From: Octopus sinensis
Lineage: Eukaryota
Assembly (NCBI RefSeq): GCF_006345805.1
Contig: NC_043001.1
Location: 132,060,001 to 132,124,000, forward strand
Direction: 5' to 3'
DNA: 64,000 bases
Shown: in pieces, positions 1 through 64,000 of the stretch
How positions within the stretch are numbered: position 1 is the stretch's first letter
How the letters are laid out: each line of letters opens with the position of its first letter
Notes under the pieces: model-generated
The model's input: only the letters and a program-made list of their open reading frames with translations
Databases searched by the model: none
What the model was told of the DNA's origin: nothing
Translations under genes and position numbers: made by a program

Positions 1-59
1 TCTGTGAATACTTTAATATCTGACGTGTGGCACATTGTTCATCTGTACAGGCTGTCGAT

Positions 60-405
60 TTGATGAAGAGAATGAGCATACATCAAAATACAGGTCCAGA
101 TACTGCAACAGCTTGGTCTTCAGAGGACCACAGCTCTTTAACATCCTCCCTAAATGCCTGAGAGACTTACATGGTGTGGATGTGGGTTTCTTTAAAACTA
201 AACTGGATCTCTTCTTGTCGGGAGTCCCAGATGAACCTACCTCACGACAGGAGACGCGGATGCGGGCAGCAGCATCGAACTCCCTTGTTGATCAAGTGCC
301 ACGTATCAGAGGTGGATTCACAAATTAGAGTAGCTCATTCAGCGGTGGTGCCCCAGCATGACCGCTGCCTTCGGGCTAAAACATTTTTAAGGATTTAAGG
401 ATTTA
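60..405 (+). mobile_element. 5'-truncated CR1/L2-superclade LINE 3' end (ORF2 C-terminus plus 3' UTR)
   Basis: ORF 35-328 reads NSLVFRGPQLFNILP...FKTKLDLFLSGVPDEP...RAAASNSL, typical of invertebrate CR1-like ORF2 ends; short UTR ends in tandem TTTAAGGA. Confidence 0.8.
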
Positions 406-516
406 TACATGAATCACAAACATTTCATCTCTATAAACAAATCAACTGTACAGGTTGTTCAGCAAGAAATTGCAGAACTATCTTTTTTAGATCAGGAGAC
501 TGTCATGAAACCTATA

Positions 517-681
517 GGCGCAGGAGTGGCTGTGTGGTAAGTAGCTTGCTTACGAACTACATGGTTCTGGGTTCAGTCCCACTGTGTGGCACCTTGGGCA
601 AGTGTCTTCTACTATAGCCTCGGGCCGACCAAAGCCTTGTGAGTGGATTTGGTAGACGGAAACTGAAAGAAGACTGTCGTA

Positions 682-728
<47 letters not shown>

Positions 729-946
729 ATGTTTGTGTGTCTGTGTTTGTCCCCCTAGCATTGCTTGACAACCGATGCTGGTGTGTTTATGTCTCCGCCA
801 CTTAGCGGTTCGGCAAAAGAGACCGATAGATTAAGTACTGGGCTTACAAAGTATAAGTCCCGGGGACGAGTTGCTCGATTAAAGGCGGTGCTCCAGCATG
901 GCCACAGTCAAATGACTGAAACAAGTAAAAAGAGAAAAAAAAAAAA
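517..946 (+). mobile_element. tRNA-derived SINE family A with internal (TA)n/(TG)n tract
   Basis: A-box-like TGGCTGTGTGG, B-box-like GGTTCAGTCCC, central microsatellite, tail GGCGGTGCTCCAGCATGGCC...GAAACAAGTAAAA; many copies in the window. Confidence 0.9.
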
Positions 947-1198
947 TTGCATATAAAATATATACATATAAACCATTAAGCTATCACTGGCAAAACTTCA
1001 AAGTCACTGTCGACAAAATTGTAATAGGTATAATGAGTTCTTTAATCAGTCAATATTTGATGTTTTGAAGTATTTGAAGGCATATGTTTTTAACATTATA
1101 TATAAATATAAATATGTAATATATATTAAACATATAAACATATATTCAGATAGATAGATATACATATGTATGTATTTATACATATATATAATAGAAAG

Positions 1199-1235
<37 letters not shown>

Positions 1236-1324
1236 TACATACGTACATACGTACATATACGTACATACATACATGCATGCATGCATATATGCATCAATCA
1301 AAAGTTGATAGTCTACTCTGAGTT

Positions 1325-1496
1325 TTGCCCCTGGCTGATCACGACTGTGCGAGAGAAAAAGTGACCTGCAGTACTTATAAAATTAGAGGGACATTAGATA
1401 CATCTGGATTGGTAGGGCTGTTAATTATAATTGTGATTCCTAATTTGAAATATTGGCTCCTTTTTCTTTTCCACAGTCATGATCAGCCAAGGGCAA
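1325..1496. repeat. ~42-bp imperfect inverted repeat pair (fold-back or MITE-like)
   Basis: 1325-1366 TTGCCCCTGGCTGATCACGACTGTG... is the near reverse complement of 1455-1496. Confidence 0.75.
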
Positions 1497-1751
1497 CTTA
1501 CAAAACAGACTGTTGTTTTTTAATAATAATAAAATATGTATCCACTCTATCCTACTCATTAAGTTCTGTATCAGATATGCATTTGCATTATGCAAAATAT
1601 ACATTTGTATGTATATTGTAACACTTAAATTATGATACACACATGCACACACACACACACACACTCACATATATCTGTGTATGTGTGTGTAGCTTGAGTA
1701 CAGAGTCAGTCATGTGTTATATCCAGATTAAACAAAATTCAAATTTAATAT

Positions 1752-1955
<204 letters not shown>

Positions 1956-2695
1956 GTTCCCTTTTGTCTCTTTCTCTTGTTAATCCATTGGAATTTAAAA
2001 GAAGAATTAGAAAAATAACACCTCTTGTATAGAAAATATATGATGATTGAGATTTTAATATTATAAAGAAATAGTAATTAAATTTATGCCAGTTTGTTTA
2101 CATCAAATTAATATTGTATGAGGTTATATTTCATGTTTTAAGCAGTATCTTTACAATATGAATAACTGTTTTGTATATTAATAAGGAAATAGGTAGATTG
2201 CAATAGGTAGATAAATTTAGAATACTGTCAAAAATATATTTATGAAACTATATATCAATAATGAAGTTCAAAAGTAATGTATATGAGTATCTTAAAATTT
2301 TGTTTTGCCTAAAGCCTAAAATGTTCTTTGAATTAGTTTTTAGTGTCAATTTTGTAATAAAACAGAAAAGAAATGAGTAGAGTTAACTTTCTAGTTTATA
2401 CTTGTGATATTCATCATATGTATTCATTAATTTTTGAAATATGATATTTAATAGAGATACATTGGCTACTTATGCAGTTTAGCCTCTCTTTTTTTTAATG
2501 TTTATGCTGTGTAGTATGAAAGTTTACGACTTCGAGACAATGCATAAGAAATAGAAAGTAGTTCAGTTCAATCCTAACCAAAAGACATGGAGATTAGCAA
2601 ACGATACTGTAGATGAAAAAAACAAAGGATTAGGATAATAATGTAATGAAATCTATGCTAACAATAATCCATTAACTCACATTAATAGCTTATCA

Positions 2696-2903
2696 TTAAC
2701 CCATTAGCATTCAGATTATTCTATCAAATATTATACTTATTTATTCCCATGTTTAATAATTAATCAGGCACATTGATATTTCAGTGATGTGATTGTTTAT
2801 ATTAAGAATGACATTGTAGGGTAGGTGAGAGAGGTCAGATTTGAACATAAAACAAGTGGAATATTTGGGCCAGTTATGGCCAGTTTAAATGCTAAAGGGT
2901 TAA
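2696..2903 (+). mobile_element. piggyBac-type MITE (TTAA target)
   Basis: TTAA-CCCATTAGCATT ... AATGCTAAAGGG-TTAA terminal inverted repeats; several related copies in the window. Confidence 0.8.
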
Positions 2904-3132
2904 TTTAACGGGGTGTCTGTAGCTCAGTGCTTATGTAAATGTGATATAACTGAACAAATTGGGCATTAGACTAACTATTCATAGCTCATGAGATCAGAAT
3001 CTTTTGCCAGCAGCTTATATTTCTGGCCAAAGTAATTTATGCTATGCCCAGCTAGTCAGTGCTGCAACACCTGGGGATTGGCACTACATCATTTATTGGT
3101 TTAGCAGATATAAATCTCTCATTTTTTTTTCC

Positions 3133-3358
3133 AACCCTTTAGCATTCAGATTACACTGTCAAGTTTAATACTAATTAATTTGCATTGCCTTGAATTAATC
3201 ATGCATTGTCTTGCAACTTTGATATTACAATGAAGTGATTGTATATTTTTAGAATGACATTGTAGGGTAGGTGTAAGAGGCCAGATGTTGACGGTTTGAA
3301 CATAAAAAAGATAGAATATTTGAGTTGGATATGGCTGGTTTAAATGCTAATGGATTAA
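3133..3358 (+). mobile_element. piggyBac-type MITE, second copy
   Basis: AACCCTTTAGCATTCAGATT ... TAAATGCTAATGGATTAA; same internal sequence as 2696-2903. Confidence 0.75.
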
Positions 3359-4204
3359 TGCCAAAAAAAAACAAAACAAAGACTAAATAACTGACACATA
3401 GAAACCCCTTGCATCCCAGAAGCATTTAAATTTTGCATTTTACTTCTGCTTGTAAGAAATTTTGCAAAGTTGGAAGAGTGTATGAGTGTGTGTGTGTGTG
3501 TGTGTATGAGAGAGAGAGAGAGAGAGAGAATATTCATTTTAATATATGACAAAATAATAACTTCACATTTTAAAAACTTTACATATATTCATTTGTTTTT
3601 ACTTAATTTTTCTATGCTGGCATGGATTTGCCAAAATACTTAGTATTGAAGCAATGTTTTACAGCTGAATACATTTTCTGTTGCTAGCCTTTATGTATTT
3701 TCATTTTTTTCTTTTTTTTCTGTTTTACTTGACTTAGAAACTAAAGAGAAAGCTAGAGAACGATTTCTTGATTTCTTGATAGGTAATTGTCAGCATAATA
3801 TCATTTTCTCTCAGCACTTTCATGCAAAGATGAAAAGTGTAAACATTGACACCCAACACCCACCCACCCACCCCACACACACACATGCATACATACAGGA
3901 TACATACCAACCAATCTGGAGCAAAGTGAGGTCGAAATTGAGATCTTGGGGAGAGAATGCAAATTCTTAATTTATATGCTACAAATGGTCACAATATCTA
4001 GGGCTACAAAAATCTGCAAGACCTTAAGATTTAAAGGATGATGGTTAAAACAAGATACTTTCCTTCTCGACCTTGCTACCAAGTAGGTGACCAGTCAAAA
4101 TTTACTCAAAATTAAAAAGAGAAAGAGAACATACATACACATATATACATATGTGTGTATTTATAAATTATTGCTATTAGTGATTGTAGTAGTAAATAGC
4201 AAAT

Positions 4205-4597
4205 TTGTGGAGGCGCAATGGCCTAGTGGTTAGGGCAGCGGACTCGCGGTCATAGGATCGCGGTTTCGATTCCCAGACCGGGCATTGTGAGTGTTTATTG
4301 AGCGAAAACACCCAAAAGTTCCACGAGGCTCCGGCAGGGGATGGTGGTGATCCCTGTTGTACTCTTTCACCACAACTTTCTCTCACTCTTACTTCCTGTT
4401 TCTGTTGTACCTGTATTTCAAAGGGCCAGCCTTGTCACTCTCTGTGTCACGCTGAATATCCCTGAGAACTATGTTAAGGGTACACGTGTCTGTGGAGTGC
4501 TCAGCCACTTACACGTTAATTTCACGAGCAGGCTGTCCCGTTGATTCGGATCAACCGGAACCCTCGTCGTCGTAACCGTCGGAGTGCTTCCCCATCC
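4205..4597 (+). mobile_element. tRNA-derived SINE family B (tail type 1)
   Basis: tRNA-like head TGGCCTAGTGG / GGTTTCGATTCCC; 11-bp TSD AAATAGCAAAT at 4194-4204 and 4598-4608. Confidence 0.9.
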
Positions 4598-5104
4598 AAA
4601 TAGCAAATCAGTTTTGAAGCAAATTTTGTTGTCTAAGGAGATAAATGAATTCATAAAGAATTTTGCAAACCAAATACAAAAACAAGGTTTTGAAGCAGAA
4701 AATCATAAAAATAATGAGATATAATTGAGCATTTGATGTTATAAGAAATTATAAACAGTCACCTGAGAATGGATTGAAATTAATCCACAGACAACAAACA
4801 ATGGTTTTACAAAAGAAAGTTACATAAAACTGCCAATCAATGTTATCTGCTCCTCATAAACATCTCTGAGTTTATTCACTTCTAAATTACTTAATAGTAT
4901 TGGTGACAAAATTTGAATTTGTTATGTAGATTGGTAATTGTCAACTGGTACATAAGCATCTAAAGTGATACCATCATTGAAAGGTAAATAATATTTTGAT
5001 ATTTAATAGAAAATAGAATATTACTACAATAAAATAGACAAATGAAAAAAAGCTTTTAAATGTCTTAAGGATTTTTTTTGGGGGGGGGGGTTCCTATTTC
5101 ATTA

Positions 5105-5285
5105 GGCACAGGCATAGCTGTGTGGTAAGAAATTTTCTTCCCAGCCACACGGTTCCAGGTTCAGTTCCACTGTATGACACCTTGGAAAAGTGTCTTCTAT
5201 TATAGCCCCATGCTGACCAAAGCTTTGGGAGTGGATTTGATAGATGGAAATCAAAAGAAGCCTCACACACACACACATATATGTT

Positions 5286-5340
<55 letters not shown>

Positions 5341-5570
5341 ATATATATACACACATGCATATCTTTGTTTTTGTTCCCCACCTCCACTGCTTGACAACTG
5401 GTGTTGGTTTGTTTAAATCCCTGTAAGTTAGCAATCCAGCAAAAGAGAGCAATAGAATAAGTGCCAGGCATAAAAATAATACTGGGGTCAATTCATTGAA
5501 CTAAACTTCTTCAACTAGTGCCCCCACATGGCCACAATGTAATGACTGGAAAAAGTAAAAGATGACAGAT
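5105..5570 (+). mobile_element. SINE family A, older diverged copy
   Basis: colinear with 517-946, including central microsatellite and tail. Confidence 0.85.
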
Positions 5571-5781
5571 AAAATACTTTCAGATTTACTACATTTGTTC
5601 TGGACAAATTGAAGAAGTATATATTTCTCTGATGCATTTCTGCTTCCATCATTCTTACCTCACTGATTACTATTTTTCTTAAGGGAAAAAATCATGGTTC
5701 TGAGGTTTTTAAAAAATTTTTATTGTGCATCCTGATATATTTTTTCCCACCGTCTTCTCTCTTTTTCAACTGGGGTAAACC

Positions 5782-6564
5782 TATTTCTTTATTACCCACA
5801 AGGGGCTAAACACAGAGGGGACAAGCAAGGACAGACAAACGGATTAAGTTGATTACAACGACCCCAGTGCGTAACTGGTACTTAATTTATCGACCCCGAA
5901 AGGATGAAAGGCAAAGTCGACCTCGGCAGAATTTGAACTCACAATGTAACGCAGACGAAATACCTATTTCTTTATTACCCACAAGGGGCTAAACACAGAG
6001 GGGACAAGCAAGGACAGACAAACGGATTAAGTTGATTACAACGACCCCAGTGCGTAACTGGTACTTAATTTATCGACCCCGAAAGGATGAAAGGCAAAGT
6101 CGACCTCGGCAGAATTTGAACTCACAATGTAACGCAGACGAAATACCTATTTCTTTATTACCCACAAGGGGCTAAACACAGAGGGGACCAGCAAGGACAG
6201 ACAAACGGATTAAGTCGATTACAACGACCTCAGTGCGAAACTGGTACTTAATTTATCGACCCCAAAAGGATGAAAGGCAAAGTCGACCTCGGCAGAATTT
6301 GAACTCACAATGTAACGCAGACGAAATACCTATTTCTTTATTACCCACAAGGGGCTAAACACAGAGGGGACAAGCAAGGACAGACAAACGGATTAAGTCG
6401 ATTACAACGACCCCAGTGCGTAACTGGTACTTAATTTATCGACCCCGAAAGGATGAAAGACAAAGTCGACCTCGGCGGAATTCGAACTCACAATGTAACG
6501 GCAGCCGAAATACCGCAAAGCATTTTGCCCGACGTGCTAACGATTCTGCCAGCTCGCCGCCTTT
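5782..6564 (-). mobile_element. SINE family D concatemer: one head plus four 183-bp units
   Basis: units start at 5782, 5965, 6148, 6331; tRNA-like head at the right end; 14-bp TSD AACTGGGGTAAACC at 5768-5781 and 6565-6578. Confidence 0.92.
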
Positions 6565-6721
6565 AACTGGGGTAAACCATATATCTCCTCTACAGCAAAA
6601 CACCAATTCTTATCCTTCTATCATGTTTCAACTTCTCACCTGCTATATAAAACCAACAACCTTAGTACTATACATCCTTCTGTTGATGGGTCTTGCCTTG
6701 AAAGTTATTTGGTAGTCCCAC

Positions 6722-6903
6722 TAGAACTGGCACCATGTAAAAAGCACCCAGTGCACTCAATGGCTATTGTTAGGAAGGGCATCCAGCAATAGGAACCCAT
6801 GCCAAAGCAGACACTGGGGCTTGGCACAGTCCTCTGGTTCACCAGATTCTCTTAAGCCATCCAACCAATGCCAGCATGGAAAATAGATGTTTGATGATGA
6901 TGT
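6722..6903 (+). mobile_element. RTE LINE 3' UTR remnant
   Basis: TTAGGAAGGGCATCCAGC...CCAATGCCAGCATGGAAAA then (GAT)n tail; the same UTR follows RTE ORF2 at 21860-22400. Confidence 0.75.
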
Positions 6904-7869
6904 GGTGATAAGTCTAGATCAAGAGTTTATATATAAAATATTCTCATCAAGTGCTATTATCTAAACAAACACTGATGATTTTGCATTTGTTTGAAATGCA
7001 TTTTTGACGATTCTTTGTAGCTACTTAGATAAACAATTGATTATGCATTATAGGAATGTATTATCTTGATAACTTATTGCTTCAATCATTCTATAGTTAT
7101 GGAGTTAACTTTAAAAAAAAATTATGTTAATAACATCTAGTATGCATATAATTGTAGTTTTGTTAATTAGTCACTAATTTCTTTATTTTAGTGATAAGAT
7201 TATTATGATGAACTTGAACAAAGACCATGCATAACCTGCATTCATTTAAGTAAATCATCCGTTTGAACGAAATCTGTGATTGTACAACTTATTTGGTTTT
7301 AGCCAAATACGATAATTTACTATAATTTGATAACTAAACATAGAACTAACAACAAGCCAGCAATCACATTATCAAGTCAAACTGAAATGTTTGAATTTTT
7401 TCTTCAAATTTCAAATTCACATTTCTATATTTGGTTCATTTCTCCTTGATAATTTTTACATTGAAAACCAAACACTCCTTAATGACAAGAGTAAAGATTA
7501 ATTGTTTTAAAACATTGAGCAAAGTCTTGAACTAAAACAGTCATTAATGTTTAAATGTAAAGATTCTGTCAGTATTGCCTCATAATTAAACTATTGATAT
7601 CAGATAGTGTGCAAACAAAGATTAACTGATTTCTTTTAAAATTACTATTTAAGGTATAGACCAATATGCAGTTTTAAAAAAATCATCTGTTATATTTTGG
7701 AGTCATTAATATTTAACAGTAAAGATCCTGTCAAGTTGGCCTCATAATTAAAGTAGTGACATCACATACTGTGCAATCAAAAAATTCACCAACTTCTTTA
7801 AGCCATGTGGTATAAATAATATACCATAAAAATCATAATTACTGATTTTCTCATTTGGAGACTGATAAT

Positions 7870-8790
7870 TTCGATGAGATATGAGTTAAAGGTTTTTACA
7901 AATACTGTTTATCATATTCCTCCAGGCCATAACAAAGGAATTTAAGACTGGCTGCCTCTGTGAGCTTCTCTACACTGATGACCTTGTTCTTATTGCTGAA
8001 TCACTACATGAACCAGAAAGGAAAATTCAAGTAAGGAAGCAAGGTGTGGAATCTAAGAACCTTAGAACTGAATTAACTAAGACCAAAGCCGCCCTAGTAT
8101 GTAAGAAAATGGACAAAACTCAAATCCCTTCAGGGAGGGAGATGGCACTGTTCAACATGCAGGAAAGGTGTTGGTAGAAACTCCATACCATATACTGAAT
8201 GCAAGGTAAAGACACATAAGAGGTGCAGCAGTATCATGGGAATGTTCACAAAAAGTAGTCTTTGTCTGTTGCAGATGTGCAGACACAATAAACACTAAGA
8301 ATATACAGAGAATAGACTTCAGGACAGCTACATAAAGAATTGCTGATCTCTAATTGTGAAGGGAACCTGCAGAAGGGGTGGATCTCAGAAGACATGAGAC
8401 AAAGTAATGAGAATAGGTCTTCAGACATTGAGCCTCATAGAGGAGATAACAAGGCACATCAAACTAACTAAAACTGTGGCCATCCATACATACAGGTAAA
8501 TTCCCTGCATCCTTCTCTCTCAGCCAAGAGATCCTTCCCTTGAGGGCTCACAGGTGCTGGAGCCACATAAAAACACCTGTGCCAGTGCCACACAAAAGCA
8601 CCTGTGTCAGTGTCACATAAAAACATCCATCTTGGTGTGACATAAAAGCACTCATGCCAGTGTCACATAAAAAGTGCCCAATACACTGTGTGAAGTGGTT
8701 GGCATTAGGAAGAGTATCCAGCTGTAGAAACCAAGCAAAGATATAGAATTGGATCCTGGCCAGCTCTTGCCTAAATGGCAATCTGGATAA
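7870..8790 (+). mobile_element. decayed RTE-clade LINE (RT domain, Cys-rich segment, 3' UTR)
   Basis: from ~7950 translates to GCLCELLYTDDLVLIAESLHEPERKIQVRKQGVESKNLR (YADD-type box), then a frameshifted CxxC-rich region; UTR with ~25-bp subrepeats at 8556-8680. Confidence 0.8.
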
Positions 8791-8964
8791 GCACATTAGA
8801 AATACGATATATAAGTGGAGTAGTAAAAATATGTAAAACATTCTCAAATTTAAAACGCGACATTATTTTTGTTATCTATACACCAACAATGGAGCTTTGT
8901 ATCTTTGTTAGAAAGCAGCTTCTTCTTCAGAGGAAGAATTCACATAATCAAAAACAGAGGAGAG

Positions 8965-8991
8965 CACACACACACACACACACATGCACAC

Positions 8992-9051
<60 letters not shown>
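8965..9051. repeat. (CA)n microsatellite
   Basis: direct reading. Confidence 0.95.
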
Positions 9052-9054
<3 letters not shown>

Positions 9055-10592
9055 CATATATATATGCACACACAATTATCCTTGGACTAGTATTGAACCA
9101 AGAAATATTACATTACAATACACAAGTACAGAATAGCACTGCTGAAGGCTGCATATTCTAATCAATTTTAATGTCATTTACACTAATTTTCTGAAGACCA
9201 AGTTCCATTTAAAATTTTTTTATCTTATATTTTATTTATTTACTTTTCTGGTCTAGTAGAAAGGGCTGTGTCCATAGCTTTTGTAGGTCCTTCAAGACAC
9301 CAGTGAAATCAATTCATTTAATGTTCCTCTTGAACATAATAGGCATTGAGCATTTTGGGTTTTCAGCACAATACACAGTATCATTTGATACTTTTCTAAA
9401 TTCTTACATGATTCTTTCACAATAAATTATACATTCTATAGTCGGCATCATTTCTGTTTTGGCACTAGACAGGTTCTACTAATCTTCGTTTAGTTCTCTC
9501 TCTCCTCTGATAAGGGTTATCTTCTATTTTTCTTCACTATTTTGAACATAAACAATCGTTCTGTTTGCGCACCCTTTCACAAATTAGGCAATAAATCAAT
9601 TCATCTAACCTTGACACTGGCTTGGTGAGGTACTCAAGTATTCTTGAACACCATGAAACAGTCCAGTATTTTTCGTATGAGTGGGCAACTCAGATTGAAA
9701 AAAGAACATTCATATTGTTTATATTTCATGAAATCAAAATGGTTTAAACATTTCAAACTTGTTCAACATCATAGAAAAGAAAGAATTACAGGGCCGACAC
9801 TATTTTGTTTTGTTATGAAGAGACAATAGGGACAAAAAATTAATTTTTTGTTATCAGTTTTTTTTTTTATTTTTGTGGAGAGCTGATATTGTCTGTTTGA
9901 GAACTGTTGACAGAATTTACAGGGTTTTTGTTTCATTTTTTTTTTTTTTTTTTGCATCTTCTCAAATAAGTTCTCAAAATGAGAAACAAAGTCCCAGTTG
10001 TGACAGGATTTCAAAGTGTGAACTCCGAAATGTTTGCATGCCTGATATTTTGATATTCTACACATACAAAGCTATATGAAAAGAATATACTGAACATGAA
10101 AAATGTAAATTTTTTTGAATCATATTGAAATGATTATTTTCTAAGAAAACCAGGCTTACTTTTGTTCAATATTTTATTTGAAAGCTACAAATTTGTGCAA
10201 ATTGTCATACGTTCATTTATTAAGCCTGTTTAAAAGATGAAGACTCATTTAAGACAGTTTTAAAATATCAACATGTATGCATGTAGGTATGTATTAGTGT
10301 GGTAAAATATTAGGCACAATTTGATCATGCCTTTTTGTTCTCTTGGTTTTGAAAACCTTAAAATTCAGACAGAAAATCATTTTGTCTATATTTCACTTCA
10401 AGTTCAGAACAATAGATATTGTTTACTTCACCTTCCCTTACACATAAAAGCATTAAGTCACCCACAGCTAGTTATATATAAAGCAGGGAGCTAATACTTT
10501 TCTCAATATGGCAGACCATGTTGCACTCACATAGACATCATGACAACTAAACATACACATACAAATAAAAGCAATTTCATCGCCTTATTTCC

Positions 10593-10873
10593 TTATTCAA
10601 ACATGTGTGAGTTTTTTTTCTTCTTTGACTTCCGACCATGGGACTGATTAATGTTGAGAGCTTCTAGTCTTAATGGTTTTCGTATTGTAGTATCAGCAGC
10701 AGTGTCACTGTTTGTTGATAGGGAACCACATATTGGTGAAGATTTATGAGTAGGTTCGAGTTGGACTTCAGAGCTTGTGAAAGAGCTTCCTTGCACTAAT
10801 GGTACAGAATGCTGGTGTGGCATATTCATAAAGTTCGCAGAAGAGGAGAAACTTTCTTTGATTTGACTAACAC
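10593..10873 (-). CDS. probable terminal coding exon of an unidentified minus-strand host gene (~92 aa, Ser/Thr-rich, basic KSKKKK tail)
   Basis: strong acceptor tgttttcttttctttag|GT at 10874-10875; phase-1 frame open to TAA (VSQIKESFSSSANFMNMPHQHSVPLVQGSSF...RKSKKKKNSHMFE*); unique sequence; UTR-like AT-rich sequence downstream. Confidence 0.55.
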
Positions 10874-10989
10874 CTAAAGAAAAGAAAACATATTTAGTTA
10901 ATGTTTAAACAAATAATTTTATTATTAATAATGAGTTGTTGAAGAGGTCACAAGATGTGTGATGAAAGATTTTAGACAAGGGACACTAA

Positions 10990-11059
<70 letters not shown>

Positions 11060-11060
11060 T
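10990..11060. repeat. (TAA)n microsatellite, target of the Dong-like LINE
   Basis: direct reading. Confidence 0.95.
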
Positions 11061-11740
11061 ATATTCACTGGGTAATTTGCAAAAACCTGGATTTGCCCCA
11101 TGAAAAAAACTGGTGGGAACACAATCCACCTCCAGTGCTTGAAAATGACCACATCTCACTCCTCTGGAACTTCACCATTCAAACTGACAGGAAGATAGAT
11201 GCAAATAGGCCAGACATCATATTGAAAGACTTCAGACAAAGAACATGCCTCCTCATTGATATGACTGTCCCAATCGATATAAACGTATCTGTCAAGACCT
11301 ACCAAAAACTGAGCAAATATAAAGATCTTGAAATAGAAATCAGCAAAATGTGGAAGCTGAAGACTAAAACAATACCTGTTGTCATAGGTGCCCTGGGAAT
11401 GATAGCAAAAGGGACTGATTGCTACCTAACTCAGATACCAGGAAACCCCACAATGGCAGAAATTCAAAAGATAGTGCTCATGGGAACTGCTCATATCCTA
11501 CGCAAAATACTCTCTATGTAATCCCAAGGTTTAAAACAAACTTTTTTTTATTTTTATTTTAACTTTTTATTTATTTATTTATTTATTTATTTTTTTTATG
11601 TATTAGACATTCACTAGTACAACACCAAAAAAAAAAAAAACCCAAATATATGGCACAGAACTTCCAACCTGTTGTCTCTTGAGGTCTCTGGGTGAGACTT
11701 GGAGCCAACTTGTACAGATATAAAGCAAAAGTCAAACAGA
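11061..11740 (+). mobile_element. 5'-truncated R4/Dong-clade LINE (restriction-like endonuclease domain plus 3' UTR)
   Basis: ORF 11093-11521 has LLWNFTIQTDRKIDANRPDII...LIDMTVP...KLSKYKDL...IPVVIGALG (RLE motifs); (TAA)n on both sides. Confidence 0.9.
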
Positions 11741-11765
11741 ATAATAATAATAATAATAATAATAA

Positions 11766-12321
11766 TGCCCTGATGCAGTACCAGGCAGCGGCTCTCATGG
11801 CTTCTGATCTTAACTGACTGGAAGTGTTATCATGTACATTGTTTTGTCTTGGTATAAAACATGGGCTACAGAAAAATATTCTGCTCAATACCACAGATTT
11901 GCTTGTCAGTTGTTTGACGGTAACCAGTTGAGCATGTCCCTTAGTGGCTGACGATATGTGCATCTCTGATCACGAGTAGAAGTAGTGGGGGAGCATCATA
12001 GCCATGTGTCAAGAGGAATTCTTTGGGGTTTGAATAATTTACCTCTGAGAACATGAGTGCTACGTTCAACATCCTTAAACAACCCTTATTCAGAGACCAT
12101 TTGAGTGGAATGGGCTACTCAACCAGAAGAAAATTCTAACTGGGCCCCACCTGCAAGGTCACGTGCTGTTTATCTTGATATGAAATCACCATGTCGCGCA
12201 CATATGGTTGTGATGCATGTGCTTGGTGTACCCTTATCAGACGGGTAGTCATGATGGGTATACTGGGCTTCGTATATTTTACCCCAGTGTCACTTTGATG
12301 GCATGCACTGCTCTCTCACTC

Positions 12322-12322
<1 letters not shown>
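11766..12322 (+). mobile_element. ~557-bp non-coding repeat embedded in (TAA)n, probably a Dong-related non-autonomous element or UTR
   Basis: second copy with the same ends at 24253-24952; ends in CTCTCTCACTC(AAT)n. Confidence 0.75.
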
Positions 12323-12372
<50 letters not shown>

Positions 12373-12489
12373 GCTGAAGTGAAGAATGAGTATATAGTGC
12401 ATGTAGCAGATGAAATGCCCATAAGCATTTTGCCCAGCATGCTAATGGTTCTGCCAGCTTGCCATCTTAATTACAATCATAATTATAAT

Positions 12490-12780
12490 AACTGGGAGAT
12501 GAAGAAGGCTTTAATGGTTCCACTGTTGACTGGAGCATTGGGATGTATATCAGACAGTTTCGATAACTGTCTAGATAAGATCAGAATTGATGCAAGGTTT
12601 ACAGGTCATGCAGAAGACAGCACTACTTGTATAAAGCATGCATTTGAAGGAAAGGCTTGCCTTTGTAAGGCACAGGAGAGGAAGCAATAAGGAAGTTTTG
12701 TCAATATGTTGTAGCCTGCTCCCTAACTGAAATGTCTGGACTGTTTAACATCTATGAGTCTGAGATTTACAAAATTGAAA
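12490..12780 (+). mobile_element. old degenerate R4/Dong LINE 3' end
   Basis: WEMKKALMVPLLTGALGCISDSFDNCLDKIRID resembles the RLE C-terminal GALG motif; then frameshifted. Confidence 0.6.
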
Positions 12781-12904
12781 CATGATGATGATGAAGATAG
12801 TTTAAGTAACAAGGTAACATTAGAAGAGATATGGTTGGCTATTTCAATTGGATATTGAGCAAGGTGATTTCATAGAACTTTTTATAACAATCTTTTTTAA
12901 ATAA

Positions 12905-13118
12905 TGGTTTCAAATTTTGGCACAAGGCCAGCAAGTTTGAGAGAGGATGTAAGTCAATTACACTGACCTCAGAGCTCAACTGGTACTTATTTAATCGACC
13001 CCGAAAGGATGAATGGCAAAGTCGACCTCAGCGGAATTTGAACTCAGAACATAACGGCAGACGAAATAGAGCTACTCATTTCGCCCGGCGTGCTAACGTT
13101 TCTTCCAGCTTGCCGCCT
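12905..13118 (-). mobile_element. SINE family D short-tail variant with a young head
   Basis: GGCGGCAAGCTGG...GAGTTCAAATTCCG head and CATCCTTTCGGGGTCGA core on the minus strand. Confidence 0.85.
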
Positions 13119-13341
13119 CTGTAGAAAATTGTATAAAAATATCCATTTTTCTGAAAGTTATGAGGTAACAAATTCAAAGTGGGGGTACACTTGTGTAGGT
13201 ATGCCTATGGTGTTTTCTTTGAAGCAAAAATATTGCAACTAATACCTTTCCACGTTTATAAATGCATAAACATTTCGCATTTCGGTGTTTTAATCTAAGA
13301 GTGATTTCATAGAGCTTTTTATAACAATCTTTTTTAAATAA

Positions 13342-13532
13342 TGGTTTCAAATTTTGGCACAAGGCCAGCAAATTTGAGAGAGGATGTAAGTCAATTACAT
13401 TGACCTCAGAGCTCAACTGGTACTCATTTTATTGACCCCAAAAGGATGAAAGGCTAAGTTGACCTCAATAAAATTAGAATGCAGAACATAAAGTGAGATG
13501 TAAAGATGCTAATTGTGCCAGCTCACTGCCTT
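13342..13532 (-). mobile_element. SINE family D short-tail variant, older
   Basis: same layout as 12905-13118 with a more diverged head. Confidence 0.75.
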
Positions 13533-13721
13533 AATTTTTTTAAATGAGGCAAATAAATATAATCTGACTTTGTATTTGGAAGATCTCAGATACATGTCAT
13601 AGCTCCCACCTAGCAGGTGGTACCTGCTTGAACTTCTGGTACTTTCCATAGGTTCTTAATAGTAACATATACAACTTGAAGATAACAAATGATTAAAGAA
13701 TTTAACATAGTAACACAATAC

Positions 13722-14230
13722 AGGTGCAGGTGTGGCTGTGTGGTAAGAAGCTTGCTTCCCATCTACATGGTTTTGGGTTCAGTCCCACAGCATGTCACCT
13801 TGGGCAAGTACCTTCTACTATAGCTTCAGGCTAACCAAAGGTTTGTGAGTGGATTTGGTAGTTGGAAACTGGAAGAAGCCTGTCATATTTATATATATGT
13901 ATGTATGCATGTATGCATGCATGCATGCATGCATGTATGTATGTATGTATGTATGTATGTATGTATGTATGTATGTATGTATGTATGTATATATATATAT
14001 ATATATACAAATATATGTGTGTGTGTGCATCTTTGTCCCTCCCCCATCATCACTTGACAACAAGTGTTGGTGTGTTTATGTCCTTAAAACTTAGTGGTGT
14101 GGCAAAGAAACCAACAGACCAACAGGCTTAAAAATAAGTCCTGGGGTCAAATCATTTGACAAAAATACTTCAAGGCAGTGCTCCAGCATGGCCGCAGACA
14201 AATGACTGGAACGAATAAAAGAATAAAAGA
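13722..14230 (+). mobile_element. SINE family A with (TATG)n centre
   Basis: colinear with 517-946. Confidence 0.88.
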
Positions 14231-14816
14231 ACGACACTACCAACGAATTTAAGCTTCCAAGATATGACAGGGATAGTTTAACCTACAAAGATCATTCAGT
14301 AAATAACTTAAGGTAGAAGATTATTGTTTTCGTGCCAACCAGGAGAGACAGTTGTTTCTAAACTATTGGCATTGTATAAGTGGAACAAAGCTCTCTTTGA
14401 TCTTTTGAAGAAAGACACTTGTATGCACACCATGAATGTATTTAGGAAGATTACCAACTGAGTTTAATCTCAGTAACTCACAACAAAATTAAATACTTTT
14501 TATTTACAACTTTCCTACTGATATAAGATTCCATGAAATAAAAGTCTCAGCATAGAATTATCAGCTTATAATGGATTCATTTTGTGTCATTTTACAAAAA
14601 AAAGAAACAAAATTAGATTAATGGCTTGTCTGTATGTATGACTGCTGGTTTGTTTATTAATTTGTGATAATGAAAATATAATCAAATATAATTAAATTGA
14701 AACTTATGATATTAAATATTTTTCATATAGATAATCAGTAATAACCATCTATTTTGTGTTACTGACACTTTCTGAAAATTCCTAAAGATAATATGCATTA
14801 TGCGTGTGCAAGAAGC

Positions 14817-14834
14817 GTGTGTGTGTGTGTGTGT

Positions 14835-14914
<80 letters not shown>
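14817..14914. repeat. (TG)n microsatellite
   Basis: direct reading. Confidence 0.95.
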
Positions 14915-14915
<1 letters not shown>

Positions 14916-15579
14916 CGGGGGGGGCCAAATTTCTGTAATGTTTATTTAGTTTTGATCTTCATCATAGGTTAGGTTATAGTTTAGTATTGTATTTGAAATG
15001 CTTTCATTAAGAAAACCAACTATGTTCTGAAAGCCATAATTTTTCTTATGTGCAGATGCCAGCAGGAAAGAACTTGATTAGATAAATTCTAGATGATTGT
15101 ATCAGATAAATTTTGCACTTCGCCAACTCATCAAACAAAAAGACATAAAAAAAAAACAAATAACAGATAGATGATAATTTCAATCTTACATACAATGTAT
15201 GCTTTTTAAACCTTTCAAGAAGAAACATCAATTTACATGTAAATAATTAGATATTATAAGAGTAGAAGTCTTCAAATATGCATGTATGACCATATAATTT
15301 GCTCTGAATTTAGAATAAACAAAAATAATTATTCTAATATTGCAACAGAAGTTTAGCCCTCCAGTTAGACATGCATAATAAATGGGTAATTAATTAGTAA
15401 AACAATTATTCTTTAACATTTTTATATATAAATGAATTAAACTAAAATGGTAATTATAAATATAACATTTAAGTTGGCTTGTTTAATTACATAGTTTATC
15501 AATGTATTGGATCCAGCGCATCACACAAGTTATCATTTTATATAGAACTGTGTGCATGTGTGCACGATGTATACACACA

Positions 15580-15603
15580 GAGATATACATACATACATAT
15601 GTC

Positions 15604-15677
<74 letters not shown>

Positions 15678-15709
15678 CATATATGTGTGTGTGTATGTGT
15701 ATGTATATA

Positions 15710-15765
<56 letters not shown>

Positions 15766-15783
15766 CACACTCACATATATATA
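15580..15783. repeat. compound (TA)n/(TG)n microsatellite
   Basis: direct reading; source of the YIYIYI pseudo-ORFs. Confidence 0.95.
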
Positions 15784-16655
15784 CTAACGACAAAAATTCT
15801 ATCACAAAGTTGTAATTGTTTTACATATTTTTTTTAGAAAATGTATCTTTCTAAGGAGGGAAGGTTGGACCTTAGCCTGTGGATCCCTTCCTGCAGCTAA
15901 AATAGTAAATTGAGTGTTTCTTTTAAATTGTTGAAGATTGTTCATTTCAGTTTTTTTAAATTACTGAAGGTTAATAATTTTGTTTTCTTAAAAAGTATAT
16001 GATAGGAAAGACATTCAAAAGATACGTAAATTTAAAGAAATTTACACACATACACACACTTGTACACGAGTAATCACATGCGTTTTTGCAAATTTCTTGC
16101 ACATACACGTGTGTTCTTATTTAGAGTTTTGTGTCAGGGGAAGATATAAGGTTTCTTGCACAGATATGTGCTCTAACACAGAGCTTCTATTAAAGACGAC
16201 CTGATAAGATTTATGAAAAATAAAATCACTGCATTGTTACAGTTGACAAACATTCAGTATGAAACAATATGGACCTTTGTTGGTGGGATATCTTCACACA
16301 ATATGTTCCTCAGTGGTCTTGACTAACCATTCATCATGAATTCAAGTATGGAGTCTTACTTTACTCACAATTAATCCTCACAGTCGAATATATTCATCCA
16401 TGAGTTTAATTCTCTCTTTTGCTTGAGGAATCCAATTCTTTCTTTTGGTTGAACCAGACTTTAAGGCATTTCCCAGATCCACAATGGTCAACAATGTCGG
16501 TTCAGATCCACTTCTCATTATTCATTTTTCTTCCCCTGCTGATTAGCTCCGTGTGCTCTATTCTCTTATTCTTTCACTAGTTACATTCATCAGCATGTGG
16601 GGTCATGTTGAGGGTAGTACCTTCAAAGGTTTTTAGTTGATTATATTGATCCCAG

Positions 16656-16875
16656 GCGGCAAGCTATCAGATACGTTAGCACGCCGGGCGAAATGCGTAG
16701 CTGTATTTTGTCTGCCGTTACGTTCTGGGTTCAAATTCCGCCGAGGTCCACTTTGCCTTTCATCCTTTCGGGGTCGGTAAATTAAGTACCAGTTACGCAC
16801 TGGGGTCGATGTAATCGACTTAACCCGTTTGTCTGTCCTCTCTGTGTTTAGCCCCTTGTGGGTAGTAAAGAAATA
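16656..16875 (+). mobile_element. SINE family D monomer
   Basis: full head plus one unit; 14-bp TSD TATATTGATCCCAG at 16642-16655 and 16876-16889. Confidence 0.9.
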
Positions 16876-17399
16876 TATATTGATCCCAGTAATTATTTGA
16901 GTCTGGTTCTTATCTTATCTGTTTCACCAGTCAGTTACAAGATATAAAGAAGCACAAAATGAAGAACTATGTTGTTTTTCAGACAAGTGTAAGCATAAAC
17001 AAAGACATATACATGCATTGTCACTTGTAAGAGAGTACAACTCGGCAGCTGGTACTACACTTTTGCCAATTGTTTTAGGTACTTATGTAGTTGAGTGTAA
17101 ATACAAGCACACTTTCGTGGCTCTTCCACTCTTTACTCAACAGAATACTGAGGATGTGACAGCTGAAGGGAGAGAGAGAGAGAGCTGCTCCTACAGTCAT
17201 CTAGCACTCACTTGCAGTTGATTACATTCTCGAGTAGCATGAGTAAAATTCTACATTTGCTGTTCACTTTACAATAAACTCCACAAAGTTTCAAATAAAT
17301 AAATCTCCAAAACTGTCTTTCTTCTTTCAGCCAGGCTCACTTCCATGTACACATCCGTACCAAGTGCAAAAATATCTTCAACCACTTAAAATTAACAAG

Positions 17400-18600
17400 G
17401 CAATTGGGCCTGACAGTGTCCCTCCCATTACCCCCAATGAATCTCCTCAGTGCTAGCACCTATCTTTATCAAACACTTCAATCTCTCTCCCCTCCTTCTT
17501 TCTCTCTCCCCCTCTCTACTACCAGTCTATTGCCCTTCATTGCAGAAATCCCTATTGTGATGGAGACTGGTATTAATAACAATCTTATCTCTTCTTAACT
17601 AACAACAGCATTAGCTTTGTAGAGCTGCTAGAGACCTCCTCCTCTATGTCACTCAATACTTAGTTTTCATTCTTGAGAAATTTGGAAATTTGTGAACAAC
17701 AATTTTGTTACACTTGACATCAGCAAAGTATTCAACCATCTTTAGTATGCAATATCATATCTAAACTCTCCGTATATCAATCTCTCATCTTAGTTAGTTA
17801 GTTAGTTAGTTAATTTGGCTCAAAAGCAAATAGCAAGGCCATGTAGGGGGACATGGAGTTAAGTACAGGGTGGTGTTCATGTAAAGAGTTCAGGCCACTT
17901 GAGGTCAAGGGAGGCTTTGAACAAAGCGGTCGTCGGCATCTTCACCATCTCATCTGGCAGCTTGTTCCACGGATCTGCAACCCGGACGGAGAAAGCTCCT
18001 CTCCTTCGATTGAGATGAAATCGTCGCAGGTAGAGCTTTTCGGAATGACCCCGCAGCCGACGCTCTGGAGCAGGAGTGAAGAACAGCTCTTTCGAGAGGT
18101 TACACTTTCCGCTTATAATGTTGTGGGCGAGAATGAGATCACCACGGCGGCGGCGTTTTTCAAGAGAATAAAGGTTGAGCGTCCTCAGCCTTTCTTCGTA
18201 GGACAAATTTTTGAGACCATGAACCATGCGGGTAGCCAGCCTCTGGAATGGTAGCTTCTAGCTATTTTGCGCCACTTGTATGTGCTGACAGAGCTCTTCT
18301 GACCCACACTTTATCAACCCTTATGTAGTTGAAAGTTCAGTTTTTTTCCCCACGTGCTTTTTCATTTACATCAAAGATTTGGTCTGTCATCACTTCCAAC
18401 AATGCACATTCCTATCACTCTTCACTAACCTTTTATATATCTATATTTCATCCACAGCATTTGAGACACTTCATGAAAATAAATTAATCGCATTAATTTT
18501 ACTGATCTCAGAAGGTCTGCGAAACCATGAGCACAACACCATCCTAAGCCAAAATCCTTAAAAGATAAATAAACAAAACAACTAATCTGTATGATGATAT
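17400..18600 (+). mobile_element. very decayed LINE reverse-transcriptase remnant interrupted by a younger CR1
   Basis: YQSIAL.IAEIPIVMETGINN (~17520-17580) and TLDISKVFN (~17710-17736) resemble the RT motifs YRPIAL and LDISKAFD. Confidence 0.5.
17790..18250 (-). mobile_element. CR1 LINE 3' end
   Basis: ORF 17877-18227 LSYEERLRTLNLYSLEKRRRRGDLI...RGHSEKL...FSVRVADPWNKLP; (TAAC)n tail at 17790-17812. Confidence 0.92.
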
Positions 18601-18609
18601 TGTCTATAT

Positions 18610-18827
18610 CCCTTTAGCATTTAAACTGGCTATGTCAAGTCTATACATTCTACCTCTTTTATGTTCAAACTGACCAGATCCAGTCTCTCACACCTACCCT
18701 ACATAGTCATGAAAAATAAACACATTATTGAAATCTCAAAGCTAGAAGATAATGCATGATTAATTCAAAACAATGTGAATAAATAAGCATTATGTTTGAC
18801 AAAGTAATCTGAATGTTAAAGGGTTAA
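18610..18827 (-). mobile_element. piggyBac-type MITE
   Basis: CCCTTTAGCATTTAAAC ... GAATGTTAAAGGGTTAA; reverse orientation relative to the 2696 copy. Confidence 0.8.
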
Positions 18828-18896
18828 ATCTTGGATTGAGTGTTGCGTAGCCAATATTTTCCAATTAGTGTGGTTAACTTTCTATGTACTGTCCTT

Positions 18897-19190
18897 GTGG
18901 TCAAGAGACTAATAGTAGGGTGTTTCAGGGGAGTTTTGGTGCTGTATGGGCAAGAGACAGTGATATATGACCAAAAGTCTAGTTTTCAGTCAAGAGACTA
19001 GGGCTGGAATCTAGTCAGAAGACTGGCGGTAGTGTATGGTCAAGAAACTAAGAGTGGCATATGGTGAGGAGTCTAATGATGGTATGTGGTCCGATGACTA
19101 GTGGTGGTGGTTTGTAGTCAAGAGATTAAGAGTGATGTGTAGTCAAGGGAACTAGTGTTGGGGTGTGGTCAAAGAGACAGGTGTCAGTGT
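18897..19190. repeat. degenerate ~24-25 bp minisatellite (core TGGTCAAGAGACTAG)
   Basis: about ten imperfect GTCAAGAGACTA-like cores separated by GT-rich spacers. Confidence 0.7.
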
Positions 19191-19341
19191 ATTATTACGA
19201 GTGTTGTTGTTGTTGTGGTAGTGGTGTATTGTTAAGAGTGTGGAGGTGTGGTAGTGGACATTCAAGGGAGATGTGGTAGTCGTAGTGTGTATTCAGGGAA
19301 CTTGGATTAATTTGCATCAGCAAAATTCAGTTCGATAAAGT

Positions 19342-19560
19342 TTAACCCTTCAGTATTCACATTACTCTTTCAAATGCAATGCTTATTTCTCCACATTGTT
19401 TTGAATTTATCCTACATTATCTCGTAGCTTTGAGACTTCGATGATGTCATTGTTTATTCTTAAAATGACATTGGAGGATATGTATGAGAGGCCTGATCTG
19501 GTCAGTTAGAACAAAAAACTGGTAGAATATTTGAGACCGATCTGGTCAGTTTGGGTACTA
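19342..19560 (+). mobile_element. piggyBac-type MITE, right end decayed
   Basis: TTAACCCTTCAGTATTCACATT start; internal similarity to the other copies. Confidence 0.65.
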
Positions 19561-20505
19561 GAAGATCAGAAAAAAAAGATAAATTCTATGAAAGTGTGAC
19601 AAGATTCAGGTTCTGCTTTAAACTCAGGCGAAGGTCCCCACTTGAAATATTAGAATTTTCTTATCCCCACAGCATACTGACATTATCCAAAGACATCTAG
19701 TAGTAACATTACTAAAAATCAAAAGTAAAATGAATAAATAAAAACGTCTCTTATACAGATTTATTGTTATCATGGGAATTTCATGCAAATTGGTAAAATT
19801 TCTAAGTTTTTACAAGATTATATACAGAAGGAACCAGTTGATTCTGCATACCATTTTATAAAAACACAATTCCAAAACTATCCACAAGCAACATACTTTG
19901 AAATACAAACTACTTTTATTGTTTCGTGTTTTATTCACTAATACTTCTAACAGCCAGATATCTTGCCTATTCTATGCAAAGTTTCTTTCTTTCCTTAATT
20001 GTTTCATTAAAGAAAACTTAATTAGAGATTTGGATGATGCAGTTCTATAAATCAAAATTTATGCTATCGATTGTCACGTGTCTTGGAATATATTTGCAGC
20101 AAAACACATTGAACAAATTTCAAGTATTCTATAAATTTTAACAATCTTAATCTAAAAAATATATATATAAGAAGAAGGAAAAAAAAAAAACACAACAGAT
20201 ATAGTATAGAAGATATTTCAATATAAAAACTCATCAAATACATTTTATGGTTCTAATAAAATACAAGCATCCTTATCGTTGTCACATTGTTTTGTTGGCA
20301 TGGAGATTTATGCTACACACAGAGGAATAGATTTATATATAATTTCACATAAATAATAAAGGATGAAAGTTTATTAGCATATAAACACAAACGCATCATT
20401 GTAGACACATGCATATATAATATGAAAATATCAAACAAAAAAATCTGAATTGATGTACATAAGTATGCTAAAAGTTTAAACTTGATAATATGTTACTGAT
20501 CACTG

Positions 20506-20556
20506 TTATTATCATCATCATCACCATTATTATTAATGCTATTATTATGATTATTA

Positions 20557-20618
<62 letters not shown>
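20506..20618. repeat. (ATC)n/(TTA)n microsatellite
   Basis: direct reading. Confidence 0.95.
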
Positions 20619-21563
20619 GCAGTAAGAATTCATTATATAGACAGAGACAGAGTACTCACACTTGTATGTACATATGTACATTTGTATGTACGTATGTATG
20701 TATGCATCTTTGTATGCATGTACATATGTATGTATGTATGTATCAATGTCAGAGAACATATTTTATGAAACATTCCGAAAAATACACATATAGAATAAAA
20801 GATTACAAAAGTAAATTTCTCTGGTCAGCTGAAGAACGGAAGCTTAGATTTATTGGCAAACTTTGTCAGATTGTAAACAAGCACCATAGTAATGTATGTA
20901 TTTATGTATTTGAGTTTCACTTATTCTCTATGTAGTCTTTCGATTTTCTTTCATGCAGAATAATTGCAGTTGACAACTTTTCACTTGAAGAGAAAAGCTA
21001 ACAAAGATTTTTTTTTCCCCCTCTTTTCTCCAAATATTAATTTATGATGAAAGTAAGCCTACATCAGGAACAAAACTATATCTTACATATATTTTTTTCT
21101 CTTTTCTTTTAAAAATCATTTTACTCCAAAGACTTTATTTATTTGTGTGTATATGCATGTAAATAAAGCAACAAATGTCTAATATACAATTATTTATAAT
21201 GTAATTATTTATTTATTTGTAAATAATATATCTATACTAAGTGGATATGAAAAACGTGTCATTTTAATGCTGTGTGCTACATCATAATAGATAATAAAAA
21301 TATACTGTTTTTTTGTTTTGTTAAGTGATTTCTTTTTATTTTTTTTATTTTCTGTTATTTCTTTTTTCTGAAATGACAATATGAACAATTACTTATATCA
21401 TAAAAATCATGGAAGACTAATCTCAGTTTTGCTTTTCACCTGCTCTTTATTTGTTTGAAATATAAAGTGGCTTTTTTTTCTTTTTTGTTGCTTTGTTTAA
21501 CAAGCAAGTTTTTTTTTTTTTTTTGAGTAGCTGATCTTTTATACTGGGTTCATTTTTAGTTAT

Positions 21564-21678
21564 TTATTGCAGCAAAGAAACAGTCCACATAAAAATGTGT
21601 TGTTTCATAAAATTTACTATGGGTTTCCAATAACTGATGCCAGATTTCTTGATGGCACTAGTCACCAATATCAGTATT
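21564..21678 (-). CDS. weak candidate alternative terminal exon (37 aa)
   Basis: acceptor gctttgtttttgttgttcatag|A; only the phase-2 frame is open: ILILVTSAIKKSGISYWKPIVNFMKQHIFMWTVSLLQ*; UTR-like sequence downstream. Confidence 0.2.
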
Positions 21679-21859
21679 CTATGAACAACAAAAACAAAGC
21701 ATTTAACTAAATTAATTCAGATTCATTAGACATGGCAAGTGCAGTAAAAAAAAAAACTCCCAAATACTGAACTACCCTGAAATTTTTACACATATTCAAA
21801 CTAGTATACAACTTTTCATGAACTTTTTCATGAAGCTTGTATGCTTTGCCAGATGTGCA

Positions 21860-22397
21860 ATGTCAGTGTTCATGCATGACAGAGTGTAAGAGTCTTGGGA
21901 GAAAAATTGAGCAATAGAAGCATCAGATGTGGTGTGCAAGAAGGATGACTGTGCTGGTATGGTTATGTAATGCATATAGATGAGGACAGCAGTGTGATGA
22001 AGTGCCAATCTCTGACAGTGGAGGAAACCTGTGGAAGAGGTAGACCCAGGAAGACATGAGATGAGGTGATGAAGCATGATGTTCAAACATTGAGCCTCAC
22101 AGAGGCAATGACAAGTGACTGAGACCTTTGGTGTTATGCCATGCTTGAGAAGAGCCATCAAGCCAAGTGAAATCACAGTCAATGCAAGTGTCAAATAACT
22201 GGCACTCATACTGGTACATAAAAAGCATGTTTCGAACATTGGGCAATATGCTGTGCTTGAGAAGAGTGTTTAGCATTAGGAAGGGCATCCAGCTGTAGAA
22301 ACCATGCCAAATCAGATTAGAACCTGGTACTGCTCCCCAGCCTACCAGTTTTCAGTCGAACTGCCCAACCCATACCAGCAAAGAAAATGGACATTAA

Positions 22398-22400
<3 letters not shown>
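21860..22400 (+). mobile_element. RTE LINE 3' end (ORF2 C-terminus plus UTR) ending in (GAT)n
   Basis: degenerate DEDSSVMKCQSLTVEETCGRGRPRKT*DEVMKHD; (TGA)n tail at 22398-22534. Confidence 0.85.
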
Positions 22401-22430
<30 letters not shown>

Positions 22431-22439
22431 GATGATGAT

Positions 22440-22535
<96 letters not shown>

Positions 22536-24159
22536 CATTTATAAAGTGCAATAAGATCAAACGTAAAACAACAGCTTTAAATTTATTCATACATTTCTAT
22601 GATTTTTTCTGTATTGAAAGTATCAAAATCTTATTTTAAACAAAACTCATCCTATTTTCTACTCACTCATTCTGCTTGCTTGGTCAGAAATCAGCTGATT
22701 TGATCTTCGCATTTGGTAAAAATAATTTGTTGTGTTATCATTCTTCCAGAGTTTCTGAAATATTGAAATAATGATGGAGTATCAACATCTGGTCTGAAAT
22801 AGTTCAGCAATATGATAATAAGCACCACGATAATAATGACTTACATTATCAATGAAAAAAAACTATGCTATTTGTCCTACTGCATTATCTGAGATATTTG
22901 AACCATAATGAAAGATCATGGTTTCTCTATTCAAAAGTTATATCAGATGTTCTGAGCAAGTATTAAACTACATCTGGTGATGAGGCCCCAGCTCAAGACA
23001 TTAGGAATCTTGTAACGTATGGAATTACCTCTTGGCTACCACAACTCCCAAGTTCATTATAGCCCAGGATGATAGTACATATCAAGTGCCCCAGTTATGT
23101 ATCAAATAGCAGATGGTTCTGTGGATAGGGTACTCAGAAAGGCTGGCCTGTGTTACAGAGACTTACCAGTTTGTAGATTAGACATGTTCTGGTCTCTCAT
23201 GGATCAGTTTCCTTGTCTAAGAGTTAAAAAAAACCAGCTCTATATCTCAAGAGTAGGCTTAGGAAAGTAAGAAACTTAGCAATGTAAACAGTACACAAAC
23301 TGGCAGAAGGTAACAGGGAACAATGGCAGTACATTTTCAAAGGAAAATCATGAATATTCAGATTTTGATGGCTGCCAACACCTTTGATGCTGGCATGGGA
23401 CATGAAGAAAAAACCTTTATGAAAGAAAACCATATAAATAGTAAGTTCAAAAAACGATATTTTAAGGTTTTGTTAGAGGAAGAAGGACAGTATTCATGAA
23501 ACTTTAGGGGTCCCCAAGACTACTGGGAGAAAAGGAAGAGCTTATCCTTAGGTCAAAGACCTGATTTAGAATACTTGCAATTGAATGAACTCCACCAAAG
23601 GCAGCAATGCCCCAGTGGGGATATTAAATTAAGTGAGAGATATGTGTTCCCCCCCCCCCCGACAAAAAAAAATGGAATGATCTTTTCAACAGGTTTCCAC
23701 AATTTCTGTTTCTCAGATTTCATTCACAAGGTTTTGGTCAATCTAAGACTTTTAAAGAGAAATTTTTCCAATGTGCCAAACAGTAGGATAGAACCTGAAA
23801 CCCTGCAATTAAAATAAATTTCTTACCCATACAATCACAACTTTGTTTCACTTCACTAAAAACAAATTCCTCTACTGATGAATAATGAAAACTTTTTGAA
23901 ATACTTGCAGTGGCTTAGAATGATACAAATACTCATTTGAAAATTTTGAGGCTAATATTGGCAAGAAAACTTGCATAAGAAGGAATTTCAATCATGAATG
24001 ATTCAATTAGTAAACACTTATTCATTATCTAAAGTAGGAGACATTTTCAATGATTTGCCAGAATATCAATTCTTAGCCAAAATAGATATTTGTTTTAGAA
24101 TGTTAATTACACATGGTTGATAATCATTTTTCTATCAGCACATAGTCAGCAATTTTGGA

Positions 24160-24215
24160 TGAGGATGAGACTTGAAGTCAACTTGTACAAATACAAAGCA
24201 ACAGCCAAACATATA
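24160..24215 (+). mobile_element. terminal ~55 bp of the Dong-like LINE 3' UTR
   Basis: TGAGACTTGAAGTCAACTTGTACAAATACAAAGCAACAGCCAAACA matches 11693-11738. Confidence 0.7.
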
Positions 24216-24252
24216 ATGATGAAGATGATGATGATGATGATGATGATAATAT

Positions 24253-24952
24253 GCCCTGATGCAGTACCAGGCAGCGGCTCTCATGGCTTCTGATCTTAAC
24301 TGATTGGAAGTGTAATCATGTACATTGTTTTGTCTTCCTATTAAAGATGGGCTACAGCAAATATTCTGCTCAATATCACAGATTTGCTTGCCAGTTGTTT
24401 GACCTTAACCAGTCGAGCATGTCCCTTAGTGGCTGACAATATGTGCATCTCTGATCATGAGCAGAAGTAGTGGGGGAGCATCATAGCCACGTGTTGAGAG
24501 GAATTCTTTGGGGTTTGAATAATTTACCTCTGAGAACATGAGTGCTTTGTTCAACATCCTTAAACAACCCTTCGCCGAGGTCAACTTTGCCTTTCATCCT
24601 TTCGGGGTCAATAAATAAAGTGCCAGTTTCCCACTGGGGTCGATGTAATCGACTTAATCCCTTTGTGTGTTCTTGTTTGTTCCCTCTATGTTTAGTCCCT
24701 TGTGGGCAGTAAAAAAAAAAATACATTTGAGTGGAATGGGCTACTCAACCTGAAGAAAATTCTAACCGGGCCCCACCTGCAAAGTCATGCATTGTTTATC
24801 TTAATACAAGATCACCATTTTCTGCATATGTGGTTGTGATGCATGTGCCTGGCGTACGCTTATCGGGCAGGTGTTCATGATGGATATATTGGGATTCATA
24901 TATTTTTACTCCGGTGTCACTTTCATGGCATGCACTGCTCTCTCACTCAATA
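24253..24952 (+). mobile_element. second copy of the ~557-bp element, with a nested 5'-truncated SINE-D (24573-24723)
   Basis: colinear with 11766-12322 on both sides of the insertion. Confidence 0.8.
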
Positions 24953-25110
24953 AGTTCAAATTCCGCCGAGGTCGACTTTGCCTTTCATCCTTTCAGGGTC
25001 GATAAATAAAACTACCAGTTTCGCACTGGGGTCGATGTAATCGACTTAATCCGTTTGTTTGTCCTTGTTCGTCCTCTCTATGTTTAGCCCCTTGTGGGTA
25101 GTAAAGAAAT
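24953..25110 (+). mobile_element. 5'-truncated SINE family D
   Basis: GTTCAAATTCCGCCGAGGTCGAC...GTAGTAAAGAAATA. Confidence 0.85.
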
Positions 25111-25121
25111 AAATAATAATA

Positions 25122-25156
<35 letters not shown>

Positions 25157-25158
<2 letters not shown>

Positions 25159-25598
25159 CCTTTCTACTATAGGCACAAGGCCTGATATTCTGGGGGTGAG
25201 GAATTACATCAAATTCCAGAATTCAACTGGTACTTATTTTACCAACCCCAAAGGGAGGAAAATTAAAGTCAACCTTGACAGAATTTGAACTCAGAACATA
25301 AAGACAGACAAAATGCTACCCAGCATCTTGTCCTGCAGGCTAATAATTCCGCCAAATAATGACAATAGCAATAATAATAATAATAATAATAATATTGCTT
25401 GCAGTTTAAGCACAAGGCCAGCAATTTTGAAGAGAGGAGGTCAGTTGATCACATTGTCACCAGTACTAGACTGGTGCATTATTTGATTGGCTCTAGAACA
25501 AAGAAAAGTACAGCTGACCCCTTAACTACACAGATCTGAAAAAATGCCACAAGACATATTGATCAATGCTCTAACTATTCTGCCAACCTACCGCCCTT
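25157..25598 (-). mobile_element. two old short-tail SINE-D copies (25157-25355 and 25395-25598)
   Basis: plus strand shows GGCACAAGGCC tails and diverged heads ending CTGCCAACCTACCGCC. Confidence 0.65.
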
Positions 25599-26121
25599 AG
25601 TAGTAGTAGTAGTAGTAGTATAGTAGTAGTAGTAGTAGTGTAGTAGTGTTGATGGCAGCGGTGGCAGTGGTGCTGCTGCTAGTGATGATAGCGATATTAG
25701 TAACAGCAGCAGCAGCAGCAGTTCAATTAGAAGATTGACTTTCTTGATTGAACAATATTTCAACAGAACATCTTTCTAATCCCCTCCTTTCCCACTTCAT
25801 CGTCATCTGAATTATTCTTTTACCATGCTGAATCAGCTGTACAACAAATCCTCATTCGTTGTGACCAAGTATCAACTTCCAGATCTTCATATTTCACACC
25901 AAACAGGCTTCCTCAGCCACAAGGACTTTCCACTGATGACACATTTAAGTCCTCCCACAAACTGAACCAGTAAACCAGTCATGATTCCAGATCCAAATAA
26001 CAATGGCTTTTTTTTTCTTCTCAGTACTGCTAACTGTACTAATTGCGACCAGATTCATGAGCACTACCCCCTCCCCAATAAACACAAGTTGTGCTGCTGG
26101 TAAAATGAACAATTTCTTTCC

Positions 26122-26285
26122 AGGCGCAGGAGTGGCTGTGTGGTAAGTAGCTTGCTAACCAACCACATGGTTCCGGGTTCAGTCCCACTGCATGGCATCT
26201 TGGGCAAGTGTCTTCTGCTATAGCCCCGGGCCGACCAATGCCTTGTGAGTGGATTTGGTAGACGGAAACTGAAAGAAGCCTGTCG

Positions 26286-26324
<39 letters not shown>

Positions 26325-26540
26325 TTGTGTGTCTGTGTTTGTCCCCCTAGCATTGCTTGACAACCGATGCTGGTGTGTTTATGTCCCCGTCACTTAGCGG
26401 TTCGGCAAAAGAAACCGATAGAATAAGTACTGGGCTTACAAAGAATAAGTCCTGGGGTCGAGTTGCTCGATTAAAGGCGGTGCTCCAGCATGGCCGCAGT
26501 CAAATGACTGAAACAAGTAAAAGAGCAAAAGAGTAAGAGC
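26122..26540 (+). mobile_element. SINE family A, young copy
   Basis: highly similar to the 517, 35657 and 52491 copies. Confidence 0.92.
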
Positions 26541-27314
26541 ATTAAAGTCTATGTAAAAATGTGTAACTAACGGTTAACAAAGTATTTGATTTTAATAGAA
26601 TAATGCAATAGGATTCAGTTAGGCAAGAAAGTTAGATGAATACAAGTTTACATGTATATCTACAAGCAGAAGCTCGAGTGATTAGGCAGCATTTCAAGAA
26701 ATTATTAACAAGTATATCCACACTACTTGTCATTATATCTAAGACCACTTTTATGTCTCGTGGTTAATTATCCTGTCAAAAAAATCTGTTAAGAAAGAGA
26801 GGCACCCACCTGTGAGGGCAATAATCTACAGAAATATGTCAATGCCTTTCTGAAACTATTATGAATAACTGTAGGTAATTTTCTTAAGCTAATCAACAGG
26901 ATCAATATAAAATTAATCAGTACCTAGTTATAATAACAATAAAACTAAAAAGAGAAAATTTCTTCGAATTTAAATAAATATTCAATTTATACCTCCATGC
27001 ACATAAACCAAATGAACAACACATTTACACTTATAAATATGTATATTGAAAAGTAAAATACATCTAGCACATACATACCTACAATCATACATATGCACAC
27101 ATGCACGCACACACACACACACATACACACCTATATATTTATACACAAAGCTAATCAAGTACATGATCATGTATAAGCAAATGTAATTATAAAAGCATGA
27201 GTCATGTTTATATAAGATATTTTCGTTCCAAATGTTAGTTTAAGAAAAACGTAAGAGAAAATTGAAAATTTGCTTCATTTAGGGTACACGTACACACACT
27301 CACACACACACAGA

Positions 27315-27715
27315 GTCTTATTTGGCATGGTTTCTATGGCCGGATGCCCCTCCTAACACCAACCACTTTACAGAGTGTGCTGGGTGCTTTTAATGTGGCA
27401 CTACATGAGCACTTACATGTAGCACTGACATTACTTTTTATTTGGTACCAACACAGGACTCTTGCATACCAATCCTCTTCACCAAGGGGAGCAGCCTTAA
27501 CAGTTCTTAACAGCAAAAGTGCCAGGTATCTTGGTCTTTTGTCATCTCATCTGAAAGGCTCAGCATCCTGAGGTCATCCCTCAGTATTCTGTCCCATGTC
27601 TTCCTGGGTTTCCCTCTTCCACATGTTCCATCTACTTTGAGAGATCAGCACATCTTTATGGAGCTGTTGGCATACATCCACATTACATGACCAAACCAGC
27701 ACAGTCTTCTCTCTA
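27315..27715 (-). mobile_element. RTE LINE 3' end
   Basis: minus strand encodes a degenerate CGRGKPRKTWDRILRDDLRML motif followed by the RTE UTR. Confidence 0.75.
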
Positions 27716-28530
27716 CAATGTGCATATAAGTTTACATGTGTGTAAATACATATGTGATCTTTATACTGTACTTAAGATATACCAACATGCTACTTAAGTT
27801 TCGTGCAAGTTGGTATTTGCACTCCTTAGGGATGCCATCTTTTCATTAGGTCCAACAAAAAAGTAAGGCAACTTGATAACAAACAGAAAAGGGCAATTAA
27901 AAGCAAGGGCAATTATTTTAAGAAATAGCAGTGGGTCATAATTCCCATTTGAGTTAGTTAGGATTAGACAGGAAGGAGGAGGGGGTCATAATTCATATTT
28001 TAACTAGTCATATTAAGTCTTTTAATGATTTGTGCATTTCCCAGAAAACAAATCTTAGGTTTATGTAATTTCAGATCCTTCTATCACATGCAAAAAATTG
28101 TTTGACTATAAGGTCACATGAATTCGTATAAGGAATGCCATGTTCATAATGAGTTTGTGTGAAAATGTAATATTTGTAGGAAATGGAGAACTTTTGAAGG
28201 TTTGCTTATTCTCAGCAATATAACTGAGAAAGTGTATAGGGTAGGTGAAGTGATGTTTATGAGAGTATATCCGATAGGAATTTTGTCGTGAAGGTATCTA
28301 CTAAGTTATATCAAGAGATGTGCAATGTGAATTTCATATCAAACAAGAGGATGCCTTCCATGATCAAGTATCATTCTGGCATTTTCCAGTTGGCTACAAT
28401 GAATTTTCCAGCATGCAGATATCTATTAAAGAAATCTTCCCTTGTATGTCAGCAGCTGCCAAAGACTTTCTTAATATATTTGCCTTCTTCATTGTTCAAA
28501 ACTGATATTTCCTTGTTCTATTTATGTACA

Positions 28531-28852
28531 GTGGAGGTGCAATGGCCCAGTGGTTAGGGCAACGAACTCGCGGTCGGAGGATTGCGGTTTCAATTCCCAG
28601 ACCAGGCATTGTGTGTGTTTATTGAGCGAAAACACCTAAAGCTCCATGAGGCTCTGGCAGGGGGTGGTGGAGACCCCTGTTGTACTCTTTCGCCCCAACT
28701 TTCTCTCACTCTTTCTTCATGTTTCTTGAGTAATGCTGCAATGGACTGGCGTCCCGTCCAGCTGGGAGGAACACATACGCCATAGAAGCTGGGAAACCGG
28801 GCCCATGATCCTGGCTAGGCTTGGAAAGGGCGCATAAATAAAATAAATAAAA
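28531..28852 (+). mobile_element. SINE family B head with a different tail (type 2)
   Basis: first ~185 bp match 4209-4395, then ATGGACTGGCGTCCCGTCCAG...(TAAA)n; possible TSD ATGTACA at 28524-28530 and 28857-28863. Confidence 0.85.
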
Positions 28853-29499
28853 ATTGATGTACAATCTGAGTTGTTTGAGAATTCTCCACCTGAATACCGG
28901 TTGCTACGTTTTCATCTGGTATGACAAATAAGGCCACTTATAGAAAATACATAAACGGATGAGAAATAATAGAGCAAGAAGGTTAAAAAAAGTAAATGCA
29001 GCATGTCAATATAATTCATCATCATCATCGTTTAACGTCTGTTTTCCATGCTAGCATGGGTTGGACGGTAATTATATATAATAATGAATATGTTGTTCAT
29101 ATAGTTTAAACAAATTGAATGATTTAGATAAACTGAATGTTTATTTAGATTCAAAGAACTTTACTACTGTTATTAAACTAGATACTTATTCATTTTCTGT
29201 TGATCATTTTGATTAACTTCAGCAAATTAACTATCAATATCATAATCTGTGATGCATTCAACCAGTTTCCAAGTATGGCTGGCCAATGTCATAGAAGTTT
29301 GTTACTTGATTTCTCTAAAGAGTGTAAATGTGATTATAAAGCCTTTGTTTGAATTTACTTTTGGCAATTTATATTTCATATATAATATTTCTTCTCAGCT
29401 AGTTGGTGGGTGTTTGAGGTGGTTTAGGCTTTATACATAACCAATTCCATGTTGTACTGCTGATTTTTCAATGTAAACAGCCTGGAATTCAGTGTCTGG

Positions 29500-29680
29500 T
29501 TGGGTTACTACTGATAGACCTCTTTGTGCAGGTAAAATAGCTGTAGCTGATTTTAATGCAGCCTCCATTCAAAATCTTTCTACATCTATGATTTGCCAAA
29601 AAATGCTCATCAGAAAGGGCCAAGAATTCCTTACCTACATTTGTCATAATGTTTAAATAAAAAAGACTGCATGTGAGCCA
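29500..29680 (-). mobile_element. Penelope-like element ORF remnant (region upstream of GIY-YIG)
   Basis: LNIMTNVGKEFLALSDEHFLANHRCRKILNGGCIKISYS resembles the recalled PLE motif NVKTNIGxxFLxLIDKHFPxxHKLHKIFNRNTVKVSYS. Confidence 0.65.
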
Positions 29681-29806
29681 CATGTTTGTATGTGTGCGAG
29701 TGGGCAGGGGGGCCATGCATGCATACATGTGTAAAAAAACACATGAACACTGAGAGACGCACTTAGATAAACTGCAACAAAAAGGTGACAACACAGCAAT
29801 ATCAAG

Positions 29807-30035
29807 GCGGCGAGCTGGCAGAAACGTTAGCACGCCGGGCGAAATGCGTAGCCGTATTTCGTCTGCCGTTACGTCCTAAGTTCAAATTCCGCCGAGGTCG
29901 ACTTTGCCTTTCATCCTTTCGGGGTCGATTAAATAAGTACCAGTTACCCACTGGGGTCGATGTAATCGACTTAATCCGTTTGTCTGTCCTTGTTTGTCCC
30001 CTCTGTGTTTAGCCCCTTGTGGGCAGTAAATAAAT
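29807..30035 (+). mobile_element. SINE family D monomer
   Basis: full head plus one unit; TSD AATATCAAG at 29798-29806 and 30036-30044. Confidence 0.92.
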
Positions 30036-31819
30036 AATATCAAGTAGCTGAAAGCGAAATTAGGTACTAAGTTCATAACAAAAGGAGACACAGCCATGTC
30101 TACAACAAAATACGATACTTTCTCATTCTTTTCCTCACTCTCATACGAAGAGCGAAAACCTAAAAGATTATTTCTTCAACCCTTACAGCAAATGACCTCT
30201 CCAGACTCTTCCAGAAGCTTTTCCCACTTTGTGCCATAGCCACTAGAAGATGATTTTGTAAAAAAAAAAAAAAAAAAATTGAAGCAAAATCAGTCTTGGT
30301 AATGGGTTTGAACTAATATTTTCTGATTCAGAATTCAGTTTTTGTATCTGACACTGGTGAAGTCTCTATTGTACGTAGAATATATTAATCATTTACTCTA
30401 TCAATGGACCAAACTCTTTATATTCTTGAAGACAGATTTCATTATAAGCAAAATAAATAGCTTTTGATAGCCTTTAACTCATCTAGCCATTCACATTGGT
30501 ACATTTCTATTTTTTCATGTCTCGGTATCAAGTGACAAGTTTTATATATTTATCTATTTATTTATTTTGGTTGGGTTTTTTTTTTCTACTTCATTGTATA
30601 TGTTCCAATTAAGATTAGCTATGTAGTAGCAAGAAAGTGCTTCTTATATATGCCTTTGAATATGATCCTCATTGTCACATCCAGTGAATACAAATATTTC
30701 AGAAGAAAACATTCCCAAAGTTAAGACAATGTCTCTTTTGGTGGCATGATAAGCAAAACAGTATTAGCATATTTATTCAATATTAAAGATAGTGCAAGGA
30801 ATTTCTTATCTAAATAAAACACTTTCTATTTTGATGCTCACTTTGAAAGAAAATGGAAATCAAGCTGAAACAATTTTTTGTCAAGGGGTAAGAGACTAAG
30901 AATGATAACTTCTGCTGCACAAATTATATCTATTTCTTTTATGCAAGTCACACTTTTTTTTTATAGTGTTGATACTGAATATCAGGGTAGTGCAAATGAT
31001 AAATTAAGTTATTTGATATTTATAGTGTATCATTTTGTGATAAGCAAGAAATCTTGCTAAACATCATATCTATGATAAAAATTACAGTACAATACTATTT
31101 TATATTTTTATTATATTTTTTTCAATACATGAAAGGAAAAAAGGTTTCTTATTTCATATACATTTTTAAAAATCTAATAAAATAAAATTTAGAATACCAA
31201 AAGTTCTTAATAGGATATACTTTGCAATTTCAGTTTATCAAAAAGGAAGCCAATTGCATTAGAATTAGTGAGAAATCAATATTTCTTTTAAATGTATGTA
31301 GATTAACTATGATCTGAAAACGACTAAAATTGCTACTTTTATCACCAACAAAAAAAGAAGATAGGTATTTGAAAAACAGAGATTTGACTAACTAAAAAAT
31401 ATAAATGTTTGATGCTTCACTTTTCAAAAGCGTAGTCTACACAAATATCTATATACATCTGTACAGTAGTTGATGGAAATTAGAACTGTACCTAATAATG
31501 ATTTAAATCATGTGTTTCTAGTAACATTTGTCACATAATAATTGTTTCAAACATAGGTGCATAGGCCAGAAATATATAAGATAACTAGCAGATCGACATA
31601 AGGACTAGGGTTCATTGCAATAATTCAAAGACTGAAACTAATAAAAGTGGTAAAAAGAATACAAATTAAAATAAAGTTCAAAAGGTTTTGTAACTTCCGA
31701 AGATACAACAGCTCTTCTAATATATTTGGCAGAGGACTAGTTTCTGAATCTAGTATAAAGTTGAAAATAATGACACCTGATGTTTTTAAAACCGAAGTTA
31801 ACAATGGTAATAATATTTT

Positions 31820-33412
31820 CAAGTTGATGGAATATTCTGTTCTGTCTTAGCTTCATTGCTGATCATCATTTTACTTATTTTTGCCACTTCAGTTCAAAGA
31901 TGACAATCACTAACAAGAGTAGATGAATTTTAAGTCTCTACAGGTGATGAGTTATGTGAGTAGCTAAAAGAAAACCTCCTGTATCACAACAGTTACTAAG
32001 GCACCAGTTTCAGCTGCTTCACTGTGTGCATGAGTCCCTAAAGATAATGGACCTTTCATTACACAATCCAGTTTTTTTCTTTTTTTTTTGATGACCAAAA
32101 TATTAGAGCCATTTTATTCATATTATTTCAAACAAATATGATAAACCCACCCTGTGAAGATCCATCTTTCAAACTGACATAAGTGACATCACAATAGCTG
32201 ACTATGTTTAGCTCTGAAGGTTCTAGCAAAACAGGAAAACATATGAATCCTTTCTTTGATTTCAACTTTGATAATGTAGTTTTAGTTTCAGACAGCACCC
32301 TTATTTAGGGGTTATTTGCAGTGCTGCTCAATCTACAAACATCAACTGATACATCTAGATGAGTCTGTGTATATACCCACATTATTTGACCTTCAAGTGT
32401 TTTTAATTCAAATTTCTCTTCTTTTAACTCATCATTTTTCCTCAGTGACCCTTTTTCTTTATTTCTGTTGGACATTGATTAAACATTCAATCCTTCATAT
32501 TTGGAATGTTCCAAGTTTCTTTATAATTCTGAATAATTCTGAAGTGTATTTTTCACATTAATAACCCTTTCCAGGGCTATGACTGGCTCACATTCCTCTT
32601 TTTCTCATATTTTTACCATTGTTTTTATTTCTTATCAAGTTCTGACAGTCTTCCATGCCATTACTAAATGGACTGATTGCAGCAGTAGTACAGGTTTCAA
32701 TGTTAAGGTTTTCATTCATTTGTTAGTGATTATCGGTGTTAAACTCACCTATACTGTCACTTAAAAAAATGACCAGATGTTCCAAAATATAATGTCTGTA
32801 GTAGAAATATATTGCTGATGATCTCTTCCATTTTCTTTGTTTTAATTAATCTAACTGTAGAGTATCTAGTAGCAGCATCAATTAGATGCAGAATCCAGGA
32901 CTTGTTGTGAATGTGTTCCTTAAGATGAAAGCAAACTGTATCATTAACTTTTTTCCAAAGAAACAGACTCACCACACGTCTGAGTAAGTCTTTTAAACTT
33001 ATGATGAATATGACAAGTGTCAGAGATTTCCTTCACTAATCGTAGAAAATTGTTGTTTCCAAAAAATTTACTCTTCCGGGCTAATGACATTAGCTTTTCA
33101 TCAGAAGTATGTGCTAATTATCAATGAAGTTTTACAACTTTCTTCCTCTCTCAGCTCTGGAACACCGTTTTAAATTTCTCACATGTGTTAGGAAGGGCAT
33201 CCAGACATAAAAACCCTGCCAAAACAGACACAGTAGCCAGGTGTATTCTTCTACCTGGCCAGCTCCTGTCAACCATCCTACCCATGCATGCATCGAAGAT
33301 GGATGTTAAATGACAGTGGTGGTGGTGGTGGTGGTGGTGATGGTGATGATGGTGGTGATGGTGGTGGTGGTGGTGGTGGTGATGGTGGTCGTGGTGATGA
33401 TGATGATGATGA

Positions 33413-33490
<78 letters not shown>

Positions 33491-34745
33491 TGATGATGAT
33501 GATTAAAATATTTGATGCTTTACAATTTCCCAATAGCTTCTTGGTTAAAGGAACACAATAGCGGCATGATGATATAGGTTTTTAGTTTTACTGGTCTACT
33601 CAAAATCTAACAACAACTATTTTCAAAATTAACACAATTTCACCAGTTTTCATAGATCTATCACTTAAAAGAAGAGGTAAATCAGTCTTTACAATATTAG
33701 CTTCAATATATGCTCTGACATCCACTATAACTGGGAATTTGACCAGCTTGATAGACTTTACTGTCATTCCATTACCGAAACAAGAACTTTAGTCAGATTA
33801 ATTCATCTTAACCAAGGCCTTATCTCTATCACACAATGTATCAAGAAGCACTTTTAACCAGAGTTCTTCAGCAATTGTACAAGACCAAATAGAATCTAAT
33901 ATAGCTGAACAAAGTGTCTCTCTCACCAGAGTAGACATCTCTTTATATGAGTCATTAATCAGAATGCTTTCATCAGGTGTTTCAACATGGAATTAAGCCA
34001 TATATACCTAATCAGACCCTTTATAATGTGATTTAGATGACAGTCTTTGGCAAAATGCATAGTAGACTTCTCATAATCCTATCATTCCTACAAGACTTGA
34101 CCTAATACTACTGTAAAATTGACAGCAGTTACCCCCCCTCTCTCTCTGCAACATTTTTGTTGTCTTGTTCTATCTGATCCATAACCATTGAAGTTAACAG
34201 CCCCTAGTTCATTTCAACATGTTACAACACATTCACTCACTGAAATACTGCAAGTACTTTCTTGAGTGTGTTTTCATTTACCCATGTATCAATTAAGAAC
34301 AGGTGTGATTTGCACAAAGTTTCCATTTTCCCTAGATTATATTCATAGCATTTGGCACAAGAAGAAAAAAAAATGGGACACTTTCTGCTAAAGCAATTCT
34401 GAATTGTAATAGTCTTTTATAAAAATATTCATATTTTACAAGGAAAGCTTTCAAACTTGTACCAGACAGACATTTGCATGAGTAAAATTCTTTAAATGTC
34501 ATATATTCCCTTGTCTTTTCATCAAGCCGACAAATTTAATTGAGCTTGTAATTTATTATTTTCAAATCAATTTCTTGTTCAATTTCATGAGTTTTTAAAT
34601 TACTAAGAGATTTATGAGCATTTTTAGGAAGATTACAGAAGGTTGTAGGTCCCTGCTTGTTTTTAGGAAGATCCATGTACAGAAAGCGACTTCTAAATTG
34701 TGGCACCATAACTGATAGCCATTTTTATCAATAAGCTCAGCGACC
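31820..34745 (-). mobile_element. decayed Ty1/copia LTR retrotransposon, GalEa-like (gag-PR-INT-[RT]-RNaseH)
   Basis: gag-like YMTFKEFYS...FLVKYEYFY (~34410-34510); protease AILDS...FGNG...DLPLLLS (33648-33920); integrase WILHLIDAATRYS (32757-32975); RNase H DVTYVSLKDGSSQGGFIIF (~32134-32190); many stops, no LTRs seen. Confidence 0.8.
33185..33503 (+). mobile_element. RTE 3' UTR with expanded (GGT)/(GAT)/(GAC)n tail, nested in the copia element
   Basis: TTAGGAAGGGCATCCAG...GGATGTTAAATGA followed by a compound trinucleotide tract. Confidence 0.75.
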
Positions 34746-34774
34746 GTCACATAAAATTAGATCAGATACTAGTG

Positions 34775-34990
34775 TCATGCAACTGGCACCCGTGGTGGTG
34801 GCAGGTAACAGCACCCATTACACTTTCAGAGTGGTTTGCATTAGGAAGGGCATCAGCCATAGAAACCATGCCAAATTAGATTGGAGTCTAGTGAAACCCC
34901 TCAGCTTACCACCCTGGTAGAACCATCCAACCCATACCAGCATGGACAATGGATGTTAAATGATGATAACGATGATGCTTATAATGATGA
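34775..34990 (+). mobile_element. RTE 3' UTR remnant
   Basis: same UTR motifs and (GAT)n tail. Confidence 0.7.
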
Positions 34991-35469
34991 TGACTTATCT
35001 AAAATTGAATCCAAAAAAATAATATTCTTTTTTGTATGCTACCCCAACCTATACTTCAGTTCACTGAATAAGAAATGGTATTTCTTGCTGTAGATAAATA
35101 CCATTTCTCTACAAGAGTTAATGGCTTAGCTACCAAATGTTTACAGCTTTTATCACATATTTAAAGTCACTAGTACATACTTTTCGTAGACACACAACAA
35201 AGCATTCCTCTCTGAAATACTTTGTCTTTTTTTCCAAGGGAGGCAACACATAATTCACACTTCAGACTAAGTTTATGCACATCAGGATAACATGGGATGA
35301 ATCAGCAACCATCTGATACTCTATTTCTGCTATAGAAAGGCCACAGAAAGCACAAGTTACCCAACTGTTCCCAATTTGATGATGATGATGATGATGAAGA
35401 AGAAGAAGGAGAATTTTATCTGCTTTCCCTGCCAATGTTTCCTTATACTGCATCTTGCTTTACATGTAT

Positions 35470-35500
<31 letters not shown>

Positions 35501-35502
35501 CA

Positions 35503-35543
<41 letters not shown>

Positions 35544-35656
35544 ACGTGCTAATAGATAGAGAAAATAGCAACAACAGTACACATCTTAACATAAACTGAT
35601 GTATGCAGTCATAAGTTGTGTAAATTATCCTACTAACAGCTTTATTCTCTGTTAAA

Positions 35657-36060
35657 AGTGCAGGAGTGGCTGTGCGGTAAGTAGCTTGCTTACCAACCAC
35701 ATGGTTCCGGGTTCAGTCCCACTGCATGGCATCTTGGGCAAGTGTCTTCTACTATAGCCTCGGGCCGACCAAAGCCTTGTGAGTGGATTTGGTAGATGGA
35801 AACTCAAAGAAGCCCGTCGTGTATATGTATATATATATGTGTGTGTGTATGTTTGTGTGTCTGTGTTTGTCCCCCCCATCGCTTGACAACCGATGCTGGT
35901 GTGTTTACGTCCCCGTCACTTAGCGGTTCGGCAAAGAGACCGACAGAATAAGTACTGGGCTTACAAAGAATAAGTCCCGGGGTCGATTTGCTCGACCAAA
36001 GGCGGTGCTCCAGCATGGCCACAGTCAAATGACTGAAACAAGTAAAAGAGAAAAAGAGTA
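35657..36060 (+). mobile_element. SINE family A, young copy
   Basis: colinear with the other A copies. Confidence 0.92.
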
Positions 36061-36634
36061 TTTGTCTAAAATATTTTGTAGATTTCAGTGAATCAATATT
36101 ATGCATGCAATGCTAGAACAGCTTACAGTCAGTTATAGAAAGGCTGAGGTATAATAATACTATGAAGGAAAAAAGGTATTATAATTCAAGCAATAACAAA
36201 TACCAGTGACTGATTCTTGTGATCAGAAGGTTGATGTTATTGAATAACATATTGGGTGCGGTATTGCATAAGCTTTCTGACACCAGCTTGAAAGATATTT
36301 TAATATCTGAGAGGCATAATGGGAGACATTATGCCAACAATATTTTGTTAGAAAATGATTAATAATGAAGGCTATTCTATATTTGCTGTCAATTATAACC
36401 TTAAGAATTGTTCAAGTGTTTCAGTATTGTAGTCCCTCACTTAACCAATATTATATGCATATGTAATATTATAATATATATACATACATATTTATATGTA
36501 TATATATATATATACATTATATATATACACACACACACACATATGGATTCGCTTCCACATTAGAGTATAGTTAATTTACTTAGGAAAGGAAAATAAAAGT
36601 TAATTTGATTTTATAATAACATTGTTAATTATTT

Positions 36635-36900
36635 TGACAAGGTGATATGCAAAAGGCACCTGTACAGGTGACATGCAAAAGGTACCTGTGCCAGTGACAA
36701 GTAAAAGGTACCCATCCAGTGACACATAAAAGACACCCAGTACACTCTATGGAGTGGTTGGTGTTAGGAAGGGCATCCAGCCCTAGAAACCAAGACAAAA
36801 TAGTTTGGAACCTGGTGCAGCTCTCTGACTCAACAGTTCCAGTCAAACGATCTTACCCATACCAGAATAGAAAACATGAGCTAAATGATGATAATGATGA
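36635..36900 (+). mobile_element. RTE 3' UTR with ~25-26 bp subrepeats
   Basis: repeated GTGACATGCAAAAGGTACC-like units, then TTAGGAAGGGCATCCAGC. Confidence 0.75.
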
Positions 36901-37176
36901 TTGTTAATTACTTTGTAACTAATGAGGATGTTGCAGATGAGATCTGTTTTATAAAAAGTATTTTTATCATAGAAACTATGGCTACATCTTCTAAATGCCA
37001 CAGTGTGTAGTTTTGTGTAGAGGTGATACAATGTTCAATAAGGTTTATCCAAAAGTTGGTTATTTCTAGCTGAAAAACTATTCCTTATGCCCAGTAGTGA
37101 TGCCTGGATAGGTACTGTATGCAACTTTTAATGGTGCTGAATTGGCAAGACCTTTTGAGTGTCAGACTGGTAATAT

Positions 37177-37503
37177 TCAGAGCGTTGAGCTTACGATTGT
37201 GAGGTTGTGAACTCGAATCCCGGACCGGGCTGCGTGTTGTGTTCTTGAGCAAAGCACTTTATTTCACATTGCTCCAGTTCACTCAGCTGTAGAAATGAGT
37301 TGCGACGTCACAGGTGCCAAGCTGTATCGGCCCTTGCCTTTCCCTTGGATAACACTGATGGCGTGGAGAGGGGAGGCTGGTATGCATGGGCAACTGCTAG
37401 TCTTCCATAAACAACCTTGCCCGGACTTGTGTCTAGGAGGATAACTTTCTAGGTGCAATCCCATGGTCATTCATGACCGAAGGGGGTCTTTACCCTTTAC
37501 CCT
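37177..37503 (+). mobile_element. tRNA-derived SINE family C, slightly 5'-truncated
   Basis: B-box-like CTCGAATCCC, core GTTGTGTTCTTGAGCAAAGCACTT, tail (TTTACCC)n; matches 55409-55744. Confidence 0.88.
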
Positions 37504-37673
37504 TGGTATTCTAATTTCAAATACTGCAACAGACAACTTTAGCTTTCATCCTTTAAGATTCAACAACTAAGTTCCAGTTCTGTACCAGCATTAGGGTCGA
37601 TTCATCTCCCTCCATCTCTCTTTTTTTTTATCTGTTTATGTCTCTGCTGAAGAAGAAATTGGTTTGGAATAGG

Positions 37674-37777
37674 ATGGGCTCTGCCAGGTCTAAAATTGTC
37701 CAAGATCTGTCGGTCAGTCACAACAGTATCCCATCTCAGCAACTTCATCAGGAGTTAGCAACCCAAAGCAAGGCAAG
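37674..37777 (+). CDS. candidate first coding exon of a small plus-strand ORF (MGSARSK...)
   Basis: ATG at 37674, open to a consensus donor AAG|GTAAGT at 37778; phase matches the acceptor at 38501. Confidence 0.25.
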
Positions 37778-38501
37778 GTAAGTGGATTATTTTTCTGTAG
37801 ATTAGGAATTATCTCAACAAAACTTTCAGCAGTATAAGAAGTTGAAACAGTATCTTACAGAGATACTCATATGGAATCTTTAAACATAACTGAGTCTTTA
37901 CATCAGTACAAAACATAGTTTTATGCTGTTATCTAAGAGAACAATTAATGCAAAAATAGTTAATCTGACTTGTACTTATTTTGCTTCTGATTTTCTCAAC
38001 CATTTTAATAAATAAGGATTTGAAGTCATACACAAAGATCTTAGGACAGCAAGATCAAAGTAATACAGTAAAGTAATACAGTCATGTAAAAGAGAATTTT
38101 TTTTTTTTTTTTTCAATTTTTACAATTCTAGGATGTGTACACAGCACTTTTCAGTTTTTGTTGTTTTTAACCCCAGATCATTCTTCATTGATCAGACTTA
38201 CCTTCAAAAGTGTCTCAGCTATCACCCTTTCATTGTATAATCAAATATAATGTATTCAGAGTTACATTATCAAATGTGTACTTTCTTTTTCGACAGTGTT
38301 TTAAGAGTGATTTAGCTGTTATTTAATGTAGGTTAAACAACCTCTTAGTAGTTCCAACTTTGGTTTCTTTTATTCAGGTGTAGTTTAATGTGAAAATGCA
38401 GATAGATTTCATATGCACCTCAAAGTGGCAGACGAAATTAAATTGTCTCCCTTGTTATGTGATCATTACCAATCATTAGAATAATTTTTTTTCCTTTGCA
38501 G

Positions 38502-38577
38502 ATTAAGCTATGAAAAGAAATATTTAGAAAAGAAAAATTTGATATCAGTTTTGACGTTGGGTGCCTTTTTCTCTTAG
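38502..38577 (+). CDS. candidate second and last exon of the small ORF
   Basis: acceptor tttttttcctttgcag|A; only the phase-2 frame is open (LSYEKKYLEKKNLISVLTLGAFFS*); AATAAA at 38638-38643. Confidence 0.22.
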
Positions 38578-39936
38578 CATATTAAGCAAACATTGAGAAT
38601 ATCTTAATTTCATGGCAGTATATTCTGAAAATGTTTCAATAAAATACTTTATCTCATTAACCATATTCAAGTATTCAATTTTTATCGTAGTATAACTATT
38701 TTTAGTTTGTTTAGATTCCAGTTTATAACAAAAAGGAAAAAAAAAAATAATTCACTGATAGGCCTGAATTTAAAAATGAATTTATTGGAGACCAATTTTA
38801 TTGATATGACAAGAGTAAACAATAAAATGAAAAAAAAAAAAGAAAATGCCCAGGCCGCACTAAATTATGCTAATTGTTAAACTGCTCTGGTGAAGTTATT
38901 TAGTATGTGTAAAAAAATCAATAAAGATGCCACTAGTATTTCACTAATTGTCTATTTCAATTATTCCATCCTCTAGGGATCTTGGTACACATATTGTCAA
39001 AAGAGCATTAACTTCCATGAGTAATGAGAACCTCATGAATTTCAAGTTCAATCAAACTTGAACAATTGATAGTCTGGAGTTTACTAATTTTTTTTTTTGT
39101 TTTGTTTTTTTGTTTATGGGTGATTTTGTTTTCTTTTTTGTTGTTAGATTTTTTGTTGTTGTTGTTGTTGTTGTTGTTATTTTATTGTCCTGACAATTTA
39201 ACTGCTTGTAGTTGGTGGCCAAAGATATGCAAGAACACAAACACAAGATTTTAATATATAATAGTTTTGACCAAAATAATTGCTTTCAATGTACCCCATT
39301 AAAGTCTTTTTGATTAAAAGACATAAAAACAAAATAAGTACTTCGATACAGAAATTACAGAAAGAGTATTTGAAAGCTAGAAATGACAAAGGAACAGAAT
39401 ATAATAAAGGCAGCAAATCAAATGAACAGTAGCAGTCAGAAATAGAAACAAGATGGTACCTTCTAATGACTAGAAATGGCTTTTATATGTATTTTATGTT
39501 CAAATTTCTCAAAGTATGTTAATGCACACACCTGTCCATATGTGTCAATGTGTATCTGTGTTTGAGTGTGTGTGTGTGTGTGTGCGTGTGTGTGTGTGTG
39601 TGTGTGTATGTGTGTGTGTGTCTGAATGCATGCTAATATGTGACAAGCACAGTAGTTACATATGCATAGTTGCCACCAACAGCAAAATACATCGCTAAGA
39701 CAATAAGACAATGACTGCACAAAGACTACAATTTATTTACAAGACATCAAGTAAAAAAGGAAAAAAAATTTATCAGAGGAAAACATCAAGAATTGTTTGA
39801 AATTCTGCAAGAATTATAAATTATGAAAAAAAAAAAAAATTGGCTCAGAGTCATGCTTAGCGATGTTGCATCCATCAAACAATTTGCATCTAATGCTCTC
39901 TTTATTGTTATTTATGAAACAATCTCAGGTACATAC

Positions 39937-39983
39937 TTGAAATAATCAAGCAATGCCCATCCATTATGATATGAGGACCGTTT
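39937..39983 (-). CDS. weak candidate 47-nt internal exon
   Basis: tcttccattttcag|AAACGG...TTTCAA|gtatgt; two open frames (KRSSYHNGWALLDYF or NGPHIIMDGHCLIIS). Confidence 0.2.
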
Positions 39984-40091
39984 CTGAAAATGGAAGATTT
40001 GATAGTTTGGATAATACCACAAGGTGCAAACATATATGATAATCATTGAAACATACTTGAGTATTTGAAAAAGTCCTCTTAGTCTTCCATA

Positions 40092-40570
40092 ATTAGTTAG
40101 TTAGTTAGTTAATTTTTTGGCTCAAAAAGCAGAAAAGCAAGGCCATGTAGGGGGACATGGAGTTATGTACAGGGTGGTGTTCATGCAAAGAGTTCAGGCC
40201 ATTTCTGGTCAAGGGAGACTTTGAACCGAGCGGTCGTCGGCATCTTCACCATCTCGTCCAGCAGCTTATTCCACGGATCCGCAACCCGGACGGAGAAAGC
40301 CCCTCTCCTTCGATTGAGATGAAATCGTCGCAGATAGAGCTTTTCGGAATGACCCCGCAGCCGACGCTCTGGAGCAGGAGTGAAGAACAGCTCTTTCGAG
40401 AGGTTACACTTCCGCTTATGATGTTGTGAGAAAGAACGAGATCACCACGGTGGCGGCGTTTTTCTAGAGAATAAAGGTCGAGCGTCTTCAGCCTTTCTTC
40501 ACAAGACAAATTCTTGAGACCAAGAACCATGCAAGCTTCTGGACTCTTTCAAGATGCTGTATGTCTTTGA
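40092..40570 (-). mobile_element. CR1 LINE 3' end, same family as 17790-18250
   Basis: LKDIQHLERVQK / LSCEERLKTLDLYSLEKRRHRGDL; (TAAC)n tail. Confidence 0.9.
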
Positions 40571-41686
40571 GGATGATGCATGTTGTCATTAAGCAAAACA
40601 TAAAAAACTGGTGTAGAGCTGATAACATTACTCTGTTGGGTAAATAGTTGAAATCATCTTCTGGGCACTTCAAAAAATATATATGATTAGATGCAGCATT
40701 AGCTGTCGGTTGAGAAGTTCTCTTTGTAGCCATGTGGTTTGATGGGTTTCAGTCCCATTGTGTAGTACCTTCGATAAGGGTCTTTTATTATAGCCCTAGG
40801 TTGACTAAAGCCTAAGTAGATTTAGTTGATGGAAACAGAAATAACCCTGTTATTTGTGTGTATGTGTATGCATGTATGTGTGTGTGTGTGTGTGTCTATG
40901 TACATGTGTGCAAATGTGTGTGTATGTTTGGGGCTCCATATTTGGATATTACATACTAGTTGTAAACAAATGTCACCATTATCCAAAATGGTGTCATTCA
41001 ATTGCAATCCTCCATGGAATCATGTTCTGCCTTTGTGCTGTTCGTGCTTGAAGACTGGAAGAAATATTGCATTGCTTGGAAGCAAGTGAGAGTTGGTATC
41101 AGGCAGCACATCCAACTGCAGAAATCTGTTCCAATAGATCTGGTCTGACCCATGAAAGCAAGGAAAAAATGGATGTTGATGATGATGGTGATGATGATGG
41201 TGATGATGATGATAGATGACAATGATGATGATGACTACAACAATGACAACAACAATATAAAAAAGAAAACTGCAGACTACTTCATCAATTTCAAATTTAA
41301 AAGAGAAGATACTGGAGACATGAATACTAAAAATAATCACAGATCACTGCAAGGGGTTGTTTGAAAGCATTCCTGACCATATTACTTCTATACTGTAAGC
41401 AAAGGGTATCATTCAAAGTATTGTGCAATAGGACTTTAATATTTATCCTGAGAACAAGTTTCTTGAGTTAGCTGCTCATTTTTATTATTGTCTTCATTAT
41501 CAATGCAAAAGTACAAGATATCTGAATGTTGAAAATAAGCTCATAAACTGCAGTGTAAGTTATGATCTACATTTAGTTAAATACACATCTGGAGTTGCAA
41601 GAGAGTGGTACTGTCCAGAATTGAAACTATAACCTTCCAGATAATTAAGAGTTTATTCAAACATGGGCTGACAAAAAAAAATAATA

Positions 41687-41734
<48 letters not shown>

Positions 41735-41736
<2 letters not shown>

Positions 41737-42015
41737 CAGAATGTGGAATCTAAAAACAGAAATAATTCCTATCATAGTAGGTGCATTAGGCATGATAAAA
41801 AAATATTCAGACAAATACATAACAAAAACACCAGGACTTACAAACACATATAACATACAGAAAATTGCACTACTAGGCACTGCACACATCCTACGCAGAA
41901 CACTTTCCATACGATAACCATCAGAGCATCACAACAAATCACAGCACATACCCAAGGCACACAGAGCTGCGCTCGGTAGTGAAGTGAAAGCACGCTATAA
42001 AAATAAAACTACTGA
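41735..42015 (+). mobile_element. R4/Dong-clade LINE 3' end from a second family, in (TAA)n
   Basis: 41735-41917 reads TRMWNLKTEIIPIIVGALGMIKKYSDKYITKTPGLTNTYNIQKIALLGTAHILRRTLSIR*; TAA repeats on both sides. Confidence 0.88.
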
Positions 42016-42030
42016 ATAATAATAATAATA

Positions 42031-42063
<33 letters not shown>

Positions 42064-43299
42064 ATAATAATAATCTTCACATCAAGACTATTCTTACACA
42101 CAAACACATATTCACACACATGTTTTATCCCACACATAATTTTTGTTGGAAAATTTGTCATTTATTCTTTTGCTATCAGAATCAAAATATAGACAGTAAC
42201 ATCACAAGTATACTGTATATCTTTAGTTGAAAATATAATCAATTAGAAAAGATCATGCTACAAGAATCATATACAATATGGCTTTTCTTGAAGTATATTT
42301 TTGTGAAGGGAAAATCCAAAGAGAATTTATTTAAAGTTTTCTTTCTACATAGATGTTTATTTTCACTATAGTTTTTTTTTTTCTCCATGTATTATTCCAA
42401 AATCAAAGTGTAGCACTTTGTAAGCTAGTAAATACAGCAAAGGGGATTTTAGCTTAATAAAATAAAATGGTCTTTGCAAAAGGATCTATATATGAGAAAA
42501 GAAATATACAACTGAAAGCATCAACAATGTAAAATAATCAGAAAGAAAATAAGTTTGTGGGGATCAGAAACTGTATCTGGTTCTGATACTCTCAAGTGAA
42601 AACTAAACTTTTTTTCGTTTTTTATTTCAATATGTATCACAATATATTGATTTGTTTTCATGTCTTCCACAGTGTCAAAATGTATCTTTCTCTCAAAGGA
42701 CACACAGGCAAGGATTTATGACAGCTTCTATTGACTACAGTCAATAACGTGTCTTTGTCTTTTATTGTTGTTTTTAATATTGGAATATCCTATGAATACT
42801 TTTTAATCTTCATGTAGATAAATAACTAAAAGAATGTACATATTTTCAAATCAGATCAATCTCTGTAGTAAAGTTTATTTGTTTCAATATTTTGCTTTTT
42901 AATTTTAGAATATCTTTGCTGTATCTGTCTCTACCATAGTTCAAATTAACAAAAATAATTCTTGAGGTATTTTTAAATAGAAAGAGTATGCCTAGAGATC
43001 TAGAATGATATTTATCAAAACTAATATGAATTAACAAAACAACATATGTAATTTAATATAGACGTGTTAGTGGGGTTTCATTTCATAAGTTTTTATCTAT
43101 GAGAAAAAGAAAGTATAAACTATAAGAAATTATACAAAGTAAAAGTCAATAAAATGATGGCTCATGAACAGACACAAAAATTGTGACAAAATTATCAGAA
43201 ATCTCAATTTTAGAGTAGATCAAGTATCATTTGTATATGTACAATAAATCAAATGAATGAGGAATAAAAATGCAATCATAATTATATTGAAAATATGTA

Positions 43300-43530
43300 G
43301 CAAGCAGGCAGAATTGTTAAAATGCCAGACAAAATACTTAGTAGCATTTTGTCCATCTTTACGTTCTGAGTTCAAATGCCACCAAGGTTGATTTTACCTT
43401 TCATCCTTTTGGGATCAATGAAATGAGTACCAGTCTATTACATTAACTACTAGGGTTAATGTAATAGACTAGCCCCCCTCCCCCCAAAAAATTCAGGTTT
43501 TTTGCCTATAGTAGAAAGGATTATTATTAT
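43300..43530 (+). mobile_element. short-tail SINE family D
   Basis: GTTCTGAGTTCAAAT...CCTTTCATCCTTT...GCCTATAGTAGAAAGGA(TTA)n. Confidence 0.75.
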
Positions 43531-43552
43531 CATTGTTATCATAAACCCATAG

Positions 43553-44160
43553 TTTATGTCAAACAGCTACTGTCGCATATAGGACAGATCCGGCTATCAG
43601 CGGAATCCATAGTGAGGATTGCCCTACCGATCTCCTTTAACAAGGAGGGAAAGACCGTTTTCCTGTGTCTAGTGGCTGTAGTGAAAGAGGTGGTATGGTG
43701 AACCCGTTTGAAAGGGCTAAGGTCAGACACTTTCCTCTTTGGCCAAGGCCTCATCAACTTTTTCAAGTTTCACTTGAAAAGGAAGGTGAGGGTAGAGAGG
43801 GAAGTGCTGTCTGATAGCAAGTTTACTGAAAGGTGGGCAAATGTCACTAGAATGGCCAGTATAAATGGACCAATTCTGAGGATACACCTGTAGTATAAAA
43901 GAGTATTATAAAAGGAGAAAGGGGCTCTCTACCCCACTTTTGACCAGGCTCCCATGGCTTTTATGGATTTTTCCATGAGTAACCTTTTGAAGTGCCTCCC
44001 CCTATTGGGAATTTCAATTGTTATATTTTCGTTGCTATCTCTGGAATTTTTACACGTTTTTTTGCAAACGGACAAAACCCTTTGTAACTTTCGTCCTGTG
44101 TTTTGTCCCTTTATGTTTTAATTAATTTTTGTCAGCTCTTGTGGCCAATAAACGAATTAA
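43553..44160 (+). mobile_element. L1/Tx1-like LINE 3' end
   Basis: YVKQLLSHIGQIRLSAESIV...VKEVVW*TRLKGL...FFKFHLKRKVRVEREVL...FTERW...HL* to 43893; UTR with AATAAA then (TTA)n. Confidence 0.65.
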
Positions 44161-44189
44161 TTATTATTATTATCATTATTATTATTATT

Positions 44190-44415
44190 AAGGTGTCAAG
44201 CTGGCAGAATCATTAGCATGCTGGACAAAATGCTTGGCAGCATTTCATCAATCAATATGTTCTGAGCTCAAATTCCGCTGTGGTTGACTTTGCCTTTCAT
44301 CCTTTCAAGGGTCAGGGAAATAAGTACCAGTTATGCACAGGGGTTGACGTAGTCAACTTGCACCCCCGCCCCATAATTTCAGGCCCTGTGCCTATAATAG
44401 AAAAGATTATAATTA
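44190..44415 (+). mobile_element. short-tail SINE family D
   Basis: AAGCTGGCAGAATCATTAGCATG head, GACTTTGCCTTTCATCCTTTC core. Confidence 0.8.
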
Positions 44416-45095
44416 CTAGTAGGACCTGTGAATATTTCACAGAATTAATGGTAAACTTATTGGATTATTTCTGAAAACTTTATCCAAAAAACCTGAAAGC
44501 ATGACCTGTGTTGTGTCTGTATTAAAAGATAGCCACTCATCTGCTAATCATAGAAAAGTGAGGGAAATTGGAATACAATGATTACTTAATGCACATTATA
44601 TATACACTTTATATACTTTATACACAATTTTATAGACTTGATACACAGCGGTCTCCCTCTTTCTCTCTCATTCTTTGCCTTACCCTCTGTTTCACTTTTT
44701 TTCTTTCACTCTTCACCTTTCTCTTCAACTAATCATGTGTTACAGACGGGCTAAGTAGTGGAGGAAAAGAACTTAGTTAAAAAAATTACACATTTCACTT
44801 ACCACCACCACCTCTCCCTCCACTACTCTCCTCCTCCCCATCTCTCTCATCCCCTCCTCTTCCTTTCCTCTCCCTTCCCTCCTCCCCCCCTTCAACTAAT
44901 CACATGGAAGCATTACAGATGGGCTAAGTAGGGAAGAACAAGCAGAATTAGTATAAAATTATTATTAAGACCAAGACCTGGTAGAGTTGTTAGCATACCA
45001 GACAAAATGATTAGCAGTCTTATAATGTAATTGAACAACCTCACTCCCACAAAAAGTGCTAGGCTTTGTGCCTATAATAGGAAGGATTATCATTA

Positions 45096-45153
<58 letters not shown>

Positions 45154-45476
45154 CATTATTATTATTATTATTATCATCATCATTTTGTAGAAGATGGGTC
45201 TTTGAATTCACTTGTATCACATTTCTGGAAAGAACATTGGTTGATTCTCTTCAAGTGTAGGATAAGTTAAAATCTAAAAATAAATACTTATGCTGAATGA
45301 AAATTTTCCTTGCTACCCCAAATTCAGTTTTGCTTTTGTTTTATTTTTTTATGAGTAATTCGGTGAGATTTCTGCTAATAATTGCCCCAATCTGAAGCAG
45401 AAAGAGAGTCTATTTTTCAGACAATCACACTGAGATAAGCAGTGTTATATGTCTTTTAACTATGTTATGAGTTCAT

Positions 45477-45926
45477 TTAACCCTTTAGTGTTTAACCCTT
45501 TAGTGTTCAGATTACTATTAAATGTAATACTTTTTCGCTCAAATTGTTTTGAATTAATCATACATTGTCTAATAGCTTTGAGGTTTCAATGATGTGATTG
45601 TTTATTTTTAGAATGTCAATGTAGGTTAGGTGTGAGAGGCTAGATATCACCAGTTTGAATATAAAACATGTAGAATATCTGGGCCAGATATGGCCGGTTT
45701 AAACACTAAAGGGTTAAACCGGCTATATCCGGCCCAAATATTCTACTCATTTTATGCTCAAACTGGCCAGAACCAGTATCTCACATCTACCCTGCAATGT
45801 CATTCTAAAAATAAACAGTTACATCTTTTAAATCTTGAAGCTACAAGATAATACCAGATTAATTTTTTAAAAAGTAAATGAATAAGGATTACTTCTGACA
45901 TATTAATTTGAATGCTAAAGGGTTAA
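45477..45926. mobile_element. two nested, oppositely oriented piggyBac-type MITEs
   Basis: outer TTAA at 45477-45480 and 45923-45926; inner copy bounded by a duplicated TTAA at 45492-45495 and 45714-45717. Confidence 0.88.
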
Positions 45927-47411
45927 AAGCTCATAGCATTTTTGTCTATGACCTAGCAAATATCTCTCCCAGTTTGGACACCTGAAAGTCAACAACATCA
46001 AAAATGTCAGCAGGGAAGGAATTCTAAATAATTGATGATCTAGAAATGGAAGTGATTTAAACATTAAAGGATATTGTGGTTATAATGGGTAATTCAAACT
46101 GAAAAAAAAAAAATGCTTTTATGCTTTTCCTTTGTTCATTAATAAACTCAGTGGTAAAGATTTCACTGAACTCTCAGAATTTCCTGTCATTCGAATGTGA
46201 CTTTCATTCACTCTACATAAGTTCTTCATTTTCATTCATCCAATAAATAACATTTAAATTATTCATATGTTCTTTATATTTCAGTGTATAACCTCTGAAA
46301 TATCAAAAACTAATGAATTCTTTTAATAATCAGAACAAATAGTTTTAAATAGACTTTCATGTTTTCTGGTAGAAGAATGATCTTGGTTAATATGAGGGCA
46401 AAAGGTTTAAACTCCTCCAATGTTAGATAAGGCAACTTAATAAATTCCACAAAGATAATTAATCACTTTAAAAGAAAAAGAAATTGGTCTTACTTAAATG
46501 AATTTATAATGATTTGGAAGGTGTCATGACAAGTGGCAACAAACTTGGTGTCTGACAATGCTCACCTGTTGAGTTGATAATATATTGACATTACATTAGA
46601 AATTAGAAAATCACAACTGGAACTAATAAAGATAAGAAAATGGTATGATTTCAAATTAAGAATTCTAATGAGATTATGAAGACCTTTAAATGAACATTCC
46701 TTAAATCATCACAAAAATCATTTCTATAATTTTCAATTAGATTTCCAATCATTCTTACATACATAATTTTGTAAATTTTTAATTACAGATACATATTTAT
46801 AAATTTGAACTGTTAATTGATATATCATGAAAACACTTTAGTTTTCACTGAACTCAGATAATCTAATTATACAATGTGTTGTGTGTTGTTTGTGTGTTTT
46901 AAGGAGATAGTAATATGAATTTCTTCGTTATGTAATTAGTTTTATTTATATATTCTAATTAGAACAATACTATATTTCAGCCCTTTTTCACACTTTCTAC
47001 AACACACTTCTAAGTCAAAAATAAACCTTGGAAAAAGTACCCACAATTTATATTTAATTTACATTTTATTATTATCATCAAACCAGTGGGAACATGTGTG
47101 TGAAGAACCTGCCAAATGCTACAAATAGCTTCCCCCACTCACCCACTCATATTTCACCCTTTTATAAAAAATAGGAGACCACGTTGGATAATGTAATCTT
47201 ATTAAGATGTGATGATCATACCTGGAATACTTTGATCATTCAAAGGGATGATTTGAAGTCAAGCAACAACTGATAGGCACTGGCATGAATGTGTGGTTAA
47301 AAGGTTTCACTTCACAATAACCTTGGGCAAGTATTTTCAAACACAGCATCAGGTTAATTAATGTGATAATGTGTGTGTGTGTATACACACGTGTGTATGT
47401 TTGTGTGTGTG

Positions 47412-47451
<40 letters not shown>

Positions 47452-47481
47452 CATGTGTGTGTATACACATATATGTGTGTC

Positions 47482-47690
47482 ATCATCACCATCATCGTTT
47501 AACGTCCTCCTTCCATGCTGGCATGGGTTGGGTGGTTTGACAGGAGCTGGCCAAGTGGGAGCCTGCACCATACCTCTGAGTATGTTTTGGCATGGTTTAT
47601 ATGGCTGGATGCCCTTCCTAACACCAACCTCCCTGCAGAGTGGACTGAGTGCTTTTTATGTGGTATCTGCACTGGCAAGGTCTCCGAGCA
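47482..47690 (-). mobile_element. RTE 3' UTR remnant
   Basis: (CAT)n CGTTTAACGTCC...CCATGCTGGCATGGGTTGG...GGATGCCCTTCCTAAC. Confidence 0.8.
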
Positions 47691-47973
47691 ACTTTGAGAG
47701 GTAGGAAGGTATTGGAGGAGGTGATCTTGTGTGAAATGATGAAAGAATGAAGCATATAGATATATGATACACGTATATAGATATATTGAAGCACACTACC
47801 TACACATACATACACATGTATGTACACACATACACATATACATGTATACACACTTGCATATATCTCTTTCTCCATGTGTGTGTGTGTGTGTGTGTGTGTG
47901 TAAACTTGTCACCTCCTGAACTTTAAATATTATATATATATATACATACAGATATAGATACTATTTATATCTA

Positions 47974-48008
<35 letters not shown>

Positions 48009-48053
48009 ATATATATATATATATTTATATATAAATATACATACTACATATAT

Positions 48054-48260
48054 AGTTAATCCAAACATGAACAAAGAGAAAACACAACAATGCGAGGACA
48101 TGGAACAAGTATAGTGATATTGGATACACAGGAAAGGAAAGAAAGAAGGAGGTTTTAACGTTTCAAGCGGAGCTCTTTGTCAGAAATATAGAAAAAAGGA
48201 AAAGTCCAAGGAAGGGAAGACAGAGAAAGAAAATCACCAACAATACACACGCGGTCACAT
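48054..48260 (-). mobile_element. Penelope-like terminal repeat remnant with a decayed minimal hammerhead motif (core 48151-48186)
   Basis: minus strand TTT CTGACAA A GAGC TCC GCTT GAAA CGTT AAAACC resembles CUGANGA-stem II-GAAA with a palindromic AACGTT stem III. Confidence 0.5.
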
Positions 48261-48467
48261 ATACATACAAGTATGCATACATACATGCACACACATACAT
48301 ATTCACATACATACATACACGCATATATACACATACATATATAAGTCAACAGCAGATGCTAAAATTTGTGAATTACCAAGATTTGGTCAACAACATAAAC
48401 AATACTGCCAATGGCAATATGATACGTATTGGTCTCTTTTTGAAGATTCTCTTCAAGTCTGTGAGAA

Positions 48468-48537
48468 TTATGATGCTATAGCTGCTGTACAGTCCCCCCT
48501 CACTTCTTCAACACCATGACATGCAATACAAATTAAC
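48468..48537 (-). CDS. weak candidate stop-containing exon (LICIACHGVEEVRGDCTAAIAS*)
   Basis: acceptor ttgtctcttatttcag|G; phase-2 frame gives 22 aa; possible donor TTG|gtaatt at 48376. Confidence 0.25.
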
Positions 48538-49266
48538 CTGAAATAAGAGACAATTTATTTCTTAGACAAACATATCGGTAAAAGTTTGATTTGGTTGCAA
48601 GAGTCCCCAATATCACTTTATGAGCATCACTGAATGATATCACTAATAACCAATAATTTGGAAGAAACCTGGCATTTATTTATTCCACAGAACTTCAGAA
48701 AAGAGGACAGCTGCAAGCCTGTATCTCGACAATACTGAATAAAGAAAACAACATAAATGACCTATCTAAAATTAAACACTAGATACGCAATATGAACTAC
48801 AGGTGAATGAAATACTAATGCAGCATATGATGTATAGCCCTTGCAGAAATCAAAACCCAAGTGCACTTGTATGGAAAATAGTCATTGCCAGATAGATTTT
48901 TAAGAGGAGAAAGATCTAATGCAGGGTTCGACAGATGAGGTAATTTACCTCAAGTGGGGTAAAAATGAAATTCTTGTGGGTGATGAGGACTTATTAGACA
49001 TAAGTAAAATTATAGAAAAAACGTGTTCCGTGTAATGACTGAAATTTTTCTTGTGGCATCCTACCTTTGCAAACAAGGATTTTCCACTAATGAACATAAA
49101 AACAAAGCAGAGAAATCGATTGGGCCTGGAAAACTGTATTCAAATTGCTCTGGCATCAAAATGCCCCCATTTTGATGGAACTGTAACAAAAATGAAGCAG
49201 TATCATTTCTCCAAAACCTGAAGTGAAAAAGTTTCTAGAAAAATCCTTTTGCTTCATAATGGGGAT

Positions 49267-49606
49267 ACTCTTTTACTCTTTTACTTGTTTCAGTTACCTG
49301 ATTCTTTTACTTATTTCAGTCATTTTGACTGCGGCCATGCTGGAGCACCGCCTTTAGTCGAGCAAATCGACCCCGGGACTTATTCTTTGTAAGCCCAGTA
49401 CTTATTCTATTGGTCTCTTTTGCCGAACCGCTAAGTAACGGGGATGTAAACACATCAGAATCGGTTGTCAAGCAATGCCAGGGGGACAAACACAGACACA
49501 CAAACACATACACACACATATATATATACATATATATGACAGGCTTCTTTCAGTTTCCGTCTACCAAATCCACTCACAAGGCTTTGGTCGGCCTGAAGCT
49601 ATAGCA
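49267..49606 (-). mobile_element. SINE family A, 5'-truncated
   Basis: reverse complement of the family A body and tail. Confidence 0.9.
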
Positions 49607-50509
49607 GTGATTCCAGCATTTGCTGTGACCATAAATAAGTTACAAAAGCAGTTATTCATAAATATACTACCACCTCTTGTCTTTACCTATAGATAGTTGT
49701 ATGCAGTGGTCAACAGAATTAAAAGTAATAAAAATTTGAGGTTGTACTTAGAAAGAAGTGATGACCGAGTAAATCTAACTGGAAATAGATTTTTCACATA
49801 AAAATATAATAAAAGATCTCCTTAATTAAGCATGAATATATATACAAACTATTCTATTACTCTTACTTTATTCTTAACATAAATATTAGTCTTGTGTTTC
49901 ATATATACTATGTTTTCCCTGAAGACATTAACCTGCAATGTTCAAGCAGTTTATCAGCCACATCAGTTTCACTAATGTGGAATGTGAGGGAGAATGTGGA
50001 ATGTGAAGAATAAAAAAGCCATGAGCCTGCCCCTTCACTTCCTTTGACTAAGATATAAAAACACATTAAAGAAGTTGAGTCTTCACCATTATGTCTTATT
50101 TTCAGATATAGTCTATCTAGGAGTATATGATCAAATGTTTCCTTTTCATATGATAGAGTACGACCTGCAGGAGTCAATCATCTTGCTATTCTTGCAGGAC
50201 GATTGACAATTGCATGACCCTTTCACATGTCAGAAATGAATAGTGGAGTACATAATTAGAAACATTTGCCAGAGGTTATCAGGCCACACCTGGTCAAAGC
50301 GAAAACCTGTGTGTAACATAGATAAGAATAGCTGCAAGTAAAGAGTAAAGTGGTTTGACATATATCTGTACTGGAGATCACAAAGAAGTCAAAGCGATCG
50401 AAAGAGGTATAACATGTGAACAATTTTGTTTATCTACATCACCTTGGAGATTTTGAGTGTAGTAGTGAATAGTATTAGAGAGGTTGCTGTGCATCTTTTA
50501 TTTTTTAAA

Positions 50510-50730
50510 CGTTTATCTTTTGCTTGTTTCAGTCATTGGACTGCAGCCATGCTGAAGCACTGCCTTGGTGAGTTTAGTTGAACAAATCAACCCCCAGTAC
50601 TTTTTTTTAAGCCTGTAACTTATTCTATCAGTTTCTTTGAGTGAACTGTTAAGTTACAGGAATGTAAACTAATCAACACCAGATGTCAAGCGGTAGGGGA
50701 ACAAACTAAAACACAAAGACACACGTACAT

Positions 50731-50777
<47 letters not shown>

Positions 50778-50830
50778 TGACAGGCTTTTTTTTAGATTCC
50801 ATTTACCAAATTCACTCACAAGGCTTTTTA
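50510..50830 (-). mobile_element. SINE family A, older and truncated
   Basis: reverse complement of the A tail with a (CA)n centre. Confidence 0.8.
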
Positions 50831-50849
50831 CCACATGGCCATGCCTACT

Positions 50850-51215
50850 TCTGTATGCCGGGTCTGGCAGAAGGGGCAGTGTTGTTGGCCTCTTCAGCTC
50901 CTGCAAGAGAAATGAGACTGATGCCATGAATGTTCTTCTTGAACAACGGCAAGTTAACATCTGACGAAATGATAAGAACAGGGTGGGAGTTCCTGAGAGC
51001 CAGCCCTCTGGGAAGGAAAGACATGATATAGTTTTTAATGCAGATCCTGGAAGGCTGAGACTGAACACAATGAGGGTGAAGAGAGAAACAGAGGCAAGTA
51101 AGGCAATAAAACTAGAGTGGGTGTGGACTGAATCTGGCCAGCTCCAAGAAATAAGTTCAGGGCTAGGGGAGCAGTAGAACAGGTAGAGAAAGTGGAGACA
51201 ATAGGAATGAAATTC
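50850..51215 (-). mobile_element. old CR1/Jockey-like LINE 3' end
   Basis: SLHPHCVQSQPSR...SFLPRGLALRNS...LFKKNI resembles the ORF2 terminal SFxPRTxxLWNSLP motif. Confidence 0.5.
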
Positions 51216-51229
51216 AGAAATTGGAACAT

Positions 51230-51627
51230 AGGTGCAGGAGCGGCTGTGTGGTAAGTAGCTTGCTTACCAGCCACATGATTCTGGGTTCAGTTCCACAGTG
51301 TGACACCTTGGGCAAGTGTCTTCTACCATAGCCTTGGGCCGACCAAAGCCTTGTGAGACAGAAACTGAAAGAAGCCCATTGTATATATGTATATGTATAT
51401 ATGTGTGTTTGTGTCCCCCCCCCACCACCACCACCACTAACATCGCTTGACAACTGATGCTGGTGTGTTTACATCCCTGTAACTAAGTGGTTCAGCAAAA
51501 AGTGACCAATAGAATAAGTACTAGGCTTCCAAAGAATAAGTCCTGGGGTCGATTTGCTCGACTAAAGGCGGTGCTCCAGCATGGCCACAGTCAAAATGAC
51601 TGAAACAAGTAAAAGAGTAAAAGAGTA
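51230..51627 (+). mobile_element. SINE family A
   Basis: colinear with the other A copies. Confidence 0.9.
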
Positions 51628-51776
51628 TATCTGTAATTGAGTTTAAACTAGTTAGTTGAGCAAATTTTTTCTGAATGTGGTCTGTAATGCCTGTGTGTGC
51701 AGATGATGTGAGAGCTGCATTCCATTATGGGTTTCACCTAAGCTTTATAGAATCTTGTTGAAACATATATTTCTAT

Positions 51777-52240
51777 CATCATCATCATCATCGTTTAGCG
51801 TCCACTTTCCATGCTAGCATGGGTTGGACGGTTCAACCGGGGATCTGGGAAGCCAGAAGGCTGCACCAGGCTCCAGTCTTATCTGGCAATATTTCTACAG
51901 CTGGATGCCCTTCCTAATGCCAACCATTCCGTGAGTGTAGTGGGTGCTTTTTACGTGCCACCCGCACAGGTGCCAGGCGAGGCTGGTGACTCAACAGGTC
52001 TTTGTGTCCAAGGGAGGAAAGGCACGCATAAGTGGGCTGGGCTCACTTGTCCTGCCTGGTCTTCTCATGTACAGCATATTTCCAAAGGTCTTGGTCGCTG
52101 GTCATTTCCTCAGTGAGGCCTAAAGTTCGAAGGTCGTGCTTCACCACCTCGTCCCAGGTTTTCCTGGGTCTACCTCTTCCAAGGGTTCCCTCAACTGCTA
52201 GGGATTGGCACTTTTTCACACACCTATCTTCATCCATTTC
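51777..52240 (-). mobile_element. RTE LINE 3' end
   Basis: ORF 52043-52285 contains MDEDRCVKKCQSLAVEGTLGRGRPRKTWDEVVKHDL; UTR and (GAT)n tail. Confidence 0.88.
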
Positions 52241-52490
52241 TATATCTTGTGATAAATGCTGCTGCAGTACCAACTTTCTAAACATTGACGGCCTGAAACC
52301 TCATATAACCTGCACTAGTTTACAAAAAGGAATTTCAAATTCTTGTGGCAGCCAGGCTGGTTTACTGGTACCATGTAAAGACTCATATCAATCACAGTAC
52401 GATATTAATAAACTTGTATCATTTATACCAAAGTACAGATAGCTGTATCTTATTTAATTATTTAAGTAATTCAAAATATTTGCTTAATTC

Positions 52491-52661
52491 AGGCGCAGGA
52501 GTGGCTGTGTGGTAAGTAGCCTGCTAACCAACCACATGGTTCTGGGTTCAGTCCCACTGCATGGCATCTTGGGCAAGTGTCTTCTGCTATAGCCCCGGCC
52601 AACCAAAGCCTTGTGAGTGGATTTGGTAGACAGAAACTGAAAGAAGCCTGTCATATATATG

Positions 52662-52693
<32 letters not shown>

Positions 52694-52910
52694 CTTGTGT
52701 GTCTGTGTTTGTCCCCCTAGCATTGCTTGACAACTGATGCTGGTGTGTTTACGTCCCTGTTACTTAGCGGTTCGGCAAAAATAAATCGATAGAATAAGTA
52801 CTGGGCTTACAAAGAATAAGTGCCGGGGTCGATTTGCTCGACTAAAGGTGGTTCTCCAGCATGGCCGCAGTCAAATGACTGAAACTAGTAAAAGAGTAAA
52901 GAGTAAAGAG
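52491..52910 (+). mobile_element. SINE family A, young copy
   Basis: colinear with the other A copies. Confidence 0.92.
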
Positions 52911-53147
52911 TGTGCTGACCAAGGTGACCACCCCTGGTCAGTGATCCAGAAAAGTTTTGGAACCAAAGATTCTAGAAAATCAATGTTATATGTACTGCAA
53001 AATCAAGAGAGTGGGGACAGAGAGAAAGAGAAAGTAGCTAAGTTAGAAAGAATGAGGAAGTAGATGCAGGGTTTTAGAAATGTCTACAACAGGTGCACAA
53101 TTACACCTGTTGTAACCATTGCTACAACAGGTGTTACAACTGATTAT

Positions 53148-53366
53148 AAGGCAGTGAGCTGGCAGAATCGTTAGCACGTCGGGCGAAATGCGTAGCCATA
53201 TTTCGTCTGCCGTTATGTTCTGAGTTCAAATTCTGCCGAGGTTGACTTAGCCTTTCATCCTTTCGGGGTCGATGAAATAAGTACCAGTTACGCACTGGGG
53301 TCGATATAATCGACTTAATCCATTTGTCTGTCCTTGTTTGTCCCCTCTGTGGTAGTAAAGAAATAG
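53148..53366 (+). mobile_element. SINE family D monomer with a small tail deletion
   Basis: full head plus one unit ending GTAGTAAAGAAATA. Confidence 0.88.
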
Positions 53367-55408
53367 GTTTTACAGCAGATTTCACATCCTTATCATTAAC
53401 ACTTTATTTTCCCATACATTTGAGAAAAAAACTGGCACACATGCCTGCCTTGTAGATAAAAGTTAATGAAGTATGAGTCAACAAAGAAGACTTTACATAG
53501 CCACTCAGCATGCTAGAAATAGCAACCAAATCTCCCCCAAATCAAACTCCCCCAAAGTACCTGGGATAATACAGGTTTATGTATTCCAATCAATTTACCT
53601 CAGAGCTAAGCAACAATGGCAAGAAGCAAATGAAAGGTGAGCATTCTAGTTGCCTCTTACCTTAACGAAATCATCTAATGATTTCTCACAATATAAATAG
53701 TTATTTTAGTTTTCTTCTTTATTTCTTCGTGTTTCCTTTAATGTCATTCTTGTGCAGCTAAATTTCTGTTTTCTTTTATTCAAACTATTTATCAAATGCT
53801 TACCTGCTGTTAAGTGTGTGTTGTTATATTCAATATATTTGTATAATGGCTTTAGATTTGATTTACCAACCAATTTACACAAGTACAAGTCTATTATTGT
53901 TTTCAGTTTTGCTTCATATTAATTTGTTTCTTTCTCAGTATTTAGAGAAAACATGGAACATCAAATAATAGCTGCACTCAAGAGAAATGCCTGCTGCAGT
54001 CATAAATTGGTTTTAAAGATATAGAAAATGATAAAGAAAAAAAAATGATAAAACAAATGTAAGAAAAAAATATATTAATACAACATTAAAATATAAGAAT
54101 TCATGAAGATGCAAGATAAAATGTAATATATCTACTTGAAGGAATAAATTTAAGCCAATTTGCCAAACAAACCTACCATAAATTATTAAACTGAATCTCA
54201 AATGAATGAAGTAGAAATTGTTGAGAAGGTTAAATTTTACATTATTGTACACGAGGGACTTCCATTGATCGACCAGAATATCTTAGACTAATATGTTACA
54301 TAGATTTCATTAAAACCCTCTCTATTGAAGGCAAATAAACATTAGTTCAATTTTGTTTTCTTCTTAAAGCTAAGATTGTTTATTTTTGTCATTTTATGAT
54401 GATATATCAGCCATAAATATCAGTTTGACCAGCCTAGTGCTTTTTTTATTTTATTTTATTTTATTTTATTTTATTTTATTTATTGTTAGGCTAGTTTTAC
54501 TGTTTTGACAGCAGGCATCCATTCAGAACAAAAGATATGGTTGAAGTGAATGATTAGTTCTTGTCGGGGTTTTTTTTTTTTAAATACTCATACAAATATA
54601 ACATTTGGTCTTCAAAGATCGACATATTTCTCATTACAAGATATTTGACACACAATTATACAATTAACAAAAGAAAAAGAAAAGTAAAGACACAAATGAT
54701 GAATGTGCTCCAGTTAACTTGAGCGAATGACATCTATGCTAAACTAAAACAGCTTAGGGATATATTGAGGATGAGGATGATGATGATGATGATGATGATA
54801 ATAAATAATAATATCAGTATTACTGAAACGAAACTCCTTTCAGAATATATTGTAGCAGAGCAAAATTAGAACTTAATATATTTCAGCAAAGAACATAAAT
54901 TGATTTTTATTAGTTTCTTTCCTATTTTTTTGGCACCGAATAAATAGTTTTGCTTCTTAAATTAATTAACAATGTAAATTATGTCTGTTCACTATCTGAA
55001 CCATTTCATACATGTGTAAGTATACTAAAATGACTAGTATGTTAACACCATTGTCTATTGATAAAAAGAGAAATAGTTGATAAATTAGAAGGGACAAACA
55101 ATGAATGAGCTTAAAACTTTATGACCAGATAACAAACAAAAGCAGTAGTTTGGGAAGATTAGTGTGGAACAACATGAGAATGGAATTCCAATAGAAAGCA
55201 TATAACATTTAATTGAGTTACAACAAATATTATATTTCGAGGCAGCTTCCAGTGTATTCAGTGTGGTATTAATGTTAATGATAATGGTTTAGGCTGGATA
55301 AAGTAGCTTTTTACAAGACTGCATAAAATAAATTTGCTTTTTCTTTCTCATTCCTCCAAACAACACTGTCAGTCTACTTTGTCAGTTGAGTTAAGCATTT
55401 GTTAACCA

Positions 55409-55744
55409 GGGTAAAGACCCCCTTCGGTCATGAATGACCATGGGATTGCACCTAGAAAGTTACCCTCCTAGACACAAGTCCGGGCAAGGTTGTTTATGGA
55501 AGACCAGCAGTCGTCCATGCATACCAGCCTCCCCTCTCCATGCCACCAGTGCTATCCAAGGGAAAGACAAAGGTCGATACAGCTTGGCACCAGTGACGTT
55601 GCAACTCATTTCTACAGCTGAGTGAACTGGAGCAACGTGAAATAAAGTGCTTTGCTCAAGAACACAACACGCAGCCCGGCCTGGGATTCGAGCTCACAAC
55701 CTCACGATCATAAGCTCGACGCTCTAACCACTGAGCCATACGCC
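55409..55744 (-). mobile_element. SINE family C, full length
   Basis: head GGCGTATGGCTCAGTGGTTAGAGCG...CTCGAATCCC; TSD TTTGTTAACCA at 55398-55408 and 55745-55755. Confidence 0.92.
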
Positions 55745-55851
55745 TTTGTTAACCATCACAAGGCATTATAGCTTTGAAATATAACAATGGTGTATGTTAG
55801 ATTCTGAGTAGCATCAAACTTTTGCTCTTTTATAAACAATCTACTTAAAAG

Positions 55852-56363
55852 TACTGTAAATCCTCAAGTATAGTCCGCCCTTCAGTATAATACGCATGGA
55901 ATTTTTAGGGGGCTATACTTCTGAAAAACCTAAACCTTGTGTATAATACGCACCCCTTCTCTAACTTGAGTCTTGCATAATTAAGCAAGCAGCACCTAGT
56001 CGAACAAACACTTCCGCGCATGCGTAATACAATAATGGTGATGTTCTTAACTGTTATATGGGAATGTAAATATGTTTGCAAATTGTTTTTGTTACATGTT
56101 ATTCTGTGTTCTGAATACTTTTATTTTAATAAATGTTGCTTACTGCAAGTTATGGATGATTCTTTTATGACTTCATTGCTTTCAGGCTTAGCTTAAGGTA
56201 TTTTCGCACCCGACATCACAAAATGCGTCTGAATAAACATTACCAGACAGCAAATAGAGACTCGGACATTGCTTAGAATATATTTTTCATTTTTAACCTC
56301 GTATATTATACGCCCTTTAAATTTTGGGGCAAAAATGCAGATTATACCTGAGGATTTTTGGTA
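55852..56363. mobile_element. Tc1/mariner-type (pogo-like) non-autonomous element
   Basis: TA-CTGTAAATCCTCAAGTATA ... TATACCTGAGGATTTTTGG-TA imperfect TIRs with TA flanks. Confidence 0.7.
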
Positions 56364-56731
56364 AATTCCATAAACAATTCTAGCAAAAAAAAAAAAAGAG
56401 GTAAACATAAGCAAGAAGTACTCAAAACTGACATATCACAAATGTGAACTCTTGGGCTATTTGTTCTGCAAAAACTATATACTCTCTTGCAACTAGTACC
56501 ATCAGAATTACTGTGAAACAACGACTAACCAACTAGCCAGCTGCAATATAAAATAACATAAATAAATTTGTACTGAAGTCAAGTCAATTGACCAAATTCT
56601 GACTCTGTAAACCTGAGTTCTTGTAGAAATTTAAGAAGTCTCAATTTTCTCATTTCTTAGTTTGTTAAAAAGATAATCTTTCATAATCTTCATTTTATAG
56701 TTCCTTTCCAGCATTTTTGTCTCAGAATATA

Positions 56732-57148
56732 TATTTCTTTACTACCCACAAGGGGCTAAACATAGAGGGGACAAACAAGGACAGACAAAGGGATTAAGTC
56801 GATTACATCGACCCCAGTGCGAAACTGGTACTTTATTTATCGACCCGAAAGGATGAAAGGCAAAGTCGACCTCGGCGGAATTTGAACTCAGAAAGTAACA
56901 ACAGATGAAATACCTATTTCTTTATTATCCACAAGGGGCTAAACACAGAGGGGACAAACAAGGACAGACATAGGTATCAAGTCGATTACATCGACCCCAG
57001 TGCCTAACTGGTACTTTATTTATCGACCCAAAAGGATGAAAGGCAAAGTCGACCTCGGCAGAATTTGAACTCAGAAAGTAACGACAGACGAAATACCGCT
57101 AAGCATTTCGCCCGGCGCGCTAGCGTTTCTGCCAGCTCGCCGCCTTAT
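56732..57148 (-). mobile_element. SINE family D dimer (head plus two 183-bp units)
   Basis: units at 56732 and 56915; 18-bp TSD TTTTTGTCTCAGAATATA at 56714-56731 and 57149-57166. Confidence 0.92.
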
Positions 57149-58139
57149 TTTTTGTCTCAGAATATACCTTACTTGACCTAAAATTCTTAGATACTATTTA
57201 TCATTTTTAGTAATATTTCCATCCCACCACACCTCTTTCGATTTAATAACTGATACAACATGATTAAATCCTTGCTTACAACACTCTTCTTCTGTAACAT
57301 CTTAGTTCATTCTTAGCATCTGCTTTACCATATTAAAAAAATTCATTTCTTTCATCTTCCCTCCTTGACACATTTTAGAACCTCAGATATTTTGCTGTCT
57401 TTCTCACTGATATACATGTTGGTATAATTTGCTCTTTTCAGAATTATTTAAATATTCAAATTTTTAATTAATTTGTTGTTTTCTAATGAAAAGCACAGAA
57501 AAGTACTTTAAATTCACCACAGCTTAAAGGAAAATGACGACATAAATTATTTAGGCTTTTTAGTAAGGATGGAAATAAGCAGCATGCATGGGTGAGTTTC
57601 TGGAATGATTTCATCATCTTAAGTAGTTTACAGAGAATAAACCACTCATCTGAGAAGCTGCTTCAGAAGATAGAGAATAAGGAAGGGAGAGGGATGCTGA
57701 GGCAGTTTACGAAGAGAGATTGACTTAAAAAGAAGATAAATGTGAGAGTGAGAGAGGGAAAGGGGTTGGGGCATGGCAAGAAAGTATAATAAATAACAGT
57801 ACTACTAATAAATACTTAGAGAAGAAAGTGGACAGTGCAACTCAAGATCAAGTCTCAAAGTTGTTACAGCAGGAAATCATCATTGCATTAGTCTTCGGGG
57901 GATATACATGTCTTCAAAATTTTTTATTATATGTTTATATTTCATGCATATCTTCAATTTCTCATCTCCCATGGAGACAGTAAAATTTAAAATAGAGCAG
58001 TTATATTTCTAAATGAGTACAAGCCAGCCTACTGTCAATGCTCATTTTTGGTTTTGTTGATTGTGGTGATAGTGGAAATGTGTTTATTTGTAAAAAAAAA
58101 AAATTACTTTCTCAGAAAAATAATATCCTTAAAAGATGC

Positions 58140-58367
58140 TTAACCCTTTAGTGTTTACATTATTCTGCCAAAGTTAATCCTTTTTTATCCACTTTGTTTT
58201 GAACTAATCATGCATTATCTTGTAGTTATGAGAATTTGATGAGGTAGCTGTTAATTTTTAAAACTATATTGTAGGGTTGGTGTGAGAGACCAGATCTGGC
58301 CATTTGAACATAAAACAGGCAGAATACTTTTGGCCGGATATGGCTGGTCTAAATGCTAAAGGGTTAA
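58140..58367 (+). mobile_element. piggyBac-type MITE
   Basis: TTAACCCTTTAGTGTTT ... AAATGCTAAAGGGTTAA. Confidence 0.85.
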
Positions 58368-58620
58368 ACAACTTCCTCATGCCCTCATAGTAAACAACAC
58401 TACTGTGCATCACTCTCTACGTTACCCTCATAGTAAACAATACTACAGTACAAACCTATTCATCGTCTAATGTTGCATATCCTCTTCTTTTTTTGCTCTT
58501 CTGTCACTATGTTCTCGATATAGTATTAGACAGTGAGTGGAAGAGAAATACACAGCAAAAGCAGCAAGACAGCCAGGTAATCTGGACAAGCCACTTATAT
58601 ATTACAGAGGAATTTGGATA

Positions 58621-58666
<46 letters not shown>

Positions 58667-59019
58667 TGCATGCGTGTGTAGTGTGTGTGTTTATACTTAT
58701 ATAATAATTTACCAAAATTCAGAGAAGTGAGTGATGAAATATTGATTCCTTTTCTTGACAGCTGTTTCAAAACGTTTACTGCCATGAACAGCTCTGATGA
58801 GAAACTGGATTCATTATGCTACAGTACATATCTATATATGAATCTATATGTCTATTTATATGTGTCCAGGATGTTTCAGTGTCACTTTGGAAGAAATGCA
58901 ACATTAATCTTATAACCTAATCTCAACTATTGTCTTTTCTGATAGCTGGCCACCTAGCAGATAGGAGCTTAGAGGTCTGTTAGATTCCCTGAATTCTTAT
59001 TTCTGTTTTGAATATATAC

Positions 59020-59340
59020 ATCATCATCATCATCATCATCATCATTATTATTTAGCATCTATTTTCCATGCTGGCATGAGTTAGACAGTTTGACAGGAGA
59101 TGGTAAGCCAGAGAGCAGTACCAGGCTCCAGTCTGATTTACCTTGGTTTCTATGGCTAGATGCCTTCCCTAATGCCAACCCCTCCAAGAGTGTAGTGGGT
59201 GCCTTCTACATATCACCAGCATGGGTGCCTATTACGTGTCACCAGCACAGGTGCATTTTACATGTAACCAGCACTGTCCACGACAACGATTTCACTTGGT
59301 TTGAGTCTTCTCAAACACAGCAAATTGCCAAAGATCTCAA
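59020..59340 (-). mobile_element. RTE 3' UTR remnant
   Basis: (CAT)n tail and UTR motifs as in the other copies. Confidence 0.75.
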
Positions 59341-59344
59341 TCAT

Positions 59345-59604
<260 letters not shown>

Positions 59605-60337
59605 AGCAAATGGATGTCTTATGAAACTATTCCACACAAACAGTAATAGCCATACCAATAATCTGACATGCCTCCATCATCAGCTGCCCCACAGATATCA
59701 TTATGATTTCAACACCTGGGCAGTACCATTCAATCTGTCAGTGTGAACACCACTAAAACAAGTGTTGTCTGGGGAACACACATGCCTTAAATATTACCAC
59801 AGTCATTCAGTCTGAATTCTAGGAAGGATTAAACACAAACATCATTAATTAAACTACAGCAAAGAAACACATTTACCCTATATACAAAAACAGTATTGGT
59901 AAATAAATTCAATAAGTAAACCTATAACTGACTCCTTAATCATCTAACTAAATAGCAACCAAGCTCTTGAAGTTCATGCAGATACTATTCCCCTCGGTCT
60001 TCCATAGTTATTAATATAAAAGTGAAAGCTTTTATATTCTATTCTCCCTCCCCCCAACAAAAAAAACAAGCTTGATTGAACTTAACTATTAATATAACTA
60101 ATTCTGAGTGAATTACACTATTTCATAACCCAAAAGTTAATAATTAAAACACTACATATGTATTAAATATCTGTTATCCTTACATGCTTTAATGTTAAAC
60201 TTATACCAGTAATTTAATAGGTAATACTAAAAGTTCCTTTTAAATAGGAACTAATAAAAGAATACCTGTAATTAACAATTATTATTAAAACCCTTGTTAT
60301 GTTTAAAGCTAAATATATAACTGTTTAAAAGATAATA

Positions 60338-60731
60338 TCTATATATATAAAAGTGAGGTTGTGTGGTGTCTGTCTCCTACGATTTAGATTCCTAACTACT
60401 CCCACATTTTGTGGTGCAGTTTAACTAAAAGCGGGTATCTTATAGTCGTGATTCATATCGAGCCCTTCTGGGTATTAGCGTGCATCTACGATGAGTCTAC
60501 GATTTAAAAAAAATTTACCATCATTTTTTCCCATTTTTAATGCATTTTTGACATATATAAGGGAAGTAACTCTCTAAAAATGTATTATTAAATCTCAGAA
60601 CATAAAAAGCTACAGTAACACCCCCCTTTGTGGTTAGCCATATTGAGATGGCTATTATACTTTACATCTCTAAAAATGCTTATATAGTTATTTCCCTTAC
60701 AAACCCGAGCAACGCCGGGCGATACTGCTAG
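60338..60731 (+). mobile_element. non-autonomous Helitron
   Basis: inserted between A and T; 5' TC(TATATATATAAAA); subterminal GC hairpin CCCGAGCAACGCCGGG at 60704-60719; 3' CTAG; no TSD. Confidence 0.88.
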
Positions 60732-61806
60732 TAAAATATAAAATATTATCACTTGCATGTTATCTGGACACACGAGGTTCAATCAACTATATTCTCAAAA
60801 GACTGTCTTAACTATTGATGAAGTAGTGCGTAGTCCACTACTTTCTCAATTGTTTTTAACAATTCTGGTGATGTACTACGCAGTTAGAGTGACTTGTAAG
60901 CAGTCCAAATGGACAACCTACAATCCTAATCATTAGACATTTAGAAATATTTACTAAGTTGAAGGCTAGATATTACACCATATTTATTAAAAATTTCTCG
61001 TCTCCCACCTAAACAGTGATTAAACGTTTTAACTAATTTACCATATCTATAACCTTGTTTTACTAAATGTCTTAACAGTTTATCTATTCTTTCCAAAAAT
61101 CTATTAGTATTATTCATAATAGCACTATACCTGATAATCTGTCCTTAAAAAACACCATAACCTATAAAAGAAGGAATTCTACTACTGAACCATAGCACTG
61201 AAGCTACTTGGAAACCAAAATCTTGTTTTATTATAAATGTCAGTACATATCTCATTATTATCCTTAATTACTAAATTGACATCTAAATAATTAATATTCT
61301 TTATATTATTACCATTTCTGGTGGCCAAGAGCTTTATAGAATTCATGAACAAGAAATTCTAGTTTAGGATTAAATTAATGGAGATCAAGGTAACATAAGT
61401 ATGTTAGAGAGGGAAGAAAAATTCATGGAAGTTTTGTAGATGATATATGGAATCTTCTATATATGGTTAGAACCAAAAAATAATAAATAAAAGGAAGCAT
61501 GAATAAAATAAGCAGAAAGATCTATCAAGCTGAAAGAGCGACAATGAATGAACATTATCAATTGAAAAAGGAGGAGGGTGTAGAATAAAAATCTAATGTT
61601 TTTTTTTTCTTTTCTTTTTTTTTTAAAGGTGGAAACTATCAATGGGAGGCACACTGAACTCGGGATATATTTTTATAAGTAAAAATTCAAAGAAGCCATA
61701 ATTAGGTATAATATATAATCTATGTATCTGCAACATCCATTAAGTTGTTTAAGCCAAGTTTTTTCTTGCACATAGGTCTTTAAGAAAAAAGAACTATAAA
61801 TATATC

Positions 61807-62580
61807 TGTTTCTTTCTAAAGAAACATAGAGAGGACAAACAAGGACAGACAAACGGATTAAATCGATTATATCAACCCCAGTGCATAACTGGTACTTAAT
61901 TTATCGACCCTGAAAGGGTGAAAGGCAAAGTCGACCTCGGCGGAATTTGAACTCAGAACGTAAAGACAGACGAAATACCTATTTATTTACTACCCACAAG
62001 GGGCTAAACACAGAGAGGACAAACAAGGACAGACAAACGGATTAAATCGATTATATCAACCCCAGTGCATAACTGGTACTTAATTTATCGACCCTGAAAG
62101 GGTGAAAGGCAAAGTCGACCTCGGCGGAATTTGAACTCAGAACGTAAAGACAGACGAAATACCTATTTATTTACTACCCACAAGGGGCTAAACACAGAGA
62201 GGACAAAAAAGGACAGACAAACGGATTAAGTCGATTACATCGAACCCAGTGCATAACTGGTACTTAATTTATCGACCCTGAAAGGGTGAAAGGCAAAGTC
62301 GACCTCGGCGGAATTTGAACTCAGAACGTAAAGACAGACGAAATACCTATTTATTTACTACCCACAAGGGGCTAAACACAGAGAGGACAAAAAAGGACAG
62401 ACAAACGGATTAAGTCGATTACATCGACCCCAGTGCATAACTGGTACTTAATTTATCGACCCTGAAAGGGTGAAAGGCAAAGTCGACCTCGGCGGAATTT
62501 GAACTCAGAACGTAACGGCAGACGAAATACGGCTACGCATTTCGCCTGGCATGCTAACGTTTCTGCCAGCTTGCCGCCTT
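61807..62580 (-). mobile_element. SINE family D concatemer: head plus four units (184-bp period; distal unit has an altered tail)
   Basis: junctions at about 61980, 62164 and 62348; TSD TATAAATATATC at 61795-61806 and 62581-62592. Confidence 0.92.
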
Positions 62581-62589
62581 TATAAATAT

Positions 62590-63260
62590 ATCATCATCAT
62601 CATTATTTAACGTCCACTTCCCATACTGGCATGGGTTGGACAGTTTGACATGGAGGTGGCTAGCAGGGAGCTGTCAAGACTCTGATTGTCTGTTGTGGCA
62701 TGGTTTCTACAGCTGGGTGCCCTTCCCAATGCCAACAACTTAACAGAGTGTGCTGGGTGCTTTTTTACATGCCACAAGCATGGATGCTTTTTAAGTGGTA
62801 CCAGCTCCTGAAAGGGCAAGCCTTTATGTGTGGAAGACAGCAACTTTTCCATATACATATGTAGATAGATATAGATATACATACATACATGCATGCATAC
62901 ATACATGCATACATATTGCTCATTAACTTTTTAGTCACTTCCTTTTACAAATGTTTAATTGATAATATTATTTTATCAAATCATCAAACTGAATGCCATT
63001 CGTGAATCATCATCATCATCATCATCATCGTTTAACATCTGCTTTCTATGCTAGCATGGGTTGGGCGATTTGACTGAGGACTGGAGAATCAGATGGCTGC
63101 ACCAGGCTCCAATCTGATTTGGCAGATTTTCTACAGCTGGATGCCGCCCTTCCTAACGCCAACTACTCTGAGTGTGCAGCGGGTGCTTTTATGTGCCGCC
63201 GGCACGAGGGCCATTCTGGGTACTGGCAATGGCCATACTCAAATGGTGTTTTTTATGTAC
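62590..63260 (-). mobile_element. two RTE 3' UTR remnants (62590-62850 and 63008-63260)
   Basis: (CAT)n TTTAAC...CATGGGTTGG...CTACAGCTGG motifs. Confidence 0.8.
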
Positions 63261-63788
63261 CCTTTAAAAATTTATAATGAACTCCAGACTTATATGCTAT
63301 TATTAGGACAAATTTTTTTCCCCTTTATTGTGTGTTCAACCTTTAGCATACTGCATTTTCTCTAGAATTGTTTCCTTTCCCACTGCCCTGTTACTTCAGA
63401 GAAGAAAGCTCATATGGTGACATGAAATACCAACAGTGTGCTAAAGATTAAGAAAATTCTTTAATGTAGTTAAATGAAGTAGTCCTGGTTTATTACTACC
63501 ATAACACTGTTCAGAGTTCACTTTCAATCTTAAATATTATACATTCTAAGATTTGATAACATAAGACACTCATAAAGACTTCCTCATGTAACAGACATTA
63601 TTATAAATGTGACACATGTAATGATATAACTAAATAATTTATGAACAAATTTATAAGCATCTGATGACTAGCTACATTGAGCATTATTTATTACAACATG
63701 AATAAATATTACAACATGAATTTCAGCTAGCTATGTAGCATGCATTTTCCCTGTTCCACTACCTCCATTTGGATTTTTAAATCATATT

Positions 63789-63859
<71 letters not shown>

Positions 63860-64000
63860 TGAGTAGTTGAATGAATTATCTTATTATGGATAATTCGGTT
63901 AACCGATACCTGGGTAGCAAATTTACATCAGAAAAACACGGTTGAAGCTACATGCCTAGGGCAGAGATCACGTGCTATCGTGTGGAAATTTGTGTGTTTT

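What the first reader, a model, noticed from the sequence alone, without database searches (positions are those of the whole stretch)
5768..6578. SINE-D concatemers with an invariant junction at the tRNA-head hairpin, found at three independent loci
Seen: arrays at 5782-6564 (4 units), 56732-57148 (2 units) and 61807-62580 (4 units), each bounded by a single TSD of 14, 18 and 12 bp; monomers occur at 16656, 29807 and 53148. In SINE sense every internal junction reads ...AAA(G/T)AAATAG|GTATTTC(G/A)TCTG. The repeated unit therefore restarts exactly at the 3' edge of the loop of a 12-bp head hairpin (CGGGCGAAATGC-GTAGCC-GTATTTCGTCTG in the 29807 monomer), keeping the B box and dropping the A box. 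The tail end GAAATA can pair with TATTTC in place of the lost 5' arm. Inference: the concatemers could come from site-specific processing of the SINE RNA in this loop with circularisation and rolling-circle reverse transcription (retrozyme-like), from programmed RT template jumping at the hairpin, or more simply from a dimeric master copy with later unit expansion.
Basis: partly seen in the sequence, partly recalled or inferred. Interest (0 to 1): 0.72.

Follow-up and report, generated by a model that had tools for sequence, protein, structure and literature searches.

The report
SINE that stacks inside itself
These chains of a very common short jumping element are real and share one exact joint across the genome; a LINE jumping gene sits at that same base in the element's head, so new copies likely land inside older copies and lengthen them in place, not by the circular-RNA route first proposed.

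Summary
The three arrays, their TSDs and the fixed joint are as described. The exact 27-nt joint occurs 20,803 times in the genome.

The joint is an insertion site, not an RNA-processing site. A young LINE sharing the SINE's tail lies at this same base (head position 48) in 120 of 139 exact tail matches. SINE copies are nested there with TSDs, and two other fixed joints exist.

A rolling circle does not fit: 47 of 78 adjacent units share no rare variant, and many chains end in an older sister family. In those chains the last unit and, weakly, the outer TSD are older than the first unit. That favours units added in place, the cDNA joining the resident head by homology (inferred, about 0.55). 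Re-copying of read-through composites is the main rival. Long arrays, including window arrays 1 and 3, also show local DNA duplication.

No RNA reads were available. The scan noted this system before on other DNA of this genome; new here are the dating tests and the G-versus-C contrast at the joint.

The parts
6565..6578 (-). Array 1, TSD copy before the head (14 bp)
6331..6561 (-). Array 1, unit 1: full SINE (family D) with tRNA-like head; head hairpin at about 6531-6502
6148..6330 (-). Array 1, unit 2, starts at head position 48
5965..6147 (-). Array 1, unit 3
5782..5964 (-). Array 1, unit 4, identical to unit 3 (recent local duplication, inferred)
   Evidence: distance 0.0
5768..5781 (-). 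Array 1, TSD copy after the tail; begins with GGT like the joint
56732..57144 (-). Array 2: dimer of units with different subfamily alleles, joint at 56915/56914; TSD copies at 57149-57166 and 56714-56731; site empty in organism E
61807..62578 (-). Array 3: four units sharing rare variants; units 2-4 begin with family-C-type letters; units 1 and 2 share a T6 run; joints at 62348, 62164, 61980; TSD copies at 62581-62592 and 61795-61806
16656..16875 (+). Family D monomer with 13-bp TSD
29806..30036 (+). Family D monomer, used as first reference
53148..53351 (+). Family D monomer (aligned part), shortened tail, followed by GGTTTT

Best explanation
The fixed joint sits at position 48 of the SINE's own head, where a young LINE with the same tail and other SINE copies are inserted, so the chains likely form when new SINE copies are reverse-transcribed into resident copies and likely join the old head by homology, adding one head-less unit in place. 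Steps: (1) Shown: position 48 is an insertion site for SINE and LINE. (2) Inferred: the LINE's endonuclease nicks there and its RT copies the SINE RNA from the shared tail. (3) Inferred: the SINE RNA runs on past its tail into its old landing site (GGUAUUU...) and pairs with or templates the first target bases, which would explain why SINE joints have G and never C at 48 and why tail subtype predicts the landing word. (4) Inferred: the cDNA carries the head sequence, so it anneals to the resident head just upstream; the product keeps one head (old or overwritten), one old outer TSD and one more unit. Where this join does not happen an ordinary nested insertion with its own TSD remains; such hosts are often diverged. 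(5) Shown as a pattern, mechanism inferred: arrays then lengthen by local DNA duplication, as in window arrays 1 and 3.
For: LINE at the site: L009 has a 3' end matching the SINE tail (28 of 34), a weak zf-RVT hit upstream (E 0.07), 40 scored copies at 99-100%, and 120 of 139 exact tail matches run into head position 48. Nested SINEs: 206 exact places; 15 of 30 loci classed as nested, host head 79% and new head 94% identical to consensus (n=11), with private letters duplicated on both sides in L141, L157, L160. Other joints: position 15, 1,053 places; antisense GGTAC site, 315 places, with TSDs. Tail subtype predicts the next bases: 13/2 against 4/47, p=1e-8; unique flanks only 9/1 against 4/17, p=3e-4. 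Base 48 is G in 236 of 246 SINE joints and C in none, while 63 of 228 heads have C and 59 of 100 listed LINE joints have C (counted by eye). Independent units: 47 of 78 adjacent pairs share no rare variant. In D+C chains the last unit is older than the first, 6.4% against 2.8% (n=25, p=3e-5), and 58 distinct C units form no sibling sets. TSD mismatch: D+C chains 0.145 (0.095-0.205, n=18), C monomers 0.145 (0.075-0.225, n=7), D monomers 0.065 (0.04-0.095, n=63); p=0.044 for D+C against D monomers. Precedent for cDNA annealing to upstream target: R1 and R2 (PMC2718515, passages).
Against: The TSD clock is weak: intervals touch, the parser kept 18 of about 58 composites, and with another estimator D+C TSDs scored better than C-monomer TSDs (21 of 25 against 15 of 27 found, p=0.044) and did not differ from D monomers (p=0.22). 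Heads of D+C chains often look D-type: G43 in 3 of 16 against 0 of 7 C monomers, D-type letters at 61-64 in at least 17 of 25; this needs frequent overwriting of the old head. No age gradient in 38 other non-nested arrays (6.2 against 7.4 changes, p=0.19). Window array 2 is wholly absent from one contig of organism E, which fits a single insertion as well. The LINE found is younger than most SINE copies, so it need not be the one that mobilised them; its endonuclease and clade were not examined. Most composite loci were chosen by exact patterns on one chromosome.
Confidence: 0.55

Rival explanations
1. A SINE nested at position 48 is transcribed by Pol III through the old body, and the composite RNA is re-copied to new sites from the distal tail. 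The joint has the same origin, but chains move as a whole.
For: Nested mothers exist. The D consensus has no T4 terminator. Heads mostly follow the first unit. The older last unit is also predicted. Array 2 is absent as a whole in organism E.
Against: No sibling sets among 58 distinct C units although only about 206 exact nested places exist against 2,283 joints with a C-type start (patterns not equally sensitive). Outer TSDs of D+C chains look as old as C. First- and last-unit divergence do not correlate (rho 0.08, n=15). No clear TSD around 11 composites with non-SINE sequence just upstream of the joint (these may be later deletions).
Confidence: 0.28
2. RT starts on one SINE RNA, stops at position 48 (cut loop or pause) and jumps to the 3' end of another SINE RNA by microhomology.
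For: Explains unrelated units, one young head and the tail-specific joints. The site lies at the loop of a real hairpin.
Against: No copy truncated at 46-51 among 74. The same base is a DNA target with TSDs and a LINE landing site. The last unit is older than the first. The antisense joint cannot arise this way.
Confidence: 0.08
3. One dimeric master seeded the joint, or slippage between GGT at head 48 and the GGT-starting TSD duplicates a monomer; everything else is VNTR-like expansion.
For: 21 of 78 adjacent pairs share 2 or more rare variants against 36 of 20,503 background pairs. Arrays of five or more units show nested or higher-order sharing. Array 3 shares a T6 run between units 1 and 2, which a Pol III read-through RNA would be unlikely to carry. 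This holds as a second step and may be the whole story for array 1.
Against: Cannot give chains of up to four different subfamilies (L005, L141) or unique, aged C units.
Confidence: 0.07
4. The head loop is cut, a 183-nt circle forms and is copied by rolling-circle RT (retrozyme-like).
For: Fixed unit ends; near-identical units in some arrays.
Against: No Rfam match up to E 10. No CUGANGA core on either strand, and the circular unit folds no better than shuffles, z +0.67. The circle lacks the head, yet 60 of 74 elements start within the first 10 bases. Most adjacent units are unrelated.
Confidence: 0.02

Closest known systems
SINEU with Tx1-Mar LINEs of crocodilians (Kojima 2015, PMC4494074; passages)
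   Same: A SINE and a LINE share one target inside another repeat; sequential insertion gives tandem SINEs.
   Different: There the target is a Mariner transposon and tandem copies are whole and separated by a TSD. Here the target is the SINE's own head and most chains have one head and one outer TSD.
TSD1-(SINE)n-TSD1 arrays of the blood clam S. broughtonii (PMC11481361; passages)
   Same: First unit with a full tRNA head, following units cut at the same head position, one outer TSD.
   Different: About 3% of SINEs there, internal tails truncated, and unequal recombination suggested. Here 21 of 74 sampled family-D elements (3 of them the window's own arrays), tails whole, units often unrelated, and a LINE at the joint.
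SINE-derived satellites of squamates (PMC10702118; part 1 of 5 and passages)
   Same: Tandem units shorter than the SINE; longer arrays more uniform.
   Different: In the passages seen they are explained by unequal recombination or insertion into the same locus, without a defined target base or partner LINE.
R1 and R2 5' joining (PMC2718515; passages)
   Same: cDNA carrying upstream target sequence anneals to the target and gives precise 5' junctions; R1 makes 14-bp TSDs.
   Different: These are autonomous elements in rDNA; here a non-autonomous SINE would carry the upstream homology because it is its own target (inferred).
Non-LTR retrozymes (PMC7229834; passages)
   Same: Short tandem repeats of 150-450 bp in animal genomes.
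   Different: They are defined by hammerhead ribozymes and circular RNA; no hammerhead was found here.

Membership tests
tRNA-derived SINE (SINE2) | Short dispersed repeat with 11-23 bp TSDs | tested here: met
   49 of 110 full-length elements passed the TSD score
tRNA-derived SINE (SINE2) | tRNA-like head with A and B boxes | tested here: inconclusive
   A- and B-box-like words read by eye from the sequence (box consensus recalled); ARAGORN and Rfam found nothing
tRNA-derived SINE (SINE2) | 3' tail shared with a LINE | tested here: met
   28 of 34 identity with the 3' end of the L009 element; related tails on other non-SINE elements
tRNA-derived SINE (SINE2) | Pol III transcription | not testable with these tools
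   no raw RNA reads listed
MetaSINE superfamily | 66-bp Meta domain behind the head | tested here: inconclusive
   Resemblance is recalled. The domain sequence was not in the passages read; two motifs were not found in the supplement text, and one supplement file could not be searched
Target-specific Tx1-clade LINE (partner) | More than 20% of copies flanked by one target repeat (criterion in PMC4494074) | tested here: met
   120 of 139
Target-specific Tx1-clade LINE (partner) | RT phylogeny within Tx1 and an APE endonuclease | not tested
   Only 0.9 kb of the 3' end was held; zf-RVT hit below cut-off. The Tx1 label comes from earlier notes and recall
Non-LTR retrozyme | Type I hammerhead in each unit | tested here: not met
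Non-LTR retrozyme | Monomeric circular RNA | not testable with these tools
SINE-derived satellite (sSat) | Tandem units shorter than the SINE, at least four middle monomers | tested here: inconclusive
   Window arrays have at most two middle units; arrays of 7-9 units elsewhere meet it

The most novel reading that the evidence does not exclude
A SINE that retrohomes into itself: a LINE endonuclease opens the SINE head at one base, the SINE RNA's read-through end helps choose and template the site, and the cDNA overwrites the old promoter. Old copies would gain a fresh head and one more unit per event, giving a direct, repeatable route from interspersed repeat to minisatellite at tens of thousands of loci.
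Probability: 0.45. Interest if true: 0.72.

Novelty: new variant of a known kind. Interest (0 to 1): 0.52.

Why it matters
SINE-derived tandem arrays are known in clams and reptiles, but in the papers read their origin is left to unequal recombination or repeated insertion. Here a defined target base, a partner LINE and datable intermediates make the step from mobile element to tandem repeat testable. If in-place addition with head overwriting holds, SINE loci are not single dated insertions, which affects repeat dating, copy counts and the use of SINEs as phylogenetic markers in this lineage. It would also show target choice partly inherited through the RNA's 3' extension.

Tried and rejected
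Rfam scan of array 1: nothing up to E 10. ARAGORN: no tRNA. RNA runs: no RNA holder listed, contigs only; no evidence either way on expression, ends or circles.

The orthologue test on a D+C chain was not obtained, so whether the C monomer stands alone in relatives is open. The only orthologue result is the empty site of array 2 in one contig of organism E.

The 30 best RT loci of the genome had no blast match to the SINE. A search for non-SINE sequence before the exact D joint gave mutated SINE tails and 11 loci without clear TSDs; the LINE was found instead by a loose tail search in loci already held.

An age gradient among D+D arrays was not detected. A first TSD estimator did not separate the classes. 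A regex failed and was redone; one search crashed and was redone.

In one search, five high-sharing pairs were dropped: four are one locus fetched twice, and one pair (L218, L220) has identical unit and flank at two coordinates, read as a duplication.

Rejected: pure DNA-donor gene conversion as the main route, because C-type letters at both 61 and 63 are kept in only 2 of 18 first units. Literature: ten searches listed no paper on a SINE or LINE targeting this head; one search was swamped by unrelated hits, and subscription journals and Repbase were not searched.

Full report
1. Observation. The three arrays, their TSDs (14, 18 and 12 bp), the three monomers and the fixed joint are in the window as described. 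The window lies in a 2.72-Gb genome; that it is an octopus is my inference from recall and from earlier notes, not a tool result. The exact 27-nt joint occurs 20,803 times, the reversed control 0 times. I sampled 120 evenly spaced 10-kb stretches plus the window, 1.264 Mb. Of 74 elements led by a family-D unit, 53, 12, 5, 3 and 1 had one to five units; three of the multimers are the window's own. Sixty of the 74 start within the first ten bases and none at positions 46-51. TSDs mostly start right after AAGAAATA, so the unit restarts at head position 48.

2. The joint is a DNA target. A pattern for old head, short gap, new head matches 206 places. Of the first 30 loci, 15 were classed as nested (11 in a head, 4 at an existing joint), 7 as tandem heads and 8 as other. 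Host heads average 79% identity to consensus, new heads 94% (n=11). Private letters of the host are repeated on both sides in L141, L157 and L160. Two further fixed joints exist: at head position 15 (1,053 places) and antisense at GGTAC (315 places), the latter with clear TSDs. Tail subtype predicts the following bases, also in unique flanks (p=1e-8 and 3e-4).

3. The partner. Earlier notes of the scan pointed to a Tx1-like LINE in the SINE head. I tested this on loci already held. L009 has a non-SINE element whose end matches the SINE tail at 28 of 34 bases. Upstream it has broken frames with a weak zf-RVT hit. All 40 scored copies are 99-100% identical. Of 139 exact matches to its tail, 120 continue into head position 48. 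Among the 100 listed, 59 have C, 40 G and 1 T at that base (counted by eye). SINE joints have G in 236 of 246 and C in none, although 63 of 228 heads have C. So the LINE takes either allele, while the SINE either needs G or writes it from its RNA. I did not establish the LINE's clade or endonuclease, and it is younger than most SINE copies.

4. Where the units come from. Of 78 adjacent D-unit pairs, 47 share no rare variant, 10 share one and 21 share two or more; background is 36 of 20,503. L005 and L141 chain four different subfamily types. Many chains end in a sister family C with another tail. A C-type start follows the D joint at 2,283 places and its own head at 768; some of these units have D tails. 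In 25 non-nested D+C chains the C unit is 6.4% diverged and the first D unit 2.8% (non-CpG, p=3e-5). Among 63 C units (58 distinct), 11 pairs share three variants against 6.9 in shuffles (97.5th percentile 12), so no siblings were seen. TSD mismatch was 0.145 for D+C chains, 0.145 for C monomers and 0.065 for D monomers (n=18, 7, 63; p=0.044). A first estimator did not separate the classes and ranked D+C TSDs as better kept than C-monomer TSDs. Heads of D+C chains carry the D-only G43 allele in 3 of 16, against 22 of 62 D monomers and 0 of 7 C monomers. No age gradient was found in 38 other arrays (p=0.19).

5. Second step. Arrays of five to nine units show shared and higher-order variants. 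Window arrays 1 and 3 are of this kind; units 3 and 4 of array 1 are identical, and units 1 and 2 of array 3 share a T6 run. Array 2 joins two subfamily types. One contig of organism E (run X19, record 21) spans its site with about 60 bases where the window has 489, so the site is empty there; this dates the array but does not choose between routes.

6. Mechanism. Shown: position 48 is an insertion site for SINE and LINE; units are mostly unrelated; terminal C units are older and unique; local duplication follows. Inferred: nicking by the LINE enzyme, a role for the RNA's 3' extension, and 5' joining by homology that hides the nested structure. Annealing of cDNA to upstream target is described for R1 and R2 (PMC2718515, passages). 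I put the joint as a target site at about 0.9, in-place addition as the main route at 0.55, re-copying of read-through composites at 0.28, template jumping at 0.08, master plus VNTR alone at 0.07 and a circle at 0.02. The first two probably both occur.

7. There is no ribozyme, no special stability of the circular unit (z +0.67), no head-less insertions at the joint and no general identity of units. The hairpin is real; it may coincide with the site or shape it at DNA level, which I did not test. RNA could not be examined.

8. Known relatives and novelty. The architecture is described in the blood clam (PMC11481361, passages) and as SINE-derived satellites in squamates (PMC10702118, part 1 of 5 and passages). 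A SINE and a LINE sharing a repeat as target are described in crocodilians (PMC4494074, passages). Retrozymes (PMC7229834, passages) fail on the defining ribozyme. I also saw passages of PMC4758252, PMC4824008 and PMC5804259 and part 1 of 3 of PMC13282606; none of what I saw describes these chains. One supplement of PMC4824008 could not be searched and may hold the Meta-domain sequences. Ten searches listed no paper on self-targeting in this family, but the library lacks most subscription journals. The scan itself noted this system many times on other DNA of this genome; those notes are leads, not support. Verdict: real, a new variant of a known kind, interest 0.52.

Noticed in passing
L143-L149, L154 (G000 C1 and C2); also listed on C7, C8, C9: Tandem repeats of the head alone (positions 1-63 plus AA, 64-67 bp), up to eight copies, with the same joint GTCTGCCGAA|GGCGGCG at several loci.
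   Followed up: partly
L194 minus strand, about 3033-1824; related sequence in L070 about 2360-3380: An element with an ORF1-like frame (CCHC-like motif, no Pfam hit) and a D-like tail ends directly on SINE head position 15 in L194.
   Followed up: partly
window 12945-13118, 43300-43434, 44190-44359 and many sampled loci: At least two older sister SINE families share the head and middle but have other tails (...GTGCCAAAATTTGAAACC...CCTATAGTAGAAAGGATTATT), often followed by (ATT)n.
   Followed up: partly
L250 minus strand, 3746-2367: A chain of five or six units mixing position-15 and position-48 joints and ending in family C.
   Followed up: no
L242, 1015-1809 and 8375-9179: Two SINE clusters about 7 kb apart are near-identical inverted copies of each other.
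   Followed up: no
L321-L350, unplaced contigs: The best RT matches are APE-RT LINEs, 24 of 30 from one near-identical family, all on small unplaced contigs; several are followed by GGTATTTG-like words. They could be very young or foreign DNA.
   Followed up: no
window 10976-11521 (+) and 17847-18254 (+): Two frames that look like retroelement remnants; the second matches a frame in L070.
   Followed up: no
L124, L159, L277, L042; window 61807-62347: Units that start as one family and end as the other (D start with C tail, or C start with D tail), pointing to crossovers or priming inside the shared body.
   Followed up: partly
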